DNA of 63,435 nucleotides, filler included, from Pelomyxa schiedti (lineage: Eukaryota; Protista; Evosea): NCBI GenBank assembly GCA_020536535.1. It is 14 parts of 14 records of this genome, joined end to end, with 100 filler letters (N's around TTAATTAATTAA, not from the genome) between each part and the next. Parts side by side here need not be neighbours in the genome. Positions count along the whole stretch, not along the records: positions 1 to 9,623 come from JAHLWZ010000696.1; 13 more parts are not named here. One strand, 5' to 3'. The translations under genes and the position numbers were made by a program. The notes beneath the pieces were generated by a model. The model searched no databases and was not told where the DNA came from. It worked only from the letters and a program-made list of their open reading frames with translations. How positions within the stretch are numbered: position 1 is the first letter of the stretch; each line of letters opens with the position of its first letter. Positions 1 to 63,435 of this stretch are shown piece by piece.

Positions 1-145
1 GGGGCAGGCTCCACGTGGAGTTTGACACGGAGACTAGCAAGTCGTTGGATTTCGACTTGGAGGCCCCCAGGAGAGACTTGTCCTGGGGCTCGGGGGACCC
101 GCTGGGCGTCGTGGCCGAGTTGGTGGTTGTCGCGGCAGTTGTCAT
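1..145 (-). CDS. 5' fragment of a membrane-anchored phosphodiesterase paralog (copy 0)
   Basis: Bases 1-490 are nearly identical to 1430-1930. The ATG at 145 (MTTAATTT) matches the copy A start at 1574. Confidence 0.7.
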   Translation of the reverse strand, partial: MTTAATTTNSATTPSGSPEPQDKSLLGASKSKSNDLLVSVSNSTWSLP

Positions 146-470
146 TCTCACCCGAGCAACCAATCGATCCTTGCCAACAAAGGCTAGTTTATTTTTTTGA
201 TATCCAGGACCTGTCTTGTTGGTCAGTGGAATCCTCAAAGTACACAAAATGTGTTTTTCAACGGCTGTCAATAGATCATTTCGTCAAAGTCAGGTACACG
301 TCCCCTAAACTGACCGGGCAATTTCGACCGATTTGGAAAACTCCAAAAGCGCCACTATCTATCGCGAATCTTCCGGTGTTCGCGTGGTTGCTATTCCCAC
401 ACGCCATTACTGTATGTACAGTTGGTTACTGATTGCTGTTGTCTTTGAGGTGTGTTGTTGGCATCCTCTC

Positions 471-1574
471 TCAGTGTTTTGGTGATGGGGATTGAGAGGG
501 GCTCCGCTTGTTTGCTGGATGTTGATTGTGGTTCTTATGTTGCTGATGTGGTGGTTCAGGAGTGAGAGAAGGTGAAGGAACTGGTGGCATGCTGCCGGGA
601 AGGATCTGACCAGAGGGAGAGAGGTGGTGGAGCTGGTTGGAGCTCCAGTATTCGTTGTTGGACTTGATGCACTGAATCATGAGGGGAGTGGGGCACGCGG
701 CGCTGAACGTGGTCAGAAGCGGCTCCGNNNNNNNNNNNNNNNNNNNNNNNNNNNNNNNNNNNNNNNNNNNNNNNNNNNNNNNNNNNNNNNNNNNNNNNNN
801 NNNNNNNNNNNNNNNNNNNNNNNNNNNTCCACAATTCTGTCGCGCTATCATCTCCAAAGAAGTTTGGATTAAACGTCAGGGCCAAATCAAAGAAGTCGAG
901 TTGTCTGAACAGAACCTATTCCTTAACTTTAGCTCTCGAGGGGAGTACAGACCCCGGAGGGAGAAGTCGTACGTTAACAGTTTCGTGGATTTCGCTGAAG
1001 ATAACTTTTGATGGCAACACAAAGTTAGCCCAAACAACGACACGAGGTAATAAATGTCCAGTAATAACACACAAGTCAAACAAAAATGAACATAAACAAC
1101 AACAACAACAATAATAAAAGCCAAAGGGGATGGGCAAGTTGCACACGCACTGTCCGAAGTGCTGCTCATGGTGTCATCAGCCATCAGCGAGACCACGTTG
1201 GACGACGAAGTGTACCACACAAGCCACACCGAAACCGCGGTCGCGACGACGAGGCCGACCGACACGAGCACCGACCGCAGCACGCCCTTGTCCGTCGCCC
1301 GCGCCACCGCCTTGGCCATCTTGCGCGGCTTCCTCCCCAGCCTGCCTCCCCACCATGTTTTCGCTGCGGCGGCGCCTGTTGGCTGGCTTGACCCGCGCTC
1401 GCAGATGGTGGCCGACTGCGGGCGCCCAGGGGGCAGGCTCCACGTGGAGTTTGACACGGAGACTAGCAAGTCGTTGGATTTCGACTTGGAGGCCCCCAGG
1501 AGAGACTTGTCCTGGGGCTCGGGGGACCCGCTGGGCGTCGTGGCCGAGTTTGTGGTTGTCGCGGCAGTTGTCAT
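471..1574 (-). CDS. Membrane-anchored class I cyclic nucleotide phosphodiesterase, copy A (middle lost in the gap)
   Basis: First exon has TM1 VLRSVLVSVGLVVATAVSVWLVWY. Last exon EPLLTTFSAACPTPLMIQCIKSNNEYW matches copies B and C. The gap at 728-827 hides the core. Confidence 0.75.
728..827. other. 100-N scaffold gap (others: 8846-8945, 13945-14044, 45189-45288)
   Basis: Plain 100-N runs. At 13945 and 45189 about 120 bp left of the gap is repeated verbatim right of it, typical of unmerged contig overlaps. Confidence 0.93.
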
Positions 1575-1911
1575 CCTCTCACTTGAGCAACCAATCGATC
1601 CTTGCCAACAATGGCTAGTTTATTTTTTTGATATCCAGGACCTGTCTTGTTGGTCAGTGGAATCCTCAAAGTACACAAAAAGTGCTTTTCAACGGAGTCA
1701 AGAGATCATTTCGCCAAAGTCTGGTACGCGTACCTTAAACTGACGGGCAATTTCGACCGATTTGGAAAACTCCAAAAGCGCCACGATCTATCACGAAAAA
1801 ACGAATCTTCCGGTGTTCGCGTAGTTGCTATTCCCACACGCTATTACTGTATGTACAGTTGGTTACTGATTGCTGTTGTCTTTGAGGTGTGTTGTTGGCA
1901 TCCACACTCTC

Positions 1912-4900
1912 TCAGTGTTTCGATGATGGGGATTGAGAGGGGCTCTGTTTGTTTGCTGGATGTTGATTGTGGTTCTTATGTTGCTGATGTGGTGGTGGTT
2001 CAGGAGTGAGAGAAGGTGAGGGAACTGGTGGAATGCTGCCGGGAAGGATTTGACCAGAGGGAGAGAGGTGGTGGAGCTGGTTGGAGCTCCAGTATTCGTT
2101 GTTTGACTTGATGCACTCAATCATGAGGGGAGTGGGGCACGCGGCGCTGAACGTGGTCAGAAGCGGCTCCGCGATGATGTTGATGAAGTTGGTTTGCAGC
2201 TTGGACAGCTTCGTGACTCCCTCTGTTCCAAGAAGTTAACACACACATCAAAAAAAAAGGGAGAAGTGAAGAAACCGGAACGGTCTGTGAATGGGCTCAC
2301 TGGAACACCCAATGCCTTTTCCTGATCACCTTGGTTGTAAAACTCTTGTGTGAGTTGTGACACCCAATACATCATTGGCTTGTGGGGTCGCATTACCTAA
2401 CCAAACAATCCCTTATTTTCGCAAGTAGTATGGACTGCTTACATTTGAAATATCGGCTGTTTTGATTGCAACACACAGGAGTTGTGTTCTGTGTTCTTTG
2501 TTTTGCATCATGTCCCGCTTTGGGTCTTCCAAAATTGTCTGTGGAAAGAAAGGAGGAGTCAGGAGGTACTACAGGTTCAAAAAGAAAATCACCTTGAATT
2601 TTGAGATAATCTCAAAGTGTTGTGCCATATCCGTGGCCAGAACCAAGTTGATGATCAATGAACGCACTGTGCGGAGTTGTGAACAACAGTGAAATATGAA
2701 AGGGTTGGGTGTCTCACAGTATTTCTTGTCATTTGGTGACAAATTCCACTCCGCGGTGACTCGCGATGACATGATTTTCAATCCCAAGCTTGAATGAAAG
2801 TTTTCGAGAACACTGCGATCTGTGAGGGTTGGGGCTCAGAATTAAAACAACGGATTGAATTCAGAACCATTGTATCGGAGGGCGAGATCGTTTTCAGTTG
2901 CAATCAGGAATGCCTGATTCAATTTTCAGAGAAAAATTGAAGCGGGGAAAGGAGAGAGAGACAGAAACGCACATTGTTGACACCAGGGTGGCCAACATCG
3001 TGAATGATTCCAGAAACAATGAGGCCAAACATGTCCAAATAATTCGTGGGCCCAATAATTTCTCTGAGCCCGTTGACCAAGAAGTAATAAAGGCATTGAA
3101 CAACATCCGCTGCGTGTATTCTGTTGTGATACGAATTTGCCTGTCGGGTTTGAGTGTTACGAAAATAAGATTGAGTAACAACCTGATAAAGCTGTTCCAC
3201 TTCATGAACGAAGAAGCGAAAAGACTCAACGGGAATGGCAAGAGCTTGAAGCAACTCCAAGGATGATACAACTTGCATTGCCACACGCTCGAGAATGCCC
3301 TCGGGTGGGATTTCAAAGATCTATGCGATTATTCAGAAGGTTTTTAAGGGGAAAAAGGGAAATTACACAAAAATCCAGAGATTTCAACTCCAAAATGTCA
3401 CTGCTGTCTGACACAACAGAAACCAGTGGTGCCGCAACATTGGAAGGAGTATCAGGAGCTAGCTTGCTTGGTGCAATCTCTTCATTGAGCCTGATTTTAT
3501 CATTTAAAGAGTCAGATCACGTGTGGAACTAGGACAGGCACCACACCATTTCTGGATATCGGTGTCCAACAAACAGGTTTGTTTCTTCAAATCAGGCATG
3601 AAGAGGCCACCAGTCTGTGTGAGATTCGAGATGATTTCGTCAATGATCTTGGTTGTTCTTTTCGACGAGTGACTTTTGAGCAAATGCAACTTGTCAAGAA
3701 CCTGAATTTGAAACGAATAATGAGATCTCCCACCCCAAGGAGGATTGCTTGTTTGTTTGATTTGTTGCCAACAACCTTAGTGATTCCAGCATCCAAGTCA
3801 ATTTTTGGTTCTGGTGACACAGAATTTCTTTTCTTGCTCAACGAAATGGCAGAAAAAACTCTTTGCACTCAGTTAACAACAGTGCAGTTGGTTTCTGTTT
3901 TGGAAGCGGCATACCCAACAACGAGAAGAACTGCAACCAATGCACATGTGATGATGACAGAAAACCTCGTGCTCAATCGAGATGATTCAGTGTATTTCCT
4001 GTTTGTATCAGAGATGTAAAGAAGTGACAAAAGGACTTGGAGATTACGTTGATGACAGAGAAATAACCACCAGCCATTGAACACTGGGGTGAGGGTGGTA
4101 ATGGAACACTTAATTTCGTGTCAGAAGAAGAGAAAAGAGGGACATGTCGCAGATTACCTTCTCTGTGAAATCGTTGTTAGTTTGGTCCTGGGGTAATGGA
4201 AGAGAATACAGGAAATAACTGTCATCTTCGTCAGAAAACTGCATTTTGCACGTTTCATTCTCTGAAATGCTTCCGATTTTGTCTTGAAGGAGCCCCCATG
4301 TGTGAACCACTTTGGTGCTCGATGAGTTGTCTGGAGTGACCGTTCTACCAAGCAATGTCTCAGATTGTTAAAAAGGGAAAGACATAATACCCAAGTTCAC
4401 TTGTTCCCACACTAAGAGAGCCAAGAACAGCCAGGAGTTTTCCATGAGAATCCACAATGTATGAAAAGCTGTTTGTTCCCATGTCAATCCCAGAAAGCAG
4501 TGTGGTTAACTTTATAAGAGGGTTAGGAAAGATTAAGCACTTTTTATCTATATACCATTGGCACCTCCATTCCTGCGTAAAGCCATGCAATTTTTGTTTC
4601 ACCACTGTATAGGACCTGAGTGAGATGGTTAATAACAAAAAGAACAAGGTAATAACTCACTTTTTGCACACTGATTATGAACATTTCATAACCCCTGGAA
4701 TTTTTTTGATCAGTAAAACACGTGGTAAAAAGGAAGTGGAGTACAAGAAATCAATGTAAACTGGGTCAAAATATACAATTTCTTTTCCAGTCACTGACTG
4801 AAGAAGTATTGGACAATTTAACATTGCATCAATGCAAGCCATTGGAATAAACACAGGGGCTGCAGAAGAGACCTGACCCATACATGCCTGGCCCATTGAT

Positions 4901-5936
4901 TTGTTTCCATCTTTGACCGTTACAAAGAGGGAATCTGTAGTATTTTCAACTTTGTAAACTGAAGTGAAGACCTTTTTTACATTTTGAGTGTTACTTTACC
5001 ACACATGCACATACAATATCCAGAGATGAGAGGAGAGAGGGACCAACAAGAGAGTTAAAAGTATATGGATCAGTTGGAGCAAGCATCATTGCAAATTGAG
5101 ACTTTTCCTGTGATAGATAAATAATGGCGGAACAAAGGGAAAAAAATAAGAGGAATTAAAACATTTAATAGCGAAGCTGCTTGAATGGACCACATTTCTG
5201 TCGCCTTGTCATCACCAAAGAAATTGGGATTAAAAGACATGGCCAAATCAAAGAACTCTATCTGTCGGAAGAGGACCTATTCATCAGTCACTGTGGGGAA
5301 TTGAGCGGAAAAAGACTCATACATGAACGGTCTGGTGGATTTCACTGAATATAACTGTTAACAACAAAGTTAGGTTATTAGAGAGCCAGAGGGGAGGGAA
5401 AAATTGATCTTTCACAAAAAAATGAGTTGTATTACCCATATTTGTGAAATAAACTAATGTGTAAAACCAAAAAGGTAATTAAGGCGGAACATAATGCCCG
5501 GGAATTAATCAAACGCCAACGCACTGTTCGACGTGTCACTCATGGTGTCATCAGCCATCAGCGAGACGACCTTCGTCGACGTCGTGTACCACACAAGCCA
5601 CACCGAAACCGCGGTCGCGACGACGAGGCCGACCGACACGAGCACCGACCGCAGCACGCCCTTGTCCGTCGCCCGCGCCACCGCCTTGAGCATCTTGCGC
5701 GGCTTCCTCGCCAGTCTGCCTCCTCCCCCACACCATGTTTTGGACGTGCTGCTGCGCGCGGCTGGCGCAGTGCGCGGTACCAGGGCCGCCGCGGAGCTCG
5801 AGGCCGAGAAGACGTTTACTCCTGACTCGACCTGGGACTCGCCGGATCCGAGCAGGTGTTTCTGGTGTGGTGCAGATCCGATGATGGTGGTGTTTCGTGG
5901 TTCTGGGAGAGTTGTTGCAACTGCAGCAGTTGACAT
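1912..5936 (-). CDS. TM-dCache-like-TM-PDEase_I receptor-type phosphodiesterase, copy B (complete span, multi-exon)
   Basis: PDE motifs: YHNRIHAADV, HDVGHPGVNN, YN-DRSVLENFH, LVLATDMAQHF, IKTADISN, EFYNQGDQEKALG, KLQTNFINIIAEPL. TM1 is in the 5505-5936 exon and TM2 is FSVIITCALVAVLLVVGYAAS (about 3880-3960). The segment between them contains LTTLLSGIDMGTNSFSYIVDSHGKLLA. The ORF-track start at 5999 is GTG; the ATG equivalent to copy A is at 5936. Confidence 0.88.
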
Positions 5937-6261
5937 GGCGATCCAAACGGATCCTAGTGCGAGGCTTGTTTGTTTGTTTTTTGGTTGTCCCTTAGCCACC
6001 TGTAGCTTTCAAAGCCACGCAAGGGAAAGGAGTTGTACCTGTCCCACAAATTAGGCAGTGGGATCTTCCAAGAAAGAAAACCGCGGTTCCGACCTTCCTT
6101 TCTTCAATCTTAGCCTAAGATCGATGTAGTGTAGTTCAACGCAGTATCTTTAGTGCAACAGGTGCATATTCACATGGTTATTGTAACACGGTGTTATTGT
6201 TGGTATGTGAGCTTGTACAGTAGTGTGGGTGCGTGTTGAGGTGTGTTGTTGGCACCCTCTC

Positions 6262-8845
6262 TCAGTGTTTTGATGATGGGGATTGAGAGGGGCTGCGGTT
6301 TTGTGTTGGCTGTTGGTTGTTATGGGGTTGTTGTTTTTGCAATGATTCATAAGTTAGTGAAGGTGAGGGAACTGGTGGAATGCTGCCGGGAAGGATTTGA
6401 CCAGAGGGAGAGAGGTGGTGGAGCTGGTTGGAGCTCCAGTATTCGTTGTTGGACTTGATGCACTGAACCATGAGGGGAGTGGGGCACGCAGCACTGAACG
6501 TGGTCAGAAGCGGCTCCGCGATGATGTTGATGAAGTTGGTTTGCAGCTTGGACAGCTTCGTGACTCCCTCTGTTTTGAGAGTGAGAATATGCACACATTG
6601 TAGAAAGGAAGTGAAGAAACCGGAACGGTCTGTGAATGGGCTCACTGGAACACCCAATGCCTTTTCCTGGTCACCTTGGTTGTAAAACTCTTGTGTGAGT
6701 TGTGACACCCAATGCATCATTTGCTTGTGCGGTCGCATGACCTAGAGAGCAAAGGAATATTAGCAATAGAAATTAGAACGTATTGCTTACATTTGAAATG
6801 TCGGCTGTTTTGATTGCAACACACAGGAGTTGTGTTCTGTGTTCTTTGTTTTGCATCATGTCCCTCTTTGGATTTTCCAAAATTGTCTGCGGAAAAAGCG
6901 TCAGAATAACTAGAGGGTAACAAAAAGAAATCCTTGAATACCTTGAATTTTGAGATAATCTCAAAGTGTTGTGCCATATCCGTGGCCAGAACCAAGTTGA
7001 TGATCAATGAACGCACTGTGTGGGAGTTGTTAACAACAACAGATGAGAATGGTTGGGTGCGTTACAATATTTCTTGTCATTTGGTGAAAAGTTCCACTCC
7101 GCGGTGACTCGCGATGACATGATTTTCAACCCCAAGCTCGAGTGAAGATTTTCGAGAACACTGCGATCTGTGATGGTTGGGGGTAACAATTAAAAAAGCA
7201 GATGGGACTGTGGGAACCATTGTATCGGAGGGCGAGATCGTTTTCAGTTGCAATCAGAAACGCCTGGTTCGAAAATGAGTGACATAAAATTCAGAAGGGA
7301 GATACACATACATTGTTGACACCAGGGTGCCCAACATCGTGAATGATCCCAGAAACGATGAGGCCAAACATGTCCAAATAATTCGTGGGCCCAATAATTT
7401 CTCTGAGCCCGTTGACCAAGAAGTAATAAAGGCATTGAACAACATCCGCTGCGTGTATTCTGTTGTGATACGAATTTGCCTGTCGGGTTTGAGTTATTGG
7501 CGCCAACAGTGAATTAGTTACAACCTTATATAACCGCTCTATTTCACAAACGAAGGTTCGGAAAGATTCAAAGGGAATGGCAAGAGCTTGAAGCAACTCC
7601 AAGGATGATACAACTTGCATTGCCACACGCTCGAGAATGCCCTCGGGTGGGATTTCAAAGATCTGGGGGGGATTGTTCAGAAGGTTTTTAAGGGGAAGAA
7701 GGGAAAATTACACAAAAATCCAGAGAGTTCAACTCAAAAGTGTCATTGCTGTATGACACGACAGAAACCAGTGGTGCCGCAACATTGGAAGGAGTATCAG
7801 GAGCTAGCTTGCTTGGTGCAATCTCTTCATTGAGCCTGATTTTATCATTTAAAGAGTCAGATCACATCCTTTTCTGTTGGTTGCGCAGCTTGGAAGGACA
7901 ACACACACCATTTCTGGATATCGGTGTCCAACAAACAGGTTTGTTTCTTCAAGTCCGGCATGAAGAGGCCACCAGTCTGTGTGAGATTCGAGATGATTTC
8001 GTCAAGGATTTTGGTTGTTCTTTTCGATGAATGCCTTTTGAGGAAATGCAGTTTGTCAAGCACCTGTTTTGAACCAAAATGAGATCTCAAGCTTAATTGA
8101 TTGCTTATTGAGAATAACCTTGGTGATTCCAGCATCCAAGTCAATTTTTGGTTCTGGTGACACAGAATCTCTTTTCTTGCTCAACGAAATGGCAGAAACC
8201 ACTCTTCACGCGCAGTTAAGGAACAGAGGGATGGGTTTTTGAAAGGGACAGTGAACACACCCAACAATGAGAAGAACTGCAACCAATGCACATGTGATGA
8301 TGATGGAGAACCTCGTGCTAACACGGGATGATTCAGTGTACTTGCTGGTTACACATCAGAGATAAAAACAAGTTACAAAAGGAAGCAGAGCTTACGTTGA
8401 TGACAGAGAAATAACCACCAACCATTGGGCACTGGGATGAGGGTGGTAACGGAACACTGAATTTCGTGTCAAAACAAGAGAAATGAAAAGAAGATGCATC
8501 GCAGATTACCTTCTCTGTGGAATGTGGTTGGTGAGATTATTCTTGGGCAATGTTGGGGAGAGAGAGAGATAGATATAGATCATACAGGAAATAACTGTCC
8601 GTCTCGTCGGAATACTGCATTTTGCACGTTTCATTTTCTGAAATACTTCCGATTTTATCTTGAAGGAGCCCCCATGTGTGAACCACTTTGGTGCTTGATG
8701 AGTTTTCTGGAGTTAACGTTCTGACACTTGTCAGATGTAAAAAGGGGAGGTGGAAACCGTCACACACCCAAATTCAGTTGATTCAACAGTCAAAGAGCCA
8801 AGAACAGCCAGAAGTTTACCATGAGAATCCACAATGTATGAAAAG
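6262..8845 (-). CDS. Receptor-type phosphodiesterase, copy C (5' part lost at the gap)
   Basis: Same exon series as copy B: YHNRIHAADV and HDVGHPGVNN at 7291-7500, LATDMAQHF, QGDQEKALG, and SYIVDSHGKLLAVLGS next to the gap. Confidence 0.85.
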
Positions 8846-8945
8846 NNNNNNNNNNNNNNNNNNNNNNNNNNNNNNNNNNNNNNNNNNNNNNNNNNNNNNN
8901 NNNNNNNNNNNNNNNNNNNNNNNNNNNNNNNNNNNNNNNNNNNNN

Positions 8946-9623
8946 TCATGAACGAAGAAGCGAAAAGACTCAACGGGAATGGCAAGAGCTTGAAGCAACT
9001 CCAAGGATGATACAACTTGCATTGCCACACGCTCGAGAATGCCCTCGGGTGGGATTTCAAAGATCTGTGTGATTATTCAGAAGGTTTTTAAGGGGAAAAA
9101 GGGAAAATTACACAAAAATCCAGAGATTTCAACTCCAAAATGTCACTGCTGTCTGACACAACAGAAACCAGCGGCACCACAACGTTGGAAGGTGAATCGG
9201 GAGTCAAATTAATGATCTTGCTTGGTGCAATTTCTTCATTGAGCCTTATTTTATAATTTGAGAGTAAGATCACGTGTGGAACTAGGACAGGCACCACACC
9301 ATTTCTGGATATCGGTGTCCAACAAACAGGTTTGTTTCTTCAAATCAGGCATGAAGAGGCCACCAGTCTGTGTGAGGTTCGAGATGATTTCGTCAATGAT
9401 CTTGGTTGTTCTTTTCGACGAGTGACTTTTGAGCAAATGCAACTTGTCAAGAACCTGAATTTGAAACGAAAAATGAGATCTCCCACCCCAAGGAGGATTG
9501 CTTTGTTTGTTTGATTTGTTGCCAACAACCTTAGTGATTCCAGCATCCAAGTCAATTTTTGGTTCTGGTGACACAGAATTTCTTTTCTTGCTCAACGAAA
9601 TGGCAGAAAAAACTCTTTGCACT
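8946..9623 (-). CDS. Receptor-type phosphodiesterase, copy D (internal fragment)
   Basis: Near-identical to 3205-3870 of copy B (EPKIDLDAGITKVV, KRTTKIIDEIISNL, SLELLQALAIPVESF). Cut by a gap and a linker. Confidence 0.75.
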
Positions 9624-9723
9624 NNNNNNNNNNNNNNNNNNNNNNNNNNNNNNNNNNNNNNNNNNNNTTAATTAATTAANNNNNNNNNNNNNNNNNNNNN
9701 NNNNNNNNNNNNNNNNNNNNNNN
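9624..9723. other. Artificial contig linker, first of 13 (others: 10836-10935, 17732-17831, 19915-20014, 32569-32668, 39594-39693, 41589-41688, 43074-43173, 46597-46696, 48098-48197, 54059-54158, 60524-60623, 62289-62388)
   Basis: Each is 44 N + TTAATTAATTAA + 44 N = 100 bp. The core is palindromic with stops in all six frames, and gene content changes abruptly across each one. Confidence 0.97.
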
Positions 9724-9843
9724 GTGTTGTGTTGTGTTGTGTTGTGTTGTGTTGTGTTGTGTTGTGTTGTGTTGTGTTGTGTTGTGTTGTGTTGTGTTGT
9801 GTTGTGTTGTGTTGTGTTGTGTTGTGTTGTGTTGTGTTGTGTG
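9724..9843. repeat. (GTTGT)n pentanucleotide microsatellite, about 24 units
   Basis: Perfect run read directly at the contig start. Confidence 0.95.
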
Positions 9844-9951
9844 TTGCGTTTCTATTGCTAGCATAGGACACCTTTGTGTAAGTGCAAGAGAACGCCAATA
9901 CATACATACATTCACCCATCGAATTAAATTATAGTTCTCATTCTTCTCAAG

Positions 9952-10835
9952 GAGGGCACATTGAGATGGCCAAGGAGCTCGTTGAGGGAGGTGGTGAAAG
10001 CACACCGTGGAGTGGTTGCAGACTGCTGAGGTGGCCGGTAAATGACCCTGACGTGCTTGATGACATCAGGGCAATTCAATGCCATCACCTAGGAAGTTCA
10101 CAGAGCGTGCTGTATGATGCATGCAGAGGTGGCCACCTGGAAGTCGTGAAGTGGGTGGTATCCAAGTTCCATGGCGGTGGTGATGGGATGGCGTCTTGGG
10201 AGATTCCAATGCCGTTCCGTGTGGCTCTGAGGTGGGGCCGCATGAGTGTGGTGAAGTGGCTGGCTTGTTCAACTGGGGTCGTTCGTGCATGCAGGAAAAT
10301 GGCCAGGCTTAGAATTTGCGGCTGTGATCTTGGGCACTTCATCAGCAGCCCCAACTTGGAGGTTCTGAAGTTTTGCACAGATTTATTCTGTGGTGATGAT
10401 ATGATTCCTCCTGCAAATGTTTGCTCTACGGTACTGGAGCACTTCACCAACGAAACCAAATTGTCACCACCAAGTAAATGTGCATTGAAGGAAGGGTGCG
10501 AGTGGATCAAGAAAAGATTCAGGCTTGACCCACCAGATGACCAGTACTTTGCAACTGCAGGGGGCACAAAGTGGGCCATCAAAAGCTTCCATCTGCAACC
10601 AACACTGGATGATCTGAATTTTGTATGTGCTGATCTGGCAGACCAACAACTGGTGCAATGGATGATGACAAAGTTCGGTCTTGGCCCTGTCACGTATACC
10701 ACGTTACTTCAGGCATGTGCAAACAGGAGGGTCAGTGTGGCGTTGCTGAAATTCTTGGTGCCCAGAGTAACGCCATCCCTCACTCCAGAACAACTCAAGG
10801 ACTGCCTTGCTTACTCTCTTTCTGGCAACAACACA
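9952..10835 (+). CDS. Ankyrin-repeat protein (partial at both ends)
   Basis: Ankyrin-like motifs GGHIEMAKEL, ACRGGHLEVVKWVV, ALRWGRMSVVKWL, ACANRRVSVALLKFLV. A splice acceptor precedes 9952. Confidence 0.8.
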
Positions 10836-10935
10836 NNNNNNNNNNNNNNNNNNNNNNNNNNNNNNNNNNNNNNNNNNNNTTAATTAATTAANNNNNNNNN
10901 NNNNNNNNNNNNNNNNNNNNNNNNNNNNNNNNNNN

Positions 10936-12052
10936 CACGGTTGCTCTCGGCAAAGTGGATCAAATCGAATGTGTGAACCAGCCACTTGAGCATGTTCAGG
11001 TGCCCGCTTTCTGATGCTTCATGCACCAATGGGATCAGCAATATCTTGTTGCCTTGGTTGATTTGGAAGAAGCTCGAAAGGATCCACTTCAGAACATCCA
11101 AATGGCCCTTTACACAAACTTCCCTCATGATTTTAAACACACCCCTCTCACTCCAAAATTCCTCAGCCAGGACCGGTTCGTTTTCCATGCTGACAACTGA
11201 ATTCCAGTTCAGCAGCGATGGAACCTTGGAACAAGCATGGTAAGTTTGAACTGTGGGTGTGGGAAGAATACTTAAAACTTAAGAAGCTGCCAATAATAAT
11301 AATACAAGACAGATGGAACGTTCACATACCACGGCACCTGCCTGGGGGTCTGTTCCATTTCCGATTTCGCCAACCCCACATCGCACTGACGATGACGGTG
11401 GCCACAGCCACAGCGCCTTGTTGGTCCCCCCCTCCGCCTCCGCCTCCACGTCCACATCCACCCAACACCCACAGTTGTTTCCCACGAACGCCCTGGCGGC
11501 ACGCAGGTGGCCCCCGCGGCACAGCCCTGTCAGCACAGCCACCTGCTCCTTCGCCCGCCCCCGCTCCCGCTCCCGCTCCCTGCCCCGGTCCCTGTCGCTG
11601 CCCATCTCGCTCTCGCTCTCCCTCTGGGTCCCTGCTGGGCCGCCCTCCTGCTGGCTCCCACCCCTCCCGGTCCCCGCCCGCCTGGCTGCCTTGTCCCTCA
11701 CGATCCACGCGATGCACTTGGGGCACAGCGCCGCGGCGGCGTCCTCGATCGAGCGGAAGTGGGCGCTCAACGCGCGGTACTCGCGGTGCGTGGGCGACGC
11801 GGCGCGGCAGCACAGGGCCACGAGGGGGAACAGGGCCTCTCCCGCGCGCAGCAGGCACGACACCACGTCGTGGGCCAGGGGCTTGTTCCACCAGAGGGCG
11901 GCGCGCGCGGGGGCCAGCACCCACGGTACGAGGACCTGCTCCCACACCACTCGCGACACACCCACGATCCGCCGTTTCTCGGATTCTTGTGGATTGCCGG
12001 TAGTAGTTGTGGTTGTTGTGTTGGGGCCGCGGAGAGGCGTGGTAGATGACAT
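10936..12052 (-). CDS. Ankyrin-repeat protein with a lineage-type N-terminal region (3' truncated)
   Basis: LCRGGHLRAARAFV, VCVKGHLDVLKWIL, ASESGHLNMLKWLV. N-terminal SRVVWEQVLVPWV motif. Probable ATG at 12052 (MSSTTP). Confidence 0.78.
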
Positions 12053-12732
12053 TGGCACGAAAAGAATGATTATTCCGAGAACAAGCGGGCCCCCCTCACT
12101 ATTTCTTTTTTCTTTATCCCGCTGATTTTGATTTTCCAACAAGCCAAAAACAGCCATCAAGGGATGACCGTTGGTAGCAACAGGCATAACCAAGAAAACA
12201 GGGGCAAACAGTAATTAAGTGGACTGGGATTTGCAACAGCGAGGGAAGCAGAGTTGCTAGTGAGTCCGTGATCGTTCCCTTAAAACTTCTTTTTTTTTCC
12301 TTCTTCCTCTGTCGGGCTGTGTCGTAGATTCGGCAACAACGCTCTTGTGTGTCTCTTACTCCTGACACAACAAGGAGCACGTCACAGCCCACAGTCCAGC
12401 TGTCCTTGCGTCTTGGATGCACAATAAGGGAAAAACAATACCTTTCCTTCTGCTAACAGATGGTGTCAGTGCGGGTCCAGCACTGATGCTGCCGGGAGGC
12501 AGTATTCCTATCTTCGTGGGTCTCATGGTAGTTGGTAAGGGTAAGGTCCTCTCTGTTGGTTACCCTCTCTGACCTGTGCCCCAGTCTGCTATTGTCCTGT
12601 CGGATGGCTATGGTCCAATCTAACCTTGTTTGGACCCCCTTGGGACTTCTTTATATGGAGCCTCGTTGGAATTTGAATCGAAAGAAAAACAATAAGTGAG
12701 GGGGGTCCGAGAACAAGCGGTAGTGAGGGAAA

Positions 12733-15278
12733 ATGATCAATCCCATGGAGGGCGGAGGGAGCGGTTGTGAGGACGTCAAAACAGTTGCAGGGATGTGCAG
12801 GGGAGTGATGTCTCCCGATTACTCGGAGGCAGTGTCTGCGCTTGTCGAAATCAGAAAACGACTTGCTGCTGGTATGGGCCCGCAAATCACTTTGGAATTC
12901 CCCCCAATCACCTCCAGAGAATCCGCCGATTGCCGAGGTGTTGGCAAGTCCTGGTTGTGTTTTGAGAATCGTTCAGTTTCTTTCTGCTGTAACAGTTCCT
13001 TTTTTTGCTCTCATTCGCACATTTTTTTTATTGTGTGTGTATGGTTGACCATTTTCTCACACAGAGCGACAACACCAAATTGCAGTATGAAGCCCTTTGG
13101 GTCATCACAAATCGTAAGTCTAACTGATTTCCGGTCGATTCCTCTCTCTCACTCTTCTTTTCTGTCAGCCCTTCTGGGTTTGTGCCTAATTTCTAAAGTT
13201 TGCAGTGGAACTGATGCCAGACAAACACAGAAGGTTGTTGATTTTGGTGCGCTGCCTCAACTCATTGCCCTTCTTTCTTCTCCAGATTCCCTTGTCTGTG
13301 AGCAGGTTCTCCTTTTCTTTTTGATTGTCATGGTCCAAAATTGTGAACAGGCAGCATGGGCACTTGGGAACATCGAAGGAACCGGCCCAGAAATGCGCAA
13401 CGCAATTTTGGAACTTGGATTTATTCCCGCTGTTGTCAAGGCAATGCACACGTTCCAAGACAAACCCTCCCTGTTGAGAAATGCGGTAAGTGCGCACCCA
13501 TCTTCCTTTCCCCCAGTCCTCGTGTGCCCTCTGATTCCTATTTATCAGATTTGGGCATTCTCCAATGGATGCCGAGGGAAACCACCACCCCCTGACAAAT
13601 ACTTCATTCCAAGTGCGCACAACATGATTATTCTTTCTAGATTTACATGCTTATCTCCGTGCAGGTGCAACATTAAATATCTTTCCCACACTCGCAGCTC
13701 TCTTGCAGTGTTCAGATATGGACATTGTTGTCGATACTGCATGGTGAATTCATACCCCTATATTTTTTTTCTGGTTTTCCAACAGCAACAAAAAGGTCTC
13801 TCAGTTACTTAACTGACATGAATGAGTTCATCAAGCACATAACGGCTTCCGGAATATGTTCCACCCTTTCCAGAGTTCTCGACGTTTGTTTTCATTCCCA
13901 TTCTTTTCTCTTTGAAAACTCAATCAAAGTGCAACCAAGTCAATNNNNNNNNNNNNNNNNNNNNNNNNNNNNNNNNNNNNNNNNNNNNNNNNNNNNNNNN
14001 NNNNNNNNNNNNNNNNNNNNNNNNNNNNNNNNNNNNNNNNNNNNGAGTTCATCAAGCACATAACGGCTTCCGGAATATGTTCCACCCTTTCCAGAGTTCT
14101 CGACGTTTGTTTTCATTCCCATTCTTTTCTCTTTGAAAACTCAATCAAAGTGCAACCAAGTCAATGCTCAAACGCCAGTGCTACGCGCATTGGGAAACAT
14201 TTCCACTGGGAGGTTTCAACACAACTTCATGTAACTTGCGCACTCCTAATCACAAAATAACAGCGACGCCGACACTCAGGTTTTTGAAAATTAGAATAAT
14301 GCACCCCCCATGTTTTCATCCAACACCTTAATACTCCAGGCTGTGATTGATGCTGGAGTCTTGCCAAAATTGCTTCCCTTGTTTGTTTCCTCCATTCCTC
14401 GACCACCAGTTCTGTTCTTTTCCCTGATGTTGGCAACAACAGGTTGAACAGCCCCAAAAAAACTGTGAGGAAGGAGACATGTTGGCTTGTGTGTTGTTGA
14501 ATATCCCTACTTTATTGGAAAACTTACTGTTATTTCAGCTCTCCAACATCGCTGCCGGAACAAGGTGCAAATATCCGCAGAACTGATTGTCTCACTCACA
14601 CTTTTACAAGCGAACAAATCCGCTGCATGTTCGTGGAGCGTGGACTCTTTGAGAAGGTCATTGAACTCATTAATGGAAGTAACATGGACATCAAGAGAGA
14701 AGCTGCGTGGATTGCGTGCAACGCAGCGAGTTGTGGCTCAACGGATGTCACCAAGTATACTATCCCTTTTGGTTTCCTTTCTTTGCGGAAGTGTTAACCC
14801 CTATCACTGGTGGGAATAGAGCTCTGTTTACTCAGGGTGGTCTGGATGCTATGATTGATCTTATTGACTGCCTTAGCCTGAAGGATGATAAGGACACCAG
14901 CTTGCTCATGCACACTCTTGATGTCAGTACCATGTACTTAATTAATATTAATATAATTAATATTATTATTATTAATTATATTTATAATTATTATTTAATT
15001 ATACACAACTGACGCGCAACAAGGCCATTGACAGAGCAACGAAGATTGATGGAATGACAGGAGCCAAGAAATTCACACGGCTCCTGCTCAAACGGGATGT
15101 TGTAGACAAATTGATATGGATACGGAAACGAACTGAGAATAAACCCTTGGTTGCACATATCGACCAATTGATTTCCTTCCTGGAGGATGCTTATGGCAAT
15201 GGTACTGATGATGGTGATGACAAGAAACAAGAACCAAATGACAGTACCCAACAACGTGATTCCATGGACACGGAGTGA
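12733..15278 (+). CDS. Importin-alpha (karyopherin alpha)-like ARM protein, paralog 1, multi-exon, no IBB seen
   Basis: ENPPIAEVL, QYEALWVITN, AAWALGNIEG, IWAFSNGCRGKPPP, LSYLTD, PVLRALGNISTG, KETCW-LSNIAAG, DIKREAAWIACNAAS. Stop at 15278. Confidence 0.9.
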
Positions 15279-15375
15279 TTTAGTTGCATTTACAAGAAAA
15301 TTCATTTGATCATCATCAAAGTAAAACGACGTTCTGTTGATCTCCTATCTACAACACACCTCAGAATCAATTCTG

Positions 15376-17702
15376 ATGTCGGGGGCTGAGGTCGTGACGG
15401 CAATGGAAGGGGGTGGAAGTGGTGGTAATGACGTAAACACAGTTGCAGGGATGTGCAGGGGAGTGATGTCTACCGACTACCCTTCCGCAATGTCCGCGCT
15501 CGTCGAATTGAGAAAACGGCTTGCTGCTGGTGTGTCTACGTAGCCATAAATTACCTTAAACACAATGTCTTTCAGAGAATCCACCGATTGATGAGGTGCT
15601 GGACACTGCCGGCTGTGTCACTAGAATAATTCAATTCCTTACTGCTGTAACCTTTCCTTTTTTTTTTTTTTTTGTTTCATTTTGTGCTGACCAGATGAAA
15701 AACGCCAGAATGATAACACCAAATTGCAGTATGAGGCCCTTTGGGTCATCACAAATCGTAAGTCTGACTGACTCTTATGTCTTGGATTCATTCCTCTAAC
15801 TGTCGGCCTTCTGGGGGGGTTTGTTTGCTTAAGTTTGCAGTGGAACTGATGCCAGACAAACACGGAAGGTTGTTGATTTTGGTGCACTGCCCCAGATCAT
15901 TGCACTTCTTGCTTCTCCAGATTACCTTGTCTGTGAGCAGGTTCTCCCTTTTTTTTTTTTTTTTTGGTTTTAATTTCCTCCTTGGCAATTGTGAGCAGGC
16001 AGCATGGGCACTTGGAAATATTGAAGGAACTGGCACTGAATTGCGCAACACAATTTTGGAACTTGGATTTATTCCGGCTGTTGTCAAGGCAATGCACACA
16101 TTCCAAGACAAACCCTCCCTGTTGAGAAATGCAGTGAGTGATGCTATGCACATAGCCACCTTCTCTATTTAAATTCTTTTTCCTTCTTTTCTTGTATGAA
16201 TCACCAACAACAACCAGATTTGGGCATTCTCCAATGGATGCCGAGGGAAACCACCACCCCCTGACAAATACTTCATTCCAAGTGCGCACCACACAACACT
16301 ATTATCTATCTTTCTAAATTTACATCCTCTCTTTATGCAGGTGCAACATTAAATATCTTTCCCACACTTGCCGCTCTTTTGCAGTGTTCGGATATGGATC
16401 TTGTTGTTGATGCTACCTGGTTAATGAATTCAAAGTTTATTTATTTTACCAACAGCAACAAAAAGGTCTCTCTGTTACTTAACTGATATCACAGAGTTCA
16501 CCAAGCACATAATCGCTTCTGGAATTTGTGTCAATCTTTCCCAACTCCTCGACGTTTGTTTTCATTTCCATTCTTTCTCTCTGTAAACTCAAACAAAGCG
16601 CAACCAAATGAATGTGCAAGTTCCGGCACTGCGCGCATTGGGAAACATTGTCACTGGGAGGTATCAACAGTTTCACACAAATCACACTTTCTCTAACCAC
16701 AAAATAAAAGCCACGAGGACACTCAGGTTTTTGGAAATTAGAAAATACACCCCCCATGTTTTCATCCAACACATTTTAATACTCCAGGCTGTGATCGATG
16801 CTGGAGTGTTGCCAAAATTGCTTCCCTTGTTCGTTTCCTCCACCACCTGTTCTTTTCCCTGATGCCAACAACAGGTTGAAAAGCCCTAAAAAATGTCTGA
16901 GGAAGGAGACATGTTGGCTTGTGTGTTGTTTAATTTTCCTGTTTTATTGGAAAACTTACTCTTGTTTCAGCTCTCCAACATCGCTGCTGGAACAAGGTGC
17001 AAATACCCTCAGAATCTCATCCTACCCACTTACTAACACAACACATGCTGTTACAGTGAACAAGTCCGCTGCCTCGCAGAGGAACGTGGACTCTTTGAGC
17101 GGGTTATTCACCTCATGAGTACAGGTGCAACGGACTTTGACATCAGAAAGGAAGCTGCGTGGATTGTGTGCAACGCTCTGAGTGGTGGATCAGTATCTGG
17201 CTCCAAGTATGTGACCCCTTTTTTTTCCTTTTGGAGGTGTTAATTGGTGGGAATAGAGTTCTGTTTACTAAAGGTGCTCTGCATGCAATCATTGAGCTTA
17301 TTGACAGCCTCGGTGATAACGACACAAAGTTGCTCGCCAATGTTCTTGAAGTTAGTACTCCTCCGTTCTCCGTAATTGCATGCAGACACCAAAAATTTTA
17401 CTTTCAAATATTAATCAGAAACCATCCGCACACACAACTGACTTGCCACAAAGGCCATTGGGACTGCAATGAAGATAGACGAGATGACGAACTCCAACTG
17501 CTTCACACAGATGCTACTTGAAGAGGGTGTAGTGGCGAAACTGAGAAGGATAAAAAAGGAGAAGGGATCACTGGTCGAACGTGCTAAGAAGTTGATTTCC
17601 GATCTTGGGGACGCTGATGGAGATGATAGTGATGACGAGGAGGACAAGGAACAAGAACCAAGTGGTGGCAGCCAACAACAGGACTCAATGGAAACTGAGT
17701 GA
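15376..17702 (+). CDS. Importin-alpha-like ARM protein, paralog 2, multi-exon, no IBB seen
   Basis: Exon-for-exon paralog of 12733-15278 (VAGMCRGVMS, AAWALGNIEGTG, CRGKPPP, ALRALGNIVTG, DIRKEAAWIVCNALS) with an acidic tail. Confidence 0.9.
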
Positions 17703-17831
17703 TTGACTGAATAGAGTACTAAGATTTCCAANNNNNNNNNNNNNNNNNNNNNNNNNNNNNNNNNNNNNNNNNNNNTTAATTAATTAANNNNNNNNNNNNN
17801 NNNNNNNNNNNNNNNNNNNNNNNNNNNNNNN

Positions 17832-19914
17832 GTACCTTGACATTGCTGTGTTATTCAGCTGTGGCTCCATCATTCTGGTTATCTGTCAGCATGTTAGTGG
17901 AGCCAAATCCAAAGTCCCTGAGGAACAATTTCAGAAAGGTTTCAGCTTCAGTCTGTGGAAAATGTGAGAGGAAGAGAATGACAAGACAAGGGGCCAACCT
18001 AACATCATAGTCAGCAAGCAGGTCTGAAGTCTGCATTGGAATCAGTGCTGTGCTCTCCACTATCTATCATTCCAGTGAACTTGTGTATTATCATAATGTA
18101 CTGTTACATTGTTGTAACAATGTCTGGGCTGAGACTTCAAAACAATTGTGTGGTTGAAGTCCAGAGTCTGATTCCTTTGCCTTTGGGACTTCTGTGGGAT
18201 GAATGTCCTTTTTCCTCTTTTCTTTTCAATGGATGAAGGCTGATTGTGTTTCACCTATTCCTCTAATGGAACTTGTTGAAAGCAACACACAAAATCTTCA
18301 GAAAGTGACAGTATTGGTAGTGTTCAATCAGCCAAGCTTGTTAAAGTTCTTCTATGCACCATACATCTCCAATGCCTTTGTGTGATGGATCATGATCTAT
18401 GTCCAAAATTCATCAAATTGTTGGTGTGATAAACTAGTGGTGCTAGTGCTGAGGCACTAACTTGTGTGTATGTTGTGCAAGTGGTATCCCAGAAATCTGC
18501 CAACTGGTTTGTGGTTGGGTTTAGGGATTTAAGTACCCCTATTGCCACACCATCAAAGCTCTTTCTGCCATTCATGAAAAACACTGGGGTTCAGATTGCT
18601 TGCATTGTAATGTGGAGTGTGTTGTGCATTGATTGCATTGATGGTGTGTCTTTGAGTTGTTGGAGTTTGAGTGTAGGTGCTATTGCCCCCTCATTTCATG
18701 CATGCCATGAAATCAATGATTGTTTGTCTTACATCATGACCAAGGGGAGGTTGGGAGTAGAGAAAAACTGTTGGTAAATTGGGGGTTAATTGGCAGTGTA
18801 GATGCTGGGCTTATTCAAGGGATTGGCCTGTTTGTGATTGACAGTCTACACAAGTCTCTACCCCCACCAGGTATGTACTAGTGATGCTGTTCTTGTAGTG
18901 CTGGAGTAATGGCTTCAGTTGGACTGGGATTGGTAACAGCTGGTTGCCTTAAAGGTGCCCCAACCCCCACAGACCCTCTGGAAAGGGTAACTCTGGGGTT
19001 AGAGTGATAGGTTGTGTGTGGTTGGTAATTGGTTCTCCTTGTTGTCTCTGATTACTGCACCACAAGTGTTTGATGGAGTTTGATCTTCTTTTTGACATTT
19101 ATGTGGAAGGAGTGTGTTGATGGTGTTTTTGAATTGCATTTTTAATGTAGGTGCTGTAACCCCCCTTCTCCACCACATTCCATAGGCCTTCTGAACTGAG
19201 TGTGTGTACAAGAACATACTACAAATCCATTAGTAGAAAGATGTGAGTATAACACATACCTTCACATAGGTAGCAATGCAGAAATGTGAACATGTCAGCA
19301 ATACATCAAAGCAAGAAGACCAGCTTTGCATAAGTTCACCAAGCAGGAAATTACAAAGGAATTAGGTTATTCTCAAATTCCTACTGCTTGAGTGAGAAGC
19401 AAGTAACCAATGCATACTCCTTTGAATTGCACATACCAAGAAAAAACAAACACACAGTATTGACCAATTCTGTGGAGAAGCCACAACTGGGTCATTGGCA
19501 ACTAATGGGCATCAAAAAGAGATACAAAGGAATAGGCAAAAGCTGATTGAGCATACTTGTTGTAAGAAGCCATAGCCCAAAGTCAGAGCAGTGATAGGTA
19601 ATTTCCCAAGAAGGTACAGTACATAGGCTGACTCTAAGTGATGTTGAGAGGCTTGAACAAACATAAGGAAATACCAAAGATCTGAAGTGAGCAATTGTCA
19701 AATGAGGATGGGCTACTGCAGCACTGGAAACAAACCAAGCAGAAAGACACCATCTCAAAGCAATTATTGGTAAGAGGTGCACAGTGACTCTGCACTCTGT
19801 CAATCAAAATAATGTGAGGCTATCACATACCTTCATGCTGGTTGAAGAAGCCAAAGCACAAAGTCAGAGGTCATTATATGTGTAACAGAGGAACTGCTTT
19901 TCTCCAATCACAGA
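17832..19914 (-). pseudogene. CpG-free, stop-ridden relic of an unidentified and probably spliced gene or element
   Basis: No CG dinucleotide found by manual scan and no long ORF. Minus strand has GTATGT donor-like sites and hydrophobic peptide stretches (LWYFLMFVQASQHHLESAYVLYLLGKLPITALTLGYGFL). Confidence 0.4.
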
Positions 19915-20264
19915 NNNNNNNNNNNNNNNNNNNNNNNNNNNNNNNNNNNNNNNNNNNNTTAATTAATTAANNNNNNNNNNNNNNNNNNNNNNNNNNNNNN
20001 NNNNNNNNNNNNNNGGAAGCACATTGGTGTGTCTGTTGGCCGTTGGCGTGCTGCAAACTGTGTGCACACTGTTTTCCCAGAAAAACGCTCGTTTTTTGAT
20101 CGTGTGCACACCGAAAAAGTTTGGGCAGTCCCAATAATAATGGATCCACCAGGCGTGGTGCCGGACGACCACGCTCCGACCCCGATCTCATTTGAATTCG
20201 GCGAACAATCGAGAAGAAGCCACCATTCATTCCCGGAGGGAGAGCGAGCGCCTCACAATTCGAG

Positions 20265-20725
20265 ATGGCAGGGAAGGCACATGCAGTTGATTTTAGAGCA
20301 ACCGAGGGACTGAGTAATTCCTTTTTGCCGATGATTTCAATCAATGCCCTTGCTGTTCAAGCATACCAAGACCGGAACAACTCGGCCGTCTTGTTACCGT
20401 CGCGCCAGTCTCCCGCACCCACACGACCACAACCACGGGTGGGACCGCCGACGCCCTCACCACCGTGACCACCGAGCACACGACCAAGGTGACCACCACA
20501 ACGAGGAAGGAGACGCGCGGGGCTGCACCCCCGCTGGCGAGGGTAATGGCAGCTGCAACGGCGACGAATTGTGGGACGGCAGTCGCAGTCGCAACAACCA
20601 CCATCATTAAGAGGCCCACAGTTGTGAAACTTGACACAAGGTGGAAGGTCTGTGCTCCTCAGTTCGTGGGAATCTTCAATGAGAACCACGTTTTTCTGTG
20701 TGGCAGCTGTCATGAGGGAATGTGA
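20265..20725 (+). CDS. Hypothetical small Thr-rich protein, one putative intron (about 20314-20361)
   Basis: Splicing GTAATT...CAAG joins MAGKAHAVDFRATEGL to an open frame ending RWKVCAPQFVGIFNENHVFLCGSCHEGM. No family recognised. Confidence 0.3.
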
Positions 20726-20799
20726 ATGAATGGACCTCTGTTGGTTACTGCAACTTGACCATCGAGGGGAGTGTGTAATCAGCTTTTATTATTGTGTTG

Positions 20800-22917
20800 T
20801 TAGAGGAACAACTTTTGCCGTTGTTGGATTTGAGCTCTACAGAGGGGGCACTTCCTCACATTTGAGGCGCACTGTGTTGTTCCATGAGTTTTGATAGTGT
20901 TTACAATTAAAAAGGAGAAAATACTACCTCAGAGCAGCAGACACCATGGCCACAAGGGTGGAATCTGATGCTGCGTGGCCTCTCATCGCACACAATGCAA
21001 TCGGTGCCGTTATTGTTGATGCCACTGCTTTCCCCTCCTTGTGGTTGAATTTTGGTTGTTTGGTCAGTACTTGCCGCACCAACAACAGGGGGCTGCTGGG
21101 GAATGCACTTGGCCAATGTAACCTCCATAACTGCCTGTTGAGCATGAGGGAGCAACTCAGAGAGCTGAGACCAGACGTCGGGGTGTGCCATAAACTGCTC
21201 ATCGCCTTCAAGACCACGCATAAGCGTGTATTTGCTCTGGAACTCCCCTTGGAGTTTCTGGCACACTCCAAGGAGGGTCTCAATTTCACTGTGGAGATTT
21301 TGGCTCAGTGTCACCTGGGCATTGCACTCCTTGTGGAGCCGAGTGTGTTGCTCAAGGAATTCGATGCAAACCTCAAACTTGCATACTCCTGGAATCTGTG
21401 GTGCCAAGTCAGAGAGCTCTCTCAGCAGTGTGAATGGTACTGAGGAAGATGGAGTATCTGGAGGATCTGGAAGTTTCACGAGCGACCATGGTTTGAGTGT
21501 CATCAATTTATTGATGTCTGTTGGTTGTGAATGAGTAGGAGGTGATGAATTATTATTACCTTGGCATGGAACACTCTGACTTTCCACTTCATTTGCTGAG
21601 GGCTTGATGCCCAAAAGCTTCTTTGTCAACAATGAGATGTTCCTGGAGCATTGCTGTATCTCTGACTCACTGCTCTCCACTGTCAGTGTTTGCCCAAGAA
21701 CTTGTTTGCATCTCTTGTCAGACTCGTTAACTACATTTTCTAGTGTTTCCTTCAGAGCTGACAGATCCCTGAAGTGAACTCCAAGTGTTTGGTTCGTTGT
21801 AGTGGCATCTTGAAGAAATAGCTTCAGTTGCGTGACTGACTCTTCAAGTGAGACCAACAGAGGTGCTGCTTTTTTCACCTGTGAGCGGAACTGGGTGGCC
21901 ACCTTGAATGCTGTGGTCACTTCCGAGAGTGCCTCTGATTGTATTTGGCTTGCGGGATTGGCAGTGTTTCCAACCACAAGCACTTCCTCCTCCTTTGTGC
22001 GTTGAAATTCAGCAAAGAGCTGCTCCTGAAGTTGAAATTTTTCCTGGGTCAGTTCCTGTTTTGTTGAGAATAGAATTGGCGCATGAATCATGACATGCTT
22101 TGATCTTCTCTTCGGCCATGTGAAGTTGGGCTTGCAGGGCTCTTTCTGTTTTCCATTGATTTTTTTCCATTTCCCTCTCTTTTCTGTGTTCCTCTCTCAA
22201 TCTCTGTTGAGTGGTGCATTGTGATTCAGAACGAAGAGGAAAAAAAATACCTGCATCAGTCTCCTGTGACTGAAAGACCCCATCATATGTAAGGCACCAT
22301 CAGTGGATCCATGGAATGTATTGCCTTGAAGAATTCCCTTGAATTGGCTATCTGCTGGGTCAGGTTGCCTGTCGCCATCCTGGGAGGACAATGGCGAGAG
22401 TGACATAACCCCCTCACCACGGTATCTCTTCGTTTCACCTTGTGCTGCTCCAGTAACCTCTGTGAATGTGCCAGTGAACTTGTCACCGTTTGGCCACTCC
22501 ATCGTGCCCTTGACTGGAACACCCCTCTCCCACACACCAGTGAACGATGACCCATCCCCGGCCCACCTCTTCGTCCCCTTCCCGTGCTCCTTTCCATCAT
22601 CCCAGGATCCCTGATACCTGTCGCCGTTTGACCACAACCTCACGCCCTCCCCGTGGAACCTGTCGCCCTTCATCCCACCCACGTAGCTCCCTCCTGGGTC
22701 GTGGTGGAGTGTGCTACGTGGTCCTGCCCGGCCGCGTGTGGGAGCCTCGGCCGTGGCGCTGGCCGTCGCGCCAGTCGCCGTCGTAGGTGTGCTGGCCGTC
22801 GGGCTCCCGCCACGCGAGCTTGCCCCTGCCGTCTCGCTTGTTGTTGACCAGCCGCCCCGTGTACACACCGCCGCCGTCTAGTTGCTTCGCGTTCTCAACG
22901 GACTCCACACCAGCCAT
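20800..22917 (-). pseudogene. MORN/coiled-coil/RING gene with an internal frameshifting deletion
   Basis: MORN start VYTGRLVNNKRDGRG..YDGDWRDGQRHGRG, then a frame change at about 22720 into GGSYVGGMKG. C-terminal RING is CIVCDERPRSIRFHPCGHGVCCSE|CASNVRKCPLC, stop at 20800-20802. Confidence 0.75.
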
Positions 22918-23279
22918 TTTTCATTCAGTTTGGTGATCACAGAACAGAGTCTGATGTTCCCTCCAAAGAGGCATCACGCGTTTGTTGGTTACTGGCAAAA
23001 TACGGCCGACAGTCCTGCGGTTTGGTTTTTGTTGTGTGTGGTGTCACTGTGGTGCTGCGACCTACGCCCACTCTGTGGTTGTTATTCTCTTTCGTTTCGG
23101 TGACACGTGTGGTTTTGTTGTTTCTTTGTTTTATTTTGTCCGGACTGTTGGACAACGCTTCAACACCCAAAAATTTCTCTGTTTTTCAACTTCTCACATT
23201 TGAAAACCAGTGGTGTTGTAGACGCTAACAGAATGTGTGCAGCTCGGCTCCATTCTTTCTTTGTGGCGCTGGTGTGTTG

Positions 23280-24205
23280 TGACTCCTCCTTTTTTCTTTT
23301 TTGCAAATTTCTGTGCCATCCAAGACAGACTTTAACTGCAGGTATCTTATCTTTTTTTCATTTTCGACTTCTCACAGACACTTTAACCAGGTGTAGCAAC
23401 CGCGGCATGTGTGTTCGTTGAATCGGGTCTCGCCACGGCTGTGCAGCACTGACATAAATGGCATGTTTGGGGTTGTGCAATGACTTGCCTCTTTGTTTAT
23501 CTCCACTATCATCAAAAAAATCACTCCTATGAGGGGAGACCATGCCGCCCTGGGGTGAAGAGGAACAAGCGGTACCCGCCTTGTGTTGTCTATTCCATCA
23601 CGTCGTTCCATCTAATATCTAATTGTTTTATTTCTGGACGTGTTTGTTTCAATTTAATTTAATTTTTCATTGTTTATTAATAAATAAAATTTAATTAATT
23701 TTTTACACCTTTACGACTTGTATTAGGTGTACAGCATTGCCTCACCCCTTGTATGTATTTCCGTGCCTTCCACTGGTATGTGGCTTCTTGTTTCTTTGTT
23801 TTCTTTTTCCCATAGTAGATAACTATCATTCCAGCGGGCAAGGTAAATTCCATCTGTTCTTTCAGCACCGGCACACTGGAATGCTTTTTTTTTTTTTACA
23901 CTTAGGTGGTCAACCTGCCGCTGACATGGCAACCACTGACGTACATCCTTCTACTTTTTTGTCATTGCTAAACAGTTGTAGGTACCGGACTGACCAACCC
24001 CAACTTCCCTAACCCACTCTCCCGCTTTTCCGCTTTCAACTACCACACTTTACTGTGACGGGTGCACAACCAGGCCCAAATTTCCTTTCTTACTCTTTCA
24101 CTCTCATGGGTACCCACAAGGCCCACTTCTCTCCAAAATGTGGATTTAAAAAAACGTGGCACGATTTTGTATCCAAGGACTTAAGTGCGGAAAACTTTTT
24201 TTTTT
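23280..24205 (+). repeat. Dispersed non-coding repeat, + copy (left arm of an inverted pair)
   Basis: Blocks are shared with 24206-24920 (reverse complement) and with 28735-28850 (GACTCCTCCTTTTT...ACTGCAGGTAT...CTTCTCAC...AGGTGTAGCA). Confidence 0.75.
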
Positions 24206-24920
24206 GCCTGAAGTCGATTTCGACTTCAGGCTTGTACATAGAGGTGTGAGGTGAGGATGGTGAATGAGTGTGAGGAATTCGGCCTGGTGCCCAGCTTGGT
24301 ACCTAGTACGTTGAGTGGGGTGACAAAGGGGGAGGGATGTACGTTGGCGGTTGCCATCTCGGCAGCTGGCGCAGCTGTAAAAAAAAAAAAAGATACATAC
24401 CACCGTGCCAGTATAATAAAATACAGAAGGAAGTTACCTAGCCAGCTGGGGTCCGGCACCTAAATTATCCTACGTGAGAAAACGCAGAAAGAAGAAGCCA
24501 CATACTGGTGGAAAGCTGCCGTAAATACTGGTGTAATGCGGAGACTTCTAATACAGGTTGAATGGAAAAAACGTAATTAAAATTATTTAATAACTTTAAA
24601 CTTAATTATTATGAAATAATTTAATTAATGATAAAGAAGTTGATACATTATAATTATTTAAAAATAAATTCGTTAAACAATAAAATCAAAAACACTCCGA
24701 TAAATAAAATAATAACAAGTTGTGGCGAAGAAGACAACAAAAAGCAAATGGGTACTGGTTGTCCACTGCTTGTTCCTCTTCACCACTGGTGCCCTCGTCG
24801 ATGTTTTTTGTGGTTCTAGCGATAATCAAAAGACACAAGCCACTGAACAATCACCAAAACCCATTTATGTCAAGGCCGCGCAGCCGCGGCGAGACCCGAT
24901 TCAACGAACACACACGAGCC
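24206..24920 (-). repeat. Dispersed non-coding repeat, - copy, with a 26-nt hairpin at 24206-24231
   Basis: GGCGAGACCCGATTCAACGAACACAC (about 24889-24914) is the near reverse complement of 23409-23434. The hairpin GCCTGAAGTCG-ATTT-CGACTTCAGGC has a perfect 11-bp stem. Confidence 0.78.
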
Positions 24921-25295
24921 GCGCTGCCGCCGCCGCGCCGCGGCAACCGCCCCGCGGCACAAAACATCAACAAATCCCGGCAAAATCGGGCCGCTTCACC
25001 CTGCCTTGCTCACTAAAAAATTCTGTTTGACGGATGTCGGGTGATGGTAATGGTCAGTAGCGGTCGATAAATCATGAGGTTGCCGCGGTATGAGATTTTC
25101 TCCATTGCAAGTTGTTTCTGTAAAGCATGATCTCCCAGTAACGACAAGGGCTATTACTTCATGCACACATTCCACTCTTTCTCTTCCCACCTTCTCAATA
25201 AAAAAATGGACAGTGAGGTTGGTGACCACCCGTGTCACTCGCCTCTCGACACAAAATTATCAATTTGATTTCGGGGAAGTTGATCTTTCACAACT

Positions 25296-27932
25296 ATGTC
25301 AACCAATGGTTTCGACACCTCAGCGCTGTCTGGTGGCGCAACATACACTGGTCGGGTGGTTGCTGGCAAACGCGACGGCAGGGCCAACTGCAAATGGCCA
25401 GACGGCCACTCGTACGACGGTGTGTGGCTCAATGGAGCCATGAACGGCCGAGGGTTGCTCAAGTGGCCCAATGGTGGCACCTGGGAGGGAGAGTGGCTCA
25501 ACGGCAAGAAGGATGGGTGGGGTGTGGCCCACAGGGCTGATGGCAGGTGGTACGAGGGGCTGTACAGGGACAACCACTGGAAAAGGGGAACGTGGCACGA
25601 CAACAACGGTGTGGATGTGAGGGATGGCGAGTGGGTGTGGAACGCAACCGCAAATGGATATGACATGCAGGGGTGGGGAGTGCAAAGGAGGATGACAACC
25701 AAGGGGGGGTCCACAGTAAAAATGGTGGTCACGGTGTATGAGGGTGAGTGGGACAGTGACAAGTGGCACGGTGTGGGAACGTGGATATCACCTGATGGAT
25801 CGGGTGACATCTACCATGGTCAATTTTATCACGGCATGAAATGTGGAACAGGGAGTATCCTGTTTGGTGGAGGAAACAACAGCAACCCAGAAGGAAGTGG
25901 TGGTGGGAGTTATGTTGGTGAGTGGAAGGATGACGTGTTCCATGGTCGGGGTGTGAGGCTGTGGGCAAACGGTGACAGGTATGATGGCCAGTGGGTGCAG
26001 GGGAAGGAGCATGGTGAAGGAACCAAGACGTGGAGCAGGGATGGATCATCGTTCACTGGGTTGTGGGAGGGTGGTGTTCCAACAAAGGGGACGAGAAGGT
26101 GGCCAAATGGTGACATGTTTGAAGGCACGTTCACACAAAATGGGTGCCGTGGTGGTGAGGGTGTTGCAACACTATCATCACCATCATCGCCATCATCATC
26201 CACTCTGAAGGGCACCCTCAACAACAACCTGTTTCGCGGTGCAAGTCCTCCAGGAGTGCTACATCAAATGGGGTCATCACACTGTCAGCAGATTGAGGTG
26301 TGTGTTATATTTTCAGCTTTCTTTTTTTCCTTAACTTCCACGTTCACTGTTCTGCTCTTTTTTCATTTTGATGGCAAAAACAAAAACAAACAAAACACAG
26401 AAACTGAAAAACGAGGCCGCCAAAGAGAAAAGTGAGCTTGAGGCAAAACTGAAAGAAGAAATGAAAGCAGCCAAAAATGAGTGGGAAGTGAGTGTGACTG
26501 TTGTTTCTCTCTCCAACTGAAACATCTTTCTTTCTTTCTTTTATTTTTTTCTCTTGTTTGCAGCAAATCATTGCAAGAAATAATGAGAAGCACAGTGAGC
26601 AACTCACCAAGTGAAGAAAAAGCTCCAACAACTGCAAGACCAACTTCAAAAAAAGCAGAAAGAAGATGATGATGAAAGGAAGTCAACGAGTCTTGTGACA
26701 ACAACAACAACCCATCCTGAATTGAGGGAAGCCTTTGAATCAGCAAAGTTGCTCCAGTATCAGTTGCTGATTTTGGCACCACAGTTCGTGGTGCTCGAGG
26801 AATCACTGACAAAAGTGAATGACAATCTCCAGAGAATCCAACGAGGAACTGGCATCACACCTGAAGAAACTCACTGAACTGAAAGGAACACTGGTGATGA
26901 AACTCAACGAATCAGATTACGCATGCAAGAAGCTCCTTGGGCAGACACTGACGGTGCAGAACAGCGAGTCTGAGATCCAGGAGTGTGCCAGGAACATCTC
27001 AACACTCACAAAAAAGGTTTTGGGAATCAGGTCGTCTGCCACCTCAACATCATCAACATCAGAAATGGAGACTGTTCCAAAAGAAGAAGGTAAAACAACA
27101 CACTCTTTCTATTGATGTTGATGATTTGACAAACAAAACACAACACACAACACAGAGGGTCATCACAATAACACAGTGGATGACATTCTGCTGAAACCTC
27201 TTCTGACTGTGAATGATCCACAGCCTCATACATTCACACCACCATTCCAGTTGCTGTGCACTCTCTCAGACACACTCGCACAGCTCCAGAGGTGCCAGTT
27301 TGACGAGTGCACAAAGTTGGCTGACAAGCACACAGTGCTGTCAAAGGAGCTGTCTGAGCAGGTTTCAATTGGAGGCACACTCCAAAAGGCGATCGAGGAC
27401 ATACAGAGGGAATGTTCAGAGCTTCAGAGGGAACACAAAGGAAAGTGGAGGCTCAAGCGAGGGTTGGAGGGTGATGAGAAGTTCATTGGGATGCCTTGTG
27501 TGTGGTCAATTCTCTCTGAGTTGCTCCCTCAGGCTCAACAAGCCATCGTGGATCTCATGGTTTCCAAGGCAATGTTAACATCATCATCTTGTGGTGGTAG
27601 CCAGCAACAACCAAGGTCATCAATGACAACAGCAGGAGGAACAACTCTTCCAGGCTGCACTGCCACATCACCAGTGTCACCAGCCGCCTCACTTTCCTCA
27701 GTTCCAAACCACAGTGACGTTTGCATGGAGTGTGATGAGAGGCCACCCGACGTGCAGTTGCAGCCTTGTGGCCACGTTGTCCTGTGCTCCCAGGTTTGCT
27801 CTGTTTGTTTGTATCTGTAGTTTTACCCCACAACAACCACACAACACACAAACAACACAAATGCAGTGTGCAGCAGTCATGAAGAAGTGCCCTCATTGCC
27901 GCTCCCTCATCAAGGACAAAATGCATTTGTAG
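25296..27932 (+). CDS. MORN-repeat / coiled-coil / C3HC4 RING protein (putative E3 ligase)
   Basis: About 11 MORN repeats (YxGxWxxGxxxGxG) in an intronless first exon, then coiled-coil exons and RING CMECDERPPDVQLQPCGHVVLCSQ|CAAVMKKCPHC. Stop at 27932. Confidence 0.88.
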
Positions 27933-28499
27933 TGGCCAGTGAACGGTGAAAGACAACAAAAATAAATGACATTGGTAGTGACCGTTGGGTTACGTCAAGC
28001 AACCGACTAAAAACGACTGGGGACTGGGTGTGACGATACTATCCGTTTTTTATGCGACGTTTTCGGCATCGGTGGTGTTCCGTTCGCGATGTCAGTGACT
28101 CTCTTGTCTTGACAAAAAACAATGTTAACTTTTATGTACATGAATCAATATAAGTACGATTTCACCTTGTTTTTTTTTCGCTTTTTTGAGTTCTAACACT
28201 TGATACCAGGTTGGTGTAGACTGCAAGACAATCTGGCTTGGTGCCAGGTCAGAACATTCTGTTGTTCGGTATCGGTTTTTTTTTCCCAATGTTTTCTTTG
28301 TTTGTTTTTAATTTTATTGTGTTTTCTTTGTTGTTGTTTCTCGGTTTTGTTTTGCTTTTGTTTTGTTTTCGAACTGCTGAGGCAACGATTCAATCAGTTC
28401 TTTTTGTTTTGTTTGGTTTTCGTGTTCAAGTTTGTTTTATTTCGTTTTTGTTTAGCTTAGTCTTCTTTCTGAAGACTTTTTGTTCTTGTTCTCACAACA

Positions 28500-29220
28500 A
28501 CACAGGTCATTGAAGATTCCATGACGAGGAGAAGGGGCACAGCCTGTCACCATGGGTTAATCCCCCTCTCCCTTTTCATCGTCACCCCAAACTTAAACAT
28601 AATAGGTATCCCTTACTGATGCCACTCAGGGGACAGCTCTGCTCCGCTTTTCCTCAGGTTTTCGCCTTTTCATTGTCCCACCCCCAGTATGGCCTCACCT
28701 CCAATCCCAGATTTTTTCTTTCCCGCATTTGTGACTCCTCCTTTTTTCTTTTTTGATTTCTGTGACATCCAAGCAAGGCATTCTTGAACTGCAGGTATTT
28801 CTCTGTTTTTCTTTTTCGATTTCTCACACTTGAGACTAGGTGTAGCAGCAACTTGCCGGCTGCTGAGATGAAAGCCTGTCATCACCAAGAAGGTAAATCC
28901 CCCTCTCTTTGTATGATCACCCCCACTAAACCATGACAGGTAAATGCGAAGACTGTCCCTGCCCTTTTCTGCATTTCTGGCACTTTGTGACCTCCTTCTG
29001 GCTGGTGGCTTCTTCTTCTTCTTTTTTTTTCACTTTTTCTCCAAGATATTATTTAGGTGTTGGCCGACCTGCCTCCTCAATCTATGACCAAGGTACATTC
29101 CCTTTTTAACATCACCCCACTCAACGACAACAGGACCCTGGATGCCAGAAGGGCTGACGAACAGAGTGCAATGTCAGGCTTTGCTTCCGCCTCCACCCAA
29201 TTCACCTCGGCACTACCACC
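28500..29220 (+). repeat. Dispersed non-coding repeat, + copy upstream of the third MORN-RING gene
   Basis: 28735-28850 matches 23280-23400. 29040-29220 is the near reverse complement of 38750-38930. Confidence 0.75.
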
Positions 29221-29426
29221 CCTTGCTCTCGCTCTCTCTCTCTCTCTCTCGCTCACTTGCTCTCTCTCACTCTCACCCTCGCTTTTTCAGATTTGGAGAC
29301 CACCCTTTGGGAACAGCTTGGAACCCACTCTGAAATCACAGTGTTTGGGCAGACACTGACAGTGGAGAGCAATGATCATCACCTAACGATTCTGCCATCA
29401 CCAAAAAAATATTTTGTTTTTCCTGG

Positions 29427-31994
29427 ATGTCATTAGGGGTGCGTACCGTACTCGTTCACAACGCAAAGCAGACTGACGTCGATGGTGTGTACACAGGGCG
29501 TCTCGTCAACAACAAGCGAGACGGCAGGGGCAAGCTCACCTGGATCGACGAGGACGGCCAGCACGCCTACGACGGCCACTGGTGTGACGGCAAGATGCAC
29601 GGGCGGGGCCAGCGCACGTGGCCAGACGGCGGCGCATACGACGGCGAGTGGCAGAACGGGTGCGAGGACGGGTGGGGCGCGAGGCACCACCCCGACGGCG
29701 GGCGGTACGAGGGACTGTGGCGCCGCGGGCGCTGGGCCAGGGGGGCGTGGCACGACCAAAACGGCGTCGACGTGAAGGAGGGCGAGTGGGTGTGGGACGA
29801 CGCTGGAAAGACCTTCAAGCAGCAAGGATGGGGACTGTGGAGGAAGAAGATGGTCAAGGGTGATGATGATGGGAGGAGGAAGGCTGCCCAAGGTGCCACT
29901 ACTACTGCCACAACAGAGGTGACGGTGTACGATGGCGAGTGGAACAACGACCAGAGGCACGGGAACGGAATGTGGAGGTCACCAGACACGGGCACCATTT
30001 ACTGCGGTGAGTGGGACCATGATGAGATTAGCGGAACAGGGAGGATGCTCATTGGTGACCACAGCACACGCCACAACGACCCAGGAGGGAGCTACGTGGG
30101 TGGCATGAAGGATGGAGAGTTTCATGGGGAGGGTGTGAGGGTGTGGTCAAACGGTGACAGGTATCAGGGAAACTGGGAGAATGACAAGGAGCACGGGAAC
30201 GGGACGAAGAGGTGGGCCAGGGATGGGTCATCATTCACTGGTGTGTGGGAGAGGGGTACACCAGTCAATGGCACAATGGAGTGGCCAAACGGTGACATGT
30301 TCACTGGCACATTCACAGAAGAAGTTGCTGAACAACAACGTGGGGGTGAAATGAGGAGATACAGTGGCGAGGGTGACCTGTCACTCTCCTTGCAGTCCAC
30401 AGACAGACTTTTGGCTGGGGGTGAAAGTAACAAATTGAAGGGGAGTTTGAGAGGCAACACATTCCACGGAGCTGATGGTGTTGCTTTGCATGTGATGGGA
30501 TCATCACTGCTGCAGTGGGGCCACAGCCAACTCATCAAGGTGCTTTTGCTCCTCTCACAAACATAGCAAACAACTAAAAGAAAAAACACAGAAACTGAAA
30601 GATGAACACAACAGAGAGAGGGAAATGGAAAGGAATCAATGGAATACTGAAAGAACGCAACTTGAGAATCTGTTGAAAATGGCAGAAAATAAAATCAAAG
30701 CATGTTTGTAAATATTTGTCGCACCATCTTGTTTCACTCTGACAACAACAAAACAGGAACTCCACACCAAGCAAATTGAAGAGGAAGAAGGTGACAGTTT
30801 GCTTGCAGTTCACAGTGCACTTACTGAAACGCCCCAACAGCAAGGTCCATCAGAGGCACTGTCAGAGTTGTCCACAGCCTTCAAGATGGCGACCAAGTAT
30901 CGATCACAGTTGAAAAAAGCAGCTCCTCTGTTGGTCTCACTTGAGGAATCACTTTCTGGGCTGAAGCAGCTCCTTGAAAGTTCCACAGAAAGGAACCAAG
31001 CACTTAAAGTTCACGTGAGAGACCTGTCAAATCTGAAGGAGGCACTTGAAAAGGCAGTCAAAGAGTCAGATAAGAGGTGTCAGGATATCCTTGGGAAAAA
31101 ATTGACAGTGGAGAGCAGTGAGTCAGAGATACAGCAATGCTCGAGGAACATCTCATCATTGATGAAGAAACTTCTTGGAATAAAGCCATCTTCATCAGCC
31201 AACAATGAAGAAGAACAACGAGGAGCAATAGCCATTCCTTCCCAAGGTAAACATCACGTGCCCGATTTTTCTGTACATACCTTACACAGACATAAACAAC
31301 GTGATGACTCTCAAACCTTGGTCGCTTCTGAAATCTCTGGAACCTCCTCCACACTCCTCCCCCACTGCCCTCTCTTTGATGTTGAGGGAGATCACTGACA
31401 CAGTGTTGCCGACACAAGGAGCGTGCAACAGCTTTGCCAGATGCCTCAATGTCGTTGATCAGCACACAGTGTTACACAAGGAGTGCAACAACCAGGCAGC
31501 ACTGGGTCAGAGGCTCCACGAGGAAATACAGGAACTCCTCAACTCTTGCCAGGGGCTCAACGAGTCGTACTCACTCAAGTACATGGTAATGCGGGCACTT
31601 GAGGGTGATGAGAAGTTCATGACACACCCTGACGTGTGGTCTCAGCTCTCTGAGTTGCTCCCTCGTGCTCAACAGTCAGTAGTGGATGTCACATTGGCCA
31701 AGTGCACAGCATCATCAACACGTGGCATAAGTGCAACAACAACTACAATGCCGACAAAGCCAGCGCGCACTGTCTCTGTTTTTCCATCCAGCCATGTTTT
31801 GTGTGTGGTATGTGAGGAGAGGGCACAGGACACACAGTTTCAGCCTTGTGGCGACTGTGTCTGCTGTTCTGAGGTATTGCCAAAACAACAAGAAAAACTC
31901 TCTCACACATGTACAGTGTGCAGGAATTGTGAAGAGGTGCCCACATTGCCGTTCTCCAATCCAGAACAGAATCAACATCTGTTCTTCTTCGTGA
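29427..31994 (+). CDS. MORN-repeat / coiled-coil / RING protein (variant RING, His to Asp)
   Basis: 379-aa MORN-rich first ORF. The coiled-coil region is paralogous to 20907-22091. RING is CVVCEERAQDTQFQPCGDCVCCSE|CAGIVKRCPHC, stop at 31994. Confidence 0.87.
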
Positions 31995-32102
31995 TTCGCC
32001 ACCAAACAACTTTTTGATCAGCGTTGTCTTCTCGGAAAGCCACAGTTGGTTCTTTTGTGGTTTTTTTATTTTGTTGAGGAGCTGGCGCAACTCGTAGGTG
32101 CA

Positions 32103-32568
32103 ATGAGCACCACAACCATCGAAATATACAAGGCAAAAGCCAAGATGAAACCCACCAAGGTCGTCTCGGAATTCGTATTCAACCAAGAACAAAGCGACGG
32201 TCGCGGCGTGTACTCAGGCAGGCTCCTCAACAAAAAACGCGACGGCGAAGGAATTCTCCTATGGAGAGCAGCACCCACTCAACTCAATCGTCATCAGCCG
32301 CCACCATCATCATCAGCAACAAAGGCAACAAATGCCCCACACCCAGGTGTCGTTCTAGGAAATGGCTACGACACAGCGTATCCCCTCCCACAAGTGCCAG
32401 AGAGGCCGCAAGGCGAGTTCAGTTACGAAGGCGAGTGGCGCGACGGGGAGATGCACGGGAGCGGCGTGTACAAGTGGCCCGACGGGACCACGTACGTCGG
32501 CCACTGGAGGAACGGGAAGCGGCACGGCGAGGGCGTGTGGCACTGCACCGACGGCGGCTGGTTCTCGG
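32103..32568 (+). CDS. MORN-repeat protein, 5' fragment
   Basis: VYSGRLLNKKRDGEG, YEGEWRDGEMHGSG, YVGHWRNGKRHGEG. Cut by a linker. Confidence 0.82.
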
Positions 32569-32668
32569 NNNNNNNNNNNNNNNNNNNNNNNNNNNNNNNN
32601 NNNNNNNNNNNNTTAATTAATTAANNNNNNNNNNNNNNNNNNNNNNNNNNNNNNNNNNNNNNNNNNNN

Positions 32669-32860
32669 TTGTCCGAGAATCCATTTGAACATCGCAGCCT
32701 TTTAACCCAATCGCACAACCGCTCTGCGAGATTTTACACACTCCCTTTTTATCCCCTTACAACAACGACCAAACAAACAAGAGAACCCTCTTTATTCTCT
32801 TCACTCTCACTCGTTTTCTTCCTCTGTGGGACTTATTCTCGAGCCCACAGAAGCTAACAC
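32669..32860 (+). repeat. About 190-bp repeat, inverted partner of 38925-39106
   Basis: Both read TGTCCGAGAATCCATTTGAACATCGC...TGTGGGACTTATTCTCGA...CCCACAGAAGCTAACA on opposite strands. Confidence 0.85.
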
Positions 32861-33421
32861 CAGCAGCTGATACCACAACGTCGAGTGTCACTCGTGCTGT
32901 TGGTCTTGTTAGTGTTTCCTCCTTGCTTGGCGTTCCTCCCATAGTTTTTCCGAGAAGTCTCTGGTCCTGACAGGAGTTTTCTTCCACACCAATGGTTCAT
33001 CAGCATCATGATGATGAGGAACGTCTGATGAAAGTGACGTCAGACGTTCCTTTCGAACGAAGGGAGGGGGTGATACCCTCTTTTTTTTTCCCTGGCCCAA
33101 AGTCGAAAATGGCCTTCAGGCCAGGGAACACCATGGAGAAGTGGAGAGTGAGTGTGGGTTGGAAATGCGGCAGAGTGGGGGTGATAATAATAAAAAGAAA
33201 ATGTACCGTGATGATAGCTTGATTAAAAGTAGGTCCGCATGTGAGACCACAGGGAAAAAGAAAAAAAAAAAAGAAAAAAACAACATAATGTTCGCAAAGT
33301 ACCGTGGTACTTTTTAAAAAGGTCCGGGTCAGTATTGTGGTACTTAAGTACCTGTCGTGATTGAGCTTGTGACGCCATATATAAGAGAAGGGGATTTACC
33401 TTGGTGATCACATCTGTCATC

Positions 33422-35650
33422 TCAGCCGTCGAGTCCGAAACGTTCATCACATGGTAGAAAAGCGTTAGAACTCAAAAAAGCGAAAAAAAACAAGGTGAAA
33501 TCGTACTTATATTGATTCATGTACATGAAAGTTAAACGGTTTTTGTCAAGACAAGAAAAAACAACATATATATTGGCATCCTCAAAGGCTTCCTGTGTAA
33601 CCATAAGGAGTAAGTAGCTTCGGCTTTGGAGATATTATCTGGGGAGAAATTAGTTCTTGAAACCAAAAAGAGGGAACCTGTTATCGAATAAGTCCACATT
33701 AGTAATATAACCTCCCTCTTTGTAATTGAGCTTCCCTGGAGTTCCGGGAACTGGGTCATAAAATAGATCGACAGGATACCGTGATGCCATCAATTGCATT
33801 AGGTTCCAATAGTCTTCTTTGCCAGGAGCACCAGGAAAGCGGCAACTCATACCAACAATTGTTGTGGGTTCTGTTTCATATAAGTTTTGAAAGGGAAAGG
33901 CAGTGCCTACACAACAAGGGCTATTACACTTGCTGAGGTGTAAAAAACGGTGCTTGTAGATCAACGTCTCCTCCCCCAAGTTTTATGGAAACGCGTCTCA
34001 CTAACCATTCTGCTATCTCAAGTGCCCTGGGACTGAGTTGTGTAACCTGTGACAAGGTAAAAAGCCTTGAAAGGAATACCAAGAAACAACCTGAGGTGAC
34101 TGGTGCGTGGTGGCCAGCTGGGTTGGCAGAAGTGGAGATCCTGAGAAGGGGAGGTTGCAGTATGAGGAAGGGGAACTTGGCCTCCTGCAAGCGATGAAGG
34201 GGTAGGAGCCAGAGTGGCTGATATAGGAGGGGTTCTGTTCCATTGAACAATTACCTCGAATATTCTGTGATCTTCCAAACACATTTGGCGTTGAATTTTT
34301 CCTGTTGTGCGCCGTAAAACACCTTGCTTGACTAAGAGAATACTTTCTATCTGTAAAAGAGCTAAGGATACAGTGAAAATCCTGAGGAAAAACCTGCAGG
34401 TTTAGGTCCTCTATCACTTTATGCGCTATTTCAGCCAATCCTGGAATGGCCATTTCAGGGGAAGAAAACTCAGGGGAAGCTTCAGCAACAACAGTATTCT
34501 TTCCATCCTCCTCTACAACAAATGCAGCAGAATCGGCTATCCCACTGAAAGAGTTGACCACTGCTTCCATATCCTTTTTTTTTTTTTATCATATCGAAAA
34601 GAAAAAACCTAAGCGGTTACCTCAGGGAAGAAATATCTTCCAAACAGATTACATCGCAAAGGCGGCCAAGTACAAATAACTTGTCATCATGGATGAAGCC
34701 AGCATCCCCTAAGATCCGTTAGGTTGTTACAAGGAAAACACCACAACAACACACACCAGTAGAAAGAGAGCGCTCTTCAAAAACAATGCACACAGAAGTG
34801 GCAGGAGGGGTTGGTGTGCCACAGCTCACAACTGAGCGTATCAGGACCAAAACAGAAAGCAACATCAACTTCAAGTTTTTGTAAGGCAGAGTGGCGCACA
34901 TAAACAACGCAAGGTGGGGTGTCTGAAATTGTGTGAAAAAAGGTTAACAGACGTTCACACAGTACATTTGATGCATTGAGACCAAGATGCATTGAGACCA
35001 AGAAAGTAGCCTCTGCAATTATATACATAGGGAGAAGAACATTTCGCTTAAGATGACAAACAGAAAAACTTTGTCGGTATTTCTCAAGAAGAGCTGCACT
35101 AACGGAGTCGCCAGCTGGAGGAAAAGAGGATGGGACTTAGAAGAATAAAAGAAGGAGTATCTTCCCACTGATTATTGCTGTTGATAGTGATGACAAATCA
35201 ATGTCTTCCAATTAACTTGGGAGAAGAGTTGAGGCTAACTGATAGGCAAATGGTGGAGCTATAGTAATATTCGCTTTAATTTCAGAAATCAACACAAGCC
35301 ACCTGGTAAAAACATCAGATCAGCAAAATTATGAAGATTCCCTAACCTCAGAGGGTTGGCCAAGAATGAGACATTACGTATGATGCACATCCTCCACACA
35401 GAGGCATAACCACCAGAGACAACAGTGCCATGCTTGAAGTAAAAGGTAACCACGCAAAAGTTTTGGCTGCTCTTCTGTAGCAGGAGTGGTATGAAGAAGT
35501 AGTCGGTTGCATACAACCCAGGAATTGTTAACATGCCTCATATCTAACAACAACTGGGCGAGGAAGCCCACATGTTCCTGAAGTGAACTGAACATATGCC
35601 TGGAGATTCCTAGAAATACAATTGATAAAGAATAAATGGGTGGTTGAAGA
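33422..35650 (-). pseudogene. Decayed fatty acyl-AMP ligase-ACP-ketosynthase (type I PKS loading module plus KS start), intron-containing; may extend to about 36240
   Basis: Adenylation motifs AYVQFTSGTCGLPRPVVV, AWLPFTSSMALL, SFLANPLR, IAPPFAYQL, IAEATFLVS, VVSCGTP, GDAGFIHDDKLFVLGRLCD. ACP helix 1 EIAEWLVRRVSIKLG..DLQAPF. KS start IVGMSCRFPGA, FYDPVPGTPGK, GGYITNVDLFD, ISKAEA, VTQEAFEDA. Contains an in-frame TAA, frameshifts and missing GLDS and DPQQR motifs. Confidence 0.82.
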
Positions 35651-36247
35651 ACCTTGGACAACTGTGGGGGAACCCATTCCCCAAGGACTGATTCTTGGAG
35701 ATTTTCGGTGCTCAAAATTGAGTGCACTAAGAGGTATGCATGGTAGCAAGCTGTGGCATTACAGCACAAATTTCTCTTGTGGTTAAAACCACTTGGAAGC
35801 AAGAAAAATAGAAATATGTCAGTACAACAAACTAAAGTACCACTACAAGCAAATCAAAGCAAAACAAACATAAAAATTGACTTTGGTGTTTTGTTATCTG
35901 CTCAGGAAAAACAAAAAAGTAAGCGAAACGAAACCGAACGGCTTGGCTCAACACGCTCTTGTCCGTCAAGGAGACGGCCCCGCCGCCACGGCTGCGGCTC
36001 CCGCCCCCTCCTTGTTGTTACTATTATCCCTCCTTGACATCCATGGGCGCGGAGGAGGAGTACACAAGGGTGATGGGGGAAGGGAAGGTATGCACGAGTA
36101 ACGTTGGGCGTGAGAGCAGCACGGAGCGTGAGCACATCGGCGAGGTATGAACGAAGATGGACGTCGCATCGTAGGTGAAGTCGGCGTCGTGCTCATTCTG
36201 GGTCCACGTAAAAATCTGCGTGTAGATTCGGTGTATTTTGTTCCGGA

Positions 36248-37293
36248 ATGTCGAAGTGGCCACACTCGGTGCTGAAGACCGCAGAGGGCGAGTACGAGGG
36301 GGACCTCAAGGGCACGAAGAGACATGGCACGGGCACGATGCTTTACCCTCATCGATCTTCGTACGCGGGCGAGTGGGCCAACGATAAACGGCACGGACAT
36401 GGTATATTCCGGCACGAAGATACGACGTACGAGGGTGCATGGGTAAATGGCATGAAGGAGGGAAATGGTACGATGAAGTGGCGGGACGGGGCAACATATA
36501 CCGGCGACTGGCACCGAGATCAACGCCACGGTCAAGGGGTTATGCAGGTGGGCCTAGAAAAGAAATCTGGCATGCCCAGGGATTTCGACAGCATTTATGT
36601 CTATGATGGAGAGTGGCACCACGACAAGAAACACGGCAAGGGAACCAGAAAGTACAACAGGGGGAAACCTACGTTGGATCGTGGAAAAATGGCAAACCCC
36701 ATGGGCATGGAGTCCTGACCTACCCCAATGGCCAAGGCTACGATGGAAATTGGATCGCAGGAAGGATGGAAGGGAGGGGTACAAAGAAAGATGAAGACTA
36801 TGTGTACACTGGGAACTTTCAGGATAACATGTACGCAGGAAAAGGAAAGCTGATATACAACAGCAGAGTCATCTACGACGGGGAATGGGCTGATGGAGAA
36901 ATTACCGGCCAGGGGAGTATGACGGAGCCAAATAGGGGCGTTTTCAAGGGATATTTCTTCAAAGGCAAGCGAGAAGGGCCTGGTGTCTGGACCTACAACA
37001 ACACGCTGGGGAACTACATGAACTACATCAATTTCACCTGCAATTACGAGGGGGGGCAGAGGCAGGGCCTTGGGAAGTTCACTCTGAAAGGAGGCCACGA
37101 GCTCATGTGCCATTGGGTCAGAGGCTTTCCAGATCCAAGCAGGCCAAATGCAGTTCTGAGGGAGGACGATGTGATCACTTACTGTCCATGGAAACTTGGA
37201 ATCAATGAATTTCCTATGTTTAATGGAAAGGGAGTATCAATAACGGTGAGTACTGGTCAGGTAAAAAAGTTCAGCTATGTGAATGGAGTGTGA
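36248..37293 (+). CDS. MORN-repeat protein with a 1-nt frameshift in a G run at about 36660
   Basis: ORFs 36248-36718 and 36613-37293 are both MORN arrays. One extra G in CAGGGGGAAACC joins them as KYNRGETYVGSW. Confidence 0.8.
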
Positions 37294-37669
37294 CAGGAAC
37301 GACCAAAACCTGGGCATCCCCGGGACAACACATTCTGAGGTGTGCTTGTGAAAACACTATTATAGTGCTCACAAGGCGCTCACAGAGTCCCAGATGTCAA
37401 GAGAGTTGAACAAAAGGCAAGTAACACTGCAAGCTCAGGTCACTGGTAAGCCCCAATGAATGTTTTTAATATCAAACCCCACTCAGCTGCTCAGAAGGAG
37501 CTGCAACAGGTCAGGACTGAACTACAGATATGCATCTGTGGTAAGTGTTTATTGAGTTATTCCTCAAATTTATGCTTGCCAGAAAAAGAGACCTTGATGG
37601 GCCAACTGCACAAGCTTGAGGAGACTACTAAATGTATTTAGCCCAATCACTTCCTTTTTTGGCTCCAAA

Positions 37670-38260
37670 ACAGTGATCACCAGGATCTCAGTAGCAACAA
37701 CGTACTCATGGATATTGATGGAACTCCAAAAATATGTGATTTTGGTACTGTGCTTTCTTCTTTGATGCAAGCTAACCTCCTCCAAAGGAGTATCCCACGG
37801 AATGAACACCCAACAGCCACAATCTATTGTTCCTGGTACGTCAGTCCACATGGCTCCACAGATGTTCACAGATCACTATTCAATTGAAGGTTATACCTTT
37901 TGAATACATATATACCAATTGATCCACAACAGGGGATGTGTGGGGGTTTGCCATTCTGTTGACTGAAATATTCAATGGTGAAATTGTTGACTCAATTTTC
38001 GACACATTGCCTCTGGACTTACATGCAACTTTTGTTAGTGAACAGAAGGTGATGCTTTCACAATCAGATGCTGAAGGTTTTTTCCAATCTGTCTTACCAT
38101 CCTTCCTGTGACTTAACTGTATCAATCAGAGGTTGACATACTGTGCCTCCGCCAATCAATGCAAGTCACCATCGCCCACTGCCTCAGCCGCAGGCTTGAA
38201 TCATTGAAAAAAGTTAAACACCTTCTGACCTCCCCACAATCGCCACTACTGTCTGCCGGG
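37670..38260 (+). pseudogene. Degenerate TKL-type protein kinase C-lobe
   Basis: HQDLSSNNVLMDIDGTPKICDFG, GTSVHMAPQMF, GDVWGFAILLTEIFNG. HRD has become HQD, APE has become APQ, and there are frameshifts and stops. Confidence 0.72.
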
Positions 38261-38649
38261 CCAATCCCCAATGCAGTAGCCAAACTCTTGTTCATGATCC
38301 TTCGTTCATGCTTCTCGATTCTCGGTGTGGTTTCCATCATTCACAAGTCAATGCTAATCAATATGGACAGAGAAGAACCGGATTTCTTTCACTGTGATTT
38401 CCAAGCTGCTGTTCTGCTGCTGCACTGAAGCTACTGTCAGTGACATTTCAAAAAACGCCACAATTAACACCCTACCCCCACACCAACAAAGACCAACAAT
38501 GGTGACAGATGACCAAGTCACAGACAGCATCACACACTGGCTGTCAGCCCTCACCCCTTTCATACGATATGCTTCACAACGACTGTAAGCCTGTTATTAG
38601 AAAAGCATTGCCTATTTCTGAGCCACCTGTGGGGAAACACCCTGTTCCA

Positions 38650-39106
38650 CCCCAAGTACTTAAAGCAAACTTTTTTTTTTCTTGCCTGAAGTTGAAAACC
38701 AGGCCACATCATGGAGAGGTGGGAGTTAGTGTAGCCCAGTGGAGTGGTGTGTAGTGCCAAGGTGAAGTGGGTGGAGGCAGAAGGAAGGCCTGGCATTGCA
38801 CTCTGTTTGTCAGCCCTTCAGGCATCCAGGCCCTGTTGTTGTTGAGTGGGGTGCTAATAAAAATGGAATGTACCTTGTAATAGATTGTGGGCAGGGTGAC
38901 CTTACCACCTAAATAATATCTTGAGCTGTTAGCTTCTGTGGGATCGAGAATAAGTCCCACAGAGGAAGAAAACGAGTGAGAGTGAAGAGAATAAAGGGTT
39001 CTTGTCGTTGTTGTGTAAAGGGATAAAAAGGGAGTGTGTAAAATCTCGCAGAGTGGTTGTGCGATTGGGTTAAAAGGCCGCGATGTTCAAATGGATTCTC
39101 GGACAA
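38650..39106 (-). repeat. Composite copy of the dispersed non-coding repeat
   Basis: 38650-38705 matches 24175-24231 (T run followed by GCCTGAAG), 38750-38930 matches 29040-29220, and 38925-39106 matches 32669-32860. Confidence 0.8.
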
Positions 39107-39702
39107 GTGTGCACGTAATCAAAACCGCCTGCCACGTTCTTGTTGCTGTATTTGTGCACCCAGCTGTGCTGTGCGCTGATCATTACCTTTGCTGTCTCAT
39201 TCTGGTAATAGTCCAGATTCGGCTCAGTCCTCAGTCTCTCCAATCCCGCTAAAGCGTGCCAGACTTCAGAGCCTCGCGAGCAAGGCCAAGTTTGTGTACT
39301 TTGTGGAAGTACACAGAGCCTGGAGAAAAACTCAAGAAAAAAAAAAGAAGCCGCCTATGTTGGTAGGGTAAGGTAAGGGGGATTGTGCAACAAATCATCA
39401 GACAGAACAAAACAAATAAACAAATAATATAATATACACACCTCTGAATCTTCATCTTCATCTTCTTCATCATCCATGCACTCCTTGGTGGATGTGGTTT
39501 CTTCCCCCAAGGCCCAAAACCTTTTTCCTCCTTGCAATGTTTCCCCGGAGTGATCCCCTTCCCTTTCTGCTAAATCCACCGGCCAGCACTCAANNNNNNN
39601 NNNNNNNNNNNNNNNNNNNNNNNNNNNNNNNNNNNNNTTAATTAATTAANNNNNNNNNNNNNNNNNNNNNNNNNNNNNNNNNNNNNNNNNNNNCTGTTGG
39701 AG

Positions 39703-40446
39703 TTACGTGTGAAATAGCTCAAATATTGCCCTGGCTATTGTTTCATACACGGTGGAAACTCCTGTAATGTATTACTTGGTCAGGGGTGACACGAAAAAAG
39801 GAGTTCCATTATGGAATACCTTGGCCTGTCTTGGTGGATGTCTCAAAATACAGTGGTTTTGACTTGTGTGGTAATGAACTGACGAATTTTACAGCTTCAT
39901 CAGTTGAAACAACGCGAGGCAAGTCTACTTTATTTGCAACAACAGCAACAACTGGTGAAGAAAAGAAAGAAGTTAGAAAAGTAGAATTGAGAGCATAATC
40001 AAGCTCACTAAGACTGTCGTTTCCAGTGCCCTTCACTAGTGCTAGTGGAATGTTAGTACTCGTAAGAAACTAAATTAGTTGTCTATCACACGACCATTAA
40101 GCCATAGCGATACAGACTCAAAAGAAGCCCTATCTGTAACATCAAACTAATGTAACTCTTGAGCAAGTCCAAGGTGTATAATGTGTTTTCATACAACTAT
40201 AATTCCTGCATGCGAACCTCTGTAATACCTTGAAGATGGTAAGAAAAAAAAGTTAAAATATTCAACAACATTGGTGCTAGCGTTCGATATCTCTCTTGAC
40301 CCGCTGTGTCCCACTTGACTCCAATTAAAAAAAGTTTAGGTGTTGTTGCTGGTGGAAAGTTACAATCTACGGAAAAATTATACGAGTGGGTAACCGAGCT
40401 TTATGTTGTTGTACCTCAAGTTTTACAGTCCCATTTCCCTCAGGGG
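39703..40446 (-). pseudogene. Rab5-like small GTPase, 5'-truncated (G1 P-loop absent), no C-terminal Cys motif
   Basis: Spliced reconstruction: GNGTVKLE|I|WDTAGQERYRTLAPM|YYRGSHAGIIV|FDVTDRASFESVSLWLN..VVANKVDLPRVVS..YFETSTKTGQ|GVSTVYETIARAIFELFHT-stop at 39703. Confidence 0.8.
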
Positions 40447-40449
40447 CGA

Positions 40450-41588
40450 CACCTCAATTCCCTTTTTCCAGAAGTCATCACTTTCGCTTTTGCATCATTC
40501 CCCCCCTCGGGGGCCACACGCTCGCTGTCCCAACACGCGTTGTTACTCCTCGCGTCGGGATCGCGACTTCTTTCGCGATGGTGGCACCGTGTTCATCTCG
40601 AAGTCTTCAAACCGTTGTGGTCGTCTGGTGCGTCGCCTCGGCCGCGTATTTGTGGGAGCGACCGGGTCATCAGCGCTTGGTCTCTTCTGCGATGTAGCCT
40701 CTTCCTCCAGGCTTGGGTCAAAGTCATCATCCACCTCTGGTGCCTCAGTGGGTGTGTTCTGTCCACCTTTGTATTCCTTCATCTGGCTCACATGAATTAG
40801 TTGTGTGAGAGCAGCTCCCCTTTCGTTTTCAGGTGCTGCCTCTTGCCTCATTTTTTCTTTTTCCAGTGATATGCGGGCAAAACCCTGTGCTTGCCTGAGC
40901 CCATGGAGCCAGGTAGCCCCCCATAATGGGGTCTCCTTAATGCTGGCGTTAATGCTAGTTCTGTAGGCCAGCAGGACTGGTTGTAGGAATTGATCCCATC
41001 GCTGTTTATGCTTGTCAGCATATATGCGGAGCATACCAATGAGTGTCTTGTTGAACCTTTCAGTTTTACCGTTGGTGAAGTGATCCACCATGACGAATAT
41101 GTATTCATTTCCCTGATTCGTCCTTGTTAACTTTCCCACATAGTCTATCCCCACAATGTGGAGATAGTATATATATCTGTTGCCATCTCTGGCCACCAAT
41201 ATTGCAGCTTAATCTTGTGGTAGGGTTTGTCAAACGAGACATCCTCTTGTCCCTGCAGAATCTGCAATATAACTTGTATCCCCTGTCCAACTTTTGCTGT
41301 GTTGCTAAGGCACTTGTATCAGCCTCCACCATCAGTAGGGGTTGGACTTCTTTCTGTGGGAAGTGCGACAGTGTGTGGGGCAGGCTTCTCTTTCTTGGCC
41401 AAGGATGTTAATTTGTAGGTTGGGGAAATTTCTCAGCTGGTAAGATGAACTTCATTAGCTAGTTACCAGCTGTGTGGCAGACTGCAATCCTAGGCTTGGT
41501 TTTGACTGTCCTGTCACCAGTAACTTCACTGCCACATCACAAACCACTGACAACTTGTTGGGAGTGGCCCAGTTGCAACTGCAGAATC
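40450..41588 (-). mobile_element. Ty3/gypsy-type LTR retrotransposon remnant (degenerate integrase, polypurine tract, start of 3' LTR)
   Basis: YWWPEMATDI zinc-finger linker, then IVGIDYVGKLTRTNQGNEYIFVMVDHFT joined directly to NGKTERFNKTL..WDQFL..VLLAYRTSINASIKETP (central rve core deleted). Purine tract GAGGGGGGGAA followed by TG at about 40496-40508. Confidence 0.82.
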
Positions 41589-42125
41589 NNNNNNNNNNNN
41601 NNNNNNNNNNNNNNNNNNNNNNNNNNNNNNNNTTAATTAATTAANNNNNNNNNNNNNNNNNNNNNNNNNNNNNNNNNNNNNNNNNNNNTGCTGTTGTCTG
41701 TTGTTGTCAGTTGGAAAACACCAAGTTGTGGGTGGCAAAAATCGAGTTGTACCAAAAAATCGCCAACAAGTGCTGCGAAACCGATTAATTATAAATTAGG
41801 GAAAGTCTATTGCGATAGTTGAACCAGTAGTGCTGTACCATGCTGGGCCTGTATTCCACCCCACAGTACACAGTTGCTTCAGTTGAACGCAGGGATTCCT
41901 ATTCCCACAGCCAGGGTTTAACATACATGGGTAAATTGAATGGCCTGAAGAAAGTAGACGCTCCGACAGGACTCCAGATCTCACTCCAGGAACTTTGATT
42001 GTTCAAACCCACTAGTTTGTCAAAAGTGCAGGAAGAGGGGTGGGTGCTCATCACAGGAGTGTTCGTTTTTTAAGAACATCACGCGACACTGTTGAGTACT
42101 CGACATGACTCACAACACAAAAAAA

Positions 42126-42400
42126 AAATTACCGGAAAGTGGGCTGATAAGCCACAGCAGAATCGGATAGTGTTTATCAGCCCAAATTTACCGGACTTTG
42201 GGCTGATAAACACTATCGGAGACGTCCCAACAGCAAATTTAACGGAAATTGTGCTGATAAACACTATCGGGGATGTCCAACAGCAAATTTACCGGAAATT
42301 GTGCTGATAAGCACAATCGGATGTGCTGGATCAAATTTACCGGACTTTGTGCTGATAAGCACAATCAGATGTGCTTATCAGCACACCATCCGGTAATTTC
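42126..42400. repeat. Array of about 50-bp imperfect direct repeats with inverted copies and a 14-bp perfect stem-loop
   Basis: Core AAATTTACCGGA(A/C)(A/T)TTG(T/G)GCTGATAA(A/G)C at 42126, 42184, 42235, 42285 and 42333, with inverted copies at about 42163-42183 and 42371-42399. Confidence 0.9.
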
Positions 42401-43179
42401 GCTGTAGCACATCTGATAAACATGCAGCACACACAAACTGTTTCTTGGAAGAGTTGTGTGTTTTAATGAACATGACCCAAACTCAAACAACAAACACAAC
42501 GAAAAAACCCAACAGTGATGAGCAGTCCCAGAGACAAACGCCCCACAGGGCCCGCTGTTCCACAGTCACACAAAAAAGTCTCACCAACATCAGCCTTGGC
42601 TCCAACACGGATCTGGGAAACGAGCTGTACTCTGATGATGAAGCACTTCGAGGTGTGTGCAGAAATACCACCTCCACACAGTAATCGTGAGCACATGTAT
42701 AATTGAGAGTTGTTTTACCAACTTGCCCATTTTTGCTTTCTACATGCCTAGTTTTTTAAATAGTTAATAATTATTTATTGTTGCACAGGTTGTGAAATCG
42801 ATTCCACAACCTTATTGTAATTACATCCTGAATCTTCCACCTTTACACATGTCATTACTTGGTGAGGCACGGTTATTGCCACAAGTGAGTGCCAGGGCCT
42901 CCCAAACCCAAACACAGACCCCCGCCAAATTATGGTATCTTATTCTCTATCTATTTTTCCAATACTTCCCCAAACAACTCTAAACAGAAACAAGTGTATC
43001 AGTAGTGATGTACACTGAGAAATGACCTTGGGTATTACTCACTGGCATGTGCATCCTCCAGTGTGGTATTTAGNNNNNNNNNNNNNNNNNNNNNNNNNNN
43101 NNNNNNNNNNNNNNNNNTTAATTAATTAANNNNNNNNNNNNNNNNNNNNNNNNNNNNNNNNNNNNNNNNNNNNGCATCA

Positions 43180-46179
43180 TCAGGGTTCTGTTTTTCTGGG
43201 GGTGTGTTGACGGCAACGATTTGGGGAAACAAAGTGGCTTGTGCTCTCGGCAAAGGCCCCGCACAGGAAACAGAACCGAACCCGGCAATTCACGCACTTG
43301 ATATCTGCAGTAGTGGGTGTGAGAGCAGTGTGGCAATTAGGGCGGAGGGAAGAGAGGTATGTATACACACGGTTGTTTGTGGTGAGTTTGGTGTGAACCG
43401 CTTTGCACCCAGGGCACCGCTTCTTCTCGATGTAGCCGCCTCCTTGCAGTGCCAGCTGTTGCTCAATTTGTTCTGTAGAGTGCACTATCCTCGCTTGTGC
43501 CACTTTCAGCGGGGCGAGGTGGACACCTTGGCTTCGTTCATTGGACCCGTCGTACGAGAAGAGCTCGCATGCCCCGGGTGTCTGGAAGTGTGCATATCCC
43601 TCGATTTTGGCTTGGCAGCGGTAGCAGAATTCTTTCTGGCATGAAAAGCACTTCATATCTGGCCGGTATTTTGAGTAAACTCTGCACAATTATGAGCGGT
43701 AACATACGGTTACATCCGACGGTCTTCTCCACAGAAGCCTGGCAGTGCGGGCAAGTCCGGGTATTGTGTTGTAGCCACTGAAGTTTTGGAGGTGTTAGAT
43801 AATAGTTATAGGTGGTGAAGAAAGCAACTTCCAAATTGGCAAGTTCAGCCTGGAGTCTCGCTTTCCTGACCAGCACATCACTGGTCTCAGGTTCTGCTTC
43901 CAGAGCGGCCAGCCTGTGTGCTGCACCTCCCCCACACGGTATTGATACTTGTTTGCGTTAGTGCTCGGTACAAAGTGTGGAAGGGTCCGTACCGGGGTGC
44001 CATGCATGGAGGCACCTGATGCAGAAGGAGAATTTGCATCCACTGCACTTTCCGAGTTGTGTCTCTTTGTTTACAACAACTGCTGTATTACATCGGGGAC
44101 ACCATTTCACGTCTGCTAAGTTTCAGAGGACAACCAAGTACAATGCAGAACGTTTGTACCTCCCATTCCGGCAAGTGATTGATTCAATAGCAACGTTTCA
44201 TACTTCTCGTACAAAGCATCAGACACCAATTCAGCTACAAGATTAGGGTGCAGCATGGCTGCGCACTTTCTTTCTGGGCACCTGATGAGATGTGGCGTGC
44301 CTAGTTATATTAGACGTGGAAAGTTAGAAAAAGCCAGCGGGACCTGAAGTGATGTTTATTGTGCACATTTGTGATGCACATGGCCGGCAGAATCTATGCT
44401 CACATATTCCACGCATGCTGACAAAGTCTGTTGCTGGAGTATCCATACAACATATTGGGCACACATGACTGGTAGCCATGAATCGATCTTCCACTTCACT
44501 ACTGTTGTATCTATTGACGCTTATTGATACAAATGAAAATAGCAATATGTGGATATACGAGTGAAGAAAAGGCAGAATGACTGCCATACTAGAATATGGA
44601 TCTCCAAGCATTGTAGATACTCTACAAGTTTGTAGTTGATTCATGTGACATTGACAGTACTGATGGAACCTTACCTGGGGTCAATTCTTTCATTACTGCT
44701 GTGTGTTGCAAAGGTCTCTGAGAGGTGAGTCATAGTAGTGACACCAAGAACATGTGCCAGTGAGTCATCTTCCAACCACTGTAACCACTGGAAGAGAATG
44801 TCTTCTCCGGGGTTGCTCTCCCACATCTCATCCATTCTTTTGCAAATGGCCGTCAGTTGAACAGCTGGAAGTATCATAAAAAGCAAAACATGGAGTGGTG
44901 GGGGAAAACATACCGTTCAGAAACCAGCTCCTCACAGTGAACTTTGGAGGGACGTGGGAAGGATAAGCCGGAGGAAACACAACCTCCAGTGACAATGGCG
45001 GTAAATATCTGACTGTGACACCGCGAATTGTGGTTCTAGCAGCCGAAGCCGATGACTCTGGCGGCTGCGCTGCAATGATGTTTAGTACGCCTACTTTCTG
45101 GTCCGGGACCTTCTGTGCTATTGAGATTGTAACACCAATGTACATCCCAATGCAGCCACTCCAACTGCACATGTTTTTGTTGGCCTCCNNNNNNNNNNNN
45201 NNNNNNNNNNNNNNNNNNNNNNNNNNNNNNNNNNNNNNNNNNNNNNNNNNNNNNNNNNNNNNNNNNNNNNNNNNNNNNNNNNNNNNNNCGCTGCAATGAT
45301 GTTTAGTACGCCTACTTTCTGGTCCGGGACCTTCTGTGCTATTGAGATTGTAACACCAATGTACATCCCAATGCAGCCACTCCAACTGCACATGTTTTTG
45401 TTGGCCTCCCGAGATTGCCCCGAGGAAGATGGTGTATGCGCCGTCGCCGTCGCGGAAGCGCTGCTTTTTGTTGGACTAGTGTCGTTAATATTTGCTACTG
45501 TAGATGATGATGATGATGAACTAGATGTGGAGGTAGATGCTGATGGCATTGTTGTGGTAGTTGTACCCGTGGATGCATCTTCCACAGGAGTTGTAGTATC
45601 ATGTGTAGTAGTAGTAGTTGTAGTGGTGGTAGTGGTGGTGGTAGTAGTACTCCCACTGTTGGTGGTGGTGGTGGTGGTTGCTGTTGCTGCTGTTTTTGGG
45701 GCTGATGGCAGGCACAGGGGGGTGGTCGGGGGCGCGTACTTGTAGTTGGGCACGGGCGTCACCACCCGATCCGTGAAGATGGACAGCACCGCCTCCACCT
45801 CGTCCCGCTGCCGCCCGTGGTTGCTCACAACTGTGTCCAGCGTCACCCCCGGCACCCACTCGAACACGTCCGCTTCCGCCCCCTCCGCGTCCCCGTCCGC
45901 GGTGTCGTCGGCGTGCGCGGCCACGGCCATGGACATAGAGGCTACCATGGCGGAGGCGCCGGGCATCGGCGCCGATGTCGACGGCGGCGGGGGAGGAGGA
46001 GATGTCGACTTGGTGGCCGCTGCCTTTGTTTGCGTGGGGGACGACGACGATTGTGGGTGCTTGTTGTTGTTGCTGTTGCTGGTGTGTGGGGGCGGTGGAG
46101 TTTTACTCCTGGGTTGTTGCTGAGGGGTGGGCTTCTTGGCCTTGCCTTTGGACGTCGTTGTGCGTGGCTTCGTGCTCAT
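43180..46179 (-). CDS. RWD-RBR E3 ubiquitin ligase (RNF14/ARA54-like), multi-exon
   Basis: RWD: QRDEVEAVLSIF, YLPPLSLEVVFPPAYPSHVPPKF, DEMWESNPGEDILFQWLQWL. RING1: CPICC..CEHRFCRPC. RING2: CPHCQASVEKTVGCNRM..CQKEFCYRC. Extra C-terminal Cys cluster CPGC..CVNCRVRFCFLC. Confidence 0.85.
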
Positions 46180-46252
46180 TTCGGCACAGAAACTTTGTTC
46201 TTTTTTGAGAAAGAGCTGGGGGAATCTACAATCTATTAGGGCTCACTGAGCG

Positions 46253-46596
46253 ATGATGAACACCAACAGGACTACGCCAGCGAGCAGGGACGGTGGCGGC
46301 GGGGGTGGCCACGGTGGGGACGACGACGGCGATGCGCCACCGACGCTGGACGAGGACAACGTGGAGGTAGTGAGCGACGAGGACGACGACGAAGACGATG
46401 ATGGGAACGAGGAGGGCTGTCTATTCGTGTCGTTAGCCGAAAAGGGCGATCTGCCGGCGCTGAGGGCTGCCCTCGGTGTGTGCTCCCTTCCCATTTACAC
46501 AAATTTAAAAATAAAAAAAACCTCGTATGTACGCTTGTTGGACAAAACGTACGATTTCTAGAAATACCAAACTGTTCCTTATTAGTGATGATATAA
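46253..46596 (+). CDS. 5' fragment of an acidic, probably ankyrin-repeat protein
   Basis: Gly/Asp-rich N-terminus, then LFVSLAEKGDLPALRAAL (ankyrin-like helix pair) followed by a GT donor. Cut by a linker. Confidence 0.45.
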
Positions 46597-46708
46597 NNNN
46601 NNNNNNNNNNNNNNNNNNNNNNNNNNNNNNNNNNNNNNNNTTAATTAATTAANNNNNNNNNNNNNNNNNNNNNNNNNNNNNNNNNNNNNNNNNNNNCTTT
46701 AAGGAGAC

Positions 46709-48097
46709 ATGTCGGCAGCAAAAGGAGGTGTGGCGATGGTTGTTGACGACACCACGTCGACGGGCAGTGTGTACACTGGACGTATGGTAAACGGCACACG
46801 TGACGGCAGTGGAACGTGCAAGTGGACAAACGGTAAGACATACGTTGGGGGGTGGAAAAACGGCCAGATGCACGGCCGAGGTGTCTACACGTGGACCACT
46901 GGCGTAACCTACGAGGGTGAGCGGCACAAGGGCTGCGCCGATGGGTGGGGTGTGCTACGCCACCCCGATGGTGGATCTTATGAGGGGCTGTGGAGGGATT
47001 CCCAATGGAAAAGGGGAACGTTCCACCACTGCAACAGAGTGGACGTGTGGGATGGTGAGTGGGTGTGGAATGCAACGGCAAGTCAGTGTGAGATGAAGGG
47101 GTGGGGTGTGCAAAGGAAGAGGACCAACAACAACACTGGAACGGGCAACGGTGGTGGGGCCACGGTAATGGAGACAGTGTATGAGGGTGGGTGGGACAGG
47201 GACCAGTGGCACGGTGTGGGAACGTGGAGGTCACCTGATGGATCGGGTGCCATCTACCATGGTCAGTTCGATCACGGCAAGAAATGTGGAACAGGGAGGA
47301 TCCTGTTTGGCGATGGTGGAGGCAACAACAACAACAACAACAGCCAAGGAGGTGGAGGGAGTTACGTTGGGGAGTGGAAGGATGACATGTTCCATGGTCG
47401 GGGTGTGAGGCTGTGGGCGAACGGTGACAGGTATGATGGCCAGTGGGTGTGTGGCATGGAGAACGGTGAAGGAACGAAGATGTGGTCAAGGGATGGGTCA
47501 TCATTCACAGGGTTGTGGGAGAGTGGTGTGCCAACAAAGGGGACAAGGAGGTGGCTGAATGGTGACACGTTTGAAGGCACGTTCAATGGTGGTGATGGGA
47601 GGAATGGATGGGAGTGCCGTGGTGAGGGTGTTGCAACACTGTCATCACCATCATCCATTCTTGTGAAGGGTACCCTCAACAACAACCGTTTTCAAAGTGG
47701 GAACTTCTCAGAAGTGCAACATCTGATGGGATCATCACAGTTTGAACACCATCTCCAGATTGAGGTGTGTGTTGTTTTGTTTATCCCTCTTTGTTTGGGT
47801 AACAAAGAAAACAAAAAAACAGAAACTGAAGAAGGAACACACTGAAGAAAAAAGTGGGCTGAAAGCAAAAATGGAAGAAGAAATGAGAGCAGCTGAAAAG
47901 GAGTGGCAGGTGTATAATTAAGTACTTATTATACTTATTATGTATAATTATTATTAAGCCATTTTCATATGTGCCTTCTTCCACAGAAAGCCACAGAGAG
48001 AAAAAACCAACAGCATGCTGAACAAATCAACGAGGTGAACAAAAACCTTCAACAATTGCAAGACCATCTTCACAAGAAACAAGAAGAGGAGGAAACA
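46709..48097 (+). CDS. MORN/coiled-coil protein, close paralog of 25296-27932 (3' truncated)
   Basis: 378-aa MORN ORF sharing SPDGSGxIYHGQF and RWxNGDxFEGTF, with the same intron position (IE|gtgtgt) and coiled-coil exons. Confidence 0.87.
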
Positions 48098-48197
48098 NNN
48101 NNNNNNNNNNNNNNNNNNNNNNNNNNNNNNNNNNNNNNNNNTTAATTAATTAANNNNNNNNNNNNNNNNNNNNNNNNNNNNNNNNNNNNNNNNNNNN

Positions 48198-48522
48198 ACA
48201 TCGCCTCTGCGGCGCGGAACAGGTCGAGGTGGCGGGCCCAGGGGTCGCCGTGGGCGCCGTGGGCGTCGATGGGGTCGCCGCACTGGCACCGCGGGCGGGC
48301 GTCGGCCAGCCACCCGGGTAGCACCACCATGTCCCACACAACACGCGAAACATTCAACACGTGGCTGGCGCGCCGGGAGATTCCTCCAGTGTTGCCAGGG
48401 CAAGAGGTACCACAAGAACGGTCGGCGATGGACTGCATTGATGTTTGCTGAAAGTGATTTCTGTGAGTTTGATCGCAGTTTCGTTGGGAAACAAGAAGGA
48501 ATCGTGGCTGTTGATGCCACAT
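48198..48522 (-). CDS. 5' fragment of a gene related to the N-terminus of 10936-12052
   Basis: SRVVWDMVVLPGWL...DLFRAAEAM parallels SRVVWEQVLVPWV...CLLRAGEAL. The start codon is uncertain. Confidence 0.55.
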
Positions 48523-49542
48523 GATACATCACCATTGTTGCGTGACCAGCCACCTAGGCAGTTCGCCCGAGGCCTGAGTGCACGCACGCCTGCCTTGACA
48601 CCGACACGACCCACGTCTGGGCAAACTCCCACAGGGAAGCCAGTGACCCGCGGGACCATGCGAATTTCAGGGCTGTTGCACCTTTCATTTATGGGCCCGG
48701 TTGCTGGTATATTTAATCATGCACAGTGTAATTCAATGCAATGAAAAGAGCGTGAGCACTTGACATTCGGATGGTGTCACGGAAATGTATCGTCTCTATT
48801 GGGGGATTTTCCATGACAGATGAGGATAACGCACCATGCTTGTTCTTTGGTGAATATCAACTGTGATGGGGTTGAACAGGTTCTGTTGGTTTGGAAGCTG
48901 CTGCAAGTCGACAACTGCCAGCCTTTCCCACGATCTACAGTGCCTCCAACACCGCTTATTAGACTGACAGAGCACCCCATCGAATTCCAGGGAACATGGA
49001 TTGACTTCCACTATGTAGACAGGTTCATCAACGAGAATCTCATTATGCCATCAACCTCCAGAACAGAAACAAAGTGGTGTGGGTCAACAACAGCACTGTG
49101 CGTCCCACAAGTTCCAGATGCCGCGAAAATCACGTACCAGTAATGGTGCCCCGCACCAACCAAACACAACCTCGGAATCGCGGAGGCACCGGTCCCACAA
49201 TGGCGTGGTGGCTAGCTGTGAAAGTGGCTAGTGGGGCTGCAGGCGAAGGCGACGCCATCCCCAACACCAACTTTGGTCGTCCCAACGGGAATGAATGGTC
49301 AGGGTGCGATTTTGTGTTCTTAGAAAAGTGGAAATTATGGGTGAGAAGGGAGTGCTGCCCCAAGATCTTGCCACATATCGTACACAGTAACATTATGGGT
49401 TGCTCTAGGAGGTTGTGCCAAACACTAGTCGCACAACTTTCACTTTCTGATCCTTGGGAAAATTTTTGCGCCTTCTCCCAGCCAAAAAAAGGAGAGGAAA
49501 ATAATAATAAAACACAACAACAATAAAAAAAGGTGTTAGGTA

Positions 49543-49612
49543 GAGCCTCAATGGCGTCCCACTGTTTGCTGGGAATTATGAGCCTCAATGGCGTCCCACT
49601 GTTTGCTGGGAA
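49543..49612. repeat. Tandem duplication, 33-bp unit with period 37
   Basis: GAGCCTCAATGGCGTCCCACTGTTTGCTGGGAA occurs twice. Confidence 0.92.
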
Positions 49613-49938
49613 CCACCAAAAACTCCACCACGTGGTTGAGTTTTTGGTGGGTATCTATTGTTTTCCAACTGTCTTTTTTTACATATTCCACATGGTTGTA
49701 CTTCAAGGTAAGCAGTTCACTCTGTTACTTCATTCTTACAACAATCAACCACAGGTTGTGCCTCAATGATAAACAAGGATATTGGGATGAAATTGTAAGC
49801 ACTGTGTACAGCTACTTCCTCATGCTCTGAGAACACTCAACATGACTTTTGTGAGACATCATAGTAAAGTTTTGACCTTGCGCATTTTTAATAGTTTATC
49901 TGTGTTCTTGGGGGTGTTTTCCACAACAAGTGCGTTAA

Positions 49939-50445
49939 ATGAGTGCCGTAAGACAGCCTTTGTTGCTTGCATCTGGGCTCCCACCCCACCCCCAATACAA
50001 GGAGGTGAGAGATCTGCTCAAGCCGCTCTGTCTGTATATTCCCCATTTTCTCCCATCATTGCCACATGACACGCCCTTTGCTTTGTTCACCTATTGCAAC
50101 AGGAACGCTCTTGTTGTGAATCAGGAAGCAAGAACCGCCACTTTCTTTTGCAGCAACTCTCGGGAGACAGCTGCCGTTCTGGCGTCGAGGCTTTTCATTA
50201 GGCGCACAACCAAAAGATCTGGCACCAAGGAATGGAGCATCCACGTCGAAGTCGGTCGTAGTTCCACTCCAGCCAGCCACGTTGATGTGTCCGCAACGTC
50301 ATCAGCCCTTTCCTTGGCAGCCGACAACAGCATGATTGGTCAGCCAGATCAGAGTCCTGCTTCCACCAATGAACATATTGGCGACGATGATGCCAACGCC
50401 ACGGCCCCTCCTTGCGCTCCCCCAGTTTCGTGCAACTTGATGTGA
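49939..50445 (+). CDS. Hypothetical protein, possible RRM-like fold
   Basis: 168-codon frame (start is GTG, so the true 5' end is uncertain) with the pattern LLLASGLPPH..EVRDLLKP..ATFFCSNSRETA. Confidence 0.35.
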   Translation: MSAVRQPLLLASGLPPHPQYKEVRDLLKPLCLYIPHFLPSLPHDTPFALFTYCNRNALVVNQEARTATFFCSNSRETAAVLASRLFIRRTTKRSGTKEWSIHVEVGRSSTPASHVDVSATSSALSLAADNSMIGQPDQSPASTNEHIGDDDANATAPPCAPPVSCNLM

Positions 50446-51461
50446 TGATTATGCTCACAGAAATCAAAGCTCTCCATTTCCTTCGTTAGTCCCTGCGTTG
50501 TAGTTGCACTGGGCGTTGCTAATGCGATAATGGGAACCACCGTGTCGCGATTTCAATTGGTTTTGTGTACACAGTAGGTTTACAAACAGTTGAAACGCAA
50601 CACAAAACCTATGTTAAACATATTGCATCCACGGCGAAATGTACATTTCTCCACAGGCAAAATATGAACCTTGGTTCCTTTTAGTCCACACAGCAGCATC
50701 ATCTCTGAGACATTCAATCTCTCCCACTCTTGTGTTGCAAATTGCTGTGCTTGTAGGTAGATCTGTACTCTCCTTGAAATAATCCGTCCAACTAACGCAA
50801 TATCAAGATATAGCGACATGCTTTTTTGGGTGAAAAAACTTGGTTGATAGCTTATTGTAGTAATCCGTTGTTACACACTCTAGGCCTGAAAGCCTTTTCT
50901 ATTTTATTGGATATACCCCCATAGAGCTTTACCAGTTGGCTTCATGTTAATTAGACACAGCAGCGGTGTATGACAGTAAGGACTGCATGTCAGTTACATG
51001 AACCGCTGAAGTATGTTTCGCTTTTGTTCTTGGTGGGCCTTAAGTGTCATAAATAGCTAGATGGAGATCTCCACGGCACTATCCAAATGCCGCTCATGCT
51101 CTTTTCTTTCCATTGAATTACGAATGTTATCTGTTTTTCACACCCGCTTCTCATTGAACAAGTCAACAGCCAGTACATTATATCTCATTAAAATACAAAA
51201 TTACCGGCCACTGCACGTTGTACTCTGATTCACAACATTTTATCTCCTTTTTGTCTAACTTGTTGTTCCAACAGAAAACTGACACTTGCAATACTATTGT
51301 AGGTAAAATAACCACCCACAAATCATCCACTCCTCAGACTCACTTGAACTTCACATTCCACGCGGAACGTTCTCGCTTCTAAATCAAACAGACGGAAATT
51401 GTCGAATCAAAAGTCAAAACAATAAAAATAAACCACTGTTTTTAGTGACGCGTTTCCTTCT

Positions 51462-54058
51462 ATGAGCCGAGATAGCGCCCCCTTCACAATCGAGGCGCCA
51501 GAAGACACGCCCTCATCGCCCCGTGCAGACGCGTCGTCGACCGAGGATTTCCCCAGCATGCTGTTGCCGTCGCTCACAGACCAGCAACCACCTCCGCGAT
51601 CACAGCTCCAAGAGCAGCCTTCGCGCCCTCCCTCCGCAATCACGCATCCGCGCGCTCCTGCGCCTCCTGCTCCATCAGTTGATGCCCCTCGGGGTCGTGC
51701 TACTCGCCAACGTGTCGTCGACGCCCCTGCTGCACCGCCTTCCACTGCCGCCGCCTCCACCTCGTCGTCGGCGTCCTCGCTACCCACGACCTCCTCTCAC
51801 ATTTCTACTTCAAGTTCCGCCCGTCGTGGGGCTCACGTAGGGGGTTTGATTTGGGAGCCAGAGTGGGTCAGTTCCAAGAAGAAGAAGAACAACAAGAACA
51901 ATAACAAGAACCACAATCACGGAGGAGGCCACTCGGCTGCGGCGTCGCAGCCTCTGCCCCCCATCGTTATATCGGCGCTGCCGGCCGACGCACCTGTGCC
52001 CATGACAAAGGAGTACAATGCCCTCTTGAAACTGCGTGCGTCCTACAACTCGTGCAGTGCCGACGGCAACCTTGCAACGTTGGTGACGAGCGATCCCGGT
52101 GTGTACATTAAGCCGGAGATCCAGGTTGTGAAGATGTTTTCCAAGGACATTCATGTGTAAGCTGCTCCCCCACCACCAAAAGTTCAATATAATAAAAATA
52201 ATTAATAATATAAAATAAAAAAAAACTCTTCCAATAATTATTAGAATAATAATAATGAAATTACCTTATCGTTGACCACACATACAGGGTGAACGTGAAT
52301 CATCATTGGCGTCCAAAGGCCACTTTCATAGCATTTCGCTCCCGCGATGATGCGCAAGGTGCATACGAGAGGTATGGATCGCTGTACAAGCTGCAGTTTG
52401 TCACCGCCGCGAAACTGCCCCCTTCTTCTATTCCTCCTCCTCCTCTTGGTGAACAGTCACGACAAAACCAACCTCAGGGTTTGACTACAAGTTCCGCAGC
52501 GGCAACGAACACATCGTCTGATGCCGCTACTTCTGCTACAACAACAACTAGTACTAGTACTACCTCTTCTACTGCAAGTGCGGCCCCGCCAACTCTGGCC
52601 CAGTCCGTTGAATCGCGATTTGGCATCAAGCCAACATCCTTGGATAAGATAGAGTTCACTAATGTGGATCTTGGAAGTGGGACCTATTCAGATGTTCGAG
52701 AAGGTTTGCCCTTCTTCGTTCTTTCTTACATTCTTGATAACTCTCTCAACAGCGACTCTGTGGGGGGATTTAGTTGCAGTCAAGGTGATGAATGAACTAA
52801 CAGACGATGATACTTTTTTAAATGAAATAGAAATGCTGAGGTTATTTTGAGACCTTCCTATTATTACCGTCATTGGTGCTGTTGTAGTTGTTGATACAAT
52901 CCTGTTATTACCATAATTTGCTGCTGTTGTTGTTATCATTTCTAATATTACCGCTGTTATTGTCTATAATTAACCCGGCTTTAGGCGTTCACCAGGTAGC
53001 TACATGGTCCATCTCTATGGTAGCTCTCCTTTTCCCCACTTGTGAAACCTCTCAACCATATTATTCAGGGGTTTGCATTGATAATAAAATGAAAATGTTG
53101 ATATTTGAGCGTCTTCCATTTGTTCTCTGCAAGCTACTCTTTCGGCATGTTCCAGATAACACAGACCTTCCCTCAGCAGCTCTAAAGTACTGGTGCAATG
53201 GATGGGCCTTACGGGTTAAAGTGAAACTCTCCCTGGGAGTGGTACACTATTCTTATTGGTTCCATTCTCCCACCTTATGGCAGGCCTTGGGAATATCGTG
53301 GCTACACAACCAAGCAAAGATTGTCCATCGGCATGATAACTAAGTTACCTCTTTTTCTCCTTCTAATTTCTTCCAACATCTAGGGACATTAAGACGACAA
53401 ATTTCCTTACCGATAACCAGTTAAAAGTCAAAGTGGCCGACTTTGGCTTTGGAAAATCGCTGCCACTGCACTCGTCATCCTTTAGTAAAGATGATACCGT
53501 TGGCACGTGTATGTGCAAGCTCTGACTGTATATCAAAACTGAACCATTCCAGATGAATATCTGGCTCCAGAGATTATGCAGAACGGGATTTTGGCAACAT
53601 CAGAAAAGTCCGATGTGTATGTCCCATATCAATCCTTTGTCCTCATCAACGCATCCTATAGTTATGCAGTTGGACTGGTTCTACTGGAAATTTTACTTGA
53701 GAAATTAGTCTTCTCTGAGGGCAGATGGGCCAGAAGGCTGCCGGTCGGAGCAAAAACCGCGGAGGAGAATCAGCAGATGCAGAAGAATCTCGAGGATGAA
53801 CGCCGGGTTGCACTGTTTGAGGCCGTAATTGGCGGGCACAGGCCCGATACACCCGATACAATCCCGGTCGGCCCCGACAGAGGGCGGCCAACACCACCCG
53901 CTCTGGTATTTCCCTGCTCCCTGTGGGTGTATCGCCTTGTCTAACCACTGGCCAGTTCCATCTCATTAAGAGCTGCTTGGCACCCAATCCCGCAGATGTT
54001 AGTATTCCTTTTCCTCTTTTCTTGACTTCTCATTTCCCTCAGAGGCCTCCCATGGAAG
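51462..54058 (+). CDS. TKL-group protein kinase with a low-complexity and possible RRM-like N-terminus (3' truncated)
   Basis: LGSGTYSDV, VAVKVM..FLNEIEML, IVHR|DIKTTNFL, KVADFGFGK, YLAPEIM, KSDVY|SYAVGLVLLEIL, LIKSCLAPNP. Confidence 0.88.
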
Positions 54059-54362
54059 NNNNNNNNNNNNNNNNNNNNNNNNNNNNNNNNNNNNNNNNNN
54101 NNTTAATTAATTAANNNNNNNNNNNNNNNNNNNNNNNNNNNNNNNNNNNNNNNNNNNNGTGCTGGATGACAAGAGTTTGAACCCCCCAATTGGGCCTGTA
54201 GAACCCCAAAGGCCTTCTGGTGGGACAAACTCTACACCAGCATCATCAACAACACTGCGGCTCACCTCCGCAGAGTCACCGCCAACACACAAATTAATTG
54301 GCCTGTGTTGGTGCTGAATGAATACTTTTTGTTCTTCAGCAACATTCACACTTGCAAATCAA

Positions 54363-55742
54363 TCAAAGAAGAAAGCCAGAAATGTGAGTGGTGGCTTGAG
54401 GAGGAACAGTGAAAGAGAGGATGAGTGTTCCTGTTGCAGCATGAGTAACGTTCACAACACCATTTCCTTGTGTCCTGTGGAACAACAGACCACACTCAGC
54501 AGTGACAACATCAGGGCTGCAAATTGAGACCCTCCTCAGTGGTTGTTCCCTGGCGACTCTTGCTTCCCACAGTTGGTATTCTGCTGACAGTGACACACAA
54601 AACAGAGACTCATTCAGTTGTGAAACTTCTCTGAAGTAACCATCGATTTTCCTCTGACAACTGGTGCTCTCTTCCACAATGAATGCCTCTGACTCGTCAG
54701 AACCCTGCCTGGTTGGAATTGTCACAATGACGAAGCTCCTTGACCCTGTTGTTTGGTGGTGAAAGATCATGCCTGAGAGCACAAAGCAGTCGGAATCATA
54801 AATCCACCACTTGGTTTCACTCAGAAGCTTTGCAGCACCAGTCGAGAACGTGGCCTCAACATCAATCACAGAGATAACTAGGCTCCCAGTGGCACGGTCT
54901 GCAGTCACCATTGCAGCCTCATCTGGGTTGAACTTGCTGAGGAAGAACCTCAGTAAAAAGGGAACCTTCAATCTGCACACTGTGCCACCAGAACTTGGGC
55001 CCAGCCTTTCACAGATAGAAATCCTGGAGATAGACACCTCCGAGGACATCCAGCCGCACATGTCACAACACACCCACCACTTGCCGTTCACCGTCCCGAC
55101 TGATGATGCCTCCCCGTTCCACCGCAACACCTTGTTGGCTGGTGTTGTGCCGTTCTCTTCAATTGCCGATGGCAACACAATGCAGTATTCAGCGAACCTC
55201 TGGCTGATTGAGTAGTACCTCTCCAGCACGTGAATGCCCCCACTTCCAGCAGCGTAAACACAGCACGGCGGGGGAGTAGCGTGATAGGAAGTTGGCTGAG
55301 ACCACGCAGGGCTGACGGACACAGACCCAACCAACACACCAACGAGTGCCCTTGACACACCAAACGTGATGAGCCTCTTGTCAATGCGACCACCCTGTGG
55401 CGCAGCTGACACCACCACACCAATCAATGACGTTGTTGGCCAACAACAACAACAGCACTGTGACTGTGATGGTTGTGTTGCTGTTGGTGGTGTCATTGTC
55501 ATTGTGGTTGGTGTTGATGTTAGAGGGGGAGGAGGAACAAATGAAGAGACATAAGAATCCCATAATTGCTGCAGGACGGCGGGCTGGTACCTGAGTAGGT
55601 GGGCTGGGCTGGATGCGCCGCATCGTGGGTGCCACGATGTCGCCAGCGCGAGCATCTGGGCGTTGGCGGAAAGGTGGATCCCAACCGAAATTGTGGGTTC
55701 ACGAGCACAACGCCGTTGGTTGTTGGCTCGTGTGATCTTCAT
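54363..55742 (-). CDS. Intronless lineage-specific family member 1
   Basis: N-terminal ANAQMLALATSWHPRCGASSPA and C-terminal SQLNESLFCV..AECGLLF..HAATGTLILSF. The ORF-track start at 55955 overlaps the neighbour; the likely ATG is 55742. Confidence 0.82.
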   Translation of the reverse strand: MKITRANNQRRCAREPTISVGIHLSANAQMLALATSWHPRCGASSPAHLLRYQPAVLQQLWDSYVSSFVPPPPLTSTPTTMTMTPPTATQPSQSQCCCCCWPTTSLIGVVVSAAPQGGRIDKRLITFGVSRALVGVLVGSVSVSPAWSQPTSYHATPPPCCVYAAGSGGIHVLERYYSISQRFAEYCIVLPSAIEENGTTPANKVLRWNGEASSVGTVNGKWWVCCDMCGWMSSEVSISRISICERLGPSSGGTVCRLKVPFLLRFFLSKFNPDEAAMVTADRATGSLVISVIDVEATFSTGAAKLLSETKWWIYDSDCFVLSGMIFHHQTTGSRSFVIVTIPTRQGSDESEAFIVEESTSCQRKIDGYFREVSQLNESLFCVSLSAEYQLWEARVAREQPLRRVSICSPDVVTAECGLLFHRTQGNGVVNVTHAATGTLILSFTVPPQATTHISGFLL

Positions 55743-55822
55743 TCCAGAAGAGCCTTTGATTTTGAAGCAACAGAAAATTTTTTTCTCTTTGAAAGATCCA
55801 GAGCCGGACAATACTGATGAAG

Positions 55823-57331
55823 TTATAGCAGAAAGCCAGAAATGTGAGTGGTGGCCTGTGGTGGAACTTTGAAAGAGAGGATGAGTGCTCCTGTTGAAGC
55901 ATGAATCACGTTGATCACAGAATTGTGTTCTGTTCTGTGGAACAACAGACCACACTCAGCAGTGACAACATCAGGGCTGCAAATTGATACCCTCCTCAGC
56001 GGTTGCTGCCTGTTCACTCTTGCTTCCCACAGTTGGTACTCTGATGAAAGTGACACACAGAACACAGTGTCATTCAACTGTGAAACTTCTTCAAAGGGAT
56101 CCTCAAATCGTCGCTGAGAGCCAGTGTCTTCTTCAACAACAAACAACTCCTGTGGTTCAAAGGGACCATGCCTCTGTGTCACAACAACAAATGTCCTCAA
56201 GCCAGTCGTTTGGTTGTGAAATATCATGCCTGACCTGATGCCAACATCGCAGTCATAGATCATCCACTTTGTTTTACTCAATTGCTTTGCAGTATGAGCT
56301 TGGACAGTCCTCTCAACATCAATCACAGTGACAATGAAGGATTTAACTGTATAGTATGTATTGTGGTGCGCAGTCACCATTGCAGCCTCGTCAGGGTTGC
56401 TCTTGCTGAAGAAGAACCCAAATAAACTGAACATACTGGTATCCTTCAGTGAGTTCAATGTGTACGCAACAGGAGGAGAAGCCAAAGAAGAGGTGGACCT
56501 TCCATTTCTCTGGGAAATAAATCCAGATATCCTGGAGATGTATACTTCATCTGTGGCTCTATTGCAGCACACCCACCACTTGTTGTTCACATGACCAGAT
56601 GACAATAGGCGAGCATCATCACGCAACACCCACAGTCCCTCACCACTCTGGTTGTTGTTGTTGTTGCATTTAGCTGTGCAGCTTTTTTTGCCAGTTGCCT
56701 TCGCAGTTGCTTTTGTTGTTGGGGTTGTTGTTGTTGGTGGCTGTGGTGGTGGCAGCTTCAGTGTGTATTCACGGAAGACCTCACAATCCGTGTAAATCTT
56801 CGCGTTTTCAAGGACATGGAATGTGTTCCCAACAGCAACGCACCGTGGGCGGACGTAGTTCCGCTCCCGTGCAGGGCTATTTATGGCGCTCCACGCAGGG
56901 CTGACGCACACAGGCCCAGCCACACCAACGACTGACCTCGAAACGCAAAACGTGATGACCTGCCTGGTGTCATTTGCACCTGACACCACGACGCCAATCG
57001 ACGTGGTTGTTGGCCAACAACGTGGATGCAGCGGTGGTGGTCGCGACGTCAGTGACACTGACTTCACTGGCGGGACGAGTGACAGGCAGTAGTCCCATAA
57101 TTGGCGGAGCACGGCGGGCTGGGACGCGAGGAATCGGGCGGGGCTGGACGCGCCGCATCGGGGGTGCGATGACGCGGCAAGGGCGAGCAGCTGGTCGCGT
57201 GAGCCGACGTGGACTTGGAACGAAATTATGGGGCCGACGTTGTCACTCACCACCGTGTTCGTGGGTGTGGTTGTAGTAATCGTGTTCGCATTTGGTCGTT
57301 TTGTTGTGGTTGTGCTGTTGTGTCTCTTCAT
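55823..57331 (-). CDS. Intronless lineage-specific family member 2 (502 aa)
   Basis: SRDQLLALAASSHPRCGASSPARFLASQPAVLRQLWDYC. The C-terminal 100 aa are nearly identical to members 1 and 3. Confidence 0.88.
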   Translation of the reverse strand: MKRHNSTTTTKRPNANTITTTTPTNTVVSDNVGPIISFQVHVGSRDQLLALAASSHPRCGASSPARFLASQPAVLRQLWDYCLSLVPPVKSVSLTSRPPPLHPRCWPTTTSIGVVVSGANDTRQVITFCVSRSVVGVAGPVCVSPAWSAINSPARERNYVRPRCVAVGNTFHVLENAKIYTDCEVFREYTLKLPPPQPPTTTTPTTKATAKATGKKSCTAKCNNNNNQSGEGLWVLRDDARLLSSGHVNNKWWVCCNRATDEVYISRISGFISQRNGRSTSSLASPPVAYTLNSLKDTSMFSLFGFFFSKSNPDEAAMVTAHHNTYYTVKSFIVTVIDVERTVQAHTAKQLSKTKWMIYDCDVGIRSGMIFHNQTTGLRTFVVVTQRHGPFEPQELFVVEEDTGSQRRFEDPFEEVSQLNDTVFCVSLSSEYQLWEARVNRQQPLRRVSICSPDVVTAECGLLFHRTEHNSVINVIHASTGALILSFKVPPQATTHISGFLL

Positions 57332-57472
57332 CTCTGAATCACAAAATTTCCTCGTTCGAAGAAAGAATCAGTTCTGCTGAAGGCACTGGTTCTCAGGAGA
57401 AGAGCACCGGCACTCGGAAATAAAAAGAATTAATCTTGCTGGTGCCTCATCAAGTTGTTTGATTAATTCCAA

Positions 57473-58882
57473 TCAAAGAAGAAAGCCAGAGGGGTGAGTG
57501 GTGGCGTGAGGCGAAACAGTGAACGAGAGGATGAGTGCTCCTGTCAATGCATGAGTCACGTTGATCACATTGCCACCTTGTGTCCTGTGGAACAACAGAC
57601 CACACTCAGCAGTGACAACATCAGGGCTGCAAATCGACACCCTCCTCAGTGGTCTCTGCCTGTCCACTCTCGCTTCCCACAATTGGTATTCTGATGAAAG
57701 TGACACACAAAACACGGTGTCATTCAACTGTGACACTGCTTGAAATGGGAACTCAAATCTTCGCTGAGAGCCAGTGCCTTCTTCAACAACAAACAATTCC
57801 TGTGGTTCAAAGGGACCATACTTCTCAGTGACAACAACAAAGGTCCTCGAGCCAGTCGTTTGGTTGTGAAATATCATGCCTGACCTTATAGCAACATCGC
57901 AATCATAAATCATCCACTTTGTCTGACTCAATTGCATTGCAGTGTGAGCCTTGAAAGTGGTCTCAACATCGATCACAGTGATAATGTAGAATTTAACTTT
58001 GTGGTACATCCTGTGGTTTGCAGTCACCATTGCAGCCTCGTCAGGGTTGGTCTTGCTGAAGAAGAACCCCAGCAAACAGGGATCCCTCAGTGTGCACACA
58101 GCAGGAGAAGAAGCATGCTTCCCATTTCTCTGTGAAATACAATCAGATATCCTGGAGATGTAAGCTCCTGCATCCTCAGAGTGTGAGGTTTCACAGCACA
58201 CCCACCACTTGTTGTTCACCTCACCTGAGGACAGTATGCTCTCATTATCACGCAATACCCACAGTCCCTCACCACTCTGGTTGCTGTTGTTGTATCTGGC
58301 TGCGCTGGTTGCTTTGGTTGCTTTTGCAGTTGGTTGTGGTGGCTGTGGTGGGAGCTTCAGTGTGTATTGGCGTAACATGGTATCGCCGGTCCTATAGTAG
58401 TAGGTCTCATAGGCCTCAAGAGCATGGAATGTATTTCCAACAGCAACGCATTCTGGGAAGCCGTGGGACAGCTTGCCCGGAGGCGAGCTCCACGCAGGGC
58501 TGACACACACAGGCCCAACAACACCGACGAGTGACCTCGACACTCCAAACGTGAGGAGCTGCCTCTTGTCATTCTCGCCCTTCACGACCACGCCAATCGA
58601 CGTGGTTTTAGGCCAACTTGTGTGTGGTGGTCGCGACGTCAGTGACACTGAGTTCACTGGCGGAACGAGTGACAGGCAATAGTCCCATAACTGTGGGAGA
58701 AGCGCGGGCTGGGACGCGAGGAAGCGTGCGGGGCTGGACGAGCCGCACCGCGGGTGTGACGACGCGGCAAGGGCGAGCAGCTGGTCGCGCGCCCAAACGT
58801 GGATGTGGAGCGAGATTATGGGTCCGCCATGGCCACTCACCACAGTTATGTTTGCGCTGCTGTTGTTTGTTGTGCTCTTCAT
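57473..58882 (-). CDS. Intronless lineage-specific family member 3 (469 aa)
   Basis: ARDQLLALAASSHPRCGSSSPARFLASQPALLPQLWDYC with the same C-terminus. Confidence 0.88.
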   Translation of the reverse strand: MKSTTNNSSANITVVSGHGGPIISLHIHVWARDQLLALAASSHPRCGSSSPARFLASQPALLPQLWDYCLSLVPPVNSVSLTSRPPHTSWPKTTSIGVVVKGENDKRQLLTFGVSRSLVGVVGPVCVSPAWSSPPGKLSHGFPECVAVGNTFHALEAYETYYYRTGDTMLRQYTLKLPPQPPQPTAKATKATSAARYNNSNQSGEGLWVLRDNESILSSGEVNNKWWVCCETSHSEDAGAYISRISDCISQRNGKHASSPAVCTLRDPCLLGFFFSKTNPDEAAMVTANHRMYHKVKFYIITVIDVETTFKAHTAMQLSQTKWMIYDCDVAIRSGMIFHNQTTGSRTFVVVTEKYGPFEPQELFVVEEGTGSQRRFEFPFQAVSQLNDTVFCVSLSSEYQLWEARVDRQRPLRRVSICSPDVVTAECGLLFHRTQGGNVINVTHALTGALILSFTVSPHATTHPSGFLL

Positions 58883-59014
58883 GATGGTTACCGCGAAGTC
58901 TTATTGTGCAGTGATGCATCATTTTCACACCGACCGGAGTTCAAGAATGCACACTGGTGTACATTCGTGGCTTAAGGCCGTTTAAGAAAAAAGTTAGAAA
59001 AATGAAATGCAAAA

Positions 59015-60497
59015 TCAGGAGTCAATTTTCAATTGAGGAGACTTGAATGGGAATGGGGTGATGAAGCGTGGGAAGACACCCTTTGGGAGTATCATGGTGA
59101 ACAATGTGGTGCCTGTGAATGCGTCAGTGAACTTGTTCCTGGTGGTCAGAGTGGTTACACTCGTGCTCTGGTAGGGAGCTTCAAACCTTTGTTGGTGTGT
59201 AATGCAGAAAGAGGTTGGGGGTACTGAAGATGGCACACTGGTGCTGGACACCAAAATTCCACAGCCAGAAACCACACACTGTGTCCCTTGTGGGTGGGTG
59301 ATACAAGAAACAGGCTTTGGGTGAGACTGATGCAATCGGCGTCTCTTTGGAATTGAACAGTAATTGCAAAGTGACAACAGGGAAAAAACTGAAGATGAAG
59401 AGTGGTTGTCACAAGTGGTAGTGCACAGGTGTGACTCGTCAGCTACTGTAACTTCCAGTCCAGTGTTGTCATTCAACCACGTTATGGTTAGTCCAGAGCT
59501 CAGGTCCAAAAGCTTTTCGGCAGCAGCTTGCTTCCCTTCTGATCTCATCCAAACAGAAGTGAAAGGCAGGTAGTACTTCCTCTCAGCTCTGTCAACAAGT
59601 GGGGTGCACAGATGTTGGAGGGAGAGGCCCACCGCGGTCAAATCACAGTGAGAAACCAACAAGTGGTCTGTTATTGAACGCTCATTCCACACAGTATTCA
59701 GGTCAATGTGAAACCCAACAAGGAATGTTTGGCCAGAATCACCAAACTCCAGGTAGAATACCTCAAGTGTGTCAGACTCATAGTCATACTCGCTGAGCGG
59801 TGAGAAGAACTTCAATGACAAACGCCAATTCATCCATTCACACTTCACAGCAACGTGATCAGGCAGTGGAAGCCCATCAACAACTTTCCACAACACCAGC
59901 AACTCTCTCTGTACCATTACAATCCACCTTCTGTTGCATGCCGTGGGTGGGTTGGGCAAATTACCAGGGATAGCAAACTGTACCCCAGTGTCTTCATTTG
60001 TGAGTCCATCCACAACCGAGAAGGCCACTGGTGGTCCGAGTCGATGCAATCCACCCCAGCGTGGAGCGTAAGCTGAGTGGAAATGGTCCCTGCACAATCC
60101 CAAGGGTGTGTGACACGCTGAAAAAAACGCTCTCAAAGCGAGAGGCAAACATATCTGGATCAGCCACAAACTTTGCCATCACGGCCCTTTCCGCAGCCAC
60201 CACCCACCTCTTCCCAATGCACTCAACCAACACCCATAATGGCACCATCCAGACGTAGCAATTCGTTGTTTTCGCTGCAGTTTCAGCAGCAACAATCGTA
60301 GGAAGTTGTTGTTGTTGTGCCTGTTGTCGTTGTTGGTCGATGTGGATGTTGTTGTTGCAAGAGGTGTCTGTGGAGGCGGGAAGATTTGTCCGCCTGAATT
60401 TCGATTGTGGGAGGAAACAAGGAGATGCAAGGGCAAGGAACTGATGGTGTGCACGCAAGGGCGGTGCGTCGACGAGGGTCAGAGCACAGGAGATCAT
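59015..60497 (-). pseudogene. Divergent member of the same superfamily, frameshifted at about 60000-60085
   Basis: ORF 59994-60497 (RAHHQFLALA, SVSHTLGIV) overlaps ORF 59015-60169 (CNRRWIV, LLVLWKV, VSGCGILV, FTDAFTGTTLF) in a different frame. Confidence 0.6.
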
Positions 60498-60623
60498 TTT
60501 CCAGTCTGTTGATTTTTTCCCCANNNNNNNNNNNNNNNNNNNNNNNNNNNNNNNNNNNNNNNNNNNNTTAATTAATTAANNNNNNNNNNNNNNNNNNNNN
60601 NNNNNNNNNNNNNNNNNNNNNNN

Positions 60624-62288
60624 AGCTGAAGCAAGCTGAACTTCAACTGCAGCAACTGAAGTCGGACCTCTCCAACCAAAATGACGCCAATGCGGGCCTG
60701 AAATCAACCCTGAAAGAACTGCAGTCGCAACTTGATACCTCTGTAGCTAAAGAAAAGGACTTAACTTCAGAGCTCCATGCAAGTACAGCTAAAAATCAGT
60801 CCAATGATCTGGAAATCCAGAGGCAAGCTTCAGAGCTGCTTACCCTACAAGGAACACTCAAAGATACTACCCACCAACTGGAAGACTCAAAGGAACGATC
60901 TTGTGGACTAGAAAAAAAAATAGAGGTTCTTCAAATTTCTTCTCTGCCCTGACTGCCTGGTACTCACTTCCCCTTTTTCTTCCTTTCAAAAAAAGATCTA
61001 TGAATCAAAAGTGTTAGCACTTACAAATGACCTGGAAAGGAAATCACAGCAGCTGAGCAATGTGGAGTCAGAGCTTGACAAAACCAAAGCGGACGTTCTT
61101 CTGCTTGGCAAGGAAGTCAATGAAAAAAACGCATCTTCCGTTGCTCTACAAAAGCAGCTGGCAGAGTCGGAGCTCAACTGTGAACAACACAAAAAGGACA
61201 TCCTTCTCTTGCAGTCCGAACTTGAGGCCGCAAAGAAGAACCTCAGTTCCGCAACAACGCAATTGGATGGGCTACAAAACAAGCTTGACAACACTACAAA
61301 GCACAGCACATCATTGGACAGTGAACTTCTTCAACGCAGCATGGCAATATCAGAGCTTGAAAGTAAATTGAAAGAGGCCAACAATGCTCTGGAAGATGCA
61401 CAGCACAACAAACAGTCCCTTGAAACGCAGCTAGCAAAGCTGACACATGAGATAAATGAAGCCCAATTAAAATGTTCAAGTCTCTCTGAGCAGCTCAGTT
61501 CTGCCAACGAAAAATTGAATGTATCTGCTTAGCTATATATTATATATTTATATATACTGGGGGAAATGAGTGGGGTGGGGATAAGGAGATCTCAAGATAA
61601 GTGAAAGAAAAACTCATATATTAAATAGGAATTCAAGACTGGGTCTGAAGTGTCAGCACAGCAAATTGATCAGCTGCAAAAAAGCCTTTCGTCAACCCAG
61701 GAGCAGCTTAGTGATACCTCAAGCCAACTGCTACACAAAAACGAAAAACTACAAGAAGCTACCCTAGAACTTCAAGCAATGAAGACGCGCATTTCTTCCC
61801 AAGAGGAAGAAATGAAAAGAGACAGTGAAAATAAGGCTTCCTTAGAGGCACAACTTGACTCACTTAAACAGCTTCTGCAGAGTACCAAAGAGAAACTGGA
61901 AAACTCTTTGCATGTAAGTGGATATTTCTTCTTTCTTGTCCCCATCTCTCTTGCTTTTCCCCTTCTACCACTACCAACAACTGCAGCCTTCTGGCACACA
62001 CCATCTTTTTCTCTACAGTAGTTAATATTACTGAAAAATACAACACACACTCACATGCCTCACACAAAAAGGAAAACCAAATGAAAGATGAGGAGTGCTC
62101 TCAGAATAAGAAGGCATTTGAGGAAAAATTGAAATTATTGCAAGAAGAGTTGAATCAAACCTCAACACAACTTAAAGATGCAGAGCTGACGAGCAGAAAC
62201 CTGGAATTGGCCCTGAAGGACATCGAGGGAAAGAAGAGCCTTCTTGAAGAAGCCTCTGCCAAATTACAACAGGAAAGTGATCGCCTGA
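60624..62288 (+). CDS. Long coiled-coil protein, internal multi-exon fragment
   Basis: Continuous heptad-like E/K/Q/L-rich exons (61011-61532, 61650-61915, 62081-62288) separated by GT-AG introns. Confidence 0.75.
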
Positions 62289-62388
62289 NNNNNNNNNNNN
62301 NNNNNNNNNNNNNNNNNNNNNNNNNNNNNNNNTTAATTAATTAANNNNNNNNNNNNNNNNNNNNNNNNNNNNNNNNNNNNNNNNNNNN

Positions 62389-62545
62389 GACCGCGGATCA
62401 ATACATTTGGCTCATGAGCTTGGCGTGAGGGACCCAGGCTGGGCCAAGAAGAACAGATACTTTGAAATTGTTGATGCTGTTTCTGGATCGTCTGTCTTCA
62501 AGATGAGAACCGAGGGCGACTTCTGTGTTTCCAATCTGTGGTGAG
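62389..62545 (+). CDS. C-terminal fragment of a family member
   Basis: FEIVDAVSGSSVFKMRTEGDFCVSNLW-stop resembles IEVLDAVGGSFVVFKM of the convergent neighbour. Confidence 0.45.
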
Positions 62546-62736
62546 AACATTGAGGAATAGCCAGTTTTCTTCCTGTGATTATTTAAAACCAGAAACTAAA
62601 GGGAAACCTTGCACCCCAGACAGTGACATAAAACTCATCTAAGCTAATTTCAAACAATACTGTATTGTTTGAAGAGGTGCACTTTTTAGAAGAGGAGAAT
62701 AAAACCACTACTTACTTTTTTCACTCTGCAACTTAC

Positions 62737-63435
62737 TCAACAGACTCTTTGCAGGGAGCCTTTGATTCTCATCTTGAAGACTACGAAAGATCCACCAACT
62801 GCATCCAGCACCTCAATGCGCTCGTCACCTGTTTGTTTCACGGCCAGCTCCTGGGCATGCTCAACCTTTGATCCACCAATATTCACTCGGCAGCACATTC
62901 TCATGGGTTCCAGAACGCTGTACACCTCTATTGCTCTGCCAGTAGCGTAGGAGTTGCTGGAGAAGTATGGCCCACCAATCGGCCTCAGAACCTCCTGGAA
63001 CATTTTGTGCCGCTTGTGCTTCTGCCCGGTGTTGATGCAGAACAGTGACCCGTCCCACGTCGTTGTGTACACCATCCCACACCAGCACCACATGGTCCCT
63101 GTGTTTTCCTGCAGAAACGTGGTTGGTGGGCAACCTGAAACCACAGATTGCTGCTCCCAAGTGGCCTTCAAATCAATTGTCAGCAGCGTGAACACTGCAC
63201 TTGCTTGAACCTTCCTGGCATCCAGCATGAGAACAAGAAAGTCGGTGCCATTGAAAGCACATGACCTCACCTGTTCCCTCCAAGGCAGAGGCATTCCCTC
63301 CACCTTCCTGGCACCACCACCACCACCAACAGAACCCCCCAGTCCTTCAAAGTTCCACAGAGTCATTGACTGGACATTGTCCCACCCTTTCACTGGCACA
63401 AGCACACCCCACTTCCTGTTGCTGTCCCACAAGTC
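62737..63435 (-). CDS. Intronless superfamily member (5' end outside the window)
   Basis: 231-aa frame with RKWGV, LRPIGGPYFS and IEVLDAVGGSFVVFKM, matching the C-terminal pattern of the 54363-60497 genes. Confidence 0.6.
   Translation of the reverse strand, partial: DLWDSNRKWGVLVPVKGWDNVQSMTLWNFEGLGGSVGGGGGARKVEGMPLPWREQVRSCAFNGTDFLVLMLDARKVQASAVFTLLTIDLKATWEQQSVVSGCPPTTFLQENTGTMWCWCGMVYTTTWDGSLFCINTGQKHKRHKMFQEVLRPIGGPYFSSNSYATGRAIEVYSVLEPMRMCCRVNIGGSKVEHAQELAVKQTGDERIEVLDAVGGSFVVFKMRIKGSLQRVC

Follow-up and report, generated by a model that had tools for sequence, protein, structure and literature searches.

Tandem paralogues in Pelomyxa schiedti encode two-pass proteins combining a predicted double-Cache ectodomain with a class I phosphodiesterase

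Does a locus of the anaerobic archamoeba Pelomyxa schiedti encode receptors whose output is the removal of a cyclic nucleotide? The question is raised by a 9,623 bp contig that forms the first part of the window (the whole stretch of DNA analysed, 63,435 nucleotides with filler). The original prediction placed here at least five head-to-tail copies of a gene for a protein with the layout transmembrane segment (TM), dCache-like ectodomain, TM and class I phosphodiesterase (PDE).

Gene structure and divergence of the array

Comparison of the contig with itself by BLASTN bore out the copy number: the contig is a tandem array of head-to-tail minus-strand paralogues that repeats every 4.35 kb or so, and pieces of five units (Z, A, B, D and E) are represented, of which only B is complete. 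The matching pairs were 1-727 with 1430-2171 (94%), 1882-4468 with 6236-8845 (84%), 3202-3869 with 8946-9623 (96%) and, joining the N-terminal part of copy A to copy B, 829-921 with 5190-5282 and 1145-1355 with 5519-5730. The units and gaps are as follows.

1-145, minus strand: copy Z, first 48 codons only, ATG at 145, ending at the contig edge; translation MTTAATTTNSATTPSG..., near-identical to copy A
471-727, minus strand: partial last exon of copy A or of a gap-hidden copy, encoding the PDE domain's end, the tail and the stop
728-827, no strand: assembly gap 1, joining unit positions of about 2171 and about 5190, with a minimum of about 3.0 kb hidden according to the flanking self-BLASTN matches
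828-1574, minus strand: N-terminal part of copy A, with ATG at 1574, TM1 and small exons, broken by the gap; translation MTTAATTTNS...VLRSVLVSVGLVVATAVSVWLVWYT
1912-5936, minus strand: copy B, complete CDS, 23 exons, 931 aa
6262-8845, minus strand: partial copy D, running from within exon 8 (FSYIVDSHGKLLA) to the stop, its 5' third lost in the assembly gap; 84% identical to B
8846-8945, no strand: assembly gap 2, joining unit positions of about 4468 and about 3202, with a minimum of about 3.1 kb hidden
8946-9623, minus strand: copy E, fragment of 678 bp with exons 13 (part) to 16 (part), which encode the linker and the first part of the PDE domain; 96% identity with B 3202-3869

The exon at 471-727 lies inside the 94% match and within an ORF at 471-857, and 445-727 also matched 6236-6518 at 88%. 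At both 100-N gaps the flanks are neither continuous nor in frame, and since they fall at non-adjacent unit positions, each gap hides at least about 3.0-3.1 kb of collapsed repeat, possibly with multiples of 4.35 kb on top. Judged by its flanking sequence, gap 2 conceals the end of copy E, the beginning of copy D and the spacer between the two genes. Across this gap E is fused to D in the deposited protein KAH3759291.1 (P0001), which is a chimera.

The predicted layout within a single gene was recovered in copy B as a 23-exon open frame of 931 aa without an internal stop.

5936-5525, 5354-5323, 5276-5163, 5107-5015, 4971-4745, 4694-4661, 4615-4556, 4509-4391, 4344-4210, 4162-4158, 4108-4048, 3998-3915, minus strand: exons 1-12
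3860-3776, 3701-3547, 3490-3367, 3320-3183, 3140-2973, 2913-2868, 2819-2718, 2666-2593, 2538-2443, 2396-2276, 2222-1912, minus strand: exons 13-23
4158-4162, minus strand: microexon of 5 nt (AGAAG) within the proximal Cache module, encoding the middle of an L-E-V segment

All introns are of the GT..AG type and measure 42-59 nt, except the first, of 170 nt. RNA contigs confirmed eight copy B junctions outright, with two more supported by unaligned contig ends, and showed the TM2 exon spliced on to those of the linker and PDE across introns of 42-59 nt; the TM1 and ectodomain exons had no RNA contig coverage at the locus. A transcript link between membrane and PDE exons was thus obtained for TM2; exons 1-3 are attached to the remainder of the model by frame, splice sites and paralogue homology. 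The deposited KAH3759290.1 (P0002) is an exact suffix of our model starting at residue 193 and is thus a truncated model; the family profile matched our model over positions 4-377, against 102-377 for P0002 alone. The microexon is required for the reading frame and is included in the deposited B model. Its counterpart in copy D (8510-8514) keeps intact AG and GT flanks amid diverged intron sequence, and paralogues read LNV, IEV or LEV at this position.

All 15 complete exons of copy D have the same length as in B, with GT/AG sites kept and the frame intact. Purifying selection acts on copies B and D: their dN/dS is 0.25 overall, falls to 0.22 in the ectodomain and 0.17 in the PDE domain, and reaches 0.64 in the C-terminal tail, the fastest-evolving part. 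At least 12 paralogues of this receptor-like PDE are annotated in P. schiedti. Compared in pairs, paralogues share on average 29.7% identity in the ectodomain, against 41.7% in the linker and 58.2% in the PDE domain. The faster ectodomain divergence fits the diverging ligand specificity that had been suggested for the copies.

Domains of the copy B protein

The copy B protein runs from a cytosolic tail through TM1, an ectodomain of 327 aa, TM2 and a linker to the class I PDE domain.

5592-5648, minus strand: TM1, residues 97-115, SVLVSVGLVVATAVSVWLV, Kyte-Doolittle 19-residue mean 2.33, preceded by a K/R-rich N-terminal tail
3965-5591, minus strand (introns included): ectodomain coding span, residues 116-442, 327 codons, family ectodomain profile E 4.9e-144
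3839-3964, minus strand: TM2, residues 443-466, FSVIITCALVAVLLVVG|VFSAISL, Kyte-Doolittle 2.92, split by a 54-nt intron (3861-3914)
3367-3838, minus strand: linker of about 115-130 residues, motif KIDLDAGITKV...LFMPDLK.Q..LLD.DIQKWL, covered by spliced RNA contigs
2068-3320, minus strand: class I PDE domain, exons 16-23, residues about 581-880, PDEase_I 241.9 bits (cutoff 24.8), E 9.9e-72
1912-2067, minus strand: low-complexity C-terminal tail, rich in P/Q/H/S in the copy B translation, and stop

The two hydrophobic segments, described earlier as flanking about 300 codons, are therefore real features of copy B with 327 codons between them, and two TM helices, including an equivalent TM1, are also present in all full-length paralogues. 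The sequence strongly suggests that the ectodomain lies outside and the PDE in the cytosol. The ectodomain has N-glycosylation sequons, K/R residues are enriched on the predicted cytosolic flanks, and an ectodomain Cys pair, kept in 9 of 11 members with both residues lost in the remaining two, is likely a disulfide.

The dCache assignment had been made from motifs, of which copy B carries LTTLLSGIDMGTNSFSYIVDSHGKLLA in exon 8 and YFDPVYID in exon 5, and it was upheld by a predicted structure. The fold evidence comes from the AF2 model of the full-length paralogue P0004:58-430 (pLDDT 80.4, pTM 0.74), whose ectodomain shares 32% identity with that of copy B and which served as the query in place of copy B. 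With this model, every one of the best 50 PDB matches in Foldseek was a bacterial dCache ligand-binding domain or a chemoreceptor model that includes such a domain (E 3.8e-9); VIA-align against PctD gave Z 19.4 over 271/316 residues, and TM by query was 0.78-0.84 against dCache_1 sensor clusters. At the sequence level, Pfam dCache_1 matched copy B below threshold (E 0.17) and seven paralogues, also below threshold, in the same profile region (best E 1.4e-5); no member reached the gathering cutoff (at most 25 bits against 45). One paralogue already has precomputed PF02743+PF00233. A PDB sequence search with the family profile returned the Tlp3 dCache domain as its sole match (E 0.5), aligned on the PxYxD core. 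The ectodomain is thus modelled as a double-Cache (dCache) fold, a class of extracytoplasmic sensors that serves as the sensor module in bacteria (PMC4822843). The canonical dCache_1AA amino-acid-binding motif is absent from the ectodomains, and Cache pocket residues are poorly conserved across members.

The linker, taken to be helical, has many invariant columns across the family. No Pfam family or PDB match covers it, no HAMP or other known transducer module was detected, and in the full-length AF2 model it lies mostly at pLDDT 25-47 (whole-protein mean 64.6). The linker profile also retrieved multi-TM PDEs of other eukaryotes.

The PDEase_I domain, said to retain its metal ligands and invariant Gln, did so on closer alignment. 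Paralogues score 212-245 bits, and copy B aligned with human PDE4D over the whole catalytic domain (169.8 bits), with all catalytic motifs kept, namely YHNRIHAADV, HDVGHPG, SVLENFH, LATDMAQH, TADISN and the Gln of LQTNFIN. With its catalytic residues intact, the domain is predicted to be catalytically competent.

Receptor function and alternative readings

We consider it probable that the tandem paralogues of the contig, expressed and maintained by selection, encode ligand-gated two-pass receptors, each with an extracellular dCache small-molecule sensor and a cytosolic class I PDE. Architecture, fold, intact catalytic residues, selection and expression were established here, and we infer ligand binding, allosteric coupling and substrate. 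A ligand entering the Cache pocket would displace the helix running into TM2, as in bacterial dCache receptors, and the linker would relay this change to the PDE domains, probably a dimer, so that cAMP/cGMP hydrolysis is raised or lowered. Fast-diverging ectodomains on a conserved enzyme might then act as a chemoreceptor panel working by second-messenger removal. If so, an outside chemical would directly switch cyclic-nucleotide breakdown.

It is unlikely, in our view, that these are constitutive membrane-anchored PDEs free of allosteric control, whose Cache-like ectodomain either is a degenerate relic or has a role only in dimerisation, localisation or adhesion. Plain multi-TM-anchored, sensorless PDEs were found with the linker profile (P0040, P0097, P0180 and P0264), so membrane anchoring alone is common in this PDE lineage, and the missing transducer module and variable pocket point the same way. 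However, the ectodomain is under purifying selection, the whole two-module fold is retained in at least 12 paralogues, the TM2-adjacent linker ranks with the most conserved regions of the protein, as expected of a transducer, and the module acts as a sensor in bacteria (PMC4822843). An inverted topology, with the PDE outward or lumenal and degrading extracellular cyclic nucleotide and the Cache-like region cytosolic, appears very improbable. The two-TM class I PDE4 of Dictyostelium has been modelled with an extracellular catalytic domain (PMC11988041), but copy B has no signal peptide and about 95 hydrophilic, K/R-rich residues before TM1, its inter-TM region has the co-varying Cys pair and the sequons, dCache domains are extracytoplasmic (PMC4822843), and none of the proteins that carry a name within the 120 closest catalytic domains was a Dictyostelium PDE, many entries being nameless.

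We regard it as hardly credible that single-cell genomics produced the array as an artefact of assembly or amplification, or that its copies are decaying pseudogenes. Two assembly gaps, a chimeric and a truncated deposited gene model and single-cell source libraries speak for it; against it, divergence between the copies, at 4-16%, is gene-like (exon lengths and splice sites kept, indels in introns), dN/dS is 0.25, copy B is covered by two DNA runs, spliced transcripts of the family are present, and ten further paralogues lie on other contigs.

Relation to known systems

For the sensor, the nearest likeness of the receptor-type PDE is to bacterial dCache_1 TM sensors (the chemoreceptors PctA, PctD, TlpQ and Tlp3, histidine kinases, GGDEF/EAL enzymes and class III cyclases), which share TM1, a long stalk helix, distal and proximal PAS-like modules and TM2, fold scores as high as those given above, and PxYxD and F.Y.vD..G.l.A cores. 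Unlike them, the Pelomyxa protein is eukaryotic, comes from an intron-rich gene and has a class I (HD-type) cAMP/cGMP PDE as output, and the Pelomyxa proteins lack HAMP and the amino-acid-binding motif and fall below the Pfam cutoff. Lists of dCache outputs name EAL and HD phosphodiesterases, not PDEase_I (PMC4822843, PMC8915833). Protist receptor-type cyclases of Bodo saltans and Naegleria have the TM-dCache-TM module in common (PMC4822843), but their cyclase output is of opposite enzymology to the Pelomyxa PDE, the 'mirror image' of the original prediction.

Choanoflagellate Rh-PDE is the one established signal-gated receptor PDE (PMC7644710). It likewise has a membrane receptor and a class I PDE in the cytosol, connected in Rh-PDE by a linker of 76 residues (PMC7644710), but its sensor is a rhodopsin responding to light, whereas that of Pelomyxa is a two-TM extracellular Cache with a presumably chemical signal; linkers were compared by description. 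Dictyostelium PDE4, the sole amoebozoan membrane class I PDE to have been studied, also has two transmembrane segments (PMC11988041). Compared by description, it differs in its modelled signal peptide and extracellular catalytic domain and in having no described sensor domain (PMC11988041). By language-model features, the nearest ESM Atlas neighbour was a green-algal CHASE + PDEase_I cluster of 151 members (score 0.90, 191 shared features), which also joins an extracellular sensor to a eukaryotic class I PDE; it belongs to another lineage, and CHASE is annotated in 17% of its members but was detected in none of the Pelomyxa proteins. Our literature search found no paper describing these algal proteins and none describing a Cache-PDE. 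The claim of an undescribed signalling system was overstated in view of its closest precedents, Rh-PDE and the unannotated algal clusters, and of the paralogue with precomputed PF02743+PF00233. An environmental eukaryote contig has the identical architecture, and Mastigamoeba P0169 probably shares it.

Array structure and gene models

Pelomyxa schiedti is a free-living, anaerobic archamoeba. Comparison of its complete 9,623-bp contig with itself revealed units of about 4.35 kb repeated head to tail, and all coding sequence of the contig lay on the minus strand. The tandem array of the original prediction was thereby recovered as pieces E, D, B, A and Z along this strand.

Pieces of the array, from self-comparison unless otherwise stated
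9623–8946, minus strand, fragment of copy E
8845–6262, minus strand, copy D, first third missing
5936–1912, minus strand, copy B, complete
1574–828, minus strand, N-terminal part of copy A (self-comparison and translation)
727–471, minus strand, part of a last exon
145–1, minus strand, first 48 codons of copy Z (self-comparison and translation)

One gap lies between copies E and D, and another between the copy A part and the last-exon part at 727–471. In the repeat unit (copy B numbering), the flanks of gap 728–827 fall at about 2171 and 5190 and those of gap 8846–8945 at about 4468 and 3202, and both are thus discontinuous. From this mismatch, each 100-N placeholder conceals at least 3.0–3.1 kb of collapsed repeat. 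Two proteins have been deposited for the contig, KAH3759291.1 (P0001) and KAH3759290.1 (P0002, from copy B). P0001 (654 aa) is a chimeric artefact that crosses gap 8846–8945 (window 8731–9060), with the linker and PDE-domain start taken from copy E and the ectodomain from copy D. P0002 begins at an internal Met (MMLAPTDPY) and lacks exons 1–3 and the start of exon 4, a part of 192 residues located in window 5015–5936 that includes TM1, the tail N-terminal to it and the stalk helix of the Cache domain. Both deposited P. schiedti models for this contig, the truncated P0002 and the chimeric P0001, need to be corrected.

Our model of copy B has 23 exons and encodes 931 aa, of which residue 193 to the C-terminus is identical to P0002. 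The full model matched an ectodomain profile derived from the paralogues at positions 4–377, compared with 102–377 for P0002 alone. GT..AG introns of 42–59 nt were seen in contigs of single-cell RNA libraries aligned to 1850–6050, and two DNA runs from the same organism were unspliced at copy B. The RNA contigs mismatched copy B at a few positions and one carried the HFLKR codons of copy D, indicating that they derive from sister copies; it follows that the gene family is expressed, with splicing as in the model. The prediction that TM and PDE exons belong to one gene was upheld in part by RNA, in which the TM2 exon was spliced to the linker exons and the PDE exons to each other, and for the whole length by the model frame, which is open over 931 aa with no internal stop. 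The ectodomain exons were modelled by the same splice rules together with an alignment of copies B and D to tell exon from intron, exons being conserved and indel-free and introns diverged and indel-bearing.

A microexon of 5 nt (AGAAG; 4162–4158, minus strand), with introns of 47–71 nt on either side, was needed for the copy B frame. Copy D keeps this microexon and its splice sites at 8514–8510, and it encodes the centre of an L-E-V segment also found in paralogues. An earlier model of copy B had 920 aa, with TM2 at residues 432–450. Exons 4 and 5 are separated by the 43-nt GTATGT..AAAAAG intron of the deposited model in preference to the 76-nt intron chosen at first, and reading straight through from 'DFTEK' into TM2 was rejected because copy D has frame-breaking indels and a stop in that interval.

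In the comparison of ectodomain with catalytic domain that the original prediction had proposed, dN/dS between copies B and D was 0.22 for the proximal Cache module and 0.17 for the PDE domain, with 0.24 for the linker, 0.64 for the C-terminal tail and 0.25 overall. These values indicate that selection maintains both copies. The collapsed gaps and chimeric P0001 might be taken to mean an artefact or a pseudogene array, but this is unlikely when set beside the spliced RNA and the selection on both copies. The P/Q/H/S-rich C-terminal tail (1912–2067 and 6262–6420) was the fastest-evolving part, with small in-frame indels between B and D, and one RNA contig also had small deletions there.

Catalytic domain and ectodomain fold

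The catalytic domain of copy B was recognized by PDEase_I (PF00233) with 241.9 bits (cutoff 24.8; E 9.9e-72), and the paralogues scored 212–245 bits. A residue-by-residue alignment of copy B to human PDE4D spanned the entire catalytic core. The residues required of such an enzyme are the metal-binding HNxxH, HDxxH and the D of xADxSN, the catalytic His and the substrate-clamping Gln. All were kept relative to PDE4D (YHNRIHAADV, HDVGHPG, SVLENFH, LATDMAQH, TADISN and LQTNF), confirming the metal ligands and invariant Gln that had been predicted to be intact, and the motif columns were invariant in the seven family members aligned. The best PDB matches to the domain were PDE4D (170 bits), PDE3A (165 bits) and PDE9A (148 bits), a spread of about 20 bits that is too flat to tell cAMP from cGMP.

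For the ectodomain, sequence and structure were of unequal force. In the members scanned, dCache_1 (PF02743) reached 11.6–25.2 bits, under the gathering cutoff of 45 bits, with E-values of 1.4e-5 (P0009), 9.7e-5 (P0004, a full-length P. schiedti paralogue), 5.4e-4 (P0169, from Mastigamoeba), 0.0087 (P0151), 0.091 (P0162), 0.12 (P0006), 0.17 (copy B) and 0.2 (P0160). Nearly all of these matches fell inside profile positions of about 117–184 of 240, with P0006 and P0169 reaching further, and the sub-threshold match recurred at a common profile region in seven Pelomyxa paralogues. On single exons, Pfam gave dCache_1 at E 0.22 only, and an ESM Atlas search with one 62-aa ectodomain exon returned no match. 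The single PDB sequence match of the family profile was the dCache domain of Campylobacter jejuni Tlp3 (E 0.5), over a PxYxD core that corresponds to the YFDPVYID motif of copy B. Assignment to Cache from these sequence data is suggestive only.

The fold was examined in the paralogue segment P0004:58–430 (TM1–ectodomain–TM2), by AF2 on a six-sequence alignment. The model (mean pLDDT 80.4, pTM 0.74) showed a long N-terminal helix followed by membrane-distal and membrane-proximal PAS-like alpha/beta modules. The best 50 Foldseek matches in the PDB were all bacterial double-Cache ligand-binding domains or chemoreceptor models with one (best E 3.8e-9), including PctD, TlpQ, TlpC, McpU, PctA/C, Mlp24 and mmHK1S-Z3. 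VIA-align gave Z 14.4–19.4 among the 50 entries listed, with most of each target covered; the top match (Z 19.4) was PctD, with 271 of 316 residues at 3.6 Å. Representatives bearing dCache_1 in the ESM Atlas aligned over all 373 residues (TM 0.78–0.84, rmsd 2.6–3.5 Å). Since copy B is 32% identical to P0004 in the TM1–ectodomain–TM2 region and matches the family ectodomain profile with E 4.9e-144 at positions 4–377, the fold assignment carries over to it. The predicted structure thus argues strongly for a double-Cache fold, so that the dCache-like ectodomain originally proposed held at the level of fold, although Pfam dCache_1 stayed under its cutoff. None of the 12 members scanned gave a CHASE (PF03924) match with E of 1 or less, and the top structural matches were to dCache, with no CHASE-domain receptor structure among them.

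The amino acid-binding AA_motif of dCache_1AA consists of Y121, R126, W128 ... Y144 ... D173 (PctA numbering), with 13–17 residues between its parts (PMC8915833). As judged from sequence alignments, this motif was not found in the family: copy B keeps P-x-Y-x-D only (PVYID vs PAYLD in Tlp3), lacks R-x-W, with Cys at a position that is Trp in 8 of 11 paralogues, and Glu or varying residues occur near D173. Residues at the expected pocket positions also differ between paralogues. Such variation, together with the missing motif, fits diverse ligands but does not prove them. Mean pairwise identity among 11 members was 29.7% for the ectodomain, 41.7% for TM2 and linker, and 58.2% for the PDE domain.

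Membrane layout and proposed regulation of the enzyme

Copy B has the two predicted hydrophobic segments, at residues 97–115 and 443–461, flanking 327 residues where about 300 codons had been claimed, and full-length paralogues likewise have two TM segments around the ectodomain. No signal peptide was found in copy B; the roughly 95 residues ahead of TM1 form a tail rich in K/R, and TM2 is followed by the basic stretch SKKR. N-glycosylation sequons occur in the inter-TM region. Two Cys residues in the distal module (247 and 263 in copy B; window about 4885–4835) occur in 9 of 11 members, and the paralogues P0003 and P0161 have lost both, as expected of a disulfide, which suggests that they form one in the distal Cache module. 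Cache domains are known as extracytoplasmic sensors (PMC4822843). Considering this precedent, the charge bias, the lack of a signal peptide, the sequons and the Cys pair, we infer that the ectodomain between the two TM helices is extracytoplasmic and the PDE domain cytosolic. The inverted topology modelled for Dictyostelium PDE4 (PMC11988041) is unlikely here, as the same features point the other way.

After TM2 the chain continues as a linker of about 130 residues, strongly conserved among family members (KIDLDAGITKV...LFMPDLK.Q..LLD.DIQKWL). No HAMP or other transducer was found between TM2 and the PDE domain in any Pfam scan. By analogy with bacterial dCache receptors, the reading with most support is that of a receptor PDE under ligand control, in which ligand binding would shift the helix running into TM2 and the conserved linker would relay the shift to the catalytic domains. 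Coupling is the weakest link of this mechanism, because no known transducer was found and the linker of the full-length AF2 model of P0004 has pLDDT 25–47, too poor for the coupling mechanism to be read from it. The main rival is a constitutive PDE that is merely membrane-anchored. The linker alone also occurs in PDEs with a plain multi-TM anchor, as that rival would allow, and the double-Cache fold favours the ligand-regulated receptor. At its fullest, this receptor reading would make the proteins the first chemoreceptor-type PDEs, in which an extracellular small molecule in the Cache pocket directly switches a cytosolic class I PDE without a G protein or kinase, with a panel of at least 15 of differing ligand specificities in Archamoebae; we regard this claim as slightly more doubtful than probable. 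If it is true, the receptor-controlled step of cyclic-nucleotide signalling would be degradation, not synthesis. Modules like the Pelomyxa ectodomains are routinely screened for ligands in bacteria, so the idea of ligand gating is directly testable. A Cache–PDE, if gated by ligand, could also serve as a compact, chemically switchable research tool.

Family, distribution and known receptor systems

Searching with the catalytic domain of P0004 separated a distinct P. schiedti group (323–648 bits, 53–100% identity) from generic PDEs (at most 190 bits). A protein homologue search restricted by a word prefilter and a length window recovered just the query when given the P0004 ectodomain and no protein when given the family ectodomain profile, results that these restrictions account for and that do not speak against relatives elsewhere. 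The genome-wide count of paralogues that had been suggested gave 12 annotated members, all with ectodomain and linker, and at least about 15 such genes when array copies are counted. A precomputed PF02743+PF00233 annotation already exists for one Pelomyxa paralogue. An environmental eukaryote (ENA ERZ21831265, ctg81958l, 562 kb, GC 40%; L001:3774–7117) has a colinear homologue, which comprises ectodomain exons, TM2, the linker and the PDE domain. In Mastigamoeba balamuthi, P0169 (m51a1_g627, 933 aa) has TM segments at 13–31 and 364–382 separated by about 330 residues that hold the sub-threshold dCache_1 match, PDEase_I at 545–763 and an hhalign match to the Pelomyxa profile (E 2.8e-4); from this layout, the TM–Cache–TM–PDE architecture is probably common to Archamoebae. 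Another Mastigamoeba candidate, P0015, was rejected, having two PDE domains and no Cache domain.

Five proteins from environmental eukaryotes, M. balamuthi and a EukProt transcript (P0040, P0097, P0154, P0180 and P0264) have a multi-TM N-terminus and no Cache, and share a juxtamembrane (D/M)(L/M)D(S/A)(P/G)(L/I)(T/E)K(V/A) motif and the pre-catalytic linker. Membrane-anchored protist PDEs thus seem to have in common a linker family that has no name. Because sensorless multi-TM PDEs have this linker, the sensor was apparently joined later to an existing lineage of membrane-anchored PDEs.

To our knowledge, receptor control of cyclic nucleotides lies almost wholly with synthesis, through receptor cyclases or through GPCRs that act on cyclases, and the sole established receptor PDE is light-gated. 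If the Pelomyxa proteins are ligand-gated, eukaryotes would put the degradation step too under direct extracellular chemical control, and the largest bacterial extracellular sensor family would gain a typically eukaryotic enzyme as output. The outputs in Cache surveys are EAL and HD phosphodiesterases, cyclases, kinases and chemoreceptors, with PDEase_I not listed (PMC4822843; PMC8915833). The eukaryotic dCache_1 proteins found in one survey all had a VWA insertion (PMC8915833), which is absent from the Pelomyxa family. On this subject the Mastigamoeba genome paper goes no further than noting that cyclases and PDEs are expanded (PMC8136499), and full-text searches combining Cache or dCache with PDE, and Pelomyxa or Mastigamoeba with phosphodiesterase, returned no description of a Cache–PDE architecture. 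The family is real, expressed and expanded, and apparently undescribed and unstudied.

The claim of an undescribed signalling system is weakened by the precomputed PF02743+PF00233 pair and by two precedents for the concept. One is rhodopsin-PDE, a receptor PDE gated by light (PMC7644710); it has an N-terminal multi-TM microbial rhodopsin, whereas copy B has two TM segments rather than many and no Pfam match to rhodopsin. The nearest ESM Atlas neighbour was a Chlorophyta 'Phosphodiesterase' cluster (1216 aa, 151 members) with PDEase_I, and with CHASE in 17%. No literature was found on green-algal CHASE–PDE proteins, which are possibly an independent sensor–PDE fusion. Green-algal PDEase_I proteins also occur in AFDB (A0A250WRB4 and A0A835SSF1). 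Two uncharacterised AFDB proteins, A0A1J4JWW8 (911 aa) and A0A1J4JFV3 (804 aa), which we take from their accessions to be from Tritrichomonas foetus, aligned structurally over nearly the full length of P0004, above all PDE-only matches, and on these models may be further Cache–PDE-like receptors.

What the first reader, a model, noticed from the sequence alone, without database searches (positions are those of the whole stretch)
17832..19914. A 2,083-bp contig with zero CpG: signature of methylation-driven hypermutation
Seen: a line-by-line scan found no CG dinucleotide, although GC, TG and CA are common. At roughly 40% G+C I estimate some 80-90 would be expected. Gene 5' ends elsewhere in the window (1200-1560, 11500-12000, 29450-29950, 45750-46050) are CpG-rich. 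Reading frames are broken by many TGA/TAG stops. Established: 5mC deamination converts CpG to TpG/CpA. Inference: this organism has a targeted CpG-methylation silencing system that has run to completion on this relic, acting like a RIP-style genome defence and leaving CpG-island-like promoters.
Basis: partly seen in the sequence, partly recalled or inferred. Interest (0 to 1): 0.75.

Follow-up and report, generated by a model that had tools for sequence, protein, structure and literature searches.

The report
CpG-stripped repeat copy in giant amoeba
A 2-kb copy of a repeated, intron-bearing sequence in the amoeba Pelomyxa has no CG pair left while a sister copy keeps some, likely because methylated cytosines decayed, which would point to an unstudied DNA-methylation system in this group.

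Summary
Observation confirmed: 17832-19914 is one whole contig with 0 CG against 90 expected; the TG+CA excess (58) matches the CG deficit (56) relative to the other contigs. It is not a contaminant: it is a degenerate copy of a multi-copy Pelomyxa schiedti family with short GT-AG introns on the minus strand, spliced in RNA contigs, with relatives on 78-, 29- and 4-kb records. No protein family was identified. Against one sister copy (244 bp) all 7 CG sites are TG/CA here, while non-CpG transitions are symmetric (9 versus 7). But only 7 of 32 differences are at CpG, 94-95% identical host duplicates keep their CGs, and RIP indices are negative, so a RIP-style defence is not supported. Best reading: long-lasting CpG methylation of this copy with deamination (about 0.7); 5mC and a Pelomyxa DNMT are not shown, though Mastigamoeba has four DNMT1. 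The 'islands' are GC-rich 5' coding ends: CpG O/E 0.85 versus 0.46 downstream (11 of 12 long ORFs), a possible footprint of gene-body methylation, which was reported absent in Acanthamoeba. Known kind of process, new lineage.

The parts
17832..19914 (-). CpG-free contig: degenerate copy of a multi-copy, intron-bearing Pelomyxa family
   Evidence: 0 CG; several differing copies, spliced RNA contigs; annotated relatives
19831..19914 (-). exon (continues beyond the contig end); stops in all three frames, identical in RNA-type contigs of X3 and X5
   Evidence: table 8 (0 other letters)
19790..19830 (-). 41-base GT-AG intron
   Evidence: joint 19789-19831 in X3, X4, X5; sequence
19675..19789 (-). 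exon
   Evidence: start of model protein P0009
19634..19674 (-). 41-base GT-AG intron
   Evidence: joint 19633-19675 in X3
19557..19633 (-). exon; one X3 spliced contig differs from it at 1 base
   Evidence: table 8 record 14
19502..19556 (-). 55-base GT-AG intron
   Evidence: joint 19501-19557 in X3, X4
19437..19501 (-). exon, followed by a GTATGT donor; sister transcripts go on with an exon that this copy lacks (inferred)
   Evidence: loose ends at 19454 and 19405
19219..19259 (-). likely 41-base GT-AG intron (borders inferred)
   Evidence: joint 19219-19281 with 7 letters between in X3, X4; sequence
17884..19218 (-). long rearranged segment: internal diverged duplication (spacing about 474-479), about 167 bases missing at 19041 relative to an X5 contig, different upstream junction at 18707 relative to two sister copies
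   Evidence: D1, D4; table 8 record 24; loose ends
18725..18968 (.). stretch compared base by base with sister copy A: its 7 CG sites (18752, 18803, 18816, 18824, 18833, 18910, 18941) are TG or CA here
17836..17883 (-). exon; the contig ends in the first four bases (GTAC) of the next intron
   Evidence: joint 17883-18024 and loose ends at 17849 in X1 versus X3, X4

Best explanation
The contig is a broken copy of a repeated, intron-bearing Pelomyxa sequence that has lost every CG, likely because it was CpG-methylated for a long time and 5-methylcytosine deaminated to thymine. Shown: zero CG, matching TG/CA excess, membership of a host family, one-way CG-to-TG/CA differences against a sister copy, no loss of CHG or CpA. 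Inferred: a DNMT1-type enzyme kept this copy methylated on both strands; freed from selection, each CpG decayed at roughly 10-20 times the rate of other C-to-T changes until none was left; copies differ because methylation or age differed between insertions. Also inferred: with no CG left the mark has nothing to act on, which would fit the weak RNA signal from this copy or a near twin. What the family once encoded (host gene or spliced transposon) is unresolved.
For: 0 CG against 90. TG+CA 402 against 344 at the host ratio, an excess of 58; CG expected at the host ratio 56. Copy A (X1 depth 38.6, also in X2) has 7 CG in 244 bases, all TG/CA here; non-CpG C/G transitions 9 of 118, reverse 7 of 117; 7 of 7 CpG changes are transitions against 9 of 17 at other C/G, p=0.033. 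Position 18941-2 shows CG, TG and CA in different copies. At 17963 six X1 contigs hold CG where this copy has TG; 17876 and 17933 likewise. Copy C has 0 CG over its aligned part and CA where A has CG in the unaligned flank. Host paralogue pairs differ at 277 of 865 CpG C/G sites against 568 of 5139 others. Mastigamoeba balamuthi has 4 DNMT1 and Acanthamoeba methylates CpG on repeats and silent genes (PMC12344493). Minimum rate ratio 15-19, or 8-10 at the upper limit of the background rate.
Against: No 5mC data and no Pelomyxa DNMT seen (not testable here). Because the contig was picked for having no CG, 'all CGs of the sister are lost' is forced; only the transition share and the asymmetry are independent, and they rest on 244 bases. 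Only 7 of 32 listed differences to copy A are at CpG; 7 of 16 A>G/T>C changes against a background of 0.33 is not significant (p=0.26); in the first laying 5 of 18 (40 of 79 rows shown). Copy A is itself depleted (7 of 17 expected) and a sister copy has 0 CG over 19722-19914 (7.9 expected), so the family as a whole is CG-poor. In host paralogues the CpG rate is only 1.8 times the CpT rate. CpG depletion occurs in protists with very little 5mCG, such as Naegleria (PMC12695648). RNA contigs identical to this copy argue against present silence, though DNA can be in such libraries.
Confidence: 0.7

Rival explanations
1. A RIP-like, homology-triggered enzyme converts CpG to TpG in repeats in one or a few episodes.
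For: Loss is total, not partial; minimum rate ratio 15-19 is at or above the roughly tenfold figure recalled for vertebrates; other copies are also stripped in part. CpG-biased C-to-T in repeats is known in basidiomycetes and Tuber (PMC4352252).
Against: Host duplicates of 94% (744 bases) and 95% (679 bases) identity share 31 of 37 and 14 of 19 CG sites; copy A, about 87% identical, keeps 7 CG in 244 bases; RIP indices negative. PMC4352252 itself assigns CpG signatures to methylation followed by deamination, not RIP. Caveat: the two host pairs may be alleles or assembly duplicates.
Confidence: 0.1
2. CG is lost without 5mC: another CpG-directed modification or deaminase, or general G+C-to-A+T decay with CG avoidance in an already CG-poor family.
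For: Non-CpG C-to-T changes are common (9 of 118); sister copies are CG-poor too; O/E rises with G+C in the window (rho 0.35); CpG depletion without much 5mCG is reported for Naegleria (PMC12695648).
Against: Zero CG is far below any G+C class in the window (mean O/E 0.49 at 40-45% G+C; P(0)=2e-10 even at 0.25); the loss is one-way and by transition; the nearest relative with data has DNMT1.
Confidence: 0.16
3. The contig is a contaminant or an amplification or assembly artefact.
For: No similarity to the other contigs of the window; its composition is an outlier; no 24-base match in metagenome or viral contigs says nothing either way.
Against: Relatives are annotated on P. schiedti records of 78417, 29334 and 4349 bases; pieces with 0 differences occur in X1, X2, X3, X4 and in X5 of another study; spliceosomal GT-AG introns rule out the prokaryotic symbionts. 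The neighbours of the relatives were not seen.
Confidence: 0.04

Closest known systems
Repressive CpG methylation of repeats and silent genes in Acanthamoeba castellanii (DNMT1/DNMT3; PMC12344493, section 6 read)
   Same: Amoebozoan; CpG context only; targets repeats and silent genes
   Different: There 5mC was measured (1.3% mCG) and gene-body methylation was absent; here only the mutational footprint is seen, it is total on one copy, and host reading frames are CG-poor away from their 5' ends
CpG-biased C-to-T decay of transposon copies in Microbotryum, Melampsora, Puccinia, Tuber (MIP-like, Masc2-type Dnmt1; PMC4352252, passages read)
   Same: Copies of one family differ in CpG loss; proposed mechanism is methylation then deamination
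   Different: Different kingdom; the element here is intron-rich and not shown to be a transposon; no trinucleotide preference can be read from a sequence with no CG left
Repeat-induced point mutation (RID, Neurospora type)
   Same: C-to-T load in a repeated sequence
   Different: CpA/TpG is enriched here, TpA low; near-identical duplicates are spared
Gene-body plus transposon methylation in Amoebidium appalachense, animals and plants (PMC11244446, passages read)
   Same: CG-rich 5' ends and CG-poor gene bodies in the flanking host genes; repeats hit harder
   Different: Only composition supports it here; 12 ORFs from few families; G+C falls along most of the same genes

Membership tests
5mC-driven CpG decay of a repeat (MIP-like / DNMT1) | CpG lost with matching TpG/CpA gain | tested here: met
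   0 of 90; excess 58 against deficit 56
5mC-driven CpG decay of a repeat (MIP-like / DNMT1) | sequence is repeated | tested here: met
   several differing contigs per site in X1, X2; 3 other annotated P. schiedti proteins and 1 unnamed
5mC-driven CpG decay of a repeat (MIP-like / DNMT1) | CpG transitions exceed other transitions between copies | tested here: met
   7 of 14 CpG bases against 9 of 118 (partly forced by selection); 7 of 7 transitions against 9 of 17, p=0.033; one 244-base stretch
5mC-driven CpG decay of a repeat (MIP-like / DNMT1) | 5mC present on CG-bearing copies | not testable with these tools
   no modification data
5mC-driven CpG decay of a repeat (MIP-like / DNMT1) | DNMT1/3/5 encoded by the host | not testable with these tools
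   no whole genome held; relative Mastigamoeba has 4 DNMT1, no Pelomyxa row
RIP (RID-dependent) | CpA/TpG depleted, TpA raised | tested here: not met
   TpA/ApT 0.69, (CA+TG)/(AC+GT) 1.49; thresholds recalled
RIP (RID-dependent) | all duplicates above about 80% identity and 400 bases are hit (recalled rule) | tested here: not met
   94-95% identical host pairs keep shared CG; copy A keeps CG
RIP (RID-dependent) | RID/Masc1 enzyme and a premeiotic stage | not testable with these tools
   no genome, no life-cycle data
Transposable element or endogenous virus | recognisable transposase, RT, integrase or capsid domain | tested here: not met
   no Pfam family in six frames; minus-strand frames also blank in NCBIfam and PHROGs and two of them in PDB; decay and introns lower sensitivity
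Transposable element or endogenous virus | terminal repeats or target-site duplication | tested here: inconclusive
   both ends of the element lie outside the contig; no terminal repeat inside
Gene-body methylation (flanking host genes) | CpG O/E high at 5' end and low in the body | tested here: met
   0.85 against 0.46, 11 of 12 ORFs, p=0.002; codon position 3-1 only 0.95 against 0.49; families not independent; GpC also falls in the 3 MORN ORFs
Gene-body methylation (flanking host genes) | 5mCG on transcribed gene bodies | not testable with these tools
   needs EM-seq or native nanopore

The most novel reading that the evidence does not exclude
Pelomyxa has an animal- or plant-like CpG methylome, the first in Amoebozoa: gene bodies methylated with bare 5' ends, and repeats methylated so densely that single copies are driven to zero CG, lose the mark's substrate and are transcribed and spliced again.
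Probability: 0.3. Interest if true: 0.65.

Novelty: new member of a known kind. Interest (0 to 1): 0.38.

Why it matters
CpG decay of methylated repeats is textbook, so the contig alone is no new mechanism. It matters as the first sign I could find of cytosine methylation in Pelomyxa or any archamoeba besides a DNMT1 count, a lineage whose parasitic member Entamoeba has only DNMT2. If the 5'-to-3' CpG fall in host genes reflects gene-body methylation it would add an amoebozoan case to a pattern called sparsely distributed and reported absent in Acanthamoeba, which bears on whether it is ancestral. Both points are cheap to test on the public assembly and one native-DNA run.

Tried and rejected
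Ty3/gypsy gag-protease reading by eye of the minus frames: rejected; no Pfam support, the frame needs several TAG/TAA stops, and RNA contigs show introns. Protein identity: minus frame over 17832-19232 found nothing among 950 candidates of 256-818 aa (other lengths not searched); full HMMER search with another minus frame gave only 4 hits, all this family; no Pfam in those 4; the third minus frame and the plus frames were not searched against the large collections, and the language-model atlas was not used, so a distant identity stays open. A spliced frame with only TGA stops (4 in 113 codons) hints at an old coding frame, but it is the best of three and weak. The annotated proteins of 93-224 aa change frame between copies and are probably not a real product (inference). 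A list of ten 'window-specific' sites was hand-picked and left out rows in the opposite direction (19713, 19751, 19776, 19793); not used. Exact look-up of six host ORFs found none. One 24-base pattern had no match in metagenome or viral contigs. Earlier scan notes: none by place or sequence. Contig depths were not used as copy number or expression. Literature searches without a relevant paper: Pelomyxa+DNMT+methylation 0, Pelomyxa+cytosine methylation 1 unrelated listing, Archamoebae+DNA methyltransferase 0, Physarum+CpG+deamination+retrotransposon 0, Physarum+5-methylcytosine 5 listings not read; the library lacks most subscription papers, so older Physarum work (recalled only) is not covered.

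Full report
Observation. The window is a string of contigs joined by linkers; 17832-19914 is one whole contig. It has 0 CG against 90.0 expected at 41.9% G+C, GpC 0.94, TpG 1.58 and CpA 1.59. The other 17 segments have CpG O/E 0.32-0.99, the next longest CG-free gap is 402 bases, and 1 of 191 300-base tiles elsewhere has no CG. Chance is excluded even at O/E 0.25 (P 2e-10). TG+CA number 402 against 344 at the ratio of the other contigs, an excess of 58, and 56 CG would be expected at their ratio. CNG is 0.89 against 0.96.

Host. No whole genome is held. A long ORF elsewhere in the window had 5 hits, all labelled Pelomyxa schiedti, the best at 96% identity. A full HMMER search with one minus frame of the contig, stops read as X, gave 4 hits: P0009, labelled Pelo_18774 on a 2083-base record and matching this contig's own spliced frame, Pelo_7185 on a 78417-base record, Pelo_3376 on 4349 bases, and an unnamed protein on 1611 bases. 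A search with Pelo_7185 added Pelo_4531 on 29334 bases (99-317 aa only). The contig therefore belongs to a P. schiedti family; I did not see what flanks the other copies.

Anatomy. Five runs hold the stretch. Contigs of X3, X4 (RNA) and X5 (kind not on record, another study) skip 19790-19830, 19634-19674 and 19502-19556, which are GT-AG introns of 41, 41 and 55 bases on the minus strand; further joints mark a likely intron near 19219-19259, an exon at 17836-17883 and an intron starting at the contig end. Sister copies hold sequence that this copy lacks (an exon after 19437, about 167 bases at 19041) and have a different junction at 18707; this copy has a diverged internal duplication. The first exon has stops in all three frames and is identical in X3 and X5 contigs, and the annotated proteins change frame between copies, so the expressed copies do not look intact either. 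No family was found in Pfam for six frames, in NCBIfam or PHROGs for the three minus frames, in PDB for two of them, or among 950 candidates for the long segment. A published description of a P. schiedti genome gives 7.43 introns per gene, 98.4% GT-AG (PMC8887013, sections 5 and 19 and passages read).

Paralogue test. The first laying showed 40 of 79 difference rows; 5 of 18 A>G or T>C rows were at TG/CA, no more than background. A second laying on 18690-18990 listed 38 rows. Copy A (34 differences reported, 32 listed) has 7 CG in 244 bases, 17 expected; all 7 are TG or CA here. Non-CpG transitions are 9 of 118 one way and 7 of 117 the other. That all 7 are lost is forced by the choice of contig; what is not forced is that 7 of 7 are transitions against 9 of 17 at other C/G sites (p=0.033) and that one site shows CG, TG and CA in three copies. 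Against this, 7 of 16 A>G/T>C changes at TG/CA is not significant (p=0.26), most differences are not at CpG, copy C has no CG in its aligned part, and another sister has none over 19722-19914 (7.9 expected). If 30-60 CG were lost while other C-to-T changes reached 8%, the CpG rate was at least 15-19 times higher, or 8-10 times at the upper limit of that background; a roughly tenfold ratio in vertebrates is recalled.

RIP test. TpA/ApT is 0.69 and (CA+TG)/(AC+GT) 1.49, the opposite of CpA-type RIP. Host duplicates of 94% and 95% identity share 31 of 37 and 14 of 19 CG sites, though they could be alleles. Other broken stretches in the window are depleted but not stripped: O/E 0.55 for the contig with an integrase-like frame (label by eye, no Pfam hit), 0.40 for a PKS/NRPS remnant, 0.23 at 37300-38900. 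So the wipe-out is copy-specific, not a rule for every duplicate.

Host genes. In 23 overlapping paralogue alignments C/T differences affect 277 of 865 CpG sites and 568 of 5139 others; the CpT context reaches 18%, so the excess is modest. In all 12 ORFs of 300 codons or more, the first 399 bases after the first ATG have pooled O/E 0.85 and the rest 0.46 (higher in 11 of 12, p=0.002); at codon position 3-1 0.95 against 0.49. Six of the 12 belong to two families, starts are assumed, introns may be included, G+C falls along most of them, and GpC also falls in the three MORN ORFs.

Silence. Contigs with 0 differences from this copy occur in X3 (151 and 556 bases), X4 and X5, and an X3 contig spliced at 19633/19675 differs at 1 base of the 77-base exon. 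Contigs cannot show level or strand, and DNA can be in RNA libraries, but a spliced near twin means that 'silenced relic' is not established.

Literature. PMC12344493 (sections 6 and 7, passages, supplementary table rows): Acanthamoeba has CpG methylation on repeats and silent genes and lacks gene-body methylation; Mastigamoeba balamuthi is listed with 4 DNMT1, Entamoeba with DNMT2 only, Pelomyxa not listed. [quoted passage not shown] PMC4352252 (passages): CpG signatures in fungal transposon copies are assigned to methylation followed by deamination, not RIP. PMC11244446 (passages): gene-body methylation is sparsely distributed. PMC8136499 (passages) has no mention of methylation or CpG. Searches for Pelomyxa or Archamoebae with methylation terms gave nothing relevant; bioRxiv supplements and most subscription papers were not visible.

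Verdict. The feature is real and native. It most likely records long CpG methylation and deamination of one degenerate copy of a repeated, spliced family (0.7); a RIP-like mutator (0.1), a non-5mC cause (0.16) and contamination (0.04) are the rivals. It is a new member of a known kind, with a testable lead to gene-body methylation in an amoebozoan. Interest 0.38.

Noticed in passing
window:40543-41500: Minus-strand frames look like a deleted Ty3/gypsy integrase (label by eye from recalled motifs; no Pfam or PDB hit); CpG O/E 0.67 over 40543-41208 and 0.25 over 40900-41500.
   Followed up: partly
window:33650-35960: Stop-broken minus frame with Pfam ketoacyl-synthase (above cut-off) and AMP-binding (below cut-off) matches: a PKS/NRPS remnant, O/E 0.40.
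   Followed up: partly
window:29042-29223, 32669-32859, 38743-39106: Two short repeats of about 185 bases (85% and 91% identical) lie inverted relative to adjacent halves of 38743-39106; possibly a small mobile element.
   Followed up: no
window:54363-58900: Three tandem paralogous ORFs of a family whose 5 hits were all P. schiedti hypothetical proteins; each has a CG-rich 5' end and CG-poor body.
   Followed up: partly
window:20907-32200 and 46703-47845: Several MORN-repeat-like genes, some followed by a RING-like end (by eye), with steep 5'-to-3' falls in CpG and also GpC.
   Followed up: partly
window:1-9623 and 12727-17700: Tandem or repeated copies of a phosphodiesterase-like gene (by eye) and of an armadillo-repeat, importin-alpha-like gene (Pfam Arm), 73-95% identical.
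   Followed up: partly
window:41689-43073: Contig without a long ORF that holds an imperfect tandem repeat, visible as a repeated motif in translation; O/E 0.53.
   Followed up: no
window linkers, e.g. 17732-17831: Contigs are joined by 44 N, a 12-base stop-in-all-frames spacer and 44 N; runs of 100 N are scaffold gaps. The spacers are not biology.
   Followed up: yes
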